DNA of 64,000 nucleotides from Pseudomonadota bacterium (GTDB lineage: Bacteria > Pseudomonadota > Gammaproteobacteria > Burkholderiales > Sulfuriferulaceae): positions 160,942-224,941 of the forward strand of contig JAZKBM010000007.1 in NCBI GenBank assembly GCA_040388645.1, in the 5' to 3' direction. Both the position numbers and the translations under genes were made by a program. How positions within the stretch are numbered: position 1 is the stretch's first letter; every line of letters starts with the position of its first letter. Of this stretch, positions 1-64,000 are shown one piece after another. The notes beneath the pieces are model-generated. The model did not search any database. It was given only the letters and a program-made list of their open reading frames with translations, and had not been told where the DNA came from.

Positions 1-69
1 GGTACGGCTGGTCGCCTGATCATCAAGGATCAGGACGGTGCCGGTTGCGGGCAAATTGAAATTGGTCAT
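1..69 (-). CDS. Response-regulator receiver domain, 5' end only (the gene runs off the left edge of the window)
   Basis: Reverse-strand translation from the ATG at 69 gives MTNFNLPATGTVLILDDQATSRT. This is the beta1 strand plus acidic pair typical of CheY-like receivers. Only 23 codons are visible. In-frame ATGs also occur at 96, 111 and 180; the one at 180 lies upstream of the sigma-28 promoter. Confidence 0.4.
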   Translation of the reverse strand, partial: MTNFNLPATGTVLILDDQATSRT

Positions 70-118
70 AATGCCGTCTTGGTGGAGATTCGACATGGGT
101 GTGTCATTCATATTAATG

Positions 119-145
119 TTATCGGCAAGACGGGCAGAAGCTTTA
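119..145 (-). promoter_or_regulatory. Sigma-28 (FliA)-type promoter reading leftwards into the response-regulator gene
   Basis: The reverse strand (145 down to 119) reads TAAAGCTT-ctgcccgtctt-GCCGATAA. This matches the enteric FliA consensus TAAAGTTT-N11-GCCGATAA at 15 of 16 positions with exact spacing. fliA itself is in this window. Confidence 0.6.
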
Positions 146-339
146 TTCCATCTGGCGGCTTTACTTGCTGTCACATGCATAACGATTTGGCATCTCGAAA
201 ATTAGTGTGTAACCATATGATTTTTATAAAAAACACATGATCAAGATCGTGACGAGTATAATCCACTCAGTCTAGTTGTAGTAAGCATAGATTGTTTGCT
301 TCATTTTAACCACTGCACAATCAAGCATTCTGGAATCCC

Positions 340-1539
340 ATGTCCTCACTTAAACAACAAGCGCTCGATTACCATCAGTTTCCCAAACCCGGCAAACTTT
401 CCGTTGAATCCTCCAAGCCTTGCGCCACCCAGCATGAACTCTCGCTCGCCTATAGTCCCGGAGTCGCTGAACCAGTACGGGAGATCGGTGCTGACCCGGA
501 ACTGGCTTATCGTTATACCAATAAAGGTAATCTAGTCGCGGTGATTACCGACGGGACGGCGATACTGGGTTTAGGCAATCTGGGGCCGCTGGCCGCCAAG
601 CCTGTAATGGAAGGTAAGGGGGTGCTGTTCAAGCGTTTTGCCGGAATTGACGTATTCGATATTGAAATCAATGCGCCGAGCGTACAGGCATTTATTGATA
701 CCGTGGTGAATATCGCACCCACTTTCGGGGGCATCAATCTGGAAGACATCGCCGCGCCGCATTGTTTCGAAATTGAACAGGCTTTATCCGAGCGGCTCGA
801 TATTCCGGTTTTCCACGATGACCAGCACGGTACAGCGGTGATCATCTGTGCCGGCCTGATTAATGCATTGCAGGTACAGGGAAAAAAGCTGGCGGATGCC
901 AGGATCGTTTGTCTGGGTGCCGGCGCGGCAGGTAACGCATCCTTGCGGTTGTTATTGGCCATGGGGGCGGACAAATCCAAATTGCTGGTAGTAGATAAAG
1001 TGGGTGTGCTGCATACAGGCATGACCGATTTGCCACCCCATCATGCTTTCTTTGCTGCGGATACGGATGCCAGAACACTTGCCGATGCGATGCAAGGCGC
1101 GGATGCATTCATCGGTGTGTCAGCAGCCAATCTGGTAAATGCGGCAATGATCAAGAGCATGGCCGATAAGCCGGTGGTATTTGCGCTGGCCAACCCGGAC
1201 CCAGAGATTACTCCCGAGGCAGCTCATGCGGCGCGGGACGATCTCATTATGGCAACAGGACGCTCGGATTACCCGAATCAGGTAAACAATATATTGGGTT
1301 TCCCCTTCATTTTTCGCGGGGCGCTCGATGCGCGCGCCAAACGCATCACTCAAAAAATGTTGATTGCTGCAGTGCAGGCGCTGATGGATTTGACGCGCGA
1401 GCCGGTACCGGCCGATGTACTCGCCATTTATGGATTGTCCGAATTGGCATTCGGACGTGACTACATCCTGCCCAAACCATTCGATGCGCGTTTGATCGAG
1501 CGTATCCCGCCCGCTGTCGTGAAAGCGGCAAAGGAATAA
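340..1539 (+). CDS. NAD(P)-dependent malic enzyme, short form without a PTA-like domain
   Basis: 399-aa ORF. The N-terminus reads LDYHQFPKPGKL...LSLAYSPGVAEP and is followed by a GAGAAG dinucleotide-binding motif, both typical of bacterial malic enzymes. Confidence 0.9.
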   Translation: MSSLKQQALDYHQFPKPGKLSVESSKPCATQHELSLAYSPGVAEPVREIGADPELAYRYTNKGNLVAVITDGTAILGLGNLGPLAAKPVMEGKGVLFKRFAGIDVFDIEINAPSVQAFIDTVVNIAPTFGGINLEDIAAPHCFEIEQALSERLDIPVFHDDQHGTAVIICAGLINALQVQGKKLADARIVCLGAGAAGNASLRLLLAMGADKSKLLVVDKVGVLHTGMTDLPPHHAFFAADTDARTLADAMQGADAFIGVSAANLVNAAMIKSMADKPVVFALANPDPEITPEAAHAARDDLIMATGRSDYPNQVNNILGFPFIFRGALDARAKRITQKMLIAAVQALMDLTREPVPADVLAIYGLSELAFGRDYILPKPFDARLIERIPPAVVKAAKE

Positions 1540-1543
1540 ACCG

Positions 1544-1921
1544 GTGCCGCATTCGTCCCGGCCGGTTTACCTCGACCTGAGGAAAATTCACCTGCCTTTG
1601 CCGGGGTGGGTATCTATCCTGCAGCGCATGAGTGGCGCTGTTTTGTTTCTTGTCACGCCGCTGTTGTTGTACCTGCTGCAAACTTCATTCGACATCGACG
1701 GCTACGCACAATTGCACGCATGGCTCCTCATGCCCGCAGTCAAAGTACTGTTGACGCTATTGCTGTGGGGCTATTTGCAGCATCTGCTGGGCGGATTGCG
1801 CTTCTTGCTGCTGGATATTCATGTTGGCACGAGCTTGGTGACCGCACGCAAACTGTCTGCAGCCACGCTATTTGCAAGCGGCTTGTTGACCCTGATGATT
1901 GCGGTCAAATGGTTATGGTAG
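1544..1921 (+). CDS. sdhC: Succinate dehydrogenase cytochrome b556 subunit
   Basis: 125-aa membrane protein with a GTG start 4 nt after the malic enzyme stop. It is first in an sdhCDAB arrangement. Confidence 0.85.
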   Translation: MPHSSRPVYLDLRKIHLPLPGWVSILQRMSGAVLFLVTPLLLYLLQTSFDIDGYAQLHAWLLMPAVKVLLTLLLWGYLQHLLGGLRFLLLDIHVGTSLVTARKLSAATLFASGLLTLMIAVKWLW

Positions 1922-2244
1922 GGGGTGCGTTGTCCATGTGGCTGGTGCAGCGAATAAGTGCCTTGCTTTTGGCTGCCTATTCGCTCTTTTTCCCGTTATG
2001 GATTGCACTGCATTGGCCGCTGGATTTTACTGCCTGGCGCGGATTATTCATGCCTTTGCCAATACGGATAATGACACTGCTATTTGTGGCAGCGCTGGCG
2101 TTACATGCCTGGGTGGGAATGCGCGATATTTTTATGGATTATGTACATCCATTGGGTTTACGCCTGGCTTTACATAGCGCAGCCTTGCTCTGGCTGGTAG
2201 TTTGCGTGATATGGGCAGGGGCTATTTTGTGGCGCTTGCCATGA
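1909..2244 (+). CDS. sdhD: Succinate dehydrogenase membrane anchor subunit
   Basis: This is the C-terminal part of track ORF 1606-2244. An internal ATG at 1909 (or 1915) overlaps the sdhC stop. The product is about 111 aa with three hydrophobic helices, located between sdhC and sdhA. Confidence 0.8.
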
Positions 2245-4004
2245 TGCCGGCCAAGCGAAAATTTGATGCAGTCATTATTGGCGGCGGCGGGGCCGGGCTG
2301 CGCGCCGCGTTGCAATTATCCGGTTCCGGATTGCAAGTGGCAGTGGTCTCGAAGGTATTCCCGACACGTTCGCATACTGTATCAGCGCAGGGCGGTATTA
2401 CCGCCGCGCTGGGCAATGTCACGCCGGATAACTGGCACTGGCACATGTATGACACCGTGAAAGGCTCGGATTACCTGGGTGATCAGGACGCCATCGAATA
2501 CATGTGCCGCCATGCTGCCGATGCGGTGATCGAACTGGAACACATGGGGCTGCCATTCTCGCGGCTGGATAATGGCCGTATCTACCAGCGTCCATTTGGT
2601 GGCCAGTCCATGAATTATGGGGGAGAGCAGGCTACGCGTACCTGCGCTGCCGCAGATCGTACCGGTCACGCATTGCTGCATACCCTGCACCAGCAAAATC
2701 TGAAGGCACGCACCCATTTCTTTGATGAGTATTTTGCGCTTGATTTGTTGCGGGATGCCGACGGTTATGTACTGGGTGTGACAACATTGTGTATTGAAAC
2801 CGGCGTCCCGCTGGTAATCGAGGCGCGAGCGACTTTGCTGGCAACGGGCGGGGCGGGTCGAATTTTTCGCTACTCCACCAACGCTCATATCAATACCGGC
2901 GATGGACTGGGTATGGTATTGCGTGCGGGCCTTGCGCTACAGGATATGGAGTTCTGGCAGTTTCACCCCACCGGATTGCCCGGTTCTGGCAGTCTGATTT
3001 CTGAGGGTGTACGCGGAGAAGGTGGCTATCTGGTCAATAACCAGGGCGAACGTTTTATGGAGCGTTATGCGCCGCACGCCAAAGATCTTGCAGGGCGTGA
3101 TGTGGTGGCACGTGCGGTGGCCATGGAAATCCATGCCGGGCGTGGTTGCGGGCCACAAGGCGATACCATACATCTAAAGCTCGACCATCTTGGTGCGACG
3201 CTGATCAAAGACAAACTTCCCGGCATTCGCGAACTGGCGATGCGTTTTGCCGGGGTCGATCCGATTGATGAACCGATTCCGATTGTGCCGACGGCACACT
3301 ACATGATGGGTGGTATCCCCACCAATCTGCATGGTCAGGTGGTGATGCCAGCGCGTTTCGGTCCCGAAGAGCCGGTGCCCGGACTGTATGCCGTGGGTGA
3401 ATGCGCCTGTGTTTCAGTACATGGTGCCAATCGTCTGGGCGGCAACTCGCTGCTGGATCTGGTCGTGTTCGGCCGTGCTGCCGGCAACCACATCATCGAA
3501 ACACTGCGCGAGAATCCATTCCCGCGGCTGTTGCCGGAATCCGCTGCCGAAGTCGCTTTGGCGCGACTGGCGCGCTGGAATAAAACCGGCGCGGGTGAAA
3601 ATGTAGCTGATCTGCGCTTGGCACTGCAAACACTGATGCAAAAACATTGCGGTGTATTCCGTACCGAAACTTTGATTCGTGAAGGCATCGCTGCCCTGAA
3701 TGTTCTTGAGAGCAGGCTGGATAATGGCCGCCTTGCCGATCATGGACAGATATTCAATACCGCCCGTATCGAGGCGCTAGAGTTGGAAAATCTGTTCGGC
3801 ATAGCTCGCGCGACGCTGGTTTCTGCATTGGCGCGTACCGAGAGCCGTGGCGCGCATGCGCGTGAGGATTACCCTGAGCGGGATGACGATCACTGGCTTA
3901 AACACACCTTGTATAGCCGCGAGAACGATCAGATCGATACCAAGCCGGTACGTTTGAAACCGCTCACCGTGGAACCGTTTTTACCCAAAGAGCGAAGCTA
4001 CTGA
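2241..4004 (+). CDS. sdhA: Succinate dehydrogenase flavoprotein subunit
   Basis: FAD-binding [16 protein letters not shown] lies near the N-terminus, [10 protein letters not shown] carries the covalent-FAD His, and similarity to SdhA runs full length. The start is taken at MMPAKRKF (2241), overlapping the sdhD stop. Confidence 0.95.
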
Positions 4005-4702
4005 TGCGCTTCTCCATTTACCGTTACGATCCCGAACAAGATGGCAAGCCACGTATGCAGGCCTATGACCTGGACATTGAGCCAGCCGGTAACATGCTGC
4101 TGGATGCGCTGTTGCTGATCAAGGATACGCTTGATGGCACGCTCAGCTTGCGTCGCTCCTGTCGTGAAGGAGTCTGTGGCTCGGATGGCATGAACATCAA
4201 CGGCAGCAACGGTCTCGCCTGTATTACGCCATTGCTTGATCTGAAGCAGCCGGTGGAAGTACGCCCGTTACCTGGTTTGCCGGTGATACGTGACCTCGTG
4301 GTGGATATGACGCCACTCAATCAGCAGTATCGTTCTGTCGAGCCATGGCTCAAGAATGCCGATCCCGCGCCGGAAATGGAGCGCCTGCAAACCCCGCAAC
4401 AGCGCGAGCAACTGGATGGTTTGGTAGAGTGCATCCAGTGCGGCTGCTGTTCTTCAGCATGCCCGTCATTCTGGTGGAATCCGGACAAGTTTGTCGGACC
4501 TGCTGGCTTGCTGGCGGCTTATCGTTTTATTGCGGATAGTCGTGATCAGAATGGCAATCAGCGCCTGGACAATCTGCAAGACCCTTATCGCCTGTTTCGC
4601 TGTCATGGCATCATGAATTGTGTTTCGGTATGTCCAAAAGGGCTGAATCCTACGGCTGCAATTGGTAAAATGAAAACGCTGCTGGTCAAGCGCAGCACAT
4701 GA
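4004..4702 (+). CDS. sdhB: Succinate dehydrogenase iron-sulfur subunit
   Basis: Three cysteine clusters are present: [33 protein letters not shown] and [12 protein letters not shown]. The start overlaps the sdhA stop (TGATG). Confidence 0.95.
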
Positions 4703-4938
4703 ACGAATTAAATCGACTGCGTTGGCGTGCCCGACGCGGTATGCTTGAGCTGGATATCCTGCTACTGGATTTTCTGGAACACCATTATCCTGGGCTTTCG
4801 TCCAGTATGCAGCATGCTTTCGGTATGCTTCTTGATATGGACGATGGCGAGTTGTGGAACATGATCCAGACTGAACAGCCGGCGGGTGACCCCCAGCAGG
4901 TAGAAATTATTGAACGGTTGCAGAAAGGGAAGCAAAAA
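4699..4938 (+). CDS. sdhE: SdhE/YgfY-type FAD assembly factor module (no stop codon; reads in frame into gltA)
   Basis: The first 80 codons of track ORF 4699-6234 read [24 protein letters not shown]..., containing the RGxxE motif family of SdhE (DUF339). ATGA overlap with the sdhB stop. No stop codon precedes the gltA ATG at 4939. Confidence 0.75.
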
Positions 4939-6234
4939 ATGAAGGCTCCGACTAAAGTTACCCTCACTTTTGATAACGGTGCCAAACCCATCGAATTGCC
5001 TGTGCTGGCCGGGAATTTGGGTCCGCGCGTGATTGATATCCGCAGTCTGGGGAAATCCGGTTACTTTACTTATGACCCGGGTTTTCAGGCGACTGCAAGC
5101 TGCAGTTCCAGCATCACCTTCATTGATGGCGACAAAGGCTTGCTATATTACCGTGGCTATCCAATCGAACAATTGGCCCAGCATTCGGACTTCATTGAGG
5201 TGGCTTACCTGCTGCAATACGGCGAATTGCCGAATGAGAAGCAAAAACTGCATTTTGATACCACCATGCGACAGCATAGTATGTTGCACGATCAAATCAG
5301 CAATGTGTTTCGCGGTTTCCGCCGTGATGCGCATCCCATGGCTGTGATGGTTGGGGTGGTTGGTGCATTGTCTGCGTTTTACCATGATTCACTGGATATC
5401 AGCGATCCGCGTCATCGTGAGATATCGGCTTTCCGTTTACTGGCTAAAGTCCCTACCATTGCCGCCTGGAGCTACAAATACAACATAGGCCAGCCTTTCA
5501 TGTACCCGCAGAACAAGCTGGGTTATGTGGAGAACTTCATGCACATGATGTTCGCTACACCGTGCGAGCCGTACACCGCAAATCCGGTTCTGACCCGTGC
5601 GCTGGAGCGCATCATGATTCTGCATGCTGACCATGAACAGAACGCCTCGACTTCGACCGTGCGGCTGGCGGGTTCTTCCGGAGCGAACCCATTCGCCTGT
5701 ATCTCGGCGGGGATTGCTTCGCTGTGGGGACCTGCGCATGGCGGTGCCAATGAGGCTGCATTGTCCATGCTGGAAGAAATCGGCGATGTTTCCCGCATTG
5801 GAGCTTATATCGAGCGTGCCAAGGACAAAAGCAATTCGTTTCGTCTAATGGGCTTCGGCCATCGGATCTACAAAAATATGGATCCGCGGGCGGCCGTGAT
5901 GCGTGAAACATGCCATGAGGTGCTGGACGAACTTGGCCTCAATGATGATCCTCTGTTCAGGATTGCACTGAAACTTGAGCAGATTGCACTGGAGGATGAA
6001 TATTTCGTTGCCAAGAAACTTTACCCGAATGTGGATTTCTATTCCGGCATTGTATTGCGCGCGCTGGGTATCCCTACCAATATGTTTACAGCCATGTTTG
6101 CGTTGGCACGCACCGCTGGCTGGGTGGCGCAATGGAACGAAATGATAGGCGATCCGGAAAACAAAATCGGGCGGCCACGTCAACTCTACGTAGGCGATGT
6201 GCGGCGTGACTATGTAGCGATGGATAAACGGTAG
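4939..6234 (+). CDS. gltA: Citrate synthase (type II)
   Basis: 431 codons from [14 protein letters not shown]. Catalytic-region motifs [10 protein letters not shown] and MGFGHRIYK are present. AAGGGA lies 8 nt upstream of the ATG. Confidence 0.95.
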
Positions 6235-6238
6235 TCAC

Positions 6239-8983
6239 ATGGATCCGTGGCAGGAGCAGGGCGCTCTGTTTTCCGGCAATGCGCCCTTGCTGGAAGCCTT
6301 GTTCGATGCTTATCTGGCTGATCCAGGCAGCATTCCTGCGCACTGGCGGGACTGGTTTGATGCGCTGTCACCCGCCACCGGCGCAAACCTGACCTCCCCT
6401 GCGCCATCTTCCAATACACCATGCGACTCGCGTCAGGTGAGTGTATTGCAATTGATCAATGCGTATCGCTTTCTCGGCGTGCGCCGTGCCGATTTGGATC
6501 CGCTCAAGCGGTTTTCCCTGCCGGAGGTCCCGGAGCTTGATCCGTCACATTACGGCCTGACGCAGGAAGATAACGTCAGGCTGTTTGATACGGGGTCGCT
6601 GGTCGCGCCTGCACAGGCTGCACTGAGTGATATTTTGCACATCTTGCGCCGCACCTATTGCGGTACGCTGGCGACAGAGTACATGTATCTGTCCGACAAT
6701 ATCCGCAAACGCTGGCTGCAGGCACGGCTGGAGGGTTGTCTGGCTACACCGCAGCTCGATACATCACAAAAAAAACGCATCCTCGAAGGACTCACCTCGG
6801 CCGAGACCCTCGAAAAATTTCTGCATACACGCTATGTTGGGCAAAAGCGATTTTCACTGGAAGGCGCTGAAACCCTGATTCCCATGCTGCATGGGGTGAT
6901 CGAGGGTGCATCGCAACGCGGTGCGCAGGAAATTGTGCTGGGTATGGCACATCGTGGACGGATCAATGTGCTGGTCAATGTATTGGGCAAGCCGTTGAAT
7001 CAGATATTCGGCCCTGCGCAGGTCCATGTGGATGGCGCTTTGACAGGTGATGTCAAATATCACCAGGGTTTTTCCACCGATGTGACAACTGGTAACGGGA
7101 CTGTGCACCTGGCGCTTGCCTTCAATCCTTCCCATCTGGAAATTGTTCATCCGGTTGTGCGTGGTTCGGTACGCGCGCGCCAGCAGCGTCGTGGTGATCA
7201 TGACGGCGTTGAAGTAGTGCCGGTCATTTTGCATGGCGATGCGGCTTTTTCCGGTCAGGGTGTGGTGATGGAAAGCCTGAACATGTCGCAGACACGCGGC
7301 TTCACAAATGGCGGCGGCATCCATATTGTCATCAATAATCAGATCGGATTTACCACATCGGATCCGCGCGATACACGCTCCTCCCTATACTGCACTGATG
7401 TGGCAAAAATGATCGAGGCACCGGTATTGCATGTCAACGCCGACGATCCTGAAGCGGCGTTGCTGGCAGTCGAGATTGCGCTCGATTACCGACGTGAGTT
7501 CCACAAAAATATTATCATTGATCTGGTGTGTTTTCGCCGTCACGGTCACAACGAGCAAGATGAACCGGCGGTAACGCAACCGTTGATGTATCACAAGATA
7601 TCTGAACATCCTGGCACGCGCGCGCTGTATGCAGGAAAACTGGCGGGCGAAGCGGTCGTCACTGAGACTGAAGCGATAAATATGGTTGCAGCTTATCGGG
7701 AGCAACTGGAAACCGACGGGCGCATCGTACAACCTGCAGTATCATTATACAAACGCGCTTACGCCGCCAACTGGAAAGCCTATCGTGACATCGATTGGCA
7801 ACATCCGGCCGAGACTGCGTTGCCTCTTGCACAATTGCAGGCGCTGGCAGAAACAATATATACGATCCCTGACGGCTTTACGCTGCACCCTCGCGTCGCC
7901 CGAATTCTGGGTGACCGGAGCGAGATGGCAAACGGAAATTTGCCGCTTGACTGGGGTATGGCAGAAAATTTGGCCTATGCGAGCCTGTTACGTGACGGAT
8001 ATCCAGTACGTTTATCCGGCCAGGATAGCGGACGGGGCACATTTTTCCACCGTCATGCGGTGCTCCATGATCAGCAACGTGAACGCTGGGATGCAGGCGA
8101 ATATGTGCCACTGCAACATGTTTACCCGAATCAGCCGCATTTTGTGGTGATTGATTCCCTGCTGTCTGAACTGGCAGTGCTCGCATTTGAATATGGCTAT
8201 GCGACAGCCGAGCCGGATGAACTGGTGATCTGGGAAGCTCAATTCGGCGATTTCGCCAATGGCGCGCAGGTGGTGATCGATCAATTCATAGCCAGTGGAG
8301 AAGCCAAATGGGGACGTCTGTGCGGCCTTACGCTGCTGTTGCCGCATGGGCAGGAAGGGCAGGGGCCGGAACATTCGTCGGCACGTCTCGAACGTTTCAT
8401 GCAGTTGTGTGCCAACGACAATATTCAGGTGTGCCAACCGACCACTGCAGCGCAGATGTTTCATCTTATTCGTCGCCAGATGCTGCGCCCGTACCGCAAG
8501 CCGCTAATCGTGATGACCCCGAAAAGTTTATTGCGAGCCAAGTCGGCTGGATCACCGCTTGAAGCGTTCACCAGCGGTGGATTTAGTGCCGTGATCGGTG
8601 CCGAGGAAGCAGTCAGTGCCACTCATGTACGCCGCGTCGTAGCGTGTAGCGGTAAAGTTTACTTTGAACTGCTGGATGCCTTAAAGGCGCGCGTTGTCAC
8701 TGATATCGCGCTGGTACGTATTGAGCAACTTTATCCGTTTCCGCGCGATGCGTTCAGCACGGAAATGGCGCGTTACCCGAATGCAACCGAGTTGGTATGG
8801 GCGCAGGAAGAACCTCAGAATCAGGGTGCGTGGTTTTCCATTCAGCATCACTTGCGTGAATGTATAGTCGCGACACAGGGCATGCGCTACGCCGGTAGAC
8901 CTTTCGCAGCTTCGCCTGCAGCAGGCTATCCTGAAGTGTTCGAAGCACAACGCAAAGCGTTGATAGACGAGGCCCTCCTATAA
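6239..8983 (+). CDS. sucA: 2-oxoglutarate dehydrogenase E1 component
   Basis: 914 aa, collinear with SucA over its full length, including the thiamine-diphosphate region HGDAAFSGQGVV...NNQIGFTT. Confidence 0.95.
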   Translation: MDPWQEQGALFSGNAPLLEALFDAYLADPGSIPAHWRDWFDALSPATGANLTSPAPSSNTPCDSRQVSVLQLINAYRFLGVRRADLDPLKRFSLPEVPELDPSHYGLTQEDNVRLFDTGSLVAPAQAALSDILHILRRTYCGTLATEYMYLSDNIRKRWLQARLEGCLATPQLDTSQKKRILEGLTSAETLEKFLHTRYVGQKRFSLEGAETLIPMLHGVIEGASQRGAQEIVLGMAHRGRINVLVNVLGKPLNQIFGPAQVHVDGALTGDVKYHQGFSTDVTTGNGTVHLALAFNPSHLEIVHPVVRGSVRARQQRRGDHDGVEVVPVILHGDAAFSGQGVVMESLNMSQTRGFTNGGGIHIVINNQIGFTTSDPRDTRSSLYCTDVAKMIEAPVLHVNADDPEAALLAVEIALDYRREFHKNIIIDLVCFRRHGHNEQDEPAVTQPLMYHKISEHPGTRALYAGKLAGEAVVTETEAINMVAAYREQLETDGRIVQPAVSLYKRAYAANWKAYRDIDWQHPAETALPLAQLQALAETIYTIPDGFTLHPRVARILGDRSEMANGNLPLDWGMAENLAYASLLRDGYPVRLSGQDSGRGTFFHRHAVLHDQQRERWDAGEYVPLQHVYPNQPHFVVIDSLLSELAVLAFEYGYATAEPDELVIWEAQFGDFANGAQVVIDQFIASGEAKWGRLCGLTLLLPHGQEGQGPEHSSARLERFMQLCANDNIQVCQPTTAAQMFHLIRRQMLRPYRKPLIVMTPKSLLRAKSAGSPLEAFTSGGFSAVIGAEEAVSATHVRRVVACSGKVYFELLDALKARVVTDIALVRIEQLYPFPRDAFSTEMARYPNATELVWAQEEPQNQGAWFSIQHHLRECIVATQGMRYAGRPFAASPAAGYPEVFEAQRKALIDEALL

Positions 8984-10108
8984 ATGCTGATCGAAGTTAA
9001 AACACCCGAGCTGTCCGATTCGATTACTGAAGGCACGCTGCTGGAATGGCACAAGCAACCCGGTGACGCTGTCATCCGTGATGAAACTCTTATTGATCTG
9101 GAAACCGACAAGGTCATACTTGAAATTTCCGCACCCGCTTCCGGCGTGCTGGTGGCGTTACTGCGCGAAAATGGAGCGGTGGTTACGGCGGGTGAGGTGA
9201 TCGCACACATTGAAAATGGCGAGGCCGAGACCCAAGTACCCGATTCGTCTGTAGAAGTACCCAAACAGAAGGTAACGGAGGATAAAGCGGAGACGAGTGT
9301 CTTACCGGAAAAGCCCGCGCCCGTTAGCCAGGCTATTGCGCGGCCAGTTGTACCAGCACCAACTGCGCAACAGACCTCGCACCAAATCGTGGTCGATTCC
9401 CGTCTGGGACGCAATGAACGTCGCGAGCCCATGAGTCGTCTGCGCACCCGTATCGCCGAGCGTCTGCTGTCCGCACAGCACAGCGCAGCTATTCTGACCA
9501 CGTTCAATGAAGTGAACATGCAGCCGGTGATGGATCTGCGCGCTCGCTACAAGGATGATTTCCTGCGTGAACATGGTGTCAAGTTAGGGTTCATGTCTTT
9601 CTTCGCCAAAGCAGCGGTGCTGGCGTTGAAACAGTTCCCCGTCGTCAACGCTTCGATCAATGGTAACGAGATCGTGTACCACGATTACTATGATCTCGGT
9701 ATTGCAGTTTCCACGACGCGCGGTTTAGTGGTGCCCGTTTTGCGCGATGCAGACTGCAAGGGTTTCGCCGAGATCGAACGCGGTATCGGCGACTTTGTGC
9801 AACGTGCCGAAACCTTGCAATTGACCCTGAAAGAACTCAGTGGAGGAACATTTTCGATCAGTAACGGTGGCGTATTTGGTTCGCTGCTATCCACGCCGAT
9901 CCTGAATCCGCCCCAGTCCGCCATTCTGGGGATGCACAAAATTCAGGAACGCCCCATTGCTGAAAAAGGCCAGGTGATCATCCGTCCGATGATGTATCTC
10001 GCATTGTCCTACGACCACCGTCTGATCGATGGGCGTGAAGCTGTGCAGTTTCTGGTGGAGATAAAAAACGCACTGGAAGATCCGGCGCGGTTGATGCTGG
10101 GTATATGA
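8984..10108 (+). CDS. sucB: Dihydrolipoyllysine-residue succinyltransferase (E2 of 2-oxoglutarate dehydrogenase)
   Basis: One N-terminal lipoyl domain ([10 protein letters not shown]), a Pro/Ala linker, and a catalytic domain ending in SYDHRLIDG. Confidence 0.95.
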
Positions 10109-10126
10109 CAATCTCTGGTACCCGCT

Positions 10127-10618
10127 TCAACCGGCGCTACTATTTTCCCTCTCACGGATTAGCCAGTAAGCAATAGCAAGTGCGAGCACGGCAGATGCCA
10201 AGGCCAGGATGGTCCCGTCGCGGATTTCACCGACGTCAAGAACGATGAATTTGCGCGAGATAGCCAGTAACCCGATGAGCAGCACGGTTTTCACTTGAAT
10301 AATACTTTCTTTCCTGGCAACGACTTTGAGAATGGAATGTTTGAATTCCAGGGCAATCAGTACGGTCAATATCTGGCCGAAAAGTGATTGAAATAGTGTG
10401 TGATCCAGCGGATTTGCGGCGTTCACCACAATTAGCTGAAACACTTCTTTGGATAGTTCCAGTAGGGCAACCACGATAATCACTGCAATCAGCCCGGTCA
10501 GGACCAAAGCCACGCCTTGTTCGAATTTTTCGTACAGAGTCATGACATTCCACTGAGTCAGAGCCTGCGCAAAACGCGACTTGCGGTCGGCGTCTATAAC
10601 TGCTTGCTCATCCAGCAT
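10127..10618 (-). CDS. psiE: PsiE-family (phosphate-starvation-inducible E-like) inner-membrane protein
   Basis: 163 aa with four predicted helices and the pattern LIALEFKHSI...VKTVLLIGLLAISRKFIVLD, recalled from PsiE family members. The start sits 2 nt after the hsp20 stop. Confidence 0.55.
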   Translation of the reverse strand: MLDEQAVIDADRKSRFAQALTQWNVMTLYEKFEQGVALVLTGLIAVIIVVALLELSKEVFQLIVVNAANPLDHTLFQSLFGQILTVLIALEFKHSILKVVARKESIIQVKTVLLIGLLAISRKFIVLDVGEIRDGTILALASAVLALAIAYWLIRERENSSAG

Positions 10619-10619
10619 G

Positions 10620-11117
10620 TTATGTCACCCTGATGCTCTTTCCCGAGATACCGCCAGTTTTAGGTAAGCGTACCGTGAGCACACCATGATTCAGACTGGC
10701 TTCCGCGTGCTCGCTGTCGACTTCCTGTGGCAACAGGATCGTCCGTTGAAAGCTGCCGTAGGCACGCTCCATGATATGGTAATTGCAGTCTTCATTTTCC
10801 CGTACGTAGCGCTTCTCTCCTCTCACGCGCAACGCATTGCCTTCGATCATGAGATCAAGGTTGTCCTTTTCCAGACCGGGAACCTCCAGCCGTACCAAGA
10901 TCATTTTTTCCGTCTCTTCCACTTCCCCTGCCAATATGCTCCAACTTGGGAATCTGGCAGGAGGTGCGCTCTCACCCGGCATTTTGTGTTTCGTAAAATG
11001 AGTCAGCGCATCACCTGAACGGGAAAGCATTTCGCGCCATCCATCGGAAAGGTTATCCCAAGCACGATTGAGTTCTTTACCGACTTCCGTACCTATTTTT
11101 TTGAGCGAATTGAGCAT
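10620..11117 (-). CDS. Hsp20/alpha-crystallin family small heat-shock protein
   Basis: 165 aa. The alpha-crystallin core reads ILVRLEVPGLEKDNLDLMIEGNALRVRGEK...SFQRTILLP...ASLNHGVLTVRLPK. A GGAGG RBS and a sigma-32 promoter lie upstream. Confidence 0.9.
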   Translation of the reverse strand: MLNSLKKIGTEVGKELNRAWDNLSDGWREMLSRSGDALTHFTKHKMPGESAPPARFPSWSILAGEVEETEKMILVRLEVPGLEKDNLDLMIEGNALRVRGEKRYVRENEDCNYHIMERAYGSFQRTILLPQEVDSEHAEASLNHGVLTVRLPKTGGISGKSIRVT

Positions 11118-11150
11118 GATTTATCCTCCATTGCCAAAATTTCAATTCTG

Positions 11151-11178
11151 AAATGGGGGTGGTGAGCTCAATTTCAAC
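11151..11178 (-). promoter_or_regulatory. Sigma-32 (RpoH) heat-shock promoter for hsp20-psiE
   Basis: The reverse strand reads gTTGAAA-ttgagctcaccac-CCCCATTT. This fits the consensus CTTGAAA-N13/14-CCCCATnT and ends about 34 nt upstream of the hsp20 ATG. Confidence 0.65.
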
Positions 11179-11243
11179 TGGCGGTTTCGATATCCTTGTG
11201 AGGTTTTTACCACCCTTACCGAGCCGTAGCATGAATTGCGGAC

Positions 11244-12761
11244 TCAAATATTCAATGTGAAATTTTGCTGATAATGTTTTTCGATTGCGCGAACCATGAG
11301 CATGCGTAGTTCATTCAGCTGCTGGAGTTCCGGGGCGTCCAGTTCACAAGTTAAAGGCAAGGTATCCCAGTCGCCATAGATGAAACCTGCAGGGCGACGA
11401 TTAACTGTCAGGGGCAGGATGAGAAAGCTATGGGTCGTGGGCAGCGCATCACGCCACCAGCGCGGAAGCTTGTTGACGAAAACTTGGTCTCTGGCATTTT
11501 TCACAACAATGATTTTATCGTTTGCCATGCCGGCGTGAAAAACGTCGGGTTGATAAGCGTCACTGAATACCAGGCGAGGAATGAGTTCCTGTATTTTTTC
11601 GCCGAATCCGGTACGGGCAAAATACTTTCCCTCATTCCCGCTGCCGTTACGCAGAAAAAAAATTGCGCGACTCAGCCCTAAGCCCTGGTAGATGGTTTCC
11701 AGTGCCATAGTCATGAGCTGATAAGCTGTCGCATTGTTGGATACACCTTGCATATCCGTTACGCTGCGGGTCAGAATCATGACGGCGTCGTGTGGTTTTC
11801 CGCTAGTGGTTGGTGTGATAGGTTCGGCTTTGCCGGGGCGCGATTTGGAAGCATTGATAAACAGATTGTCCTGTTGAGCTGATTCCTGTGCTGTCTGGAT
11901 GGCTGCAAACATTTCAGGTGTGTCCATCCCCAACATATCAGCGTAGCTGTTTGTTATTTCCTCAAGGAGATTAGGCGTGGCGCTGGTTTCATCGCACATT
12001 ACCTCCGCGCAGCGGGAAGACATGGTAGAGACTGCTCCCAGCCAGGCTGCATGATCAAGCGGCTCATCCACGGTATGCGGCAGGACATCCTGCATACTGT
12101 CGATGAGCGTAGTCGGCAGGCCCCATTTCTGACCTACCCAGCGACCAACCTCATCCAGCCCCATTCCGAGGGTATCTCGGGCAGCCTGTGTTTCATCAAT
12201 ACCTTGTTGCGTACTCCGAGCTTGAACCAAAGCCCAGTCTTCAGGCAGATAAAATGTCACCAGCATGCGCCCCAGCCCGTGAAGCATTGCACAGACAACA
12301 GCCTCTTCTGCATCGCGTGCACTGGCCGCTCCTGTAATTTGACGTGCAATATGACTGGCCAGAACGGCTTTCTGCATTTCATTCTGGGTGCTCGCCGAGG
12401 CGGTAGATGCCTTCGCCAGCCCGTCAATCAGTTTGGAACTTAGCGCCAAGTGACCTATTGATTCAGTCCCTACCACTAGGACCGCTTTCGATACCGTATT
12501 GATGTCCTGGCCGAATACTGAATACATTGCACTATTGGCGAGCCGCAAGACTTTTTGCGTTAATGCGGGGTCGGACAATACTGTCTTTGTCATATTGAAT
12601 TCGCGGTCATCCTCACCACGAATGGCGTTCATGATCGCGCTGACCACATTGGAAAAACCGGGCAAGTCACCACGCTGCTTGATACGCTTCCATAGTGTTT
12701 CCAGCATTTTTTGTGGATTTTGTGGAGAAGTCGCGCTCATTTTTGTATTGAAATCTTTCAT
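11244..12761 (-). CDS. HDOD domain protein with a C-terminal GAF-like domain
   Basis: The N-terminal half has HDOD features (LPGFSNVVSAIMNAI..., VLRLANSAMY, MLHGLGRM). The C-terminal roughly 160 aa look GAF-like. ATGA overlap with the upstream GGDEF-EAL gene. Confidence 0.75.
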   Translation of the reverse strand: MKDFNTKMSATSPQNPQKMLETLWKRIKQRGDLPGFSNVVSAIMNAIRGEDDREFNMTKTVLSDPALTQKVLRLANSAMYSVFGQDINTVSKAVLVVGTESIGHLALSSKLIDGLAKASTASASTQNEMQKAVLASHIARQITGAASARDAEEAVVCAMLHGLGRMLVTFYLPEDWALVQARSTQQGIDETQAARDTLGMGLDEVGRWVGQKWGLPTTLIDSMQDVLPHTVDEPLDHAAWLGAVSTMSSRCAEVMCDETSATPNLLEEITNSYADMLGMDTPEMFAAIQTAQESAQQDNLFINASKSRPGKAEPITPTTSGKPHDAVMILTRSVTDMQGVSNNATAYQLMTMALETIYQGLGLSRAIFFLRNGSGNEGKYFARTGFGEKIQELIPRLVFSDAYQPDVFHAGMANDKIIVVKNARDQVFVNKLPRWWRDALPTTHSFLILPLTVNRRPAGFIYGDWDTLPLTCELDAPELQQLNELRMLMVRAIEKHYQQNFTLNI

Positions 12762-14476
12762 AGTGCATCTGATGAATGGATGGATGTGGCGTTAGCGGTT
12801 AATACCGCGATTGCCTCGCCTGGTAACATGGGATGGCCGGTATGGAACCCCTGAATCAGGGCGCAGCCTTGCGCGGCAAGGAATCGTAACTGCTGTTCAT
12901 CCTCAACACCTTCAGCCACTGTCGTCAGGTTCAAGTGGCCGGCGAGGCTAATCACGACGTCGCAAATTGCGGCATCTTTTACTGAGTGAGGCAAGTCTTT
13001 GACAAAGGCCCGGTCGATTTTCAGTGTGTTAATGGGAAAGCGTTTCAGATATGCCAGTGAAGAATAGCCGGTTCCAAAATCATCGATTGCGATCCCGACG
13101 CCGCGTGCCGCAATTTCATTCAGCAGCGTTTCGGCATGTTCCGGATCGGTCATCAGGATACCTTCGGTAATTTCCAGCAGCAATTGATTGCCCTGCAGGC
13201 CGGATAGCTTGATGGCTTCATCAAGGGTGGCAAGGAATCGATCACTTCTGAATTGTCTGGGACTGACATTGACGGACATATAGAGCCGGTGGCCAGCTGC
13301 TTTTTCGAAATGCTTGAGCTGAACGCAGGCGGCTTTAAGCACCCATGCGCCCAACAAATTAATCAAGCCGTTATTTTCCGCCATCGGAATGAATTGAAGT
13401 GGCGACATTAATCCTAGATCAGGGTGCATCCACCGCATCAGTGCTTCGAAACCCATTATCTGGCGCGTGTTTGCATCGACTACAGGTTGATAATGCAATA
13501 AAAATTCACCGTTCTTGACTGCTTCAAACATCGCAGCTTCAATTGATACGTCATGGACGGGCTTGGTGAATGTTTGAGGATCATAAAGTACATAGCGAGC
13601 TTTGCCGGTTTCCTTTGCGCGATACAAAGCAATATCAGCATGCGCGAGCAACTTCACCTCATGATCGCCATGTTCCGGGTAAATGGCGACACCGATAGAT
13701 GTGCTTACATACAAGACATGACCCTGAATTTCAAATGGAAGCTGGATGGAGGTGATCATGCGGCGCGCGATAATCTGGATCTCGATTTCTGTCAATGCGC
13801 TGGGTAGTACTGCGATAAATTCATCCCCTCCGACACGCGCCAGTGTGTCGGTATCCCGCAAGGTTTCACGCAGCCGCATCCCGGCCTCACGCAGTAAAAT
13901 ATCTCCAACCGGGTGTCCCAGCGCGTCATTGATCTTTTTGAAGCCATCCAGATCCAGCGCCAGAATTGAAAATCCTTGCCCAGTTCGTCTTGCTTGTGCC
14001 ATCGCCATGTTCAGGCGATCGGAAAGCAGGGAACGATTGGGTAAACCTGTTAAAGAGTCATGGGTAGCAAGATGGCGAAGACTTTCCTCATTGGCCATTT
14101 GCTGCGCAATATTCTTGCCCACCGCAAGCAGTTCCGTATCACCTTCTTCAGTCAAGTATGCCGACATTAAAAAGTCAAAGTAGAGCGCTGATGTACTGGT
14201 TTTGATCTTGGTATGCACTTGATTGTGCTGACGAGATTGAATGGCATGTTTTATTGCGGAGGAAATCACGCCGTGTTCTTCAGGCACCACCAGGTCAGAT
14301 AGCAATAAACCTGTGAGCAAGCTGCCAGGTCGGATCAACGCTACAGCACGTTTGCTCGCAGAAAGTATCTCGCCTGCAGCATTAAGCCGAAAAACTGCAT
14401 CGCCAGCAGCTTCCATCAAATTTGCTAGCTGGATATCAAGGTTTGTATGCAGTGGGGTATCGGATATGTGAACCAT
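12758..14476 (-). CDS. PAS-GGDEF-EAL c-di-GMP turnover protein
   Basis: The GGDEF motif is intact (ARVGGDEFIAV) with an RxxD I-site (RDTD) five residues upstream. The EAL domain carries EALMRW, DDFGTGYSSL and EGVE. Confidence 0.9.
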   Translation of the reverse strand: MVHISDTPLHTNLDIQLANLMEAAGDAVFRLNAAGEILSASKRAVALIRPGSLLTGLLLSDLVVPEEHGVISSAIKHAIQSRQHNQVHTKIKTSTSALYFDFLMSAYLTEEGDTELLAVGKNIAQQMANEESLRHLATHDSLTGLPNRSLLSDRLNMAMAQARRTGQGFSILALDLDGFKKINDALGHPVGDILLREAGMRLRETLRDTDTLARVGGDEFIAVLPSALTEIEIQIIARRMITSIQLPFEIQGHVLYVSTSIGVAIYPEHGDHEVKLLAHADIALYRAKETGKARYVLYDPQTFTKPVHDVSIEAAMFEAVKNGEFLLHYQPVVDANTRQIMGFEALMRWMHPDLGLMSPLQFIPMAENNGLINLLGAWVLKAACVQLKHFEKAAGHRLYMSVNVSPRQFRSDRFLATLDEAIKLSGLQGNQLLLEITEGILMTDPEHAETLLNEIAARGVGIAIDDFGTGYSSLAYLKRFPINTLKIDRAFVKDLPHSVKDAAICDVVISLAGHLNLTTVAEGVEDEQQLRFLAAQGCALIQGFHTGHPMLPGEAIAVLTANATSIHSSDAL

Positions 14477-14757
14477 GACAGAAACGGGTCTCCGGTTTAA
14501 ACCAAGGCGAATACAGGGTATGTACTGCAGTCGGCCATTCTATTTATAACGGCTCTTTGCCAGCCTTTTGTAGGGTATCCGACATATTATAAGTATGCTT
14601 GGAATTTGTAAGTAGTTGTAAATATATGTAAGACAAACTCTTACGCGAAATACCGAACATGACCTATTTCCTGCTTTATTTCCAAGCTTCAGAATGGTTA
14701 CCACTGGGATTGTGTATTGCAATCCAGTTTCCGACGGTTACTGTAAAGGGGACTAAA

Positions 14758-15075
14758 ATGACAGCAAACGACATAATGGCTGAAATCCGCGATGCTAACC
14801 TGAGCTATCTGATGCTTGCACAGCAGTTGATACGTTCAGACAAGGCCACAGCAATTTTTCGTCTGGGCATAGATAAAAATATCGCCGATCTTATTGCCGG
14901 TCTGAGTAATGCCCAGATTCTCAAACTTGCCGGTACCAATATGATGTTGGCACGTTTCCGTTTTGATGATAGCGCCATCCTCGGCATGCTGACGAATTAC
15001 AACAAGGATCGAACTCTTGCGCAATCACATGCAGCGATTCTAATGGCTGGGCAGCCAATAGAAGAAATCGCTTAA
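14758..15075 (+). CDS. flhD: Flagellar master regulator subunit FlhD
   Basis: 105 aa from MTANDIMAEIRDANLSYLMLAQQLI..., collinear with FlhD. It lies directly upstream of flhC. The track ORF starts earlier (14659), but the FlhD homology begins at 14758. Confidence 0.9.
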   Translation: MTANDIMAEIRDANLSYLMLAQQLIRSDKATAIFRLGIDKNIADLIAGLSNAQILKLAGTNMMLARFRFDDSAILGMLTNYNKDRTLAQSHAAILMAGQPIEEIA

Positions 15076-15120
15076 AGTTAGAAATCCATTATTGTAAATA
15101 ATCAAGCCAGGAATACAAAA

Positions 15121-15678
15121 ATGACCAAAAAAAGCGTAGTGACCGAATCGAATGAAATTCAGCTCGCCATCCAGCTGGTCAATCTTGGTGCACGTTTGCA
15201 ATTGCTGGAATCGGAAACTTCTTTATCCAGAGAACGTCTGCTGAAATTGTATAAGGAGCTTAGAGGAGTTTCACCTCCGAAGGGCATGCTGCCGTTCTCC
15301 ACAGACTGGTTCCTGACTTGGCAACCTAATATTCATTCTTCCTTATTTATCAATATTCACCATTATCTTGTCGAACATGCGAATGTTCAGGGTATTGAAG
15401 CGGTTATGAAGGCCTATCAGCTTTATCTTGAACAAGTGCGCCCCGGTCAGGATGAGGAAGCGGTGTTGTCACTTACGCGCGCCTGGACGCTGGTGCGCTT
15501 TGTAAATCGGAATATGCTCAAAACCACTGCTTGCTGCAAATGCGGGGGGCATTTTGTCGTGAATAGTCTGGATCTGCATGATGACTATGCTTGCGGTCTA
15601 TGTCATATGCCATCACGAGCAGGCAAAACCAAAAAAGTTCGCGAAGATGCAGCTGCCGCATTAGCGCTTGCAGCCTGA
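15121..15678 (+). CDS. flhC: Flagellar master regulator subunit FlhC
   Basis: 185 aa. The N-terminus reads IQLAIQLVNLGARLQLLESET, and the C-terminal zinc site is CCKCGGHF...CGLCHM. Confidence 0.9.
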   Translation: MTKKSVVTESNEIQLAIQLVNLGARLQLLESETSLSRERLLKLYKELRGVSPPKGMLPFSTDWFLTWQPNIHSSLFINIHHYLVEHANVQGIEAVMKAYQLYLEQVRPGQDEEAVLSLTRAWTLVRFVNRNMLKTTACCKCGGHFVVNSLDLHDDYACGLCHMPSRAGKTKKVREDAAAALALAA

Positions 15679-15729
15679 TTGATATAAAACCCGAAACAAA
15701 TAGCTGATCTCAGGAAGCGGGCAAGAAAC

Positions 15730-16503
15730 ATGGTGCGCTTGCTCCGGTCTTCGTTCCATGCACCTGCAGTGCAGGCGCTGATCATTCAAGGTATTTCCTT
15801 CTTGCTGACCCTGTTACTAATACGGGGTATCTGGATACTGGCCGACTTGCAGGCCGGTATGGTTTTAGCGGCATTCTTGCAAGGAGTGATAGCGGCCATA
15901 CTTACTTTTTGGCGTCGTCTTGCTCCTTGGTGGCTACTTATCCAGTTGCTGTTTCCTGTTGCCTTGATCGCTGCTCTTTCACTCTCTTTGCCGCCGGCAA
16001 TTTTTCTCGTCTTGTTCATCTTCTTCCTGGGTTTGTACTGGACTACATTCCGGACCCAGGTTCCGTTTTATCCATCCGGGCCAACAACTTGGGAGTCGGT
16101 TGCGGGTCTGATTCCCACTGATCGGCCGCTGCGCTTGATCGATATCGGCAGCGGCCTGGGCGGGCTGGTGTTAAATCTTGCTGCGCGCAGGCCTGAGAGT
16201 GAATTTGTCGGGATCGAATTGGCGCCGCTCCCCTGGCTGGCAAGCTGGGCTCGGGCAAAAATAGGACGCAGTCGCGGACAGTTTATGCTTGGTGATTACA
16301 TGCGTCAGAATTTTGCACAATATGACGTGGTGTTTGCCTATTTGTCACCAGCAGCCATGCCCAGCCTGTGGGAAAAAGCCAGCCGGGAAATGCGTTCCGG
16401 CACATTGTTGATTAGCTATGAATTTCCCATCCCGGATGTGGTTGCCGACGTTATGGTTAGTCCTCAGACGGATGGTCCAACCCTTTATGGCTGGCGTTTT
16501 TGA
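15730..16503 (+). CDS. Membrane-anchored class I SAM-dependent methyltransferase
   Basis: The N-terminal roughly 100 aa form three or four hydrophobic helices. The C-terminal half carries SAM-binding motif I (LRLIDIGSGLGGLVLNLA) and a post-I acidic residue (VGIELAP). Confidence 0.65.
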   Translation: MVRLLRSSFHAPAVQALIIQGISFLLTLLLIRGIWILADLQAGMVLAAFLQGVIAAILTFWRRLAPWWLLIQLLFPVALIAALSLSLPPAIFLVLFIFFLGLYWTTFRTQVPFYPSGPTTWESVAGLIPTDRPLRLIDIGSGLGGLVLNLAARRPESEFVGIELAPLPWLASWARAKIGRSRGQFMLGDYMRQNFAQYDVVFAYLSPAAMPSLWEKASREMRSGTLLISYEFPIPDVVADVMVSPQTDGPTLYGWRF

Positions 16504-16652
16504 GTGGGTTTCGGCAGGGCTGGTAGCGCTCAAGTTCTGGCAGCACAGGTCGTAAACCTTAATGAACGCGACATTCAGATTCCTGGCTGGTGAATCAGGT
16601 TACGGATAGTCAGCAATTTATAAAAATCACATTATCAACGGAGTTTGGACGC

Positions 16653-17513
16653 GTGTTAGTCATTGTTGGATATATTGTTGTTTTAGCCTCCGTGTTTGGT
16701 GGGTTCGCACTGGCAGGGGGGCATTTGGCCTCACTTTTGCAGCCTGTGGAACTGCTGATGATTGGTGGCGCTGCGACGGGGGCATTTCTGGTTGGAAATA
16801 ATGCAAAATCCATTAAGGCGACACTCAAGGCATTACCCAGCCTGGTGAAGGGGTCCAAGTACACCAAAGCACTGTACATGGAATTAATGGCGCTGCTGTA
16901 TGAATTATTGAGCAAGGTTCGTAAAGAAGGTTTGATGTCGATAGAGGGAGATGTGGATAATCCCAATGAGAGTCCGATCTTCAGCAAATATCCAGCGATT
17001 CTTTCTGACCACCATATTATGGAATTCATGACCGATTATCTGCGCCTGATGGTTGCAGGAAACATGGATGCTTTCCAGATAGAGAATCTCATGGACAACG
17101 AGATTGAAACCCATCACCACGAGGGTGAAGTACCCGCACACTGCATTGCAAAACTTGGCGATGGCATGCCGGCATTCGGTATCGTGGCGGCAGTTATGGG
17201 TGTTGTGCATACCATGGCATCGGTTGGATTGCCGCCGGCGGAACTGGGTATTTTGATCGCCAATGCATTGGTCGGAACCTTTCTTGGTATCCTGCTCGCG
17301 TATGGATTCGTCGGGCCACTTGCCAGCTTGCTTGAACAAAAGCTGCATGAATCCTCGAAAATGTTTCAATGCGTTAAAGTCACTTTACTTGCCAGCCTCA
17401 ATGGTTATGCGCCGGCACTTGCTGTGGAGTTCGGCAGAAAGGTGCTGTTCTCGACTGAGCGCCCCTCTTTCAGCGAACTGGAAGATCACGTCAAGCAAGC
17501 CAAATCCAAGTAA
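16653..17513 (+). CDS. motA: Flagellar stator protein MotA
   Basis: From GTG 16653 (AACGGAG upstream) the protein VLVIVGYIVVLASVFGGF... is collinear with enteric MotA through the C-terminal SERPSFSELEDHV. The track ORF begins 21 codons earlier. Confidence 0.9.
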   Translation: MLVIVGYIVVLASVFGGFALAGGHLASLLQPVELLMIGGAATGAFLVGNNAKSIKATLKALPSLVKGSKYTKALYMELMALLYELLSKVRKEGLMSIEGDVDNPNESPIFSKYPAILSDHHIMEFMTDYLRLMVAGNMDAFQIENLMDNEIETHHHEGEVPAHCIAKLGDGMPAFGIVAAVMGVVHTMASVGLPPAELGILIANALVGTFLGILLAYGFVGPLASLLEQKLHESSKMFQCVKVTLLASLNGYAPALAVEFGRKVLFSTERPSFSELEDHVKQAKSK

Positions 17514-17537
17514 TCAGACAACTCATCAGGAACAGAT

Positions 17538-18479
17538 ATGGCCGAAGCAGTACCACGCCCGATAATCGTCAAACGCATCAAAAAATCCGGTGGCGGTCAT
17601 CACGGTGGCGCCTGGAAGATTGCCTATGCGGATTTTGTCACGGCGATGATGGCATTTTTTCTGCTGATGTGGTTGCTGGGATCAACCACCAAAGGGGAGT
17701 TGCAAGGCATTGCGGAGTATTTCCAGACGCCACTTAAGGTTGCATTCGGGGGTGGCTCGGGTAGTGGTGATAGTTCTAGCGTCATCAAAGGCGGGGGAAA
17801 AGATTTAACCAGACAAGTTGGCCAGATAAATAAGGCCACCAATCCGGCACAGAAAAAAACCTATGATCTCAAGGCAGCGCAGGCGGATCTTGATCGTCTA
17901 GATGCCTCGCGTTTAAAAGCATTAAAGGGACGTATTGAAGCAGCTATAGATGCTAATCCCACATTGAAGCAATTCAAAAAACAATTATTGATTGATATAA
18001 CCACCGAGGGCCTGCGTATCCAGATCGTCGATGAAAAAAATCGGCCCATGTTTGCTTTGTCAAAGGCCAAACTGGAGCCCTATACAAAAGAAATTCTCCA
18101 CGATATCGGACACACCTTGAATGGTGTTCCAAATAAAATCAGTCTTTCTGGCCATACCGATGCTTCGCCCTATTCGGGGGGAGGCGCTGGCTACAGTAAT
18201 TGGGAGTTATCCGCTGATCGTGCCAACGCATCACGTCGCGAACTGATTGCGGGTGGCATGGATGAGAATAAAATATTGCGTGTAGTGGGGCTCGCTTCGG
18301 CTGTTCCACTCGACAGCAAAGATCCGTTCAATCCTATTAACCGGCGTATCAGCATCATTGTCATGAACAAAAAAACAGAAGATGCCATCGCCAAGGAGGC
18401 AGGTAATTTCACCGACGTTAACAGCGCGGCACAGGCTCAACAAAGTCTTTCTGGTGCGCAACCAAACCCTGCAAAATAG
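17538..18479 (+). CDS. motB: Flagellar stator protein MotB
   Basis: The N-terminus reads GGHHGGAWKIAYADFVTAMMAFFLLMW and includes the conserved plug/TM Asp. The C-terminus is an OmpA-like peptidoglycan-binding domain (NWELSADRANASRREL). Confidence 0.9.
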   Translation: MAEAVPRPIIVKRIKKSGGGHHGGAWKIAYADFVTAMMAFFLLMWLLGSTTKGELQGIAEYFQTPLKVAFGGGSGSGDSSSVIKGGGKDLTRQVGQINKATNPAQKKTYDLKAAQADLDRLDASRLKALKGRIEAAIDANPTLKQFKKQLLIDITTEGLRIQIVDEKNRPMFALSKAKLEPYTKEILHDIGHTLNGVPNKISLSGHTDASPYSGGGAGYSNWELSADRANASRRELIAGGMDENKILRVVGLASAVPLDSKDPFNPINRRISIIVMNKKTEDAIAKEAGNFTDVNSAAQAQQSLSGAQPNPAK

Positions 18480-18593
18480 CGCTTTCAAGGCTCGACAGAA
18501 AATCCAAAAATGGGTTTTTAGTCATCGAAAGCTGGACCACCGGGATATGTCTCAATAACACTTTGTAAAATAAGCTAACAAATCTCCGTATTG

Positions 18594-19445
18594 TTATATG
18601 GCTAAAATTTGACACATTTCGGCCAGTTGCTGTTCTGTCTCTTCAAATACTCGCAAAGTTGTTTCTTGCCCTATTCCCAGCTTGTCCCACGCCGCAGTGG
18701 AAACAGGGGGAACCAGCTCCTCCTCTTCCATCGCCAGATCAAGTGCGTGTACGATTGCGTCGGCAACATGTACCAGTGAGACCAGCGTGCACTGCTCGGT
18801 TGGGTCTGGCGTATGATGACCACCAATGGCCAATTGTATTTCCTGCGGTAATTTCCAGTATTCAGCCAATGCTTGGCCTACCATGGCGTGATCAATACCC
18901 ATTACAGTTTGTTCAGCCTGAAACAAGGTGCAATCATGGGTTACACGATGAGTGAGTGCTGTCTGATTCTGGATGGGGAAGTATATTGCCAGGACCAGAA
19001 CTCCAATATCGTGAAGCAAGCCCGCTGTGAACGCGAGTTCCTGATCCTGATGGAGTTGACGCGCGAGCGCTTTCGAGCATACCGCTACGGCAATCGAATG
19101 GTGCCAATTCTTTTCGATCTCGCCAGCCAAGTCGTGGTTGGCGATAAAGCCATTTGCTACAGATGCGGCGGTCACCAGGGTACGCATACTCTTCAGGCCA
19201 AGAATTGCGAATGATTCCCGAACGCTGGTGACTTTATGAGACATTCCATAAAAAGAGGAATTGGCCAGGCGCAGGGTGGTAGCAACCAATGCTGGATCGC
19301 GGGCAAGTTTTTCTGCCAGTGTGTCAATATCGACATTGTCTTCCCCCATCGTGCTCAATAAGTCAGCCACGATTTCCGGTAGGGGGGGCAGACCACGGAT
19401 CGTTTTAACGACCTCGCTCATGGTTAATTTATTCACGATTTGCAT
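18594..19445 (-). CDS. HDOD domain protein
   Basis: 283 aa with LPPLPEIVADLLSTM, TLRLANSSFYG, and degenerate HD region motifs LLHDIGVLVL and GIDHAMVG. Confidence 0.8.
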   Translation of the reverse strand: MQIVNKLTMSEVVKTIRGLPPLPEIVADLLSTMGEDNVDIDTLAEKLARDPALVATTLRLANSSFYGMSHKVTSVRESFAILGLKSMRTLVTAASVANGFIANHDLAGEIEKNWHHSIAVAVCSKALARQLHQDQELAFTAGLLHDIGVLVLAIYFPIQNQTALTHRVTHDCTLFQAEQTVMGIDHAMVGQALAEYWKLPQEIQLAIGGHHTPDPTEQCTLVSLVHVADAIVHALDLAMEEEELVPPVSTAAWDKLGIGQETTLRVFEETEQQLAEMCQILAI

Positions 19446-19752
19446 CCACGCGATATTGAATGAGGTGACGAAGCAGCAAGCCGCTTGCGCCTGAAGTGCC
19501 CGCTAGTCGAAAGAGCTTCGTAAGGCGCAGTCGCTGGAGGTCGTGAGCAGCGCCCGTTTCAGCCTCGGTATGGGTAGTCATCAGGACGGGGAGGAGTTGT
19601 ATCCTACGGCGACGCAGGATCATCAGGGTGGCTTCAGTAAGTGCCGTGCCACGTGATAGCAACAGATTACCTTCTGAATCGTTCAGATTGTCTACCAGTA
19701 TCATACCGGCCACAGCTTGCTCCAAAGCGATTTGTTCGTGTGCCGGGTTCAT
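19429..19752 (-). CDS. Small hypothetical protein, translationally coupled between the GGDEF-EAL-REC gene and the HDOD gene
   Basis: About 107 codons from the ATG at 19752. ATGA overlap with the stop of the upstream gene, and the 3' end overlaps the HDOD start by 17 nt. The track ORF extends to 19824, inside the upstream gene. Confidence 0.45.
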   Translation of the reverse strand: MNPAHEQIALEQAVAGMILVDNLNDSEGNLLLSRGTALTEATLMILRRRRIQLLPVLMTTHTEAETGAAHDLQRLRLTKLFRLAGTSGASGLLLRHLIQYRVDANRE

Positions 19753-22343
19753 GCGTTTATCTCCTGTTTTAACAGGGTAAGCACACTGCCCTTGGAGATC
19801 GAATGCAGGCCCATGCGCTGGCAAGATATCTGATAGTGTTGTTGCTCGATTTGAATAGAGGGGGCCGCGCTGCTATCAACCTCATGTGTTGTTTTGTTAA
19901 GGATGGGTATCAAGTCGCGTGCGTTGCAGCCCAGAACGCCTCCGTGGGATGCGAACAGGGATTCAGCAGCTGTATTGAGATAAACGATCACATAATCGTT
20001 GTCCAGGCCCAATACGGGTAACGGAATGTGCTCAAGCATTTCGGCCATGATGTCGCGCTGAGTTTGATCACGCAGATTTTCTTGCTGTTGTTGATCTCGA
20101 GTTTTTTCCAGCTTCAGGTGAGCGCTCGCCAATGCCTGACTCAGGGCTTTGGTCTTGATATTCAGGCGCAGATTTTCCTGCTTGAATTCTTCGTGAAATT
20201 CATGGGCATAGCGCCGATTCATCTCAGATAAAACTTTGTGCCGAAAAGCGTCATCAATATGGCAACGCAATTGCGGGTTATCCCAGGGTTTAACAATTAT
20301 TTTATGGATCAAACCTTGAGTGTCTTCATTGATGATTGACTGATTTTCATCAATGTCGGACAGGATGACTCGTATGACTTCAGGGTACATTTTCATGACC
20401 CTGTTGAATAATTCCATTCCGCTCATGCCGGGCATGATCCATTCGGATACCATGACATCGACTTCGCGTTGGGCGAGTACCGTCAAGGCTTCTTCCGCGC
20501 TGCAAGCAGTAATGATCCTATAATTGCTATGGCACAGCAGTTGTTGCTGCGCAGCCAGAATTACACAATCCGCATTTACCAGGAGCAGTGTGCGCGTCGT
20601 TTTTTTCTGAATTAAAATATTCTCTGGAAGTTGTCTTTTTTCATTCAGTAAAGCCGTTATTTTTGTAAATGGAAGCGGATGGCTAAAATAGTAACCCTGC
20701 ATTTCGTCACATTGATGACGGCGTAAAAATTGACACTGGGCTTCAGTCTCGACACCTTCGGCGACGACGCGTATGCCAAGGCTATGGGCCATGGAAATAA
20801 TGGCTTTTGAAATCGCAGCATCATCCGAATCGGTAATGATGTCCCGGACGAAAGAGCGGTCTATTTTGACCCGGTCGAACGGGAAACGCTTCAAATAACT
20901 GAGCGAAGAATAACCTGTCCCGAAGTCGTCGAGCGCAAGATCTACACCCAGTGCCTTGAGCTGACGCAGTGTGGCTTCACTCGAAACGGTGTCTTGCATC
21001 AACACTGTTTCGGTGATTTCCAGAGACAACATGCCAGGGTCAATGTGATATTCGGAGAGCACTTTCTCAATACGGTCAGCCAGTTTCGGGTCACGGAATT
21101 GCCTGGGCGAAACGTTTACCGCAACCTGAAATCCGGTCAGGCCATTGTCAGTCCACGAGCACATATCCTCACAGGCTTTGCGCAATACCCATTCGCTAAT
21201 ACTGGCGATCAGGGTTGATTCTTCGGCAATGGGAATAAACCGCACGGGCGATACCATGCCGAACTGGGGGTGTTGCCAGCGTACCAGTGTTTCCAAACCG
21301 GTTATTTGACCAGTGCTCAGGTTTACCAATGGCTGGTAATGGAGGAGTAGTTCATCGTTGGATATGGCTGATCGTAAAGCTTCATCCAGGGTGATGCGTT
21401 CCAGCATGCGCTCGTTCATTTCCCTGGAAAAGAACTGAAAATGGTTACGGCCGCGATCTTTCGCCTGATACAAAGCCATGTCGGCATACTTGAAAAGGGT
21501 TTCTGCATCCCGGCCATCCTGAGGATAGAGCGCAATACCGATGCTGCAAGTAACGTGAAAGCTATGACCCTGTATGGAAAATGGATTGGCAATGGTCTGT
21601 AATATTTTTTCGCATATTGATGCGACATGATGCATTTGATCTATTTTTTGTAGCACCAGTACGAATTCATCGCCACCGTGACGGGATACCGTATCACCCT
21701 CCCTTACGCAGGAACGTAGTCGTTCAGCCACGTCAAGCAACATTCGATCGCCTTCGGCATGTCCAAGACTGTCATTAATCAGCTTGAAATGATCCAGATC
21801 GAGAAATAGCAGCGCCACGCTATCTTCGCTACGGTCGGTTTGCGCAATAGCCTGTTGCAGACGATCTTTGAGTAGATTGCGGTTGGGTAAACCGGTCAGT
21901 GCGTCATGCGTGGATTGATAGGCAAGTCGTTCCTCGTCGCGCTTATGCTCGGAAATGTCGGTTTGTATGCCGATGAAATACGTAATTCCGTCTGTGTCAT
22001 CAAATACCGGGGAGATGTGTAATTTACTCCACACTTCAATCCCATCCTGACATTGGCTACTCAGTACGAGTTGTGTCTCAGTGTTGCGGTTCAGTGCATC
22101 GCTAAGCGAGGTGACTTTCTCGGCATCAAGAAGCTTGCTCAATAAATGAACAAAATTGAGCCCCCTGATTTCTTCAATCGCGTGACCGATGATGCGACAA
22201 AATGCCTCATTGGCAAAAATGATCGAGGTGGCCCCACTGGTTGCGTCCAGGATGACAATGCCATTTCCTGAACACGCAAGTGCGCGGCAGCTGATCTGCA
22301 GCAGACTATCGAGCTGACGATGATTGGCAGGATTGAGCTTCAT
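19749..22343 (-). CDS. PAS-GGDEF-EAL protein with a C-terminal pseudo-receiver, coiled coil and PAS-like domain
   Basis: 864 aa. It has an N-terminal PAS, GGDEF (SRHGGDEFVLV, with I-site REGD) and EAL (ETLVRW, DDFGTGYSSL, EGVET). A REC-like fold follows (LLLVNAD...VDVMVSEWIMPGMSG...RVILSD...KPWD), then a Gln-rich helix and a terminal PAS-like segment. Confidence 0.9.
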   Translation of the reverse strand: MKLNPANHRQLDSLLQISCRALACSGNGIVILDATSGATSIIFANEAFCRIIGHAIEEIRGLNFVHLLSKLLDAEKVTSLSDALNRNTETQLVLSSQCQDGIEVWSKLHISPVFDDTDGITYFIGIQTDISEHKRDEERLAYQSTHDALTGLPNRNLLKDRLQQAIAQTDRSEDSVALLFLDLDHFKLINDSLGHAEGDRMLLDVAERLRSCVREGDTVSRHGGDEFVLVLQKIDQMHHVASICEKILQTIANPFSIQGHSFHVTCSIGIALYPQDGRDAETLFKYADMALYQAKDRGRNHFQFFSREMNERMLERITLDEALRSAISNDELLLHYQPLVNLSTGQITGLETLVRWQHPQFGMVSPVRFIPIAEESTLIASISEWVLRKACEDMCSWTDNGLTGFQVAVNVSPRQFRDPKLADRIEKVLSEYHIDPGMLSLEITETVLMQDTVSSEATLRQLKALGVDLALDDFGTGYSSLSYLKRFPFDRVKIDRSFVRDIITDSDDAAISKAIISMAHSLGIRVVAEGVETEAQCQFLRRHQCDEMQGYYFSHPLPFTKITALLNEKRQLPENILIQKKTTRTLLLVNADCVILAAQQQLLCHSNYRIITACSAEEALTVLAQREVDVMVSEWIMPGMSGMELFNRVMKMYPEVIRVILSDIDENQSIINEDTQGLIHKIIVKPWDNPQLRCHIDDAFRHKVLSEMNRRYAHEFHEEFKQENLRLNIKTKALSQALASAHLKLEKTRDQQQQENLRDQTQRDIMAEMLEHIPLPVLGLDNDYVIVYLNTAAESLFASHGGVLGCNARDLIPILNKTTHEVDSSAAPSIQIEQQHYQISCQRMGLHSISKGSVLTLLKQEINA

Positions 22344-22711
22344 TGGCTCATGCCCGGATCATCGTGAAGCACATTTTCGGCAATGAAGCCTGTTTTGTCT
22401 TTCAATCTGTCAGACATATACGACCTGTTGTTTTTGTTGGTTCAGCTTCCCGTGTCCGGTGTTTATTCACACCAAGCCATTCCCTCAGCATTGACACAGG
22501 CTGACTCCCGTTCATCGGCATCTATTCGCAAACTCTTTAGTAATATTTACACCGATCAGTCTCCCGATTGCATGCTTTCAATGAAATACGGGGGAATTTA
22601 GGTCCTTATTCCGCCGATGGAGACAACCACATATAGCTAATAATCGTAGCTGTGTGATCCGTCGATGCGTCGTATTGAACGCGCAACGGTCCCATCAGAA
22701 GGAATTAGGCG

Positions 22712-23884
22712 ATGTCTGAAGACAGCGATCTCGAAAAAACCGAATCAGCCACACCACAGCGACTTGAAAAGGCGCGTGAGGACGGCAATGTCCCGCGCTC
22801 GCGTGAACTCGCCACCTTCACCATCCTGATGGCTGCAGGGAGCGGGATCTGGTTTTCGGGAGATAAATTGATTCGCCAGCTGGAAAATACATTGGTTTCC
22901 GGCCTGAGTTTTGAACGCACGATGGCTTTTGATGCATCTGCGCTTTTCATGCACATTGGTGCGAGTCTGCGCGATCTTTTAATAGCTTTTGCGCCGATAG
23001 CCTTGCTCTTGATCATTGTTGCCCTGATCACGCCGGCCCTGATTGGCGGCTGGTTGTTCAGTACCAAATCGTTGCAACCGAATTTTGGGCGCATGAATCC
23101 TGTCAAGGGATTGGGGAATCTGGTTTCTTCCAATGCGGCTGTGGAATTCGGCAAGGCGATAGCCAAAACCATACTGGTAGGTGTGGTGGCTGGGTTTGTC
23201 GTCTGGGGCCAAAAAGATGCGGTTCTGGCACTTAGCCTGGAATCGCTTCAGGATGGTAGCGCGCATCTTGCCAGTCTGCTGTGGATCAGTTTTATCACGG
23301 TGGCGAGTGCCTTGGGCGTGATTGTCATGATTGATGCGCCCTATCAGATATTCCATCACGCGCATAAATTGAAGATGACACGACAGGAAGTCCGTCAAGA
23401 AGCCAAAGAAACCGATGGCGATCCGCAAATAAAGGCAAAGATTCGCGCACAACAACGTGAAATGGCGCGTCGCCGCATGATGTCCGAAGTGCCCACAGCG
23501 GATGTTGTCGTGACCAACCCCACACACTACGCAGTGGCGCTTAAATATTCTGACGGTATGATGCGAGCCCCCAAAGTGGTGGCTAAAGGTGCTGATGAAG
23601 TGGCTGCGAAGATCCGGGAATTGGCTGGCGCAAATAATGTGCCGCTACTGGAAGCACCGCCGCTGGCGCGAGCGCTATATCGGCATGCTGAGCTGGGCGA
23701 TGAAATTCCGGAAGCACTCTATACGGCAGTAGCCGAAGTGCTGGCTTATGTATTCCAGTTACGAACTTACCAGAAGCAGGGCGGCGTGCGCCCGGATATT
23801 CCTGGCGACCTTGACGTACCACCGCAGCTTGATCCGTTAAATGAAGCGTCACAACCCGCAGATCATAATGGAGTCATGCAATGA
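22712..23884 (+). CDS. flhB: Flagellar type III export protein FlhB
   Basis: 390 aa. N-terminus reads EKTESATPQRLEKAREDGNVPRSRE. The NPTH autocleavage site (VVVTNPTHYAVAL) is present. Confidence 0.95.
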   Translation: MSEDSDLEKTESATPQRLEKAREDGNVPRSRELATFTILMAAGSGIWFSGDKLIRQLENTLVSGLSFERTMAFDASALFMHIGASLRDLLIAFAPIALLLIIVALITPALIGGWLFSTKSLQPNFGRMNPVKGLGNLVSSNAAVEFGKAIAKTILVGVVAGFVVWGQKDAVLALSLESLQDGSAHLASLLWISFITVASALGVIVMIDAPYQIFHHAHKLKMTRQEVRQEAKETDGDPQIKAKIRAQQREMARRRMMSEVPTADVVVTNPTHYAVALKYSDGMMRAPKVVAKGADEVAAKIRELAGANNVPLLEAPPLARALYRHAELGDEIPEALYTAVAEVLAYVFQLRTYQKQGGVRPDIPGDLDVPPQLDPLNEASQPADHNGVMQ

Positions 23885-25965
23885 ATGGCCTGAAGCTGCC
23901 CGCATGGTTGACTGCTGCAGGCGGTGCCACGATGGTTGCGCCGATGATTATCATCATCATGCTGGCCATGATGGTTTTGCCACTACCAGCCTTCGCACTT
24001 GATATCTTTTTCAGTTTCAATATTGCACTTGCCATTATCGTATTGCTTACCAGCCTGTATACGGTAAAACCGCTGGATTTCATCGTCTTCCCGACCGTTT
24101 TGCTGGTCAGTACCATGCTGCGCCTTTCGCTGAACGTGGCCTCAACACGTATCGTCCTCACCGAAGGACACACCGGACCGGCTGCTGCCGGTAAAGTGAT
24201 CGAGGCATTCGGACACTTCCTGATTGGCGGCAATTATGCTGTCGGTATCGTGGTGTTCATCATTTTGACCATCATCAACTTCATGGTTGTCACCAAGGGT
24301 GCCGGGCGTATCGCGGAAGTCGGCGCACGCTTTACCCTGGATGCCATGCCAGGCAAGCAGATGGCTATTGATGCCGATCTGAATGCCGGCCTGATCGGTG
24401 AACAGGATGCGCGCCAGCGCCGTACCGAAGTCGCCCAGGAAGCCGAGTTTTACGGTGCGATGGACGGTGCCAGCAAATATGTGCGCGGCGATGCAGTGGC
24501 CGGAATCATGGTGACGGTGATCAATATTATTGGTGGCCTTATTGTTGGCATGGTGCAGCATGATCTGACCTTTGCCGTGGCCATCAAGAACTACACTTTG
24601 CTGGCCATTGGTGACGGTCTGGTTGCCCAGATTCCTTCGCTGCTGATCTCGACGGCGGCAGGTATCGTGGTATCCCGTGTCGCCAGCGATCAGGATATTG
24701 GCGGCCAATTGCTGGGTCAGCTTTTTGCCAAGCCACAGGTACTGTTCATCTCTGCCGGAATCATTGGAGGCATGGGCCTTATTCCTGGTATGCCGCATGT
24801 GGCGTTTATTTTGCTGGCCGCAGCCCTTGGGGCAGGTGGTTACATTCTGACGCAACGCGCACTCAAACCAAAAGTCGAACCCGAAACCGCCATTGTGCCG
24901 GCAACTTCACCTGAGATGGAAGAAGCAACCTGGCAGGACATCATGCCGGTTGATACCTTGAGCCTGGAAGTTGGTTATCGTCTTATTCCCCTGGTGGATA
25001 AAGAGCAGAGCGGCGAATTGTTACGGCGTATCAAGGGTATCCGCAAGAAATTCGCCCAGGAGGTCGGTTTTTTGTCTCCGCCGGTGCATATTCGGGACAA
25101 CCTGGAACTGAGGCCATCGGAATATCGTATCAGTCTGAAAGGGGTCGAAATAGGAAGCGGGGAAGCACATTCCGGTCAGTATCTGGCCATTAATCCTGGC
25201 ATGGTGACCGGTACACTTCCAGGGCCGGCATCCAGCGACCCGGCTTTTGGCCTGCCTGCTACCTGGATAGATGCCAGCCTGCGTGAGCAAGCGCAGACCA
25301 TGGGATATACCGTGGTGGATGCGGGCACGGTAGTGGCGACTCATCTCAACCATTTGATCACATTGCATGCTGCTGAACTGCTGGGGCGCCTGGAGGTGCA
25401 ACAGTTACTTGATCACCTGGGTACGGAATCACCCAAGCTGGTGGAGGATCTGGTGCCCAAACTGATACCGCTTTCTTCATTGCAAAAAGTATTGCAAAAC
25501 CTGCTGATTGAGGGGGTGCACATCCGTGATATGCGCACCATCATTGAAACCTTGGCCGAACATGCGGCGCGTATCCAGGATCCGAATGAACTGACCGCGC
25601 TGGTGCGCATTGCACTTGGCCGCGCGATAGTCCAGCAGTTGTTCCCTTCGGCCAACGAGCTGTCAGTGATGGCGCTGGATAGTAGTCTGGAGCGCTTGCT
25701 GATGCAGGCTTTACAAGCCAGTGGGCCGGAAGGGGCTGGGATTGAGCCGGGCCTTGCCGATCTGCTGGCTTCTCAAACCGAACTGGCTACCCGGCAGCAG
25801 GAGCAACAGGGCATCACGCCTGTGCTGCTGGTGCCGGGACCATTACGTGCGCTACTCGCCCGCTTTCTGCGTCGTGCACTTCCGCAACTCAAAGTGTTGT
25901 CGCACGCCGAACTTCCCGATTCAAAAACCATTAGGGTTACCAGCCTAGTTGGAGGTCAAGCATGA
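23881..25965 (+). CDS. flhA: Flagellar type III export protein FlhA
   Basis: 694 aa, collinear with FlhA over its full length (FHFLIGGNYAVGIVVFIILTIINF, MPGKQMAIDADL). ATGA overlap with flhB. Confidence 0.95.
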   Translation: MNGLKLPAWLTAAGGATMVAPMIIIIMLAMMVLPLPAFALDIFFSFNIALAIIVLLTSLYTVKPLDFIVFPTVLLVSTMLRLSLNVASTRIVLTEGHTGPAAAGKVIEAFGHFLIGGNYAVGIVVFIILTIINFMVVTKGAGRIAEVGARFTLDAMPGKQMAIDADLNAGLIGEQDARQRRTEVAQEAEFYGAMDGASKYVRGDAVAGIMVTVINIIGGLIVGMVQHDLTFAVAIKNYTLLAIGDGLVAQIPSLLISTAAGIVVSRVASDQDIGGQLLGQLFAKPQVLFISAGIIGGMGLIPGMPHVAFILLAAALGAGGYILTQRALKPKVEPETAIVPATSPEMEEATWQDIMPVDTLSLEVGYRLIPLVDKEQSGELLRRIKGIRKKFAQEVGFLSPPVHIRDNLELRPSEYRISLKGVEIGSGEAHSGQYLAINPGMVTGTLPGPASSDPAFGLPATWIDASLREQAQTMGYTVVDAGTVVATHLNHLITLHAAELLGRLEVQQLLDHLGTESPKLVEDLVPKLIPLSSLQKVLQNLLIEGVHIRDMRTIIETLAEHAARIQDPNELTALVRIALGRAIVQQLFPSANELSVMALDSSLERLLMQALQASGPEGAGIEPGLADLLASQTELATRQQEQQGITPVLLVPGPLRALLARFLRRALPQLKVLSHAELPDSKTIRVTSLVGGQA

Positions 25966-27248
25966 ACGTTAAAAAATTTACTGCCAGCAATTCCCGTGAT
26001 GCTTTACGCAAAGTACGTGATGAACTGGGTCCGGATGCAGTCATTCTGTCTAATCGCAGTGTCGATGGCGGGGTGGAAATCATGGCGCTAGCCAATGAAG
26101 ACATCGCTGCGCTGGTCGCCCCGTCGGTGGAGAAAGAGACGCTGCTGAAACCTCAACTCACGCCATTGCCAAATAAACGTCGTACCGATAACAATCAGAC
26201 TGCCAATCAAGCCGCCAATCTGGCCGGCGCACTTGAAACGGCGCGCACTACGCTCTCCGCAAAAAAAGCTGCAGCGAGCGAACTGACTGAAGTCATGAGT
26301 GAAATCCGCTCCATGCGTGGCATGCTGGAGGCACAACTTGCTGAGCTATCCTGGGGAGCCGCTCAGAACCGGCAGCCACATCGGGCAGATATTCTGCGTG
26401 AGTTGCTGGCAGCAGGGTTCAGTGCCAGCCTGGCGCGACATCTGGCGGAAAATTTGCCTGCCGTGACCAGTGCAGAAGAGGGAATGACCTGGATCAAGTC
26501 TGTTCTGATGCGCAATCTTCAAGCCATCAATAATGAAAACGAGATACTGGAAAAGGGAGGTGTATTCGCCCTTGTCGGTCCCACTGGTGTAGGCAAAACC
26601 ACAACCACAGCCAAGCTGGCCGCACGCTGCGTGATGCGTCATGGCACCAGCAAACTGGCATTGATTACAACGGACGGTTATCGTATCGGAGGTCATGAGC
26701 AATTGCGCATCTATGGCAAGATACTGGGCGTAATGGTCCATTCAGTGAAGGACGAAGCCGACCTGCGTATTGCACTGGAAGAGTTGAAGAACAAACATAC
26801 GATCCTGATTGATACGGTAGGTATGAACCAGCGCGACCACATGGTCGCTGAGCAGGTGGCGATGCTATCTGGCGCCAGTACCAAGGTAAAGCGTCTACTA
26901 TGCCTGAATGCGACTTCCACTGGCGAGACACTTAACGAAGTGGTGCGGGCTTATCAAGGCTCCGGCCTGGCAGGCTGCATCCTTACCAAGCTTGATGAAG
27001 CGGCCACCATTGGCAATGTGCTGGATGTTGCCATTCGTCACAAGCTGAGTCTTTATTACACGGCAAATGGTCAGCGCGTCCCCGAAGACCTGCATGTCAT
27101 CAATCGCGAATATCTGATTGATCGCGCATTCAAGTTAAAACGCGAAAACTCACCGTTCCAGTTTCAGGATGATGAGCTGCCGCTGGTAATCGCCAATACT
27201 GTGCATGCGATGAAAGACAAATCACTGCGTGAGGTGAACCTTGGCTAA
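25962..27248 (+). CDS. flhF: Flagellar placement GTPase FlhF
   Basis: SRP-type GTPase motifs are present (GPTGVGKTTT, DTVGMNQRD, TKLDE). ATGA overlap with flhA. Confidence 0.9.
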   Translation: MNVKKFTASNSRDALRKVRDELGPDAVILSNRSVDGGVEIMALANEDIAALVAPSVEKETLLKPQLTPLPNKRRTDNNQTANQAANLAGALETARTTLSAKKAAASELTEVMSEIRSMRGMLEAQLAELSWGAAQNRQPHRADILRELLAAGFSASLARHLAENLPAVTSAEEGMTWIKSVLMRNLQAINNENEILEKGGVFALVGPTGVGKTTTTAKLAARCVMRHGTSKLALITTDGYRIGGHEQLRIYGKILGVMVHSVKDEADLRIALEELKNKHTILIDTVGMNQRDHMVAEQVAMLSGASTKVKRLLCLNATSTGETLNEVVRAYQGSGLAGCILTKLDEAATIGNVLDVAIRHKLSLYYTANGQRVPEDLHVINREYLIDRAFKLKRENSPFQFQDDELPLVIANTVHAMKDKSLREVNLG

Positions 27249-28032
27249 TTTCGACTTCGATCAGGCAGAGGGACTGCGGCGCATGCTGGCAGGGCCCAGG
27301 CCGCGCATTGTGACATTTTTGTCGGTACTCAAGGACGAAGAAAAAAATGCAATGCTGGCGAATCTTGGTGCCTCACTGGTGCAAGGTGGAAGTGATGTGT
27401 TACTGGTGGATGCACGCTCAGCATCAAAGGGTATCGCGTCACGATTCGGCGCCACGAGGCGCGCGACTTTGCTCGAGGTAGCGCGTCAGGAGAAAGCGCT
27501 GGATGAAGTGGTTCAACCCGTTTATCAAGGTTTGGGTCTGGTCTCGCTGGCGCGAGTAAGACAAGACCTTGGCAGTCTGAGTGAAGCGGAGTCACACCGC
27601 CTTGGCACCAGCTTCGACCTGCTTGCCAGGCAGGCCAGTGTCGTCATGGTGGATGGAGAACTGGATGCGAACGATGCCTTTCCGGTTTCAGCCATGTCTG
27701 ATGGTCAAATCGTTGTACAGATGTCTCCTGGAGCAGCGTCGCTCAAATCGGCTTATAGTTTGATCAAACGCTTGAATGCTTGTCTGGGCCGACGCTCGTT
27801 CGGGGTTCTGGTCACGGGCGCTTCAGAAGATGAGGCACGGCTGGTTTACGAAAATATGGCGCGTACAGCAAGCCGATATTTAGCCATACAGCTGAATTCC
27901 ATGGGTTCAGTACCTGCGGATGAACACCTCGGTCGCGCAGCGAATTTAGGGCGTTCGGTGATTGATGCATTTCCTCTGGCTGGGGCTTCCGTTGCATTCC
28001 GGCGTCTTGCCGGACAACTCAGCCTGTCCTGA
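27241..28032 (+). CDS. FlhG/FleN-like MinD/ParA-fold protein lacking the Walker A P-loop
   Basis: It sits in the flhF-flhG-fliA slot and has a MinD/ParA-like fold (VLLVDARS). Where the deviant Walker A KGGxGK[ST] is expected, it reads SVLKDEEKN (27319-27348). The start is TTG 27241, with ATG 27283 as an alternative. Confidence 0.65.
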   Translation: MANFDFDQAEGLRRMLAGPRPRIVTFLSVLKDEEKNAMLANLGASLVQGGSDVLLVDARSASKGIASRFGATRRATLLEVARQEKALDEVVQPVYQGLGLVSLARVRQDLGSLSEAESHRLGTSFDLLARQASVVMVDGELDANDAFPVSAMSDGQIVVQMSPGAASLKSAYSLIKRLNACLGRRSFGVLVTGASEDEARLVYENMARTASRYLAIQLNSMGSVPADEHLGRAANLGRSVIDAFPLAGASVAFRRLAGQLSLS

Positions 28033-28035
28033 AAT

Positions 28036-28767
28036 ATGTATACCTCTAACGGAAAATCCGACAAAAATTATCTGCTTACCCAACACGCTTCGCTGGTTAA
28101 GCGGCTCGCGTATCAGCTCAAAGCGAGATTGCCTCCGAGTGTTGAGGTGGACGATCTCGTACAGGCAGGAATGATTGGTCTGCTCGATGCCATCAATCGG
28201 TATGAAGAGAATCACGGTGCGCAGTTCGAGACCTATGCGATCCAGCGTATCCGCGGATCGATGCTGGACGAACTCCGCAGCACAGACTGGCTGCCACGTA
28301 GTATCCGTCAAAACATGCGCAAGATTGAAGTAGCAATGAATACCCTTCAGCAACGTTTGGGCCATGAACCTACCGAGGCTGAAATTGCCAAGGAACTCAA
28401 ACTTTCTCTGGCAGATTATCAGGGGTTACTGAGCAATGGTGCCGGACACCAACTGGTGTATTACGAAGATTTTCATAGCGCCGATGGCAACGACCATTTT
28501 CTTGACCAGCACGCCAAGGGTGAATCGAACGATCCATTAAAGGAACTGCTGGAAAGCGGGTTTCGCGGTGCTGTTGCAGAGGCAGTTGAGAGTTTACCGG
28601 AACGTGAAAAAATTCTGATGGGCCTTTACTATGAAGAAGAGATGAATCTCAAAGAGATTGGCGCGGTCATGGGTGTTTCGGAATCGCGCGTATGCCAATT
28701 GCATAGTCAGGCCGTGGCCCGGCTCCGATCAACACTAAAGGGGCAGGCATGGACTGGGGCAGTATAG
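28036..28767 (+). CDS. fliA: Flagellar sigma factor sigma-28
   Basis: 243 aa with sigma-70 regions 2, 3 and 4 (DDLVQAGMIGLLDAINRY, ...LKEIGAVMGVSESRVCQLHSQA). It lies downstream of flhF and the flhG-like gene. Confidence 0.9.
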   Translation: MYTSNGKSDKNYLLTQHASLVKRLAYQLKARLPPSVEVDDLVQAGMIGLLDAINRYEENHGAQFETYAIQRIRGSMLDELRSTDWLPRSIRQNMRKIEVAMNTLQQRLGHEPTEAEIAKELKLSLADYQGLLSNGAGHQLVYYEDFHSADGNDHFLDQHAKGESNDPLKELLESGFRGAVAEAVESLPEREKILMGLYYEEEMNLKEIGAVMGVSESRVCQLHSQAVARLRSTLKGQAWTGAV

Positions 28768-29489
28768 CGGGTGTTGTACTCGCCCTGGCGGGCGTACTGG
28801 TTGCACACATGTTGGACGGTGGTCATATCGGATCGCTGATCCAGCCAGCGGCGTTTGTCATTGTGGTGATCGGCACAATTGGAGCCGTCCTGCTGCAAAA
28901 CAGGATTAAAGTATTTGTACGTGGCGTACGGATGATCGGTTGGGTATTTGTTCCCCCGCCTGACAATCGTCAGGAAATCATAGATGAAATCAGGGTCTGG
29001 AGTCATACCGCACGACGCGAAGGTTTGTTAGGGCTGGAAACCTTCATGCTGGCGACGGAGGATCCGTTCACAGCCAAAGGCTTGCGCCTGATAATCGATG
29101 GAACCGAGCCCATCAAACTCAGGGAGATTCTTGATCTTGAGATTAGCGCATATGAGTCGGAACAGCGCCACGCAGCAAAGATATGGGAGGCGGCTGGCGG
29201 CTATTCGCCGACCATCGGCATTCTGGGTGCGGTCCTGGGCTTGATACATGTAATGGAAAATCTTTCCGATCCAACCAAGCTGGGCAGCGGTATTGCCGTG
29301 GCATTTGTCGCGACTATCTACGGCGTTGGTTTGGCCAATCTGGTATTTTTGCCCATTGGTCACCGCCTCAAAACAACCGTCATGCATGAAGTCAGCACAC
29401 GTGAAATGCTTGCAGATGCATTTATAGGGATTGCCAACGGCGATAACCCGCGTGCCATTGACGAACGTATGACCACTTATCTTAGATAA
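28749..29489 (+). CDS. motC: Second flagellar stator, MotA/PomA-family channel subunit (MotC-type)
   Basis: 246 aa in the MotA/TolQ/ExbB family (GILGAVLGLIHVM, AVAFVATIYGVGLANLVFLPI). It overlaps the fliA 3' end and is followed by a MotB-like gene. Confidence 0.8.
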   Translation: MDWGSIAGVVLALAGVLVAHMLDGGHIGSLIQPAAFVIVVIGTIGAVLLQNRIKVFVRGVRMIGWVFVPPPDNRQEIIDEIRVWSHTARREGLLGLETFMLATEDPFTAKGLRLIIDGTEPIKLREILDLEISAYESEQRHAAKIWEAAGGYSPTIGILGAVLGLIHVMENLSDPTKLGSGIAVAFVATIYGVGLANLVFLPIGHRLKTTVMHEVSTREMLADAFIGIANGDNPRAIDERMTTYLR

Positions 29490-29544
29490 ACAGAAGATTT
29501 TCCTTTACCGATTTTACTTAAGTATTGTCTGAATACTCCACGCC

Positions 29545-30321
29545 ATGGCCAGAAGAAAATACGAAGAGGAACACGAAAATCACGAGAGATGGTTAGTGTC
29601 GTATGCCGATTTCATTACGCTGTTGTTCGCTTTTTTCGTGGTGATGTATGCGATTTCTTCTGTGAATGAAAGTAAATATCGTGTGCTGTCTGATTCGCTT
29701 GGAAATGCATTTGGTCAGACAAAAACGCAACAGACAAAACCCGTATCGCCTCCGCCAATATTGCCATTGCCAAGTAAAACCCTGATTCATAAACCGCGGG
29801 TAACTGAAGCTGTCAGACGTGAAAAAGAACAGATGACAGGTATCGCGCGTAGCATCCTGAAGGTACTTGCCCCGTTAGTTAGTGAAGGCAAGGTCAGGGT
29901 GACACAGACAGCATGGGGCGTGAGCGTGGAGATCAATGCAAGCCTGCTGTTCGCGTTGGGAGAGGCCAAGTTGACAGATGAATCCAGTCAAGCGTTAAAA
30001 GCCGTTGCGGCGGTGCTGAAAAATGATCAGCATGCAATACGCGTGGAGGGTTATACCGATGATTTGCCTATCAGTAATGTCATATTCCCTTCCAATTGGG
30101 AATTGTCAGCAATGCGGGCAAGTAGCGTAGTCAGGTTGTTTGGCGACAATGGTATTGCCGAGAACCGCTTGACAGCTGTTGGCCATGGTTCGAATGAGCC
30201 TGTCGATTCCAATGAGACGGCCACGGGCCGCGCACGCAATCGACGGGTAACGGTGACCATCCTTTCGGCACTGCCGGAAGTAGTTACAGAAGTGCCGGTC
30301 AACATAAACTCTAAAAATTAG
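29545..30321 (+). CDS. motD: Second flagellar stator, MotB-family subunit (MotD-type)
   Basis: The N-terminus WLVSYADFITLLFAFFVVMY carries the conserved Asp. The C-terminus is an OmpA-like domain (NWELSAMRASSV..., RNRRVTV). Confidence 0.8.
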   Translation: MARRKYEEEHENHERWLVSYADFITLLFAFFVVMYAISSVNESKYRVLSDSLGNAFGQTKTQQTKPVSPPPILPLPSKTLIHKPRVTEAVRREKEQMTGIARSILKVLAPLVSEGKVRVTQTAWGVSVEINASLLFALGEAKLTDESSQALKAVAAVLKNDQHAIRVEGYTDDLPISNVIFPSNWELSAMRASSVVRLFGDNGIAENRLTAVGHGSNEPVDSNETATGRARNRRVTVTILSALPEVVTEVPVNINSKN

Positions 30322-30426
30322 GCGGTTTGAAAGCGCGTTTTCTGCTGCTTCAGCTTACCTGGAGATTCGGCCGGATCACTGGCGTAACGAGTAACTGGGG
30401 TCATGCCAGTCGCATAACAATCATTT

Positions 30427-32760
30427 TCACGAAGATTGGTGTTCAATTTTTAGCTCTGGGTTATGTTCAAGCAGGCGTTCCAGCTCGTTTTGAGGGACAG
30501 GTTTGCTGAAATAATACCCCTGCACCTCATCACAGCCATATTGTTTCAGCATGGCAAGTTGTTCCGCTGTTTCCACACCTTCCGCGATGACGCTCAGGTT
30601 CAGACTCTGCCCCAGCAAAACCACTGATCTTGTTATGGAGGCATCATCGCTGTCGATGGTCATGTTGCGAATAAATGATTGGTCAATCTTGAGTTTGTTA
30701 ATGGGGAAGCGTTTCAAGTAGCTGAGCGATGAATAGCCTGTCCCGAAATCGTCAATCGAGAGATGAAGCTTCAAGGCACGCAAGTTGTTCAATGTAGTGA
30801 TGGTTTTTTCAGCATCGTGCATGGTCACGCTTTCGGTGATCTCGAGTTCCAGATAGGCCGGATTGATCCCGGTTTCCTTGATTACCGTTGCAACGAGTTC
30901 GGTGAATTCAGGATGCTGAAACTGGCGTGCGGAAATATTCACTGCCATGATCAGTCTGCTGAATCCTGCATCATGCCAAAGTTTTGCCTGCAAACAGGCA
31001 GTACGCAATACCCATTCTCCGATAGCAATAATAAGACCGGATTCTTCGGCAAGGGGAATAAATTCCGCAGGCGAACTATAGGTTTTCCCATCCCGATACC
31101 ACCGGATCAACGCTTCGACACCAAGAATTCGGTTGTTCGAGATTGCGACCTGGGGTTGATAATGTAAAGTCAACTCATTACGTTTCAGTGCTTGGCGCAG
31201 GTTATTTTCTAAAGTCAGCCAGCGTTCCGCCTGATTGTTCATGTCCTCTGTGTAACGCTGGAATACATCGCCACCCAAGGTTTTCGCACGATTGACTGCG
31301 GCCTCTGCATTTCTGATAAGGTTTTCTGAGTCACGTCCGTCTACAGGAAAAATACTGGCGCCAATGCTGAGAGTAAAAAAGAATTCCTGCGTGTTAACGT
31401 GTAATGGCTCGTGCATGCTCAGCAACAGTTTTTCTGCCAGTATTTGCAATTGATACGTACTGTCTATTTCGGGAAGCAGTAAACCAAACGTAGCACCCTC
31501 AAAACGGAATAGCATCGCGCCTTGTATCAAGTCATGATTCTCAAGCAACAAGGAATTTAACCGGACTGCGATGGTATGCAGAAGATTGTCACTCGCTTCA
31601 TAACCCTGACTTTCAAGAATTCGTTTCAGACGATCCAGACGCAACAAGGCAATTGCCAGCTTGCTATTTCCATCAGCCTGTCTGATTGCGTCCCGCAAGC
31701 GTTCGCCCAGCATGCGACGGTTCGGCAAGCCAGTCAGGTCATCGTGATAAGCCTGATGTATCAAATTTTCTTCCGCCCGTTTACGGTCACTGATGTCGGA
31801 AATGTAAATGTGGAAAATATGGAGATCAGTTAGGGCATGAACAAAGCAATTGAGCACGTGCCCATGTTTGGTATATTCAAGCGTAAAGCTTTCTTGTGTG
31901 CCGGATTTGAGTTCGGCAAGTCGCGTTTCAAAGTCATCCGGCAAAAGCTGGTTTGCATTGGGTATGCCCAGTTGGGTGAGTAAATCTGTCGTGGCGGGAT
32001 TGGAGTATGCAATTACGCCATTCCAGTTCATACGAAGTACTGGGCTGGGATTGCGTTCCGGAAACGTGGCGAGACGTCGTCTCTCGGCGCTCTCGGCGAT
32101 GTATGCGTTGACGTAATAGCCGATCAGGATGGCAATCAGGAAAATCACGATACTGAATCCGATAACCATCTGGATCATCAGTCTGGTTCTGGATTGAACC
32201 CGATTCCCGTTATTGAAGACGTGTTTCTGGTTCAGCTCGACCAGCGCATCGATGGCCGGAGAAATTTTGTTTTCTGTTTTGCTTACTTGGGCCAATATGT
32301 CGCGGGCATGATCCCAATCAATGGAAGAGGAATTAAGTGTCCGGTCAAGTTCCACTGCATATTGTGCAATCTGCTCGACCTGGGACTCGATCTGGCTGAG
32401 CAGTTTGCTACCTTCCTGATTCGTGTGGATGGTATGTAAACCTGCGTCAACTTCGCGCTGGCTGGCTTCATAATTTTTCAGGAAGATAACGCGATCTGTA
32501 GTGGCATAGTATTCATACAAAACTGGTTTTTGCGAAAAAATAGCCACACGAAGTTTGGAGATGGCATTGAGACGAGGCAGATTTTCTGCCACCAGTGAAT
32601 TGGTAGCGGCAGATACGGAGTGCCCATTGATATAAATCAGCGTGGACAATGCGAGGCCTAGCGTGAGGACTACGAGATAAACTGCAAGTATCTTTTTTGA
32701 CAGGGCTGACATCACGTACCGGTTTGGTTTTGTATTCGGGATGATCGATTGTTGATGCAA
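30427..32760 (-). CDS. Membrane sensor with periplasmic helical domain, PAS, degenerate GGDEF and EAL domains
   Basis: Two TM segments flank a periplasmic domain of about 150 aa. The GGDEF position reads FEGATFG (31486-31500). The EAL domain is intact (EALIRW, DDFGTGYSSL, EGVET). An alternative start is the ATG at 32712. Confidence 0.85.
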   Translation of the reverse strand: MHQQSIIPNTKPNRYVMSALSKKILAVYLVVLTLGLALSTLIYINGHSVSAATNSLVAENLPRLNAISKLRVAIFSQKPVLYEYYATTDRVIFLKNYEASQREVDAGLHTIHTNQEGSKLLSQIESQVEQIAQYAVELDRTLNSSSIDWDHARDILAQVSKTENKISPAIDALVELNQKHVFNNGNRVQSRTRLMIQMVIGFSIVIFLIAILIGYYVNAYIAESAERRRLATFPERNPSPVLRMNWNGVIAYSNPATTDLLTQLGIPNANQLLPDDFETRLAELKSGTQESFTLEYTKHGHVLNCFVHALTDLHIFHIYISDISDRKRAEENLIHQAYHDDLTGLPNRRMLGERLRDAIRQADGNSKLAIALLRLDRLKRILESQGYEASDNLLHTIAVRLNSLLLENHDLIQGAMLFRFEGATFGLLLPEIDSTYQLQILAEKLLLSMHEPLHVNTQEFFFTLSIGASIFPVDGRDSENLIRNAEAAVNRAKTLGGDVFQRYTEDMNNQAERWLTLENNLRQALKRNELTLHYQPQVAISNNRILGVEALIRWYRDGKTYSSPAEFIPLAEESGLIIAIGEWVLRTACLQAKLWHDAGFSRLIMAVNISARQFQHPEFTELVATVIKETGINPAYLELEITESVTMHDAEKTITTLNNLRALKLHLSIDDFGTGYSSLSYLKRFPINKLKIDQSFIRNMTIDSDDASITRSVVLLGQSLNLSVIAEGVETAEQLAMLKQYGCDEVQGYYFSKPVPQNELERLLEHNPELKIEHQSS

Positions 32761-32903
32761 GGGTCACCCGACGGGACGGATCGTTCTAATGTGTCTGGCT
32801 ACCCGGACGAAGTGTAAAGGCTGCCGATTCTCCAGTCTATCGGCAAGCGCTATTATTTCATGCATCCCTAGACGGAAATGCAACGGTTATCTCAATGTAA
32901 CCG

Positions 32904-33182
32904 CTATACGTGACGAGCAATGAATATGATGGCAACCATTGTCATCAGGGATAAACCCGATACCCAGATGAGGTGTCGGCTCTGATTTTTGGAAATCAAT
33001 GTCAGCAACAAGATAGCCAGAGAGATCAATGCGGCTGGATAAGCAACGACGACCACCGTTTTAATCAGTGTATTGGAGGTGGACAAGGTACCCAGCGAAT
33101 ACCATCCGAAACAGCCGATGCCTGGTAAAGCCACAACCAGAATCACGCCGATTAACAATCGAATCGCAGTTGATGCTTGCAT
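32904..33182 (-). CDS. Small hydrophobic membrane protein, function unknown
   Basis: 92-aa ORF with three hydrophobic segments. I recognise no family. Confidence 0.35.
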   Translation of the reverse strand: MQASTAIRLLIGVILVVALPGIGCFGWYSLGTLSTSNTLIKTVVVVAYPAALISLAILLLTLISKNQSRHLIWVSGLSLMTMVAIIFIARHV

Positions 33183-33371
33183 ACATTCCCTGTTGAGAGA
33201 GGAAGATGATTAAAATTTAATGGCTAGTTATTGAAATAGACCGGGTCTTTTTGGTCCAATTTCCGGTAAGAAATGGTTCCCCATACCAATTCATTCTGGA
33301 TGGATGTCAGCTGCAAGATATTCAGGCCCACTCCGCCCAAGAATTGGCGGAGCATGGCGAGTTACGCCCGC

Positions 33372-34040
33372 CTAGTTGATACGCTTTATTTCAATCTCTG
33401 CCACCGGATTGCGCCAGTCATGCAGGGCAGGTGTCAGACCGCCTCCGCCATGAACGCCTGAATGCACGTAAACATATCCTTCAGCCGGTGCGGGGTCATG
33501 CACATGACTCCCGCATGGGGGTCCCGGGATAAATGCACAGTTTTCCGAGTTGGCTTCGCTGCCTGCATCATAGGCATCGGCTTCAATGGTCACAGTGCCG
33601 CGTCTTGGCGCCTGTATTCCGCGTACCGCCATGAATCCATCATTGGTGGAAACCAGCATTGAAGCGACAGAAATGTCCGAAAATTTGTTTGTCGTTTCAA
33701 TTTCGATAGTCATCGAAGCGCCAGGCATGATGCCACCTGTGCCTCTTGCCGTGCGATAAACCGATGGTATTGAAGCTGCCAGACCCAGTAGCGGGGATGG
33801 ATCCCCTTCTTCTGCGAGTGTGGCCAACTCAGGGCTGGAAGGGCTCCCCAGCTTGAATAGTTTATAGTCACCATTGTGTGCAATGACGGCAGGAGGGGCA
33901 AAGATTTGCCCGCGCGTGAGATTGGTAATGGTGATCGCGTAATGGCGCATACCATCGTCATCTGAATAGGCAGCTGGCGCAGCCAGAATTGCACTGGTAG
34001 CGAGTGCAGCTAGCATGACGGACAGGGTCGGTTTTTTCAT
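33372..34040 (-). CDS. Secreted spondin_N-like domain protein
   Basis: The start is taken at MKKPTLSVMLAALATSAILAAPAAYS, a signal peptide with AAGGAGA upstream. The body (YAITITNLTRGQIFAPP...STNDGF...YDAGSE) resembles bacterial spondin_N-domain proteins as I recall them. Confidence 0.55.
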   Translation of the reverse strand: MKKPTLSVMLAALATSAILAAPAAYSDDDGMRHYAITITNLTRGQIFAPPAVIAHNGDYKLFKLGSPSSPELATLAEEGDPSPLLGLAASIPSVYRTARGTGGIMPGASMTIEIETTNKFSDISVASMLVSTNDGFMAVRGIQAPRRGTVTIEADAYDAGSEANSENCAFIPGPPCGSHVHDPAPAEGYVYVHSGVHGGGGLTPALHDWRNPVAEIEIKRIN

Positions 34041-34642
34041 GTTATCTCCTTGGTTGATGGCGGAAAAATCCACCGGGACAAACAACCTGACAGGGCGTCG
34101 AGGGCGTCGTCCATCATCAGCATGGAGTACGCAGGTCTCAAGGAGATCACGATACGGTCACGTTTTCATTCTTAACGCATATATGTGACCTGCAAACCAA
34201 AGCACCAGTTACGGATACTTTACTTACCCTGATGCATGCTGGGGTCCAAAAAATAATCACCACCACTAGGTCATGTTTTCCCATGCCAATATTATTGATA
34301 CATGTCATCCATTCGCTGGTTTGCTTATATTCCAGCTATCGGAGTTTGCTTGTTGGACGAAAAAGCACAGATAGCTTTGACAAAGGGCTGTGGATTTCTG
34401 TGAATAGCCGTTCGATAACGCTGGTGCAAATCAACGAACGCTCACCCGGCCACATCGGTGGGCTGGACTGGGAGCTTACTTATTTTATGAGCTGACTTAT
34501 CAACTATTATTTTATCCAGTGGTTGACGTTGCTACCGTTCGTTCGCTAACAGACATTCTGCCTGGCCTTCTTTATGATTATTCAGAACAAATATTCAACA
34601 GTGGATATTTAAAAAATCAGGAATAAATAAGAGGAGAGGGGA

Positions 34643-35347
34643 TTGATCAACATGCCAGAATGGCTCGTTTATCTTGCGATCATTTCGCTGGTACTCGGCA
34701 TTGCGAGCGCCTTCCTTATTGCGATTGACCTTGTGAGAGGTCATCGCCAGCAGATGTGGATTATGAACCTGGTTTGGCCAATCACCGCCCTCTATTCCGG
34801 CCCCATCGGCCTTTGGTTTTATTTTTACGTTGGACGTCTATCAAGCCAGCAAAGCGTTCAAAATGCTGAAAGGCAGGGCAAAGAAAATCCAGGAAAAATG
34901 AAGCCCTTTTACCAAACAGTTGGGCTTGCCGCCACACATTGCGGAAGTGGCTGCACGGTGGGCGATATTCTGGTGGAGACAATACTTATAGTCGTCCCGC
35001 TTACGTTATTTGGTAAACCGATTTTTGCCGCATGGGTAATTGATTATATCGCCGCGTTTGCTTTCGGTATTGCTTTTCAATACTTCACAATCCAGCCAAT
35101 GCGGCATCTGCCGCCGCGTGAAGGATTGATAGCGGCACTTAAAGCTGACGCGCTGTCATTAACAGCATGGCAAATCGGTATGTACGGCTGGATGGGTATT
35201 GTGACCTTTGGGATTTTTGACCATGAATTGCCAAAAACCGGTCCCGTATTTTGGTTCATGATGCAAATCGCAATGTTGGCAGGCTTTGCGACGAGCTATC
35301 CAATCAATTGGTGGCTGGTGAAAGCCGGTATCAAGGAAAAAATGTGA
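34643..35347 (+). CDS. DUF4396-like polytopic membrane protein
   Basis: 234 aa with about six TM segments. It contains an HCGSGC motif (34937-34954) and resembles the DUF4396 family as I recall it. GAGGAGAGGGG lies upstream. Confidence 0.55.
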   Translation: MINMPEWLVYLAIISLVLGIASAFLIAIDLVRGHRQQMWIMNLVWPITALYSGPIGLWFYFYVGRLSSQQSVQNAERQGKENPGKMKPFYQTVGLAATHCGSGCTVGDILVETILIVVPLTLFGKPIFAAWVIDYIAAFAFGIAFQYFTIQPMRHLPPREGLIAALKADALSLTAWQIGMYGWMGIVTFGIFDHELPKTGPVFWFMMQIAMLAGFATSYPINWWLVKAGIKEKM

Positions 35348-35493
35348 GTGATATTGAGGCGCTCAAATACAAATAAGGGAAGGCCAAGTGGTGTTTTCAA
35401 GTTAGATCGGGTAAATATAGATAAAAATCAGGCGAGCAAGTGGTTTGGGTGCGTCACTCAATAAATTTGATAATTAAACCGAGGAGATAAAAC

Positions 35494-35856
35494 ATGACAG
35501 CCTTGCAACAGTATGCATTGCTTCTCGGCTTGGCTGTGGGCGCTTTCGGACTGGTGGCCAGTCTGTTTTTCCTGATACGCGCTATGGGTCGCGCGCAAGT
35601 TGAAGTCGGTAAGGATGTACCGGCGACCGCAGGAAGTCTTTCCAGAGACCCGGTTTGGGTACGCTACCACGCTCATTACTATGGATACGCGTTGTTATTT
35701 CTAGCCTTTGATATGGAAATGGCTTTCATGTACCCATGGGCAGTCGTATACAAACAGGAAGGTATAGTGGCCTTGCTCGACATGGGGGTTTTCCTGGCCA
35801 TTCTTTTTCTTGGTTTGCTCTACGGCTGGAGTCAGGGTGCATTACGGAGACAGTAG
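35494..35856 (+). CDS. NuoA/ND3-like membrane subunit of a complex-I-like assembly
   Basis: 120 aa containing YYGYALLFLAFDMEMAFMYPWAVVY, which matches the NuoA signature (LFDVEVxFLYPWA). A GAGGAG RBS is present. Confidence 0.8.
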   Translation: MTALQQYALLLGLAVGAFGLVASLFFLIRAMGRAQVEVGKDVPATAGSLSRDPVWVRYHAHYYGYALLFLAFDMEMAFMYPWAVVYKQEGIVALLDMGVFLAILFLGLLYGWSQGALRRQ

Positions 35857-35857
35857 C

Positions 35858-37510
35858 GTGATCACCGGCGCACGTCAGGGTAAGCCCACTTGGCTAAACC
35901 GATTAATGGCTAGAGGCATGGCGCAAGATTTGCGTGCGATGATCGTGCCTGGAGTGGATTTGGCACGCGCACAAAATCTGGATGTCAGCGCCGCAGGCTT
36001 GCAGATTGCCGCCACGCCGCGTCATGCCAATGTACTGCTGGTGATTGGTCCGCTCTCGATAGAAATGCGGTCAGCCGCGGCTATTCTATATGCGCAGATG
36101 ATGCGTCCGCGTGCGATTTTAGCGCTCGGTAGCGGCGAACTCGCACCGTTACCGAAAGCCGACTGGCGTGCCGAGTTAAGCCAGCAGCACTTGCTCGAAG
36201 GTGTGGTTCAGCTCCGCAATGCGCTCATGGAGAGTGCTTTTCAATCCCATCCTGACGATTTCAAAGCGTCGATATTGGACGCTCACATCGAGTATACGTG
36301 TCCCATGCATCTGGAAGTTGTCCAGGATGCCCCCGGTTCCTGCCCAAAATGCGGCATGACCCTGATCCCGCGCGAAAGTGCTTCAGCTAATGAGTCCGGG
36401 CATGATCATAAGCAGCCGGATGAGGCGGACATGAAGCACGGTGACATGAAGCATGGTGACATGGATCACGGCGAGATGGACCACGGCGAGATGGGTTTCA
36501 TGTCCATGATCGAGGTTACCAAAGACCTGCCACGCAGTCCGGATGGCTTGCCGATGGACTGGTTGGACGTACCCTTTGGTCCCGTATTCCCTGGGCTGCC
36601 AGGCGGTTTGCTACTCACCCTGACGCTTGATGGGGATGCCGTTGCAAAGGTGCGTGTACAGTCGGTCGTCGGCGTAGGGGTTTCACTACCTGTAGGCGGG
36701 ATGAAAGCAGGTGAATTTGTTGAGCATTTGGCAATGCTTCATCCGCTTACCCCCATGGCCTATCGTGTGCTGGTCTGGCGCGCGCTGGAGGCAGCAAGCG
36801 GGCAGACCATGGATGTGGAAGTGTTGTATTGGCGCATGGCGGCGTTAGAGCGTGAACGCATTGCCAGTCATCTGGGCTGGCTGGCAATGCTGGGTTGGCA
36901 GATTGGCTTTGCGTGGCTAGAACGCCGTGCGGGAAAGATGCAACTCGAATGCCTGCGCGCGGAACTGCCGCAAATTATGTGCATGCGCCCAGATGTAGAA
37001 GCGCTGGTGGCTCGTTTGGCCCATACACCGTTCCTGCATTCCCGGCTTTCCGGTGTAGGAGTTATTGCACCCAACCCCGGCTTGCGAGGGCCGATAGCGC
37101 GGGCTACGGGTATGTGCTCTGATTTCCGCTTGACCGATGACACGTATCAATCTCTGAAATTTGAAGTAATGAATCGGAAAGGCGGGGACGCACTAGCGCG
37201 GTTACACATTCGACTCGATGAAATGTTGCAAAGCTTCGCACTTATCGAATCCGCAGGCGTTCTGAAAGAATCCGAATTTGTTGTTGCCAACACAAACACA
37301 GGAGAAGGTCACGCCAATGTCGAAACGCCGCGCGGTGAAGCCAGTCTGCATCTGACGTTGGAAAACGGCAGGGTGATGCAGGCGCATCTGGATACACCTT
37401 CAACTTTTCACTTGAGTCTGCTGCCCCAACTGCTTGCCCAGCAAGAGCTGGGAGATGCGCTCACGACCGTGTGTTCCCTTGATTTATCGCCGTGGGAGAT
37501 CGTGGCATGA
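35858..37510 (+). CDS. NuoB-like :: heavy-metal-binding domain :: His/Met-rich repeat :: NuoD-like fusion protein
   Basis: The start is GTG 35858, with GGAG 8 nt upstream, 1 nt after the nuoA-like stop. The NuoB-like segment reads ATPRHANVLLVIGPLS...ILALGSGE and contains no Cys. The metal-binding domain YTCPMHLEVVQDAPGSCPKCGMTL spans 36293-36376. The repeat reads DMKHGDMKHGDMDHGEMDHGEM. The NuoD-like segments are PFGPVFPGLPGGLLLTLTLDGDAV and ETPRGEASLHLTLENGRVMQAHLDTPSTFHL. Confidence 0.75.
   Translation: MITGARQGKPTWLNRLMARGMAQDLRAMIVPGVDLARAQNLDVSAAGLQIAATPRHANVLLVIGPLSIEMRSAAAILYAQMMRPRAILALGSGELAPLPKADWRAELSQQHLLEGVVQLRNALMESAFQSHPDDFKASILDAHIEYTCPMHLEVVQDAPGSCPKCGMTLIPRESASANESGHDHKQPDEADMKHGDMKHGDMDHGEMDHGEMGFMSMIEVTKDLPRSPDGLPMDWLDVPFGPVFPGLPGGLLLTLTLDGDAVAKVRVQSVVGVGVSLPVGGMKAGEFVEHLAMLHPLTPMAYRVLVWRALEAASGQTMDVEVLYWRMAALERERIASHLGWLAMLGWQIGFAWLERRAGKMQLECLRAELPQIMCMRPDVEALVARLAHTPFLHSRLSGVGVIAPNPGLRGPIARATGMCSDFRLTDDTYQSLKFEVMNRKGGDALARLHIRLDEMLQSFALIESAGVLKESEFVVANTNTGEGHANVETPRGEASLHLTLENGRVMQAHLDTPSTFHLSLLPQLLAQQELGDALTTVCSLDLSPWEIVA
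36428..36502 (+). repeat. Tandem 15-bp coding repeat (four full copies plus one decayed copy) encoding (D/E)M(K/D)HG
   Basis: The units are gacatgaagcacggt, gacatgaagcatggt, gacatggatcacggc and gagatggaccacggc, followed by the decayed unit gagatgggtttcatg. They lie in frame inside the B/D fusion ORF. Confidence 0.85.
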
Positions 37511-38403
37511 ACACGCTTGCCGTGGTGTTATTCCTGTTGGCGGGAGCGTATCTGGTTGCTGTGCTGGAAGCATGGTTGGCGCACGGCCGTTTCCAGCTTG
37601 CGGCGCCGGCTTGGGCGGCCATGGCACTGCTGGGCCAGGAATCCGTCGTGCCGCGCACGCCAGACCGATTGTTCTTTGAAACCGCACCGGTTCTGCTACT
37701 GATTGCCGCGTTGCTTGCCGCAGCAGTGCTGCCGCTGAGCCCGACGCTGGTCATTACCAATTTGGCCACCGGGGCGCTATTCATCAATGCAGCGCTGGCG
37801 TATGTGCTGGTGGCGCTATTGATGGCCGGATGGGGGCCGAATGGTGCCTACGCACTGGTAGGTGGCTGGCGTTTCCTGGGGGAGGTGGTCGCCTATTCCA
37901 TGCTGATTGTCATGCCCATTACGGCAGTCGCAATGCGCGCCGAGTCGCTGCTTACTACGGATATCGTAGTTTCTCAAAAAGGTGTATGGAATATCGTTTA
38001 TCAGCCACTCGGCTTCGTTCTCTTTTTCATCGCCGCTTTGGCCGTGTCCTTTCTGCCGCCTTTCGACCTTCCCACAGCCAAGGGTGAATTGGCGGGTGGC
38101 GTAGAAGCTGAATATACCGGCACACGCCTGGCAATATTTCGCCTTGGCAGAATGGTGCTGGTCGTCTCCATGGCAACCGCCATTACGGTGTTTTTTCTGG
38201 GTGGCTGGCTAGGTCCCGGACTACCCGGATGGGCTTGGAGTGCCTTAAAAATTCTTTGCGTGAGCGCAGCGATGCTGCTTGCCGGGCATTATTTGCCGCG
38301 TATTCGCGAGGCGCATCTGCTGGCCTGGAGCTGGAAGCTGGGAATCCCGCTGGCGCTACTCAATCTGCTTGTCGTTGGTGTGATGGTGTTGATATGGCCA
38401 TGA
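37507..38403 (+). CDS. NuoH/ND1-like membrane subunit
   Basis: The ATG at 37507 forms an ATGA overlap with the fusion ORF stop, with GGGAG upstream. Conserved blocks are GWGPNGAYALVGGWR, PPFDLPTAKGELAGGVEAEYTG and LPRIREAHLLAWSWK. The N-terminal loop is divergent. Confidence 0.8.
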   Translation: MNTLAVVLFLLAGAYLVAVLEAWLAHGRFQLAAPAWAAMALLGQESVVPRTPDRLFFETAPVLLLIAALLAAAVLPLSPTLVITNLATGALFINAALAYVLVALLMAGWGPNGAYALVGGWRFLGEVVAYSMLIVMPITAVAMRAESLLTTDIVVSQKGVWNIVYQPLGFVLFFIAALAVSFLPPFDLPTAKGELAGGVEAEYTGTRLAIFRLGRMVLVVSMATAITVFFLGGWLGPGLPGWAWSALKILCVSAAMLLAGHYLPRIREAHLLAWSWKLGIPLALLNLLVVGVMVLIWP

Positions 38404-38924
38404 TTTCACTACAGACACTATTTATCGCATTTTTTGGAGCTGCTACCGTCGCGTTTGGCGTGGCGGTATTTCGCACTTCGTCGATGATGCGTTCGGCATT
38501 GGCGCTGCTGTTTTCTCAAACCGCACTAGGTGCGATGTTTCTGGCCATGCAGGCGGAGTTTCTTGGTGTATTGCAGATCATGATGATGGCAACTGAGATG
38601 AGCATCATGGCTATCTTTATGGTGATGTTCATGATGGATCCGGGTGGCCTGGGTGAAATGGAAATGTCTCACCAGAAACGACTATCCATTTTTGCCGGGA
38701 TCGCAGCTGCGCTGGTTACCGCTGGCATCGCGCTGTTCTCGGATTGGGGCACATCTAGTGTGGCACCGTTGGCGGCGGATCAGGTGCGCGCGTTGGGTAC
38801 GGAACTGCTGGGCCGGTCAATGCTGATTTTCGAGACTGCGGGCGTCACGATTCTGACAGCAATGATCGCCGCCACGGCAGTGGCAATGCCGGTGCTGCAA
38901 CGAAAGAGATCTGATGAACCCTGA
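38400..38924 (+). CDS. NuoJ/ND6-like membrane subunit
   Basis: About 174 aa and hydrophobic, located in the nuoJ position between the H-like and K-like genes. The ATG at 38400 forms an ATGA overlap with the previous stop; ATG 38394 is an alternative start. The track ORF starts much earlier, inside the H-like gene. Confidence 0.65.
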   Translation: MISLQTLFIAFFGAATVAFGVAVFRTSSMMRSALALLFSQTALGAMFLAMQAEFLGVLQIMMMATEMSIMAIFMVMFMMDPGGLGEMEMSHQKRLSIFAGIAAALVTAGIALFSDWGTSSVAPLAADQVRALGTELLGRSMLIFETAGVTILTAMIAATAVAMPVLQRKRSDEP

Positions 38925-39225
38925 TCTGCTCATTGCCCTGCTAACCGGCGCTGCCTTGTTTGGTATTGGAATCTACGGTGCTTTATCGCAGACCAATCTG
39001 GTCATGATCATGATGGGTGTGGAGCTGATTCTGGCCGGGGCCTTGGTTAATCTGGTTGCATTCTGGCGATTTTTATATCCGGATAATTATGCTGGCCAGA
39101 TGTTCGTGCTCATTGTCATGACGGTGATGGCACTGGAAATGGCAGTCGGTTTCGGCGTGGCGATTGCGCGTTTTCGCGCCAGGGGATCAGTGGAAATGGA
39201 AGAAGCCCAGGAGCTGAAAGGATGA
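38914..39225 (+). CDS. NuoK/ND4L-like membrane subunit
   Basis: 103 aa with three helices. Both conserved membrane Glu contexts are present (MGVELILAG and MALEMAVGFG). Confidence 0.8.
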   Translation: MNPDLLIALLTGAALFGIGIYGALSQTNLVMIMMGVELILAGALVNLVAFWRFLYPDNYAGQMFVLIVMTVMALEMAVGFGVAIARFRARGSVEMEEAQELKG

Positions 39226-41120
39226 ACCTCCTCGCGCTGGTCGTGCTGACGCCGCTCGCGGCGGCAGCCCTGATCCCGTTGTTACGCCGCGCACCCGCTG
39301 CCGTGGCCCTGCTGGGCGCGGTCATTGGGCTCTTTGCGAGTCTGTGGCTGCTGGCCGGTGCGTCGGACGGTATGCACCCGGTGCTGATCCTCCCCGGACT
39401 GCCTGACATGCCCCTGCGCCTGATTGCAGAACCGCTGAATGCGCTCTTGTCTGTGATGGTCGGCGTCGTCGGCATTTTTGTGCTGGTCTATGCCGTCGGC
39501 TATATGAAAGAAGATCCCGCCCAGCCGCGCTTCTTTGCCATCATGTCATTTTTTATTGCCGCCATGCAGACCCTGGTACTGGCCGGGGATTGGGTGTTAT
39601 TGCTGGCCGCTTGGGAACTCATCGGATTGAGCAGCTATCTGCTGATCGGCTTCTGGTACCAGCGCCCCGGGATAACGGCAGCCGCCACGCGGGCCTTCCT
39701 TTATACGCGTAGCGCCGACCTTGGTCTTTATGCGGCGGTGTTTATTCTGATTGCCGCGAGCGGCAGCAGCGAGATTGCCGCTTCTTTGCATACGGGGAGT
39801 ACAGCCGCCTTGGCCGCAGGGTTCATGTTGTTACTCGCTGCCATGGGCAAGTCGGCCCAAGTGCCGTTGCAGGACTGGCTGCTTGGCGCCATGGCAGGCC
39901 CGACGCCGGTCTCGGCTTTGTTGCATTCGGCCACGCTGGTGGCGGCCGGGGCCATCCTGCTGATCCGTACCGCGCCGCTGTTGCCGCCTGATGTGCTGCT
40001 TGCCATTGGTTTGGTGGGGGGTGTGACCACCGCGGTCGCTGGTCTCAGCGCGTTGGGATCATCGGACCTCAAGCGCTTATTGGCAGCATCAACTTCCAGC
40101 CAGTATGGTCTCATGCTGGTGGCGGTGGGTGCCGGCGTTCCGCTGGCGGCACTGCTGCATCTGATTGCCCATGCGGCTATCAAGAGTTCACTGTTTCTTG
40201 GTGCTGGTGTGTTTCAGCATAGCCGCGAGTCCACCCGGCTAACCGACTTGAATGGTGTCGGCCGTGATCGGCCACGTATCTTCGCCGGCTTCGTGCTGGC
40301 GGCGTTGGCGCTGGCCGGTATTCCACCTTTGAGCGGGTTTTTTTCCAAGGATGCCGTCATTGCCGCGGCCCTGTCTTCGGAACATGCGGCCGTGTTCGGT
40401 TCGCTCGCCTTGGCCGGTACCTTATTGACAGGGGCCTACATGGCTCGAGCCTTGCGCATACTCTGGCGTGGTGAACGCCAGCAGCGACAAGTGGCTGGGC
40501 TGGTTTGGATGGGTGCCGGACTCGCCGGTCTGGTCAGTCTGGCTGTCCTCTTGGGACTTGCTTTTCCGTCTATCGAGGGGCTGATGTTAAATCACCTGCC
40601 AGAAAGCGCTGTTGCACAAATGGCGGGGGTGGGCGCGATGCTCACCGGTTTGATATTGGGCTGGTTTGTTGGTGGCCGACGTATGCTCGGACCACTGCAG
40701 AGCTGGGCGCAGCAAGACTTTGTCATCGCTGGTGGCATGGATAGATGGGTGGTGCGCCCGGTTTTGGCGGTGGCCCAGGCTTGCGAGCAATTTGAAAACA
40801 AACTCTACAGAACGGTGCTCATGGCCGCACGTCCGGCACTGGCGCTTGCTCGGGTCAGCAGGCAATTGGAAAGCAGACTCTACAATGCGGTGCTCGCATT
40901 GGGTCGGCTCAACTGCGGCATAGGGCGAGGGGTACGCATGAGCGACGAGCGCGGCATCGATGGACTGATTTTCGCCTTGGTGCGTGGCAGTGTGGCGCTG
41001 GGTGAAAAGGTGCGCGCTTTGCAAAGCGGCCTGATCCACCGCGAACTGGCGATGAGTGTACTGGGCACCGCCGTTATACTGGCCGCGCTGATGGCCGGTT
41101 TGTTGTCTTTAAAATACTGA
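39222..41120 (+). CDS. NuoL/ND5-like antiporter-type subunit
   Basis: 632 aa containing AAWELIGLSSYLLIGFW and KSAQVPLQDWLLGAMAGPTPVSALLHSATLVAAG. A long C-terminal helix plus a terminal TM segment is consistent with the NuoL lateral helix. Confidence 0.85.
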   Translation: MNLLALVVLTPLAAAALIPLLRRAPAAVALLGAVIGLFASLWLLAGASDGMHPVLILPGLPDMPLRLIAEPLNALLSVMVGVVGIFVLVYAVGYMKEDPAQPRFFAIMSFFIAAMQTLVLAGDWVLLLAAWELIGLSSYLLIGFWYQRPGITAAATRAFLYTRSADLGLYAAVFILIAASGSSEIAASLHTGSTAALAAGFMLLLAAMGKSAQVPLQDWLLGAMAGPTPVSALLHSATLVAAGAILLIRTAPLLPPDVLLAIGLVGGVTTAVAGLSALGSSDLKRLLAASTSSQYGLMLVAVGAGVPLAALLHLIAHAAIKSSLFLGAGVFQHSRESTRLTDLNGVGRDRPRIFAGFVLAALALAGIPPLSGFFSKDAVIAAALSSEHAAVFGSLALAGTLLTGAYMARALRILWRGERQQRQVAGLVWMGAGLAGLVSLAVLLGLAFPSIEGLMLNHLPESAVAQMAGVGAMLTGLILGWFVGGRRMLGPLQSWAQQDFVIAGGMDRWVVRPVLAVAQACEQFENKLYRTVLMAARPALALARVSRQLESRLYNAVLALGRLNCGIGRGVRMSDERGIDGLIFALVRGSVALGEKVRALQSGLIHRELAMSVLGTAVILAALMAGLLSLKY

Positions 41121-41149
41121 TTCGGAATATTTAAAAAGGAGAATCCGGC

Positions 41150-42619
41150 GTGCTTCCCATTGTGTCGATAACCCTGTTTCTGCCGGTGCTGGGGGCACTG
41201 TCTGTCATGGCCTTGCGCCGCACATCTGCCTCGGTTGTACACGGTATCGGCATACTCACAAGTGCGCTGGTGTTGTTGGGTGCGCTGTGGATGTGGGCGC
41301 GTGGCGTAGAGCCGGGAGGTTACTCACAGATAGAGCAAATCGACTGGATGCCGACTATCGGCGCCAGTTACCGGGTGGGTGTGGATGGTATCAGCTTGCC
41401 GCTGGTATTGTTGAGTGCGTTGTTGTTCTTTCTGTCGTTTATTTTTTCGTCCAAGGTGAAACAACGTCCCCACGCCTACGTGGTGTTGATGCTCCTGCTC
41501 GAGACGGCATCGATCGGCACCTTTACCGCGCTGGATGGATTGCTTTTCTACGTCTTTTTCGAAGTGTCGCTGGTCTCGATGTATTTCATGATTGCCGGTT
41601 GGGGCCATGAGGATCGGCAGCGTGCCGCGCTGATGTTCTTCCTCTATACTCTGCTTGGCAGCCTGCCGCTGCTACTCGCCATTCTCGCGCTCTATCTGGG
41701 CGGCGCGCAGCATACTTTTGACATGCGAGCCTGGATTGCCCATCCGCCGTTGACTGGCACGACGGCCATGCTGGCGTTTATCGCCATGTTATTTACCTTT
41801 GCGGTCAAGACACCGGTATTTCCCTTGCATGCATGGCTGCCGGCTGCTCACGTGCAGGCGCCAACTACCGGCAGTGTTCTCCTGGCAGGTGTCATGCTTA
41901 AATTCGGTGCCTACGGCCTGATACGCTTCGCGCTGCAGATGACGCCCGATGCCTTCCGTGAAATCGGTACCGTGGTTCTTACGCTCGGCGTATTCAGTGC
42001 GTTGTATGGCGCTTTTGCCGCGCTTGCGCAAAGCGATCTGAAGCGCATGGTCGCCTATACCTCGGTCAACCATATGGGTTACGTGGTGGTCGGCGTGGCC
42101 ATCGCTGCCCTGGCCACCGATCCAGCGATTCGCGCGACGGCGCTGGATGGTTCCGTATTGCAGATGGTTAGCCATGGGGTGGTCACCGGCGCGCTGTTCT
42201 TTCTGGTCGGCATGCTGGACGACCGCGCACATACGCGCGAGATGGAAAACTTCGGTGGTCTGCTGAAGTTCGTGCCACTGCTGGGCTGGTCGTTCGTGCT
42301 GGCGGCCTTCGCTTCACTCGGCCTGCCGGGGCTGGCCCATTTTCCTGCCGAGTTCCAGATCTTTCTCGCCACGCTGCGTGAGGCGCCAGTGGCGCTCATT
42401 GTCATTCTCGGTATTGTGATTACGGCCGGCCTGTATTTGCGTGCTATCGGCAAAGTATTTTTTGGCGCGCCGCGTGAACAATGGGCCGGGATGCCTGATC
42501 TGAACGCGCGAGAGGTTCTGACCCTGGTGCCGTTACTGGTGCTGATTATCCTCATCGGTATTGCACCCACGTGGTTACTGAACCCCATTCATCAGACTAC
42601 CGCGGCGCTGCATTTTTGA
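41150..42619 (+). CDS. NuoM/ND4-like antiporter-type subunit
   Basis: 489 aa with a GTG start. It contains FYVFFEVSLVSMYFMI, AVKTPVFPLHAWLPAAHVQAPTTGSVLLAGVMLKFGAYG and SVNHMGYV. Confidence 0.85.
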   Translation: MLPIVSITLFLPVLGALSVMALRRTSASVVHGIGILTSALVLLGALWMWARGVEPGGYSQIEQIDWMPTIGASYRVGVDGISLPLVLLSALLFFLSFIFSSKVKQRPHAYVVLMLLLETASIGTFTALDGLLFYVFFEVSLVSMYFMIAGWGHEDRQRAALMFFLYTLLGSLPLLLAILALYLGGAQHTFDMRAWIAHPPLTGTTAMLAFIAMLFTFAVKTPVFPLHAWLPAAHVQAPTTGSVLLAGVMLKFGAYGLIRFALQMTPDAFREIGTVVLTLGVFSALYGAFAALAQSDLKRMVAYTSVNHMGYVVVGVAIAALATDPAIRATALDGSVLQMVSHGVVTGALFFLVGMLDDRAHTREMENFGGLLKFVPLLGWSFVLAAFASLGLPGLAHFPAEFQIFLATLREAPVALIVILGIVITAGLYLRAIGKVFFGAPREQWAGMPDLNAREVLTLVPLLVLIILIGIAPTWLLNPIHQTTAALHF

Positions 42620-42635
42620 TGGGTAGGCAAGCCGC

Positions 42636-44021
42636 ATGACACAGATGACCAACGATCTGTTGCACCTGATCCCGGAGATTGTGGTGCTGTGCACCGGCGC
42701 GGGTGCCTTGGTGTTCGAGATGTTGCGCATGCCGCGCGCCGGGCTGGCTTTTGCCGTCGCCGGCTTGCTGCTCGCTACCGGCCTGACCCTCCCGTTGCTG
42801 GGTGTGGATATCGAGGTATTCGGCGGCACCTTTCGCATCGACACGCTGAGTGTCTGGGCCAAGTTGATTCTATTGCCGGCCACTGCTTTGTCCCTGTTAC
42901 TGGCGCGTGCCGAGCTTGCCGACAGCGATCGGGAAGGGACTGTTTACAGCCTGCTCTGCTTTGTCACGTTTAGTGCATTGATACTGGCCGGGAGCGGCGA
43001 CACCATGTTTTTGGTGCTGGGCGTACTGCTGTCTTCGCTGGGGTCATTCGCGCTGGTCGCTTATCCTCGAAACGATGCGGCGACGGAAGCCGCCATGAAG
43101 TTTTTCGTTTTCGCTTCGGTGACGGGGGGCGTGATGATTTTCGGACTCACTTACTGGTTTGGCGCCACCGGGTCAACGCTCTTCAATCAGCTTGTACTGC
43201 TTGATCAGATGCCGCTCGCTGCGACGATTGGTCTGGTCGGTGTGGTGACTGGATTGGGGTATAAGGCATCCTTGGCACCCTTCCATTTCTGGGCGCCCGA
43301 TGCGTATCAAGGCGCACCGGTATCGATCGCTGCTTATCTCTCCGTTGTGCCGAAGATCGGGGCGATTTTTGCGTTGGCTCAGGTGCCGCGTGATTTGCCG
43401 GTAACCAGCGGCTGGCCCCAAATGATTGCGGTTGTTGCGGTACTCAGCATGTCCTGGGGCTATCTCGCTGCGCTGGTGCAGCAAAATGTCGTCAGGCTGC
43501 TGGCTTATTCATCGATTGCTCAAGCAGGCTATTTTTTACTCGGTATTGTTGCGATAGGCGCGAGTTCCTTGGCGCTGCCCTCGCTAATTGTGTTTGCCGC
43601 TGCCTACGCCGCGATGAATCTGGGCGCGTTTGCCATTATTCAGCTCACAGGCCATGCATTGGAAGCCTACAAAGGCATAGGGCGCACCCAGCCGCTACGT
43701 GGTGTGGTGATGACGATATTCCTGATATCGCTGGTGGGGATTCCTCCACTAGCCGGATTTGCAGGGAAATTTCTGCTTTTCGGCGCGGCCATGGACGCCC
43801 ATTTCACTTGGCTGGCATTGCTTGCTGTGCTTAACACGGTCCTTTCGCTGGCAGTATATTTACGCATTATTGTGCCTATGTATCGGCCATGTGAAACCGC
43901 TCATCAATCCACACAGCAAAATGCACCAGGATTGCTGATTACAACCGTTTGGTGGATTGCGCTGATCGTCACTATTGGACTCGGTTTAATGGCGCAATTG
44001 ATACTCGGCGTTATTCATTAG
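42636..44021 (+). CDS. NuoN/ND2-like antiporter-type subunit
   Basis: 461 aa containing GYKASLAPFHFWAPDAYQGAPVSIAAYLSVVPKIGA and SSIAQAGYFLLG. Confidence 0.85.
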   Translation: MTQMTNDLLHLIPEIVVLCTGAGALVFEMLRMPRAGLAFAVAGLLLATGLTLPLLGVDIEVFGGTFRIDTLSVWAKLILLPATALSLLLARAELADSDREGTVYSLLCFVTFSALILAGSGDTMFLVLGVLLSSLGSFALVAYPRNDAATEAAMKFFVFASVTGGVMIFGLTYWFGATGSTLFNQLVLLDQMPLAATIGLVGVVTGLGYKASLAPFHFWAPDAYQGAPVSIAAYLSVVPKIGAIFALAQVPRDLPVTSGWPQMIAVVAVLSMSWGYLAALVQQNVVRLLAYSSIAQAGYFLLGIVAIGASSLALPSLIVFAAAYAAMNLGAFAIIQLTGHALEAYKGIGRTQPLRGVVMTIFLISLVGIPPLAGFAGKFLLFGAAMDAHFTWLALLAVLNTVLSLAVYLRIIVPMYRPCETAHQSTQQNAPGLLITTVWWIALIVTIGLGLMAQLILGVIH

Positions 44022-44067
44022 GCTGATCCTGGCATTACCGGTGGGGATCAATCGCAAAATAATAGAA

Positions 44068-45981
44068 TCAGTGTTTCGCCTCTTCAATCACGCGACCACA
44101 TTCACTTTTTTTACCTGGACCGGTATCCAGTAAAGGAATAATTGCCAGGAAAGGATTGACTACACCCAAGGCAATCGCCCCTGCGCTACGCAAGGCCACT
44201 TTGGTTTTATCAATGGATATCTCAGGTTTGGAAAACTTCCCGCGAATGTAAATCGGGCTGCGTAATGCAACAGGGCTGATCACTTTGGTATGCGGGACCA
44301 AATCCAGATTGAGTGTTTCTTGAGCCATATCGATATCACCGGTGCCTGTAATGGTGGTGATCTCGGTATCCAGCAGCATGGTCCTGGTTTGCAAGACACC
44401 TTTTTTGACATTGAAATCGGCCACGGCGCAATTCAGTTTGATGACTTTATCGCCGGTCAGTTTAAGTTGCAATATTTCCCATAAATGCAAACCAGCAGTT
44501 TCCAGCATTAGTTTGCTGATTTCGCCGCCATCAATCAGTAATACAACCTTGCCGTCGGAGCTGGCAAGCATTTTACTGACGGCGTTTCCATTGCCGTGCA
44601 GATCAAAGTCACCGTTTATCTGACCAATGCTGGTTTTGGACAACTTGATGGTCGGAAATAGCTCATTGAGCATCAGTTTCCGTGCATGGATGTTGAGTTT
44701 GGCCTGGATCGGATCGTGTCGACCATCGAGTGTAATAGCCCCTGCAAGGTTGCCACCCGCGACACCAAACTTTAATGGGTCAAGCGTCAATATCGAGTCG
44801 CGCATTTGCAAGCGGGTCACCAGGTCTTCTATCGGTAAGGCTTTGGCACGCTGGATACGCTTTGCCTGAATTTTGACATCCGCATCGACACTGTTCCAGC
44901 GTTCGGTGCGGAATGGCAAGTCGGGTAGCACACCACCTTTCTGTTGCCCTGGAGCCGCCGCTGTAGATTGGCCAGTATTTTGTTTGCTCATCCCCACGGG
45001 CGATCCCAGATCAGCCAGGTTCAGCACCTGAAATGTCAAATCACCGCGCAAAAACGGGCGTTTCCCGCGACTGTCGATTTGCATGTTGCCCGCCAAATCG
45101 CTTTTGCCAATGCGTCCTGCAAATTTTTCATAACGCCATTGGCGAGCGCTATGCAACAAGTGTCCCTTGGTTGAGTACGCTGGTGTGCGTGGCAGGGCAA
45201 TACCGATCAAGGGATAGAGCTGATCAAGGCTATTCCCCTTCAGCACCATGTTCAGGTCTACTGCGCTGAATCGGGTCAGACTGGTCACTGTGCCGTCAGC
45301 CTGAAGTTGAGTGTGGCCGATAGTCGCCTTGATATTGATGGGGTAGGGCGTGGTTTGATCGCTCAACGCGAGTATCGTGCCGCCGCTGCCGCTCGCATTT
45401 AAAGGCATTCCTTCATATTCACCCTGCGCTTTGAACTGGATATTCGCAGTCCCGGTATCCTGTGGCCCGGTTTGACGCGTTGAAAGCGCAGCTTGAATGT
45501 GGATTTTTTGGGCAGGCGCACTGTAAGTGAGGTGACCATTATCCAGCTCGATGCGATCAATTTTTGCCTGGGCGCTTTCATCCGTCTGATTGCGGTCCAG
45601 CAGCCAATTCTTGCGGCCATCAGCGCTTTGTTCGAGAAACACTTGCGGTTGGGTAAGCTTAACGGTCGATAGCCAGAATTGCCGTTCGAATAATTCTGGC
45701 AAACGGATTCCACCATCCAAGCGCTTTACGCTAAACATCAATGGCTGCTGGGCCCAGGCTGGATTGGCAAAAGTGATATCGGTAACCTGGACGCGAGTGA
45801 CCGGCCAGCCCAGTTTGACATGGAGATTCCCACGGATCGTCAGCGCCCGCCCGGTTTTATCGGTGACCGCCCGTTCGAGCGGATGGCGCAGCCAGTTCCA
45901 GTCGAAGAACAGCACGAACAGAACGATGATGACGATTATCGCCGCCAGAAGGTACCCCAACCATTTCATGATGCGACGCAA
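44068..45981 (-). CDS. AsmA-family outer-membrane biogenesis protein
   Basis: 637 aa. An N-terminal anchor (MKWLGYLLAAIIVIIVLFVLFF) is followed by a long beta-rich periplasmic region of the AsmA type (NWLRHPLERAVTDKTGR...). Confidence 0.7.
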   Translation of the reverse strand: MRRIMKWLGYLLAAIIVIIVLFVLFFDWNWLRHPLERAVTDKTGRALTIRGNLHVKLGWPVTRVQVTDITFANPAWAQQPLMFSVKRLDGGIRLPELFERQFWLSTVKLTQPQVFLEQSADGRKNWLLDRNQTDESAQAKIDRIELDNGHLTYSAPAQKIHIQAALSTRQTGPQDTGTANIQFKAQGEYEGMPLNASGSGGTILALSDQTTPYPINIKATIGHTQLQADGTVTSLTRFSAVDLNMVLKGNSLDQLYPLIGIALPRTPAYSTKGHLLHSARQWRYEKFAGRIGKSDLAGNMQIDSRGKRPFLRGDLTFQVLNLADLGSPVGMSKQNTGQSTAAAPGQQKGGVLPDLPFRTERWNSVDADVKIQAKRIQRAKALPIEDLVTRLQMRDSILTLDPLKFGVAGGNLAGAITLDGRHDPIQAKLNIHARKLMLNELFPTIKLSKTSIGQINGDFDLHGNGNAVSKMLASSDGKVVLLIDGGEISKLMLETAGLHLWEILQLKLTGDKVIKLNCAVADFNVKKGVLQTRTMLLDTEITTITGTGDIDMAQETLNLDLVPHTKVISPVALRSPIYIRGKFSKPEISIDKTKVALRSAGAIALGVVNPFLAIIPLLDTGPGKKSECGRVIEEAKH

Positions 45982-46185
45982 GATGTAGACTTCCGATAAA
46001 CGACAGTTCCATCAATATTGCATCAGGTACGTTTTAAATCAGTGCGCTAACGAACATACGATAGGGCTTTTACGGTTGCTGCCGGGTTCTGGCTGTGAGA
46101 GAATCGCGCCACAAGTAAATATACCGGTGAGAACGCCATATTATTTTGCGTTTCGATCCATCCTCCAGAAAATCATCTTCTCACC

Positions 46186-46980
46186 ATGACCATCCTCACC
46201 TGGATTATTACTGCCAGTCTGCTCGGTAGTGCGTTGAGTGTATTGGTTGCATCGATCTTTGCCTATGCTGCCAAGCCCAGTTGGGTTGGGATGTTGGTAA
46301 GCTACGCGATTGGTGCGTTGCTGGGCGCGGTTTTTCTGGAAATATTGCCGCATGCGTTTGAGGCTTCGGGCAACGCCCACACTACTGCCGCCACAGTACT
46401 GGCAGGAATCATGGGATTCTTCGTGCTGGAGAAGCTGGTGTTATGGCGCCACTGCCATCACGAAACCTGCGAAACGCATGGTTTGGAGCCCGCCCATCAG
46501 CAAGATCATGGCGGTTTCGATCATGGTCGCAGTGGCATGATGATCCTGGTCGGCGATACTTTTCATAATTTCGTCGATGGCATTTTGATCGCGGCTGCGT
46601 TCCTTGCAGATATAGAATTGGGCATCATCACCGCACTGGCCATTATCACCCACGAGATTCCGCAGGAAGTCGGCGATTTCCTGATCCTGCTGCACTCGGG
46701 TTACAGCAAGGCACGTGCATTGGCTTATAACTTGCTCTCCAGCGCTGCCACACTGGTCGGTGGTTTGCTGGCGTACTTTGCGCTGCAATCCATGCAGAAT
46801 ATGGTGCCGGTATTCCTTGGTTTGGCGGCGGCGAGCATGATTTACGTCGCGGTTGCTGACCTGATTCCCGGCCTGCATAAACGCGTGGGACTGACTGCTA
46901 CCGTTGAGCAGGTGTTGCTGATTGGCGCCGGCATTGCGACCATTGCGGTGACAGAGATGCTGGTGGGCAAATACGCTTAA
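46186..46980 (+). CDS. ZIP-family divalent metal transporter (ZupT/GufA-like)
   Basis: 264 aa with a His-rich loop (HCHHETCETHGLEPAHQQDHGGFDHG) and the ZIP signature HNFVDG...THEIPQEVGDF. Confidence 0.85.
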   Translation: MTILTWIITASLLGSALSVLVASIFAYAAKPSWVGMLVSYAIGALLGAVFLEILPHAFEASGNAHTTAATVLAGIMGFFVLEKLVLWRHCHHETCETHGLEPAHQQDHGGFDHGRSGMMILVGDTFHNFVDGILIAAAFLADIELGIITALAIITHEIPQEVGDFLILLHSGYSKARALAYNLLSSAATLVGGLLAYFALQSMQNMVPVFLGLAAASMIYVAVADLIPGLHKRVGLTATVEQVLLIGAGIATIAVTEMLVGKYA

Positions 46981-47150
46981 TCTTCTTCGGCTGATCTGCG
47001 GCGTTTGCGCCCCGGTGTGTCGAGAAGATAATAGATCAGTGCAATTAGCGCACCACCAATAACGAATACGCCGATGCCTTTGAGCAAGGATGGTGCAGTG
47101 GCTACCATCATGATCCAGATATAGGCGCAGGCAAACAATACAATGTACAT
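46977..47150 (-). CDS. Small two-helix membrane protein with a basic tail, hypothetical
   Basis: 57 codons from the ATG at 47150 (MYIVLFACAYIWIMMVATAPSLLKGIGVFVIGGALIALIYYLL...RKRRRSAEED). The longer 103-aa track ORF would overlap the rimO start. Confidence 0.3.
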   Translation of the reverse strand: MYIVLFACAYIWIMMVATAPSLLKGIGVFVIGGALIALIYYLLDTPGRKRRRSAEED

Positions 47151-47187
47151 GGGGACTCGGGTTTCCAAACACGGATAGATCGAACAG

Positions 47188-48501
47188 ATGACTAAAATTC
47201 CAAAAGTAGGTTTCGTTTCGCTGGGCTGCCCCAAGGCGACCTCCGACTCCGAACGTATTCTGACTGAATTGCGTGCCGAAGGGTACATTATTGCGCCGAA
47301 CTATAGCGACGCCGATCTGGTGGTGGTCAATACCTGCGGTTTTATTGACGCGGCGGTGGAAGAATCGCTTGAAGCCATCGGCGAGGCGCTGGCGGAAAAC
47401 GGCAAAGTGATTGTCACCGGCTGCCTGGGTGCCAAGGGTGACATCGTGCGCGAAACGCATCCACGCGTGCTGGCGGTAACCGGCCCGCATGCCACCGAGG
47501 CGGTGATGGAAGCCGTGCATACCCATCTGCCCAAGCCGCATGATCCTTATCTCGATCTGGTTCCTGCTCAGGGCATACGCCTGACCCCTGACCACTTCGC
47601 CTATCTGAAAATTTCCGAAGGCTGCAACCACCGCTGCACGTTCTGCATTATTCCTTCCATGCGCGGCGATCTGGTTAGCCGGCCCATCGGCGATGTCATG
47701 CAGGAGGCAGAAAATCTGGTCAACGCGGGTGTGAAAGAATTACTGGTCATTTCCCAGGATACCAGCGCCTACGGCGTGGACGTCAAATACCGCACCGGAT
47801 TCTGGAATGGCCGCCCATTGAAGACCCGCATGACCGAGCTTACCGCCGCGTTGTCGGAACTGGGTGTGTGGGTACGCCTGCATTATGTCTATCCTTATCC
47901 GCACGTGGATGAGGTCATCCCGATGATGGCCGCGGGCAAAATCCTGCCCTATCTGGATATTCCGTTTCAGCATGCCAGCCCGAAACTGCTCAAGGCCATG
48001 AAACGCCCGGCTGCCGCCGAGAACACCCTGGCACGCATCAAGGCCTGGCGCGAAATCTGTCCTGAACTGGTGATCCGCAGCACGTTCATCGCAGGCTTCC
48101 CCGGCGAGACGGAAGCAGATTTCCAGATGCTGCTGGATTTTCTTGAGGAAGCCCAACTGGATCGGGTGGGCTGCTTTACCTATTCCGCAGTGGAAGGCGC
48201 GACCGCCAATGCGCTGGCTGATCACGTTCCCGAACAGCTCAAGGAAGAACGCCGCGCACGCTTGATGGAACTGCAGGCCGACATCAGCGCCGATCGCCTT
48301 GCAGATCGTGTGGGCCAGACCATGACCGTGCTGGTGGACGAAATTGTCGAGGAGGGCGCGATTGCGCGTTCCTACGCCGATGCGCCGGAAATTGACGGCG
48401 TCGTGATCATCGAAAATCCGGTTGGCCTGGTACCAGGCGAGTTTGCCAAAGTGCGCATCACCGACAGCGGCGAACACGACCTCTGGGGCGAGGTGATTTG
48501 A
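47188..48501 (+). CDS. rimO: Ribosomal protein S12 methylthiotransferase
   Basis: 437 aa with an N-terminal MTTase domain ([16 protein letters not shown]), the radical-SAM motif CNHRCTFC, and a C-terminal TRAM domain. Confidence 0.95.
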
Positions 48502-48505
48502 GGGC

Positions 48506-49936
48506 ATGCACACCTTCCTCTGGCACGACTATGAAACCTTCGGTATCGACCCGCGCAGTGATCGCCCGGCGCAGTTTGCCGCTATCCGTACTGATGCAGA
48601 ATTAAACGAAATCGGCACGGCGGTCATGACCTACTGCCGGCCCGCGCCGGATTACCTGCCCGACCCGCAATCCTGTCTGATTACCGGCATCACACCGCAG
48701 CTGTGCCTGGAGCGTGGCGTGCCCGAATACCAGTTCGCCAGCGAGATCGAGCATATGTTCAGCCAGCCCGGCACCATCGGCGTGGGTTACAACACCATCC
48801 GTTTCGACGATGAATTCACGCGTTTTATGCTGTGGCGCAATCTGGCCGATCCTTACGCGCGCGAGTGGCAAAACAACTGCGGGCGCTGGGACTTGCTCGA
48901 TGTGGTGCGCACCACCTACGCCTTGCGTCCTGAAGGCATCGTCTGGCCGACTAAAGAGGATGGCCGCCCGAGCTTCAAACTCGAACACCTGAGTGCTGCC
49001 AATGGCTTGGCCCACGCTGCCGCGCACGATGCGCTGTCCGATGTGCGTGCCACCATTGCGCTGGCGCAGCTGATCCGTCAGCGCCAGCCGCGCCTGTTTG
49101 ATTTTTGCTTCACTTTGCACAAAAAAGACGCAGTGGCCGATCAGATCAGCCTGCATGCACCGCGCCCGTTCCTGCATGTGTCCGGCATGGTACCGGCAGA
49201 GCGCGGCTGCCTGATGCTGGCGTGGCCGCTGGCGATGCATCCCACCAATAAAAACGAGGTGATCGTGTGGGATCTGGCGTTCGACCCCGCCGAACTGTTC
49301 GAACTCGATGCCACCAGCATCCGCACCCGCCTATTCACGGCCGCTGCTGCATTGCCCGAAGGCGTGAATCGACTGCCGATCAAGACCATCCATATCAACA
49401 AATCACCGGTCGTCATCAACAACCTCAACACGCTGACGCCAGCCATGGCCGAGCGCTGGGGCATGGATATCGCGACCGGCTTGCAATACGCCAGCCGCTT
49501 TGCCAATGCGCCCGATATGCAAACCATCTGGCGCGACGTATTTCAGCGCCCGGCTGCAGGTGCCGTGGATGTGGACGCGGATTTATACGGCGGCTTCGTC
49601 GGCAACAATGACCGCCGCGTGCTGAACCGGCTGCGCAGTCTGTCACCTGAACAACTTGCACATGCCCAACCCAGCTTCGACGACCCACGTCTGGAGGAGC
49701 TGTTGTTTCGTTACCGCGCGCGCAATTACCCCAGCACATTAAACGAAAGCGAAGCACAGCGTTGGCACGAGTACCGCGCCGCGCGCCTGTTCGAAGGCGC
49801 AGGTGGTGCACGCACGCTGGAGAAACTGTTCAACGAAATCGATACGCTGGCTGAAACTGCAGACGAGCGCGGCGAAACAATATTATCTGCGCTGTATGAC
49901 TACGCAGAAGCGATCGCGTCGGAAACTACTGGATAG
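48506..49936 (+). CDS. sbcB: Exodeoxyribonuclease I
   Basis: 476 aa. The N-terminus FLWHDYETFGIDPRSDRPAQFAAIRTD is the DnaQ-like exonuclease motif, and similarity to SbcB runs full length. Confidence 0.95.
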   Translation: MHTFLWHDYETFGIDPRSDRPAQFAAIRTDAELNEIGTAVMTYCRPAPDYLPDPQSCLITGITPQLCLERGVPEYQFASEIEHMFSQPGTIGVGYNTIRFDDEFTRFMLWRNLADPYAREWQNNCGRWDLLDVVRTTYALRPEGIVWPTKEDGRPSFKLEHLSAANGLAHAAAHDALSDVRATIALAQLIRQRQPRLFDFCFTLHKKDAVADQISLHAPRPFLHVSGMVPAERGCLMLAWPLAMHPTNKNEVIVWDLAFDPAELFELDATSIRTRLFTAAAALPEGVNRLPIKTIHINKSPVVINNLNTLTPAMAERWGMDIATGLQYASRFANAPDMQTIWRDVFQRPAAGAVDVDADLYGGFVGNNDRRVLNRLRSLSPEQLAHAQPSFDDPRLEELLFRYRARNYPSTLNESEAQRWHEYRAARLFEGAGGARTLEKLFNEIDTLAETADERGETILSALYDYAEAIASETTG

Positions 49937-50071
49937 ACCGCAGCGGCTGTTAACGCAGGGCTATCGAGTTGGTGATTTAATGGCTCAAATCGACCCTTAG
50001 CAGCCGGTCATGTTTCCAGAAAGCTGCCGTTCAACGTAGAAATTTTCAGTCCAATGAAAGTGCACTTGAGT

Positions 50072-51628
50072 CTATAAATGCAAACTAGCTAGCCAGACCT
50101 TACCTGGAACGATTCCAAGTGCCCCTTGTGCGATTCCAAGCGAGGCTCTGGCTGCCGCCAGCGGTCTCAAAGCTACGGCATTTTTGCGTAACCATTTTTG
50201 AGCGCCGCTGACTCCATCTGATCGGGTAAGTGCGGCCATTAGGGCCTGCACAGACCGAGCTTGCATTTCATCGTTGGCAATACTCCTAGCCATTTCTAGC
50301 CAGCTTGTTAAAACTTGCGGCGGCGGCGATTTGGCGGCAACAGCGACGATAATGGTTGCTTGAATGGCCGAATTTGGAATATTTCGCCAAGTTGCCTGGG
50401 CATCGCTATAAGAACCCTGGCGAGCTTCAGCAATTGCTAGTGCTTCAAGGGCACTCTGATAAAGCGGTGAACTATTAGATATGTCGTGATGCATCAAGCC
50501 AATTGCACGTCGCGCACCGGGTAGGTCAAGTCTTAGAGAGCAGGCCCTAGAAATTTCGCTAAGCATAAACTTGGCATCGGTTCCGGGCTTGTGGACAAGT
50601 TGAAGTGCCATATCGATATCTCCTATGTTCGCATATCCCCGTGCCACATTGAGCCAAGCAATCCAACACTGCTGATCGTTGTCCTGTCCATCACATTGCT
50701 TGGCAGCTGCATTTGTAGCCAGTTGAAGGGTGTTCTTGGAGAACTCTTTGTTTTTTGCGGCATTAGAAATCTGCACATACAAGCTAACCCTTTCCGCCGG
50801 TAAACTGACCTGCAACACCAAATTACGCGCCTTTTCTAAAGCGTTTATACGGATATAGACTTGGTCCTCTTGGAAAAGGTGTCCCGTATCTGAATATGTC
50901 ATGATTATGTCGTTGATTAACTGTTCCGCGGCACGTTGTTTCTTTCGTTTTCTCAGCTCGTCAATCAGCAAAAAGCGAGGATCATCTTCACTCTTCCAGA
51001 ACACCTTTGGGTCGGCCACAGCGCGTATCGCATCTGATAGCTCGGGGTGAGTAACTCCATATTCGATCAGATCATGAACATGCAACAACATGTCGGACGT
51101 CATGGGCTGGTCAAGATTTATCGGCTCAATCAAGTCTTTCACTTGTTGGCGACGCCCTTGATGTAAGTAAGCGAGAGCTAGCGCATAGCGAGCCTTCGCA
51201 AAAAACGAATCTTGATCCGTAAAATGTTCGATAAGCTTGGAAGATGATTCAATGTCTCCTTGTGCCGCATACTCAACCCCTAAGTGCCATTCGGCTTCTT
51301 TCTTTAGTTTAGGTGAATCAATCTGTTCAATTGCCTTTGCCGCCTCTTGTTTGCATCCTGCTGTGCCGAACGCAACAGCGATGTCTGGAATTAGCCGTGA
51401 AAAATCCGAACGCAAATCATCAAAGTCCGTCGCATTTTCAAATCCTATAGGGCCTATTTTTGGCAACTTCGTCGCCAAGTTTAGCGCCTCAAGCAATACT
51501 CCACGTATCTGGCTGTCACAGTTAGGGGTAGCAATTGGTGTAACTTGTGCAATACACAGTGGTGCCGCTACCACGGAAGTCAACACAGCCAGTGCCACGC
51601 AATGGATTACTCTGGAATAGGCTTTCAT
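50072..51628 (-). CDS. Secreted helical-repeat (TPR-like) protein, function unknown
   Basis: The start is taken at MKAYSRVIHCVALAVLTSVVAAPLCIAQ, a signal peptide. The body is alpha-helical repeat-like (ALALAYLHQGRRQQ, ARGYANIGDIDMAL, AIAEARQGSYSDAQ). It lies in AT-rich DNA. Confidence 0.5.
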   Translation of the reverse strand: MKAYSRVIHCVALAVLTSVVAAPLCIAQVTPIATPNCDSQIRGVLLEALNLATKLPKIGPIGFENATDFDDLRSDFSRLIPDIAVAFGTAGCKQEAAKAIEQIDSPKLKKEAEWHLGVEYAAQGDIESSSKLIEHFTDQDSFFAKARYALALAYLHQGRRQQVKDLIEPINLDQPMTSDMLLHVHDLIEYGVTHPELSDAIRAVADPKVFWKSEDDPRFLLIDELRKRKKQRAAEQLINDIIMTYSDTGHLFQEDQVYIRINALEKARNLVLQVSLPAERVSLYVQISNAAKNKEFSKNTLQLATNAAAKQCDGQDNDQQCWIAWLNVARGYANIGDIDMALQLVHKPGTDAKFMLSEISRACSLRLDLPGARRAIGLMHHDISNSSPLYQSALEALAIAEARQGSYSDAQATWRNIPNSAIQATIIVAVAAKSPPPQVLTSWLEMARSIANDEMQARSVQALMAALTRSDGVSGAQKWLRKNAVALRPLAAARASLGIAQGALGIVPGKVWLASLHL

Positions 51629-51796
51629 GACTTCACCAAGGCCCTCGTTTAACAATGAAGCATCGTGCATTTATTTAAAATGGATGGCAAGCGCGACCGT
51701 CGGCTTATGGAACGTTGCGGTCCTTGGCGAACGGCAGCTACCTGGCAACCGAATCATCGAGATTTCCAAAAACAGGCCAATCAATAAAGGTCGCAA

Positions 51797-52888
51797 TTAT
51801 CCACCAAGGCAATTTGACACGATGAAATTGACAAGTTCTTGCTTACTTACTTCATGGTTAATTTTGTCCATCTTAAAATGGCCTACCATATCGTCATTGC
51901 ATATCATGACCTTAGTTAATTTTCCTTTTGTTGATAAAGAACAAATCCCGCCATAACCGTTTTCCCCATCTCTAACCCCAGTTGGAACATCCACCAATAC
52001 ATTGCATTGAACTATCTTACCGCCTAGCTTCATATTTTTAATATCAGCATTAAATGATTCATTTCTTTGGTTATTTTCACCAATCTGAAGGGCAGTATGA
52101 TTCCACGTATTTACTGTAATGCCTCTGAGATAAATATCTGGGAATTTGAATGTTTGAAAATGAACGTTTTGACTGAGTTCGAATATTCTATGTTCGTAGG
52201 TTTGCTTCAAACACGAAATATCATTGCAATTTCCCCGTGCTTTCTTCAGCCACTTTTTCTGGTCTTCCCTCAACATGTTCGCTTCTTCAATACTATATTT
52301 CGCTAAGGCAGCTTTATAAAATATTTCAAGCTTTGAATCTAACGCAGAAAGTATTTGATCTCCACAAATCAATTTCTCAATATTTGAGTTTGCTTTTTCA
52401 CAGTCAAAGCGGGCTTTGGCAACTTCTGCATGCACTGGCAAGGTAATTTTGCCATCTAGCGACTGCCATTGCCCAGACATGACATCCCCTGTGCAGCTTA
52501 TATCTAGCGCCCCTGTACTTGCATAGGTTTTTTGACCCAGCTTGGGATTCATTGTATCTGTCCCAGTTTGCCATTTATCTACCAGATTATCGTTCTCGGG
52601 CCATTGACTTGTTCTGCCCTGTTTATTTTGAGGTGAAGGAAGATTATTAATATCTGTGAGGCCATAATATTCCAGACTCGGAATGGCGAAATAGCTACCC
52701 CTATGAAAATGAGTGTGTGAGTCGGATAAATAATCCTCAAATTCAATGAATACTGGAGTATTGCTTATCATTCCTTTCCATGAATGAAACATGCAGCTTT
52801 CTTGGGTTGTTTCGGCATGAGCTGCTGACAACAGTATTAATGAGTATAGAAACCCCCATACGATTCGTTTCATACAAACCTTTTTCAA
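51797..52888 (-). CDS. Secreted protein with a DUF1311/LprI-like domain
   Basis: It has a signal peptide (LILLSAAHAETT). The central segment CEKANSNIEKLICGDQILSALDSKLEIFYKAAL...EDQKKWLKKARGNC...C matches the cysteine and helix pattern of DUF1311. It lies in AT-rich DNA. Confidence 0.55.
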   Translation of the reverse strand: MKKVCMKRIVWGFLYSLILLSAAHAETTQESCMFHSWKGMISNTPVFIEFEDYLSDSHTHFHRGSYFAIPSLEYYGLTDINNLPSPQNKQGRTSQWPENDNLVDKWQTGTDTMNPKLGQKTYASTGALDISCTGDVMSGQWQSLDGKITLPVHAEVAKARFDCEKANSNIEKLICGDQILSALDSKLEIFYKAALAKYSIEEANMLREDQKKWLKKARGNCNDISCLKQTYEHRIFELSQNVHFQTFKFPDIYLRGITVNTWNHTALQIGENNQRNESFNADIKNMKLGGKIVQCNVLVDVPTGVRDGENGYGGICSLSTKGKLTKVMICNDDMVGHFKMDKINHEVSKQELVNFIVSNCLGG

Positions 52889-53349
52889 TGCTGAAACTCA
52901 TAATTGGTGACCGCCCATGAATGACTAATTATGGTCGATTGTTGCTAGTCACGACTGCCTGCTTTCTTGCTGGATATTTTACACCTCGACCTGCTGCTAC
53001 CGGCACAACTGAGACATTCAGGACCACGGCTGGAGCCCCATTGAAGCACGGTTGCTTTACCCATCAATTATAAAATTGGATGCCTGAATCTACCGGGGTG
53101 TACTACTTCCTGGCTCTCGTTTACTTGCTCCTGTTCCAAACGTTCTCTTCATGCCAGCCTATCGTTCCAAGCCGATGAATATCATCCTTCGTTGTATACA
53201 ACGTAGCACTACATTGGTGCGGGGTTGCCAATGGATGCATCATTCATGGGCGTCATGGTTGTCAGGCGCATCCTGCGCAGGAATGTAAATTGTAAATAAA
53301 TCACATAACATTCAATTGATTGGATCAATAACCTGAATTAAATTGAGAT

Positions 53350-53365
53350 TGGCATCTAACTTGCT
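53350..53365 (+). promoter_or_regulatory. Sigma-54 (-24/-12) promoter upstream of urtA
   Basis: TGGCAT-ctaac-TTGCT fits the consensus TGGCAC-N5-TTGCW, with the GG and GC dinucleotides correctly spaced. It lies about 115 nt upstream of the urtA ATG. Confidence 0.6.
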
Positions 53366-53479
53366 AATTGGTTGGGCAGCATAGCTCAGGGACCATCGAG
53401 GCGATGGGCATTAAAACCCCAAACATGCTGTGTATGCGATGCAGTAAAAATCAAGTTGCCAACTTTAAGGAGATGCAGG

Positions 53480-54736
53480 ATGGACAATCAACGTCGCAAG
53501 TTTTTAGGCACCATGGGTGCGATCACGGCAGGTACGTTGCTGGCAGGTAATCACTTCGCATTTGCGGCTGACAAATCCCCCATCAAAATAGGGGTGTTGC
53601 ATTCGCTATCCGGCACCATGGCGATTTCGGAGAGCGCGCTCAAGGATGTGGTTTTGATGACCGTTGAGCAGATCAATGCCAGCGGCGGCGTGATGGGCCG
53701 CATGATTGAACCTGTGGTGGTCGATCCTGCTTCCAACTGGCCGCTTTTTGCAGAAAAGGCACGTCAGTTACTCACCAAGGACAAGGTTGCGGTGGTGTTC
53801 GGTTGCTGGACTTCAGTGTCGCGCAAATCAGTGCTGCCGGTATTCGAAGAGCTTAACGGGCTGTTGTTTTATCCAGTGCAGTACGAAGGTGAAGAGTTGT
53901 CGCAGAATGTGTTTTACACCGGCGCCGCGCCTAACCAGCAGGCCATCCCGGCGGTGGAATATCTGATGAGCAAGGATGGCGGCGGTGCCAAGCGTTTCTT
54001 CCTGCTCGGCACGGATTATGTCTATCCGCGTACCACCAATAAAATCCTGCGTGCCTTCCTCAAATCCAAAGGCGTGAAAGAAACCGATATTGCGGAGGTG
54101 TACACCCCATTCGGCCACAGCGATTATCAAACCATCGTTGCCAACATCAAGAAATTTGCCGGCGGTGGCAAGACCACGGTGATCTCCACCATCAATGGTG
54201 ATTCCAATGTGCCGTTCTACAAGGAACTCGGTAACCAGGGCCTGAAGGCCACGGATGTGCCGGTCATGGCGTTCTCGGTCGCAGAACAGGAGTTGGCGGG
54301 TATGGATACCAAGCCGCTGGTGGGGCACCTGGCTGCGTGGAACTACTTTGAATCGGTTAAATCGCCGGTCAATACGACCTTCGTCAAGATGTGGAAGGAC
54401 TACGTCAAGAAGAAGGGCCTGAAGGATTTCCCGGTCACCGACGATCCGATGGAAGCCACTTATGTCGGTATCCATATGTGGAAGCAGGCAGTCGAAAAAG
54501 CGCATTCTGATGCGGTGGACAAAGTGCGCATCGCCATGGCCGGGCAAACTTTCAAGGCGCCGTCCGGATTTACGCTGGAAATGGACAAGACCAACCATCA
54601 TCTGCACAAGCCGGTCATGATCGGTGAAATCCGTGGAGACGGGCAATTCAATGTGGTGTGGAAAACACCAACAACCATCCGTGCACAGCCATGGAGTCCG
54701 TACATCGCGGGCAATGAGGGCAAACAAAAGCTGTAA
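53480..54736 (+). CDS. urtA: Urea ABC transporter substrate-binding protein
   Basis: The start is at MDNQRRKFLGTMGAITAGTLLAGNHFAFA, a Tat-type signal with AAGGAG 7 nt upstream. The body is of the LivK/UrtA type, and the gene is first in a urtABCDE set. Confidence 0.9.
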   Translation: MDNQRRKFLGTMGAITAGTLLAGNHFAFAADKSPIKIGVLHSLSGTMAISESALKDVVLMTVEQINASGGVMGRMIEPVVVDPASNWPLFAEKARQLLTKDKVAVVFGCWTSVSRKSVLPVFEELNGLLFYPVQYEGEELSQNVFYTGAAPNQQAIPAVEYLMSKDGGGAKRFFLLGTDYVYPRTTNKILRAFLKSKGVKETDIAEVYTPFGHSDYQTIVANIKKFAGGGKTTVISTINGDSNVPFYKELGNQGLKATDVPVMAFSVAEQELAGMDTKPLVGHLAAWNYFESVKSPVNTTFVKMWKDYVKKKGLKDFPVTDDPMEATYVGIHMWKQAVEKAHSDAVDKVRIAMAGQTFKAPSGFTLEMDKTNHHLHKPVMIGEIRGDGQFNVVWKTPTTIRAQPWSPYIAGNEGKQKL

Positions 54737-54810
54737 TCGAGTGTGGGTGATACCACGCAATGCTCCCCGCGGGAATTCGTTCTCGCGGCATTCATTCCGA
54801 AAGTTTGTCT

Positions 54811-56412
54811 ATGACACGTAGTGCCATCTACCTGTGTTGCGTTCTGCTCGCCTTGTTGAGCTGGCCTGCACATGCTGCACTTGATGCAAGCCAGCTGAGC
54901 AAGCTCGCGGCCGATGACAATGATGCCAAAGTGGCGGTGGTGAAATACCTGACCAGCCATCCCAGCCCGGAGGCGCAAGCGGTTCTCAACGCAATGACCG
55001 ATGATGCGCTGTATCAGGATCATGGTCGCTTGCTGATTGTGCGCGATGACAAGGCGATTGACGCAGCGACATTGCAGCCACTGGGCCCGGTACCGGACAG
55101 CGCAGAATCCATCATTGTGAATAACCGGTTGCGAGGCGCAGTGGAGGGCGCGCTGTCTGCATTCAGGCTTTTTTCCAAAGATCTTGCGATGCGGCTCACT
55201 GCCGCCCGTAATGTAAAGCAGGATCCGCGTCCTGAACAGTTGCCGCTGATACAGCAAGCGCTGGCGAAGGAAACCAACAAGGAAATCCGTGAAGATTTGT
55301 TGCTGGCGCAGGCCAGCATACAGATCAGCAGTCCCGACGAAGCCGAGCGCCTGGCTGCGGTCAAGATACTCGGTGCCACCAATAATCTGGAAGTGCGTAC
55401 CAAGCTGGCTGCGATGCTCATCCAGAACAATGGTCAATACAACGAGGCGAGCCCGGTGGTACGCGCCGCAGCGCAGCAGGCTTTGAAAAGCATTGATTTG
55501 CGCATCAGCCTGGCGCGTGCGGCTGCCAGTCTGTTTTCCGGCTTGAGTCTGGGTAGCGTGCTGTTACTGGCTGCACTCGGCCTGGCGATCACCTACGGCG
55601 TCATGGGTGTGATCAATATGGCGCATGGCGAACTGTTGATGGTTGGGGCGTATGCCACGTATTTCGTGCAGAGCTGGTTTAAAACACATTTCCCTCAGTA
55701 CTTTGACGGGTATGTGCTGGCTGCATTGCCCGTTGCATTTCTGGCTGCGGCCGGGGTGGGCATGCTGATGGAGCGGCTGGTGATCCGCAAGCTGTATGGA
55801 CGGCCGCTGGAAACACTGCTGGCAACCTGGGGCATCAGTCTGGTGCTGATTCAACTGGCGCGCGTCAGCTTCGGCGCGCAGAACGTCGATGTGGCAAACC
55901 CGAGCTGGTTATCCGGCGGGATCGAAATTATCCAGGACGTGGTATTGCCGTGGAATCGCATCATCATTCTGGGCTTCTCCATGGCGGTATTGATCTTCAT
56001 GAGTTTCCTGCTGTCGCGTACCCGGCTGGGGCTGTTCATGCGTGCGGTGACGCAAAATCGTGCCATGGCCGGTGCGCTGGGCGTGCCGACCGGCAGGGTC
56101 GATACATTGGCATTCGGACTGGGGGCTGGTATCGCCGGACTGGGTGGTGTGGCCTTATCGCAGATCAGCAACGTGGGGCCGGACATGGGGCAGGGTTACA
56201 TTGTGGATTCGTTCATGGTGGTCGTGCTCGGTGGTGTCGGGCAGATTGCCGGTACGGTTTACGCTGCGCTGGGTCTGGGCATCGTCAACAAACTGCTGGA
56301 ATCCTGGTCAGGCGCGGTGATCGCAAAAATTGTCGTGCTGGTCTTCATCATCCTGTTCATACAAAAACGCCCGCAGGGTCTGTTCGCCCTCAAGGGCCGC
56401 TCGGTGGATTGA
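54811..56412 (+). CDS. urtB: Urea ABC transporter permease UrtB with an N-terminal periplasmic extension of about 240 aa
   Basis: A signal peptide (MTRSAIYLCCVLLALLSWPAHA) is followed by a helical-repeat region and then a branched-chain-type permease core (ITYGVMGVINMAHGE...). Confidence 0.9.
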   Translation: MTRSAIYLCCVLLALLSWPAHAALDASQLSKLAADDNDAKVAVVKYLTSHPSPEAQAVLNAMTDDALYQDHGRLLIVRDDKAIDAATLQPLGPVPDSAESIIVNNRLRGAVEGALSAFRLFSKDLAMRLTAARNVKQDPRPEQLPLIQQALAKETNKEIREDLLLAQASIQISSPDEAERLAAVKILGATNNLEVRTKLAAMLIQNNGQYNEASPVVRAAAQQALKSIDLRISLARAAASLFSGLSLGSVLLLAALGLAITYGVMGVINMAHGELLMVGAYATYFVQSWFKTHFPQYFDGYVLAALPVAFLAAAGVGMLMERLVIRKLYGRPLETLLATWGISLVLIQLARVSFGAQNVDVANPSWLSGGIEIIQDVVLPWNRIIILGFSMAVLIFMSFLLSRTRLGLFMRAVTQNRAMAGALGVPTGRVDTLAFGLGAGIAGLGGVALSQISNVGPDMGQGYIVDSFMVVVLGGVGQIAGTVYAALGLGIVNKLLESWSGAVIAKIVVLVFIILFIQKRPQGLFALKGRSVD

Positions 56413-56415
56413 GAC

Positions 56416-57516
56416 ATGACAAATTCCTATCGTTACTTTTCAAAATCGGTATGGCTGGCAATGGGCTTGCTGGCAATCGGGCTGCTGGTGGTTTTGCCGA
56501 TACTGCATCTGGGTGTGGATAAACATAGCTCACTGTATGTATCCAGCTATGCCATCACCCTGATCGGCAAGATCATGTGCTATGCCATCGTGGCACTGGC
56601 AATGGATCTGGTGTGGGGCTACGCGGGCATTCTTTCGCTTGGCCATGGGGTGTTTTTCGCGCTGGGCGGTTATGCATTCGGGATGTATTTGATGCGTGGC
56701 ATCGGTACGGATGGCGTATACCACGCCAGTGTGCCGGACTTCATGGTGTTCCTCGACTGGAAAACGCTACCCTGGTTCTGGCAAGGGACCGATCATTTCG
56801 CCTACAGCCTGCTACTGGTGATTCTGGTACCGGGTCTACTGGCATTGATGTTCGGTTTCTTTGCATTCCGTTCGCGCATCAAGGGGGTGTATCTGTCCAT
56901 CATTACCCAGGCACTGACTTTTGCGGCCATGCTGCTGTTTTTCCGTAATGAAACCGGCTTCGGTGGCAACAACGGTTTTACCGATTTCAAGCGGGTACTG
57001 GGTTATTCCATTACCGCGCCAGATACCCGCGTTGCCATTTATGTGCTGACCGGCGTGGTGTTGCTGGGTTCGCTCATGCTGGGGCGTTACATTGTGACTT
57101 CCAAATATGGGCGGGTGCTCGCAGCCATCCGCGATGCCGAATCGCGCGTCATGTTTTGCGGCTATAACCCGGTCAGTTACAAACTCTTCATCTGGACATT
57201 ATCGGCTGTCCTTTGCGGCATCGCCGGGGCGTTGTATGTGCCTCAGGTCGGTATTATCAATCCGAGTGAAATGGCGCCTGCCAACTCGATTGAAATTGCC
57301 ATCTGGACTGCGGTGGGCGGGCGCGCCACCCTGATTGGCCCGATCCTCGGGGCGGTCCTGGTGAATGCGGCAAAAAGTTATTTCACGGTCAGTTTTCCAA
57401 ACTACTGGCTGTTTTTCCTGGGTGCGATTTTCATTGTCGTCACGCTTTATCTTCCGCAGGGATTAATGGGATTGTTGAGTGCATTGCGCCGCAAGATGAT
57501 GGGTGAGCGGAAATGA
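56416..57516 (+). CDS. urtC: Urea ABC transporter permease UrtC
   Basis: 366-aa LivM-like permease (DLVWGYAGILSLGHGVFFALGGY) located between urtB and urtD. Confidence 0.9.
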   Translation: MTNSYRYFSKSVWLAMGLLAIGLLVVLPILHLGVDKHSSLYVSSYAITLIGKIMCYAIVALAMDLVWGYAGILSLGHGVFFALGGYAFGMYLMRGIGTDGVYHASVPDFMVFLDWKTLPWFWQGTDHFAYSLLLVILVPGLLALMFGFFAFRSRIKGVYLSIITQALTFAAMLLFFRNETGFGGNNGFTDFKRVLGYSITAPDTRVAIYVLTGVVLLGSLMLGRYIVTSKYGRVLAAIRDAESRVMFCGYNPVSYKLFIWTLSAVLCGIAGALYVPQVGIINPSEMAPANSIEIAIWTAVGGRATLIGPILGAVLVNAAKSYFTVSFPNYWLFFLGAIFIVVTLYLPQGLMGLLSALRRKMMGERK

Positions 57517-58346
57517 ATACTTCAGTCACTGAAAATAACGAGGTGCAGGACGGCGGTGCATTGACCGGGCTTGCCCACTTTGTGCAGCCGGGCCAGTTGG
57601 ATGCCAGTCATGGCCCGGTATTGTATCTGGACGATATCACCGTCAGTTTCGATGGTTTCCGGGCGCTCAATAAACTCAGCCTGACCATAGACAACGGCGA
57701 GTTGCGTTGCATCATCGGGCCCAATGGGGCCGGCAAGACCACCATGATGGATGTGATCACCGGCAAAACCAGGGCAGACAGCGGCACGGCATTCTTCGGC
57801 CAGACCATGGATCTGACCAAAATGAACGAGGCCAAAATTGTGCAAAGCGGCATAGGCCGAAAATTCCAGAAGCCGACTGTGTTCGAGCAGCACAGTGTGT
57901 TCGAAAATCTGGAGCTTGCCATGCAGGCAGATCGGGGCGTGTGGGCGACTTTGTTCGCCAGGCTGGATAACGAATCACGTGATCGTATCTCGGATACGCT
58001 CAAGCTGATTCGCCTTCAGGATAGCGCTGATCGTCCTGCCGGGCTGCTCTCGCACGGCCAGAAACAATGGCTGGAAATCGGCATGCTGCTGATTCAGCGT
58101 CCCAAATTGCTGCTGCTGGATGAACCAGTGGCAGGCATGACCGATGAAGAAACCGACCGCACGGCCGAACTTTTCTTGTCACTGGCCGGTAAACACTCTC
58201 TTATGGTCGTGGAACATGACATGGCATTCATTGGGCAGATTGCCAAAAAAGTGACGGTGTTGCACGAAGGCAGTGTGCTGGCCGAAGGCAGCCTGGATCA
58301 GGTGCAAAACAACGAACGTGTGATCGAGGTTTATCTGGGACGCTAA
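57513..58346 (+). CDS. urtD: Urea ABC transporter ATP-binding protein UrtD
   Basis: Walker A (GPNGAGKTT), ABC signature (LSHGQKQWLEIG) and Walker B (LLLLDEP) are all present. Confidence 0.9.
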   Translation: MNTSVTENNEVQDGGALTGLAHFVQPGQLDASHGPVLYLDDITVSFDGFRALNKLSLTIDNGELRCIIGPNGAGKTTMMDVITGKTRADSGTAFFGQTMDLTKMNEAKIVQSGIGRKFQKPTVFEQHSVFENLELAMQADRGVWATLFARLDNESRDRISDTLKLIRLQDSADRPAGLLSHGQKQWLEIGMLLIQRPKLLLLDEPVAGMTDEETDRTAELFLSLAGKHSLMVVEHDMAFIGQIAKKVTVLHEGSVLAEGSLDQVQNNERVIEVYLGR

Positions 58347-59038
58347 TGTTTAAAGTCGAACAACTCAATCAATACTACGGTGGCTCGCACATTCTGCGAG
58401 ATGTCGGGTTTACGCTGGAAGCCGGGCGCGTCACTTGTCTGCTGGGCCGCAATGGGGTGGGCAAGACCACGCTGTTGAAATGCCTGATGGGCTTACTGCC
58501 GGCGCGTTCCGGACATATCGAGTTTGCCGGAACCGAGATTACCCGGCTTTCGTCGCACGCTCGTGCCCACCTTGGCATTGGTTATGTGCCACAGGGACGC
58601 GAAATATTTCCGCGTTTGACGGTCGCAGAAAATCTGCAAATGGGACTGGCCGGGCTGCCTGCCCGGGAAAAATTGCCACCGCTCATTTTTGAATTATTTC
58701 CGGTCCTGAAAGACATGCTGCACCGGCGTGGCGGTGATCTGTCCGGCGGACAGCAGCAACAGCTCTCGATTGGCCGTGCGCTTGCCATGCGCCCGAAAAT
58801 ATTGATTCTGGATGAGCCCACCGAAGGCATACAGCCCTCCATCATCAAGGACATCGAACGCGCTATCCGGCGCTTGTCCGGGGAAAGTGAAATGGCGATT
58901 TTGCTGGTTGAGCAATATTACGATTTTGCCCGTGATCTGGCGGATCAGTATCTGGTCATGGTGCGTGGTGAAATCATCAAGCACGGCGAAGGGAAAAACA
59001 TGGATGCAGATAACGTGCGCAGCTATCTGTCAATTTAA
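58346..59038 (+). CDS. urtE: Urea ABC transporter ATP-binding protein UrtE
   Basis: Walker A (GRNGVGKTT), signature (LSGGQQQQLSIG) and Walker B (ILILDEP) are all present. Confidence 0.9.
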   Translation: MFKVEQLNQYYGGSHILRDVGFTLEAGRVTCLLGRNGVGKTTLLKCLMGLLPARSGHIEFAGTEITRLSSHARAHLGIGYVPQGREIFPRLTVAENLQMGLAGLPAREKLPPLIFELFPVLKDMLHRRGGDLSGGQQQQLSIGRALAMRPKILILDEPTEGIQPSIIKDIERAIRRLSGESEMAILLVEQYYDFARDLADQYLVMVRGEIIKHGEGKNMDADNVRSYLSI

Positions 59039-59066
59039 TCAATCAACACCGAATCAATCAATCGAT

Positions 59067-60923
59067 ATGTCTGGTCAAAACATGCAAATAAACGCACCTG
59101 AGATGCCAACCATGGGATGGACCATCAGCCAGTGGCGCGCTGCCTATCTTCAGGATCAGGCTGATCCTGCCGAGCTGCTTGGGGAGCTACTGGCAGGTTT
59201 GCAACATGACGATCCAGCCTGGATCATGATTGTGGATAGCGCCACACTCAAGCAGCAGCTGGGAGCACTTTCCGCCGCGCTGGAAAAGATGAACGGCAAG
59301 CGTAGTCACCTGCCGTTGTATGGTATTCCATTCGCGATCAAGGACAACATGGATGTGGCCGGATTGCCAACGACGGCGGCGTGTCCGGCTTTTGCTCATG
59401 TGGCTGAACACGATGCGACTGTCGTGGCGCGTTTACGCGCGGCTGGTGCGATTTTGCTAGGCAAAACCAATCTGGATCAGTTCGCCACCGGGCTGGTGGG
59501 GGTGCGTTCGCCTTATGGCGTAGTGACCAATCCTTTTAATCCGGCCTATATCGGCGGCGGCTCCAGTTCGGGTTCTGCCTCGGTGGTGGCGCGTGGCAAT
59601 GTTCCCTTCGCGTTGGGTACAGATACCGCCGGATCCGGGCGCGTGCCTGCCGCTTTCAATAATCTGGTGGGGTTGAAGCCTACGCGCGGATTGGTCAGCA
59701 ATACGGGTGTTTTGCCGGCTTGTCGCACGCTGGATTGCGTCTCTGTGTTTGCTTTGAACGTGGAGGATGCCGGCAGTGTGCTTGATGTGATTGGCGGCTT
59801 CGATGCCGTGGATCCCTATTCACGCCACAGTGTGCCGGATCAAGTGGCCGTACGCATGGATAAAACGCCGCGTTTCGCCATTCCACAACAGCCGGATTTT
59901 TGCGGCGATGAGGTACAGGCCGCTGCCTATATGGCAGCTCTGGTACAAATGCGCGAGCTGGGTGTCACCTTGGAGCCGATAGATTTCAGCCCGATGCAGG
60001 CGCTGGCAGCTCTGCTCTATGAGGGTCCATGGGTAGCCGAGCGCTATGCTGCCATTGCCGAATTCATTACAGATCATGCGGCGGATATGCACCCGGTAGT
60101 ACGTGACATTATCGAACGGGCAGCACGCTACAATGCAGTCGATACGTTCAAGGCTGAGTACCGTCGCGCTGAACTCAAACGCGCACTGGATATGGTGCTG
60201 GCGGATTTTGATGCGCTACTGGTGCCCAGTACGCCTACTTTGCCAACGTTGGCGACGGTGGAAGCAGAGCCGATCGCAGTCAACAGTCAACTGGGCATTT
60301 ACACCAATTTCGTCAATCTGGGCGATTGTGCCGCGCTGGCATTGCCTGCAGGCTGGCGCAGCGATGGCTTGCCGTTTGGCGTGACGCTGATTGCCCCGGC
60401 ATGGCGCGATCGCGCCTTGCTGGATTTTGCCCAGCGCTGGCAGTGCCATGCGCCCTGGACACTGGGCGCAACGGGGCGCGAGTCTCCCGCTGACCGTACT
60501 GTGTCGGCAGAGCCAGTTGCACTCGCACCGGGATATGTTCGCCTTGCCGTGGTCGGCGCGCATTTGACCGGTATGCCCCTGAATCATCAGCTTACGACGC
60601 GTCACGCACAATTTGTGGAGCGCACGCAGACGGCATCTTGCTATCGTCTGTATGCCTTGCCCAATACCACACCGCCCAAACCCGGGTTGGTACGCGATGC
60701 GCAAAATGGCAGTGCAGTCGAAGTGGAAGTCTGGGATGTGCCGACCGGCGGGTTTGGCGCATTTGTCGCAGAAGTGCCCGCGCCTCTGGGTATTGGTAGC
60801 CTGGAGTTGCAGGATGGCAGCATGATCAAGGGATTCATCTGCGAATCGTGGGCGTTGCGGGGCGCGACCGAAATCACCGCGCTGGGCGGCTGGCGTGCAT
60901 ATCTGGCGCAATTGAATAATTAA
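59067..60923 (+). CDS. atzF: Allophanate hydrolase
   Basis: The start is taken at MSGQNMQ (59067). The amidase signature region is [14 protein letters not shown]...[15 protein letters not shown], and a C-terminal allophanate-hydrolase-specific domain follows. The track ORF begins inside urtE. Confidence 0.9.
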
Positions 60924-60934
60924 TTGGGGTTGCC

Positions 60935-63900
60935 ATGTTCCATACCGTATTAGTTGCCAATCGAGGCGAAATCGCTGTCCGCACCATTCGCACCCTGAAA
61001 AAAATGGGCGTGCGCAGCATCGCGGTTTACTCCGATGCCGATCGCAATGCCCGCCATGTGGTCGATGCCGATGAGGCGGTTGCACTGGGCGGAAACAGCC
61101 CGGCCGAGAGCTATCTGTGCGGCGACAAAATAATCGAGGCAGCTCGGGCCACCGGGGCGCAGGCCATTATTCCCGGCTACGGATTCCTATCCGAGAATGC
61201 TGATTTTGCCGAGGCGTGTGAGGCCGCAGGGCTGATGTTTATCGGACCTACACCGCACCAGATGCGCCAGTTTGGTCTCAAGCACACGGCGCGTGAAATT
61301 GCTGGTGCGGCGGGTGTATCCCTCACGCCGGGTACTGGCTTGCTTGCCGATCTGACCGAGGCTATCAGGGCTGCCGCACAATTGGGTTACCCGGTCATGC
61401 TCAAAAGCACAGCGGGTGGCGGCGGGATCGGTCTAAGCCGCTGCAATAATGAGGCCGAACTGATAGAGGCATTTGAAACTGTGCAGCGCATGGGGAAAAA
61501 TTTCTTCAGCGATAGCAGTGTGTTTCTGGAACGTTTTGTGGAAAATGCCCGTCATGTTGAAGTGCAGATTTTCGGCGATGGGCAAGGCAACGTAGCTGCA
61601 TTGGGTGAGCGCGACTGTTCGCTGCAGCGCCGCAACCAGAAAGTCGTTGAAGAAACGCCCGCGCCGAACTTGCCTGTTGCTACGCGCACGCTGTTACTTG
61701 AGGCCGCCGTCAGGCTGGGCAAGGCGGTCAACTATCGTTCAGCTGGAACCATCGAATTCATTTACGACGCAGCGCGTGACGCATTCTATTTTCTGGAGGT
61801 CAACACGCGTTTGCAGGTTGAACACCCGGTGACCGAAGCGGTCACCGGGATTGATCTGATCGAGTGGATGATCAGCACCGCCGCGGGCGAACCGCCTGCC
61901 CTGGATGCACCTATCGTGCCAAAGGGCGCGGCTATTGAAGTACGCATCTACGCTGAGGATCCGGTAAAGAATTTTCAGCCTTCTCCTGGCGTGCTGACCG
62001 AGGTGGTGTTCCCGGATGACGTGCGCGTGGATACCTGGGTGGCTACCGGGGTGGAGGTCTCAGCGCATTATGATCCGATGCTGGCCAAGCTGATTGCCTA
62101 TGGCGACAACCGTGAAGCGGCATTGGCCAAGCTGATCGAGGCGCTCGATACGACACGCATTGCCGGGATCGCCACCAACCTGGATTATTTACGCCAGGTG
62201 GTGGCGTCGCCGGTATTTGTCAGTGGCAATGTGTCGACCGCTGCGCTGGAAGGGTTCCGTTTCCTGCCGTCGGTGATCGAGGTGGTTGAAGCTGGTACCT
62301 ATTCCACCGTACAGGATTATCCGGGACGCATCGGCTACTGGGATATCGGCGTGCCGCCGTCCGGCCCGATGGACGATTACGCATTTCGTCTGGCTAACCG
62401 CATCGTCGGTAATCATCACAGTGCCGCGGCACTGGAATGCACCATCCAGGGTGCGACACTCAAATTTCATTGTGCAGCCACTATTGCCTTGAGTGGCGCG
62501 CCAACAGCAGCAACCCTGGATGGAAAACCAGTCGCATTCTGGCAGGTGATCAAGGTTGAAAGCGGTCAAAAACTGGTGATCGGCAAAGTATTGAGCGGCT
62601 GTCGCACCTACCTTGCAGTACGTGGCGGGTTGGATGTGCCGGTGTATCTGGGCAGTCGTTCGACCTTTGCATTGGGACAATTTGGCGGCCATGGCGGACG
62701 GCCGCTCAGAAGCGGGGATATGCTCGCAGTCAGCCGCCCGGCATTGGCGGCCTGCACCACCCCCGCACCTTGTTATACCGAGTCGGCAGCGCCCGCTGAA
62801 TTGATACCCGAATACAGTCAGGACTGGGAAATCGGCGTGCTGTATGGCCCGCACGGCGCGCCGGATTTCTTTACCGATGACGCGATTGCGATGTTTTTTT
62901 CCACTGCCTGGGAAGTGCACTACAACTCCAATCGTCTGGGCATCCGTCTGAATGGCCCCAAGCCTACCTGGACACGCAGCGATGGCGGTGAAGCCGGTTT
63001 GCATCCGTCCAATGTTCACGATTGTGAGTATGCGATCGGCAGCATTAACTTCACCGGCGATATGCCGGTTATTCTGACACGCGACGGCCCCAGTCTGGGT
63101 GGTTTTGTATGTCCGGCCACGATTGCCCGCGCCGAGTTGTGGAAAGTCGGTCAGGTGAAACCGGGCGACCGTATCCGTTTCCGCCCGCTGGATTTCGATG
63201 ACGCGCTGGCACTGGAGCGTGCTCAGGATCATGCAATCGAAACGCTCAGCCCCATGCCTGCCTTGCCGAAAGTCAAACTGCCCACCTTGCTGCCTGCCGG
63301 CACCGTATCGGCTTGTGTGTTGCGTGAATTACCTGCGCAGGGTGAACAGCCGGCCGTGGCATATCGCCAGGCCGGGGATAAATATATCCTGATGGAGTAT
63401 GGCGCCAATGTACTCGATTTGCATTCGCGGCTGCGTATTCATGCCTTGATGGAGGCGCTCAAAACCCATCCGGTCGACGGCATTCTGGAGTTGTCTCCCG
63501 GCGTTCGCTCGCTGCAGATTCATTACGACAGCCGCATCCTGCATCAGACGGCATTGCTCGATACCCTGTGCGCGCTGGAAGCACAATTGCCAGCTGCCGG
63601 AAGCATGCGCGTACCCAGCCGGATTGTGCATCTGCCGCTGGCGTTTGAGGATAGCGCCACGCTGGATGCAGTAGCGCGCTATCGGCAATCAGTCAAGGAC
63701 ACCGCGCCATGGCTGCCGAGTAATGTTGAATTCATTCGTCGTATTAATGGCCTCGCCAGTCAGGAAGCGGTGCGTGATATCGTGTTCAATACCAGTTATA
63801 TGGTGCTGGGGCTGGGTGACGTATATCTGGGCGCACCGTGCGCGGTCCCGATCGATCCGCGTCATCGCTTGCTCACTTCCAAATACAATCCGGCACGCAC

Positions 63901-64000
63901 CTACACGGCTGAAGGCACGGTCGGCATCGGTGGCGTCTACATGTGTATCTACGGCATGGATTCGCCCGGCGGTTATCAGCTGGTCGGACGCACTTTGCCG
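60935..64000 (+). CDS. uca: Urea carboxylase (biotin-dependent), 3'-truncated by the window edge
   Basis: The reading frame is open from ATG 60935 to 64000 (1022 codons, no stop), which is why it is absent from the ORF track. It starts with [25 protein letters not shown], the biotin carboxylase domain. KipA/KipI-like carboxyltransferase regions follow (...[15 protein letters not shown]). Confidence 0.9.

Follow-up and report, generated by a model that had tools for sequence, protein, structure and literature searches.

A cofactor-less complex I-like gene cassette with a heavy-metal-binding cap as a putative Cu(I)/Ag(I) exporter

Mrp antiporters (Mnh/Pha/Sha) exchange Na+ or K+ for protons using subunits homologous to those of complex I, and Cu(I) and Ag(I) are carried by methionine clusters and relays in CusA, CusF, and Ctr1, with M-x-M and M-x3-M motifs being established features of such transporters. 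To our knowledge, no complex I-type subunit carries a transition metal as its substrate. Deactive complex I has been reported to act as a Na+/H+ antiporter (PMC3464577). A cassette related to the one described here is co-expressed with cop genes in Marinobacter atlanticus, and the authors proposed that copper redox energy drives ion pumping (Eddie et al. 2021, PMC8233155). This is the single published mention found, made in passing, which agrees with the initial annotation of our locus as not being a described system. The paper mentions no fusion to a heavy-metal-binding domain (HMBD), no lost cofactor sites, and no methionine signature.

The locus (35494-44021) lies within a 64-kb window, the whole stretch of DNA that was analyzed, and consists of eight co-directional, translationally coupled genes on the forward strand, which encode homologs of NuoA, a B'::HMBD::D' fusion, and homologs of NuoH, J, K, L, M, and N. 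ATGA overlaps join the fusion gene to H (37507-37510), H to J (38400-38403), and K to L (39222-39225), J and K overlap by 11 nt (38914-38924), and spacers of 29 and 16 nt precede M and N, respectively. The fusion gene was assigned a GTG start at 35858, one base past the nuoA stop, rather than TTG 35810, because an alignment of 17 homologs supports it. The initial annotation had called the same reading frames and junctions, the same eight subunits, and the same flanking genes (DUF4396 upstream and a convergent AsmA downstream); the junctions stand, Pfam and NCBIfam profiles recover the subunits, a profile search recovers the flanking genes, and all of the quoted motifs are found in the translations. 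The cassette is indeed GC-richer than other DNA in the window, with a modest gap (0.572 versus a mean of 0.517 ± 0.019 and a maximum of 0.567 for other 8.5-kb windows). The upstream gene (34643-35347, forward strand; DUF4396, E 2.7e-46; likely start ATG 34652) encodes a membrane protein, has a dN/dS of 0.10, and is a lineage-specific neighbor that may be cotranscribed with the cassette; homology with the Sulfuriferula MAG L001 starts ∼130 nt upstream of it. A neighborhood survey shows that DUF4396 and AsmA are not conserved partners, since they sit beside the cassette in Sulfuriferula only (3/86 loci for DUF4396 by BLAST). DUF4396 is also seen in metal islands elsewhere and, together with a ZIP transporter, is the only nearby metal-related gene in the window.

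Among the antiporter-like subunits, the NuoL-like protein (39222-41120) matches the NCBIfam NuoL profile NF005141 over residues 1-625 of 632, including the C-terminal lateral-helix region, and its best PDB matches are NuoL/Nqo12 (225-252 bits), followed by MrpA (∼150 bits) and MbhH (85 bits). Residues E144, D178, K229, H338, K342, and K399 are invariant (73/73 orthologs), D400 is Asp in 71 and Glu in 2, and H334 is His in 67 of 73. The NuoM-like protein (41150-42619; TIGR01972, 492 bits against a cutoff of 263.8) has invariant E144, K234, K265, H322, H348, and E407 (70/70), and the NuoN-like protein (42636-44021; TIGR01770, 283.6 bits) has invariant K158, K217, K247, and K395, with H224 being His in 63 of 66 orthologs. 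The absence of the NuoN TM5 glutamate, first noticed in this locus, extends to all 66 orthologs (58 Leu, 8 Val), and E. coli E133 corresponds to Leu131 here. The canonical Glu, Lys, and His residues of L, M, K, and A are retained in at least 67 of 73 orthologs and nearly all are invariant; the ion-path signatures are kept as had been claimed and, judged from these alignments, the proton machinery is under selection.

Family-invariant added methionines adjoin, by sequence position, every carboxylate of the E-channel. In the NuoA-like subunit (120 aa, 35494-35856; PF00507, Oxidored_q4, E 3.5e-23), E. coli D79 and E81 correspond to D73 and E75 (76/76), around which M74, M76, M79, M97, and H59 are invariant. 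The NuoH-like subunit (298 aa, 37507-38403; PF00146, E 8e-56) has E. coli NuoH as its best PDB match (169 bits) and no Mbh or FHL match in the PDB. It retains E71, D79, R148, D213, E220, E228, R291, and R293, replaces E157 with Ala or Ser and E216 with Thr, lacks the E36/R37 segment, and contains extra invariant methionines at M111, M137, M141, M148, and M261. The NuoK-like subunit (38914-39225; PF00420) retains the channel residues E36 and E72 (E37 and E75), has invariant M31, M34, M63, M69, M72, M76, and M95, ends in an E-M-E-E motif, and is 7.8% Met as compared to 4.0% in E. coli. The NuoJ-like subunit (38394-38924; PF00499; start ATG 38394 or 38400) is 10.8% Met (family median 10.3%, n = 76; E. 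coli NuoJ 2.7%), and Met accounts for 15 of its 91 invariant columns; Y59, E55, and Y49 are replaced by Met, Gln, and Glu, respectively. Its TM3 contains a methionine run (M63-65, E68, M69, M72, M76, M80, M81) followed by a Met/His loop (D82, M89, M91, H93; together 38580-38672), each residue being present in 76/76 orthologs where canonical NuoJ/Nqo10 has V, I, L, Y, or A. The loop is predicted to be cytoplasmic, given the positive-inside rule and what is known of NuoJ topology. The TM3 methionines fall on one face for a post hoc subset only; with all eight included, the permutation p is 0.38. No Met enrichment was found in L, M, or N. The enrichment of J and K was not part of the initial annotation.

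The peripheral cap (550 aa, 35858-37510) consists, by Pfam and NCBIfam, of a NuoB remnant (weak Oxidored_q6), an HMBD (PF19335), a His/Met/Asp-rich linker, and a NuoD-like domain (Complex1_49kDa). A PDB profile search with the cap returned NdhH, NuoD, MbhL, HycE, NDUFS7/MbhJ, and the CopA N-terminus, and Foldseek placed its AF2 model in the 49-kDa/NuoD fold (TMt ∼0.6; pLDDT 70-93 across residues 268-560, low confidence in B' and the linker). B' (35969-36145) aligns by hhalign with residues 87-129 of E. coli NuoB (probability 82%, E 1.1e-5), is degenerate, and has no iron-sulfur ligands: Gly aligns with the N2 ligand Cys129, and no Cys is conserved in B' among the 17 homologs. The HMBD (36293-36370; E 5.5e-13) is of the C-x2-H ... 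C-x2-C type with C164, H167, C178, and C181 invariant in the same alignment, matches the N-terminal domain of the Cu P-type ATPases 8ovl and 3rfu, and occurs in 1-7 copies per fusion across the family. The linker (36371-36496; DMKHG DMKHG DMDHG EMDHG EM) is partly encoded by a 15-nt tandem repeat (36428-36494) and is 40 aa long here versus 85 aa in a 93%-identical Sulfuriferula ortholog. Pooled across the family, the linkers contain 24.7% His and 13.4% Asp, and His/Asp-rich linkers would be equally compatible with Zn(II), Ni(II), or Cu(II) as the metal. D' (36497-37507), as judged by alignment and PDB profile search, opens with an invariant H-x4-FMSM...M-x-W motif and has lost both the quinone and NiFe ligands: 'GPxHPxxHG' is replaced by 'FGPxFPGLPGG', which removes the quinone His loop, and Pro aligns with the Tyr of 'WDY'. 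No Cys is conserved in D' or elsewhere in the cap outside the HMBD, which is consistent with the earlier description of a cofactor-less, metal-binding B/D fusion.

With the NuoB, C, E, F, G, and I proteins of E. coli as queries, tblastn found no match across the 64-kb window, and NuoC, E, F, G, and I homologs are present in 0/86 related loci, extending their reported absence from this locus to the family. Because NuoC, E, F, G, and I are absent, the N2 Cys is a Gly, and the quinone His loop and Tyr are replaced, a redox function is excluded on sequence grounds. Together with the retained proton-channel residues, this supports the initial inference that the complex I derivative translocates ions and cannot work as an NADH:quinone oxidoreductase.

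The cassette was found in 175 species genomes and 12 plasmids, Actinomycetota included, and forms ∼161 clusters at 50% identity. Two phyla and several classes are represented among the 65 full loci with the order A-BD-H-J-K-L-M-N, every exception to which is a contig truncation, and dN/dS is 0.03-0.25 for every gene. By these comparative measures, the cassette is a real family under selection. H, L, M, and N all find bona fide NuoH/L/M/N as their best matches, scoring well over Mrp or Mbh, and the A-H-J-K-L-M-N arm with its lateral helix is of the complex I type. The membrane arm is, by sequence comparison, Nuo-type and not Ehr, Mbh, or Mrp, and the earlier, tentative assignment to the Ehr radiation finds no support.

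When flanking genes were clustered without bias, the CopA multicopper oxidase came out first (17 loci); histidine kinases occur in 16 loci, CopB and response regulators in 12 each, and P1B-ATPases in 10. The cassette recurs in copper-resistance islands with CopA oxidase, CopB, P1B-ATPase, CusRS, and CopD, and metal islands carrying it are found in Thiogranum and on plasmids of Roseovarius, Rubrobacter, Paracoccus, and Nitratireductor. Of the 86 loci, 45 carry one or more metal genes, and in about half none is recognizable within the ∼10 kb upstream and 3.5 kb downstream examined. This copper-resistance context had been missed by the initial annotation.

Our current hypothesis is that the cassette encodes a stand-alone, cofactor-less descendant of complex I that works as a putative proton motive force-driven Cu(I)/Ag(I) exporter with Mrp-like logic, a reading to which we give about an even chance. 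Copper export is proposed because the cassette recurs beside copper-resistance genes in many bacteria; within this reading, the substrate would be a soft metal cation, Cu(I) and perhaps Ag(I) too, and the complex would amount to a metal/H+ antiporter assembled on the entire complex I membrane arm. Cytoplasmic metal would be caught by the HMBD(s) and linker of the cap and passed to a site where the cap meets the membrane, formed by the D' H-x4-FMSM...M-x-W motif, the J Met/His loop, and the K E-M-E-E tail. It could then cross through the former E-channel, where the A and K carboxylates are ringed by invariant methionines of J, K, A, and H. Inward proton flow through the conserved L, M, and N channels would power the conformational changes, and the lateral helix would link these channels, so that the overall cycle would resemble complex I in reverse without the redox chemistry.

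A rather unlikely alternative is that the arm moves only protons or alkali cations, with the HMBD cap sensing metal or acting as a gate and turning on flux in response to metal stress, e.g., so that pH or membrane potential can be adjusted. The intact proton residues of L, M, N, K, and A, the Na+/H+ antiport reported for deactive complex I, the position of MrpA as the next-best relative of L after NuoL, and a possible sensing role for HMBDs would all fit. However, such a transporter leaves unexplained the invariant methionines clustered at the E-channel (15 in J, 8 in K) as well as the need for 1-7 HMBDs and long His-rich linkers, and islands with CusRS, MerR, or CsoR have no obvious need for an extra sensor. 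Distinctly unlikely is a redox-driven pump whose electron-input partner is encoded elsewhere, such as an upstream NDH-2/SQR-like flavoprotein or a shared NuoEFG module. Similar speculation was offered for M. atlanticus (PMC8233155), 8 loci have a Pyr_redox_2 gene in the same orientation immediately before nuoA and 11 have one somewhere in the flank, and some flanks carry cupredoxins and cytochromes c. Yet no cofactor-binding residue connects a donor to the membrane: the cassette has neither N2 ligands nor NuoI, and it lacks both the quinone His/Tyr and the NiFe cysteines. The flavoprotein, moreover, is missing in most loci, this window included. In addition, cupredoxins are periplasmic, whereas the cap would be cytoplasmic on the basis of complex I topology and its lack of a signal peptide. 

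The same transport chemistry could instead serve to load cuproenzymes of the periplasm (CopA-type oxidases, azurins, oxidases) with Cu(I), in the manner of FixI/CtpA-type ATPases, and the frequent multicopper oxidase, plastocyanin/azurin, cupredoxin, and cytochrome c neighbors would suit this role. We regard supply rather than resistance as improbable, since the same islands hold detoxification genes (CopB, CusRS, CDF, P1B-ATPase, CsoR, MerR), the cassette travels as resistance genes typically do, on plasmids and in islands flanked by IS elements or Tn7, and the M. atlanticus cassette is induced along with copper-stress genes (PMC8233155). Finally, a nuo operon decaying after local deletion, as six missing or degenerate canonical subunits and NCBIfam equivalog scores under cutoffs (TIGR01972 for M excepted) might suggest, is refuted by the intact, translationally coupled frames, the dN/dS of every gene (0.03-0.25), the identical architecture of the 65 full loci, the ∼161 clusters, and the 86 loci of which none has nuoC, E, F, G, or I alongside.

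The proposed Cu(I)/Ag(I) exporter can be placed among known systems as follows. Ehr, Mbx, and MBS complexes likewise combine antiporter-like subunits with a large-subunit homolog without NiFe ligands (PMC6349859); in contrast to the cassette, with its Nuo-type arm (A, J, K, lateral-helix L) and no remaining Fe-S site, they are thought to be still redox active, with Fe-S subunits, partner oxidoreductases, and Mrp-type membrane modules. CusCBA, CusF, Ctr1, and CopA P1B-ATPases have unrelated folds and energy coupling, although the HMBD is homologous to the Cu-ATPase N-terminus, genomic islands are shared, and M-x-M and M-x3-M type clusters occur in transmembrane helices of both. The DabAB/MpsAB inorganic carbon pumps also use a complex I antiporter-like subunit in a nonredox vectorial process with a cytoplasmic metal-containing partner, and DabB2 is one of the PDB matches of L; there, however, a single PF00361 subunit rather than a whole membrane arm is present and the substrate differs. 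Mrp is also cofactor-less, is built of NuoL/M/N-type and small NuoK/J-like subunits, and supplies both the next-best L relative and the cation/H+ exchange logic proposed for the cassette, but it lacks NuoH, NuoA, NuoB, and NuoD homologs and a cytoplasmic cap, and the cassette set is not MrpA-G. The 'nuoADHJKL' of M. atlanticus (PMC8233155) is similarly complex I-like without input modules and inside a copper-resistance cluster, and its D-like gene is called 'NiFe-hydrogenase III large subunit', the name JGI gives to members of this family. A single antiporter-like subunit, lacking the lateral helix, is described for it, and nuoM and nuoN are said to be missing, whereas L, M, and N are present in every locus we examined, other Marinobacter included. 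Complex I (NDH-1, NuoA-N) differs from the cassette in having NuoC, E, F, G, and I, a NuoB with N2 ligands that is separate from a quinone-binding NuoD, no HMBD or His-rich linker, no Met-rich J and K, and the NuoN TM5 Glu, NuoH E157, and NuoJ Y59 that the cassette replaces. It nevertheless shares all seven membrane subunits, with A first and then H-J-K-L-M-N, homologs of NuoB and NuoD, genuine Nuo subunits as best matches for H, L, M, and N, a full-length NuoL with its lateral helix, and the conserved proton residues of L, M, K, and A.

Eight co-directional open reading frames occupy positions 35494 to 44021 of the window (plus strand), and searches with Pfam and NCBIfam profiles confirmed that they encode Nuo-type A, a B/D fusion, H, J, K, L, M, and N. 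The NuoA-like protein was recognized by PF00507, the NuoM-like protein by TIGR01972 (NDH_I_M, 492 bits, over the cutoff), and the NuoL-like protein matched the NCBIfam NuoL model end to end, including the C-terminal lateral-helix region; the NuoH-, NuoJ-, NuoK-, and NuoN-like proteins were also assigned by Pfam/NCBIfam profiles. The fusion (35858-37510) is composite. Its NuoB part scored 18 bits with PF01058, which is below threshold, and weakly with the NCBIfam NuoB subfamily model (E 1.6e-7), its HMBD part scored 49.1 bits with PF19335 against a cutoff of 23.6, and its NuoD/49-kDa part scored 75 bits with PF00346. No NCBIfam model attained its cutoff for the fusion. The start of the fusion was placed by alignment with 16 homologues at GTG 35858, one base past the nuoA stop, and not at an upstream TTG. 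The tight packing described in the initial annotation was found at each junction listed there, with ATGA at 37507-37510, 38400-38403, and 39222-39225 and an 11-nt overlap at 38914-38924, and its remark that the cassette is GC-rich also held (0.572 versus a mean of 0.517 ± 0.019 for other 8.5-kb segments).

The flanks are as first described, with DUF4396 on the upstream side and AsmA, in convergent orientation, on the downstream side. Just past AsmA lies a ZIP-family metal transporter gene (46186-46980), which is the sole other metal-related gene near the cassette in the source genome and is also present in a Sulfuriferula MAG whose 93%-identical orthologous locus (L001) served for comparison. 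Homology to this MAG begins abruptly ∼130 nt upstream of DUF4396. A GGDEF-EAL gene is common to both genomes, and the stretch from there to DUF4396 (window ∼33000-34505, L001 6500-8600) differs; its ORFs at 33372-34085 (minus strand) and 34232-34495 have no significant Pfam match. The conserved 130-nt upstream block (34505-34640) may carry the promoter. A search upstream of DUF4396 and nuoA for MerR/CueR-type or other palindromic operators returned no inverted repeats, and the number of promoter-like matches there was as expected in shuffled sequence. Further downstream, a 532-aa ORF at 50072-51670 (minus strand) lies in a low-GC stretch (0.45-0.47) and has no Pfam match at E ≤ 1e-5.

The initial annotation had held that NuoC, NuoE, NuoF, NuoG, and NuoI are missing and that the complex cannot be an NADH:quinone oxidoreductase. 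Both statements stand. E. coli NuoB, NuoC, NuoE, NuoF, NuoG, and NuoI gave no tblastn match in the 64-kb window, and neither NuoC, NuoE, NuoF, NuoG, NuoI, nor a free NuoB was detected by tblastn within the available flanks of 86 related loci. The N-module subunits NuoE/F/G were also not found in the Pfam or RefSeq annotation of loci L001-L003, L005, L006, L088, and L089, and NuoC, NuoI, and a free NuoB are likewise missing from the annotated loci. In complex I, cluster N2 is bound by four Cys of NuoB. The NuoB remnant of the fusion (B') aligns only with residues 87-129 of E. coli NuoB (hhalign probability 82%), the N2 ligand Cys129 corresponds to Gly, and the B' alignment contains no conserved Cys. 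A search of PDB profiles independently tied the same stretch to MbhJ and NDUFS7. The quinone head-group ligands of NuoD are a His in the beta1-beta2 loop and a Tyr (H38 and Y87 of T. thermophilus Nqo4). In the NuoD-like domain (D'), the quinone-His loop GPxHPxxHG is replaced by an invariant GPxFPGLPGG, and the Tyr of WDY, the quinone Tyr, aligns with Pro. The D' alignment has no conserved Cys and no NiFe-type cysteines. The AF2 model of the fusion is informative for D' only (pLDDT < 50 for B', the HMBD context, and the linker), and D' has the 49-kDa fold (residues 268-560, pLDDT 70-93), with NDUFS2, NuoD, HycE, and MbhL as the best Foldseek matches at TMt ∼0.6. Judged by these genes and residues, the cassette lacks what defines an NADH:quinone oxidoreductase, and electrons have no route.

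An earlier suggestion that the cassette may sit in the Ehr-like radiation was dropped in view of the scores of the membrane subunits H, L, and M. The H subunit is closest to E. coli NuoH (169 bits) and has no Mbh or FHL match at E ≤ 1e-3, and L scores 225-252 bits with NuoL versus ∼150 with MrpA and 85 with MbhH. NCBIfam Mrp models fall far under their cutoffs, and under the Nuo models, for the cassette proteins. D' alone is ambiguous, with scores of 95 (NdhH), 84.5 (MbhL), 76 (NuoD), and 70 bits (HycE). Based on the best scores of H, L, M, and N, the cassette is classified as a complex-I (Nuo) derivative by descent and not as an Ehr, Mbh, or Mrp system.

The fusion is not peculiar to this genome. 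Hundreds of relatives have the same HMBD and 49-kDa architecture; an exhaustive search of 1.84 billion representatives yielded 161 clusters at 50% identity (E ≤ 1e-30), and when a single genome of each species was scanned, 175 species proved to contain relatives. Most carriers are Gammaproteobacteria of marine, vent, and sulfur habitats (Thiogranum, Thiohalobacter, Marinobacter, Alcanivorax, and Halomonas), and some are Alpha- and Betaproteobacteria. The fusion also occurs on 12 plasmids, some of them from Rubrobacter (Actinomycetota). The window fusion carries both family motifs, FMSM(I/V)(D/E)VT and PFGP(F/V)FPG. The order A-BD-H-J-K-L-M-N is kept in 65 of the 86 loci and every deviation is a contig truncation. 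Compared with the 93%-identical Sulfuriferula orthologue, the eight genes and DUF4396 all have dN/dS values of 0.03-0.25. The source organism itself is probably a Sulfuriferula-like betaproteobacterium.

To compare the membrane arm with complex I, each subunit was aligned with 66-76 orthologues and the E. coli subunit, and residues are given in E. coli numbering. The ion-path signatures that had been read by eye are retained, and nearly every key residue in L, M, K, and A is invariant. In NuoL, E144, D178, K229, H338, K342, and K399 are kept in 73/73 sequences, H334 is His in 67/73, and D400 is Asp in 71 and Glu in two. NuoM keeps E144, K234, K265, H322, H348, and E407 (70/70), NuoK keeps E36 (76/76) and E72 (75/76), NuoA keeps D79 and E81 (76/76), and NuoN keeps K158, K217, K247, and K395 (66/66) along with H224 (His in 63/66). 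The one exception flagged in the initial annotation, the missing TM5 Glu of NuoN, is a family trait, with E133 replaced by Leu or Val in 66/66. Changes also occur in H and J. NuoH E157 is Ala or Ser family-wide and E216 is Thr in 58/75, and the NuoH-like protein (37507-38403) lacks a ∼20-residue segment holding E. coli E36/R37 (the end of TM1 and the first loop), as do 75/75 orthologues; this loss suggests that the former quinone-tunnel entrance was rebuilt. Across the family, NuoJ Y59 is replaced by Met, E55 by Gln, and Y49 by Glu.

J and K also show a methionine signature. NuoJ contains 10.8% Met in the window and a median of 10.3% in the family (range 7.6-12.6), versus 2.7% in E. coli, and Met is the commonest invariant residue of J (15 of 91 invariant columns). 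NuoK contains 7.8% versus 4.0% in E. coli, and no enrichment was found in L, M, or N. The invariant methionines, numbered here by the window proteins, adjoin the carboxylates of the central E-channel. TM3 of J contains M63-M64-M65, E68, M69, M72, M76, M80, and M81 and is followed by a loop with D82, M89, M91, and H93. K has M31 and M34 before E37, M69 and M72 before E75, M76 after E75, and a C-terminal E-M-E-E; A has D73-M74-E75-M76 and M79; and H has M137 beside the replaced E. coli E157, as well as M141. At the J methionine positions, NuoJ of T. thermophilus, P. denitrificans, and E. coli has V, I, L, Y, or A. The topology of NuoJ is N-out/C-in. Together with the positive-inside rule, this would have J TM3 run from periplasm to cytoplasm and would place the Met/His loop in the cytoplasm near the cap. 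M65, M69, M72, M76, and M80 share one helix face (resultant 0.88), a subset picked post hoc; all eight TM3 methionines are no different from random (p 0.38), and the periodicity is descriptive only.

The fusion, which forms the cap, also carries a heavy-metal-binding domain (HMBD). C164, H167, C178, and C181 of the HMBD (C-x2-H...C-x2-C) are invariant in 17/17 sequences and form the sole conserved Cys/His cluster of the fusion. By sequence, the N-terminal domain of Cu(I) P-type ATPases (CopA N-terminus; 8ovl, 3rfu) is a homologue of the HMBD, for which metal binding is predicted. Fusions across the family contain 1-7 copies, and the linkers between HMBDs are 25% His and 13% Asp. The window linker reads DMKHG DMKHG DMDHG EMDHG EM, part of it encoded by a 15-nt tandem repeat (∼4 copies, 36428-36494) that specifies (D/E)M(K/D)HG pentapeptides. 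Since the linker is 40 aa in the window and 85 aa in the 93%-identical Sulfuriferula orthologue, the repeat number shifts fast among closely related genomes. An invariant H-x4-FMSM...M-x-W segment lies just before the first strand of D'. The contigs of L026, L030, L042, L044, L078, and L081 begin within the fusion gene, right after the HMBD/linker region. The repeated HMBD units are probably where metagenome assemblies break, and fusion lengths and HMBD counts from MAGs are therefore likely too low.

The genomic context of the family was surveyed by clustering, without prior labels and with a Pfam check, the ORFs that flank the cassette in the 86 loci. Within the ∼10 kb on the upstream side and 3.5 kb on the downstream side that were available, at least one metal-related gene is detectable in 45/86 loci. 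The most frequent neighbours are a CopA-type multicopper oxidase (17 loci), histidine kinases (16), an amino-acid-permease-like protein (16), response regulators (12), CopB (12), an APC-type permease (PF27187; 12), an NDH-2/SQR-like flavoprotein (11), and P1B-ATPases with HMBD and YHS domains (10). Examples are a Thiogranum longum island with CopA, CopB, a cupredoxin, CusRS, and YHS; a Roseovarius plasmid with copA, copB, CDF, azurin, and Tn7-like genes; a Rubrobacter plasmid with a P1B-ATPase, CsoR-type regulators, a multicopper oxidase, DUF305, a four-helix copper-binding protein, and DUF4396; a Paracoccus conjugative plasmid with IS elements and a P1B-ATPase; and a Nitratireductor plasmid from a vent plume with MerR, a multicopper oxidase, DUF1775, and CopD. 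DUF4396 and AsmA were considered as conserved partners and rejected, as they adjoin the cassette only in Sulfuriferula. No gene is universally adjacent among the 86 loci, which indicates that the eight genes are a self-contained unit.

Other neighbours are restricted to subsets. A Pyr_redox_2 flavoprotein (NDH-2/SQR-like, ∼400 aa) lies directly upstream of the nuoA-like gene and co-oriented with it in eight loci (e.g., L002 8406-9590); it is absent from the window and could be a subset-specific partner, such as a metal reductase. In Marinobacter, Alcanivorax, and Halomonas lineages (L003 9124-9571 and 21121-21333; flanks of L075 and L068), further neighbours recur in up to 12 loci, namely small DUF2933 and DUF5676 proteins, an ICMT/PEMT-like methyltransferase, the PF27187 permease, and unannotated 460-aa and 82-aa proteins.

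Our tentative reading, to which we give slightly less than even odds, is that complex I was turned into a PMF-driven exporter of transition metal (Cu(I)/Ag(I)) when it lost all redox modules and methionines reshaped its quinone chamber and E-channel. In the proposed mechanism, metal would be captured by the HMBDs and linker, passed to a junction site formed by FMSM of D', the J loop, and the K tail, and led through J, K, A, and H by way of methionines and carboxylates. Protons entering by L, M, and N would power the conformational cycle. The methionines are concentrated in the central E-channel subunits and the cassette recurs in copper islands; the proton machinery is intact and under selection, and the predicted metal-binding module is cytoplasmic and variable in copy number. 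That the complex is a soft-metal/proton antiporter we regard as evenly balanced. In CusA, CusF, and Ctr1, Cu(I)/Ag(I) moves along methionine relays, and homologous subunits of Mrp exchange cations for protons. Deactive complex I works as a Na+/H+ antiporter (PMC3464577). Three to four protons per cycle would provide a driving force comparable to ATP hydrolysis, which would suit a cytoplasm that keeps free copper extremely low. These four points make soft-metal/H+ antiport plausible. The His/Asp linkers would suit Zn, Ni, or Cu(II) as well, which tempers the assignment of Cu(I)/Ag(I) as the substrate.

A metal-gated H+ or Na+/H+ transporter would also employ the conserved proton residues and the HMBDs but would leave the invariant E-channel methionines unexplained; we consider it unlikely. 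A redox pump with a trans-encoded partner is more doubtful still, given a cap in which the N2 ligand and quinone His/Tyr are replaced. The published record bears on this point. Eddie et al. 2021 (PMC8233155) described a "nuoADHJKL" cassette that interrupts the copper-resistance cluster of Marinobacter atlanticus, an organism whose main NADH dehydrogenase is Nqr. On cathodic electrodes, the cassette and cop genes are expressed together. The authors' guess was an ion pump powered by copper redox reactions, and their paper reports neither an HMBD fusion nor lost cofactor sites, the family distribution, or the methionine signature. Our full-text searches found no other description of the cassette, a recent genome survey of complex I (PMC12361115) makes no mention of such a variant, and a Haloferax silver-stress paper concerns canonical nuoCD. 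Copper supply rather than detoxification, to which the copper-gene neighbourhoods also pertain, is as improbable as the redox pump. A pseudogene or local-deletion remnant is ruled out by the low dN/dS, the kept order, and 0/86 loci with NuoC/E/F/G/I, and a decaying nuo remnant has a negligible probability.

If the exporter reading is true, the cassette would add a third energy class to the P1B-ATPases and RND pumps that remove copper from the cytoplasm, powered by protons and not ATP, and would contain the first complex-I-type subunits to translocate a heavy metal. It is debated how proton channels as far as 200 Å away are driven by events at the quinone site. Having no redox chemistry, the cassette would allow the long-range conformational coupling of complex I to be studied in isolation, a natural experiment with a whole membrane arm, strongly selected proton residues, and no electron transfer. 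It has spread on plasmids and genomic islands of marine, hydrothermal-vent, and sulfur- or metal-associated bacteria. Annotation pipelines label its genes "NADH-quinone oxidoreductase subunit" or "Ni,Fe-hydrogenase III large subunit", which inflates complex I and hydrogenase counts in metabolic reconstructions of carrier genomes. The cassette is widespread and unstudied, could be examined in tractable hosts, and is informative on distant coupling in complex I.

Among known systems, Mrp resembles the cassette in lacking cofactor ligands and, as far as the proposed PMF-coupled cation exchange goes, in function, whereas the MrpA-G set lacks the NuoH-, NuoA-, and NuoD-like genes. As in Ehr complexes, the large-subunit homologue has no Ni/Fe-binding Cys, and D' matches the fold of 49-kDa/NuoD, HycE, and MbhL; unlike Ehr, the membrane subunits are Nuo-type and not of the group 4 hydrogenase or Mrp/Mbh type. 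With complex I, the cassette shares the seven-subunit arm A, H, J, K, L, M, and N, the proton residues, and the NuoL lateral-helix region, but it lacks NuoE/F/G, NuoC/I, the N2 ligands, and the quinone His/Tyr of NuoD, and the TM5 Glu of NuoN is replaced. The cassette belongs to the complex-I superfamily, and its class of substrate is probably new.
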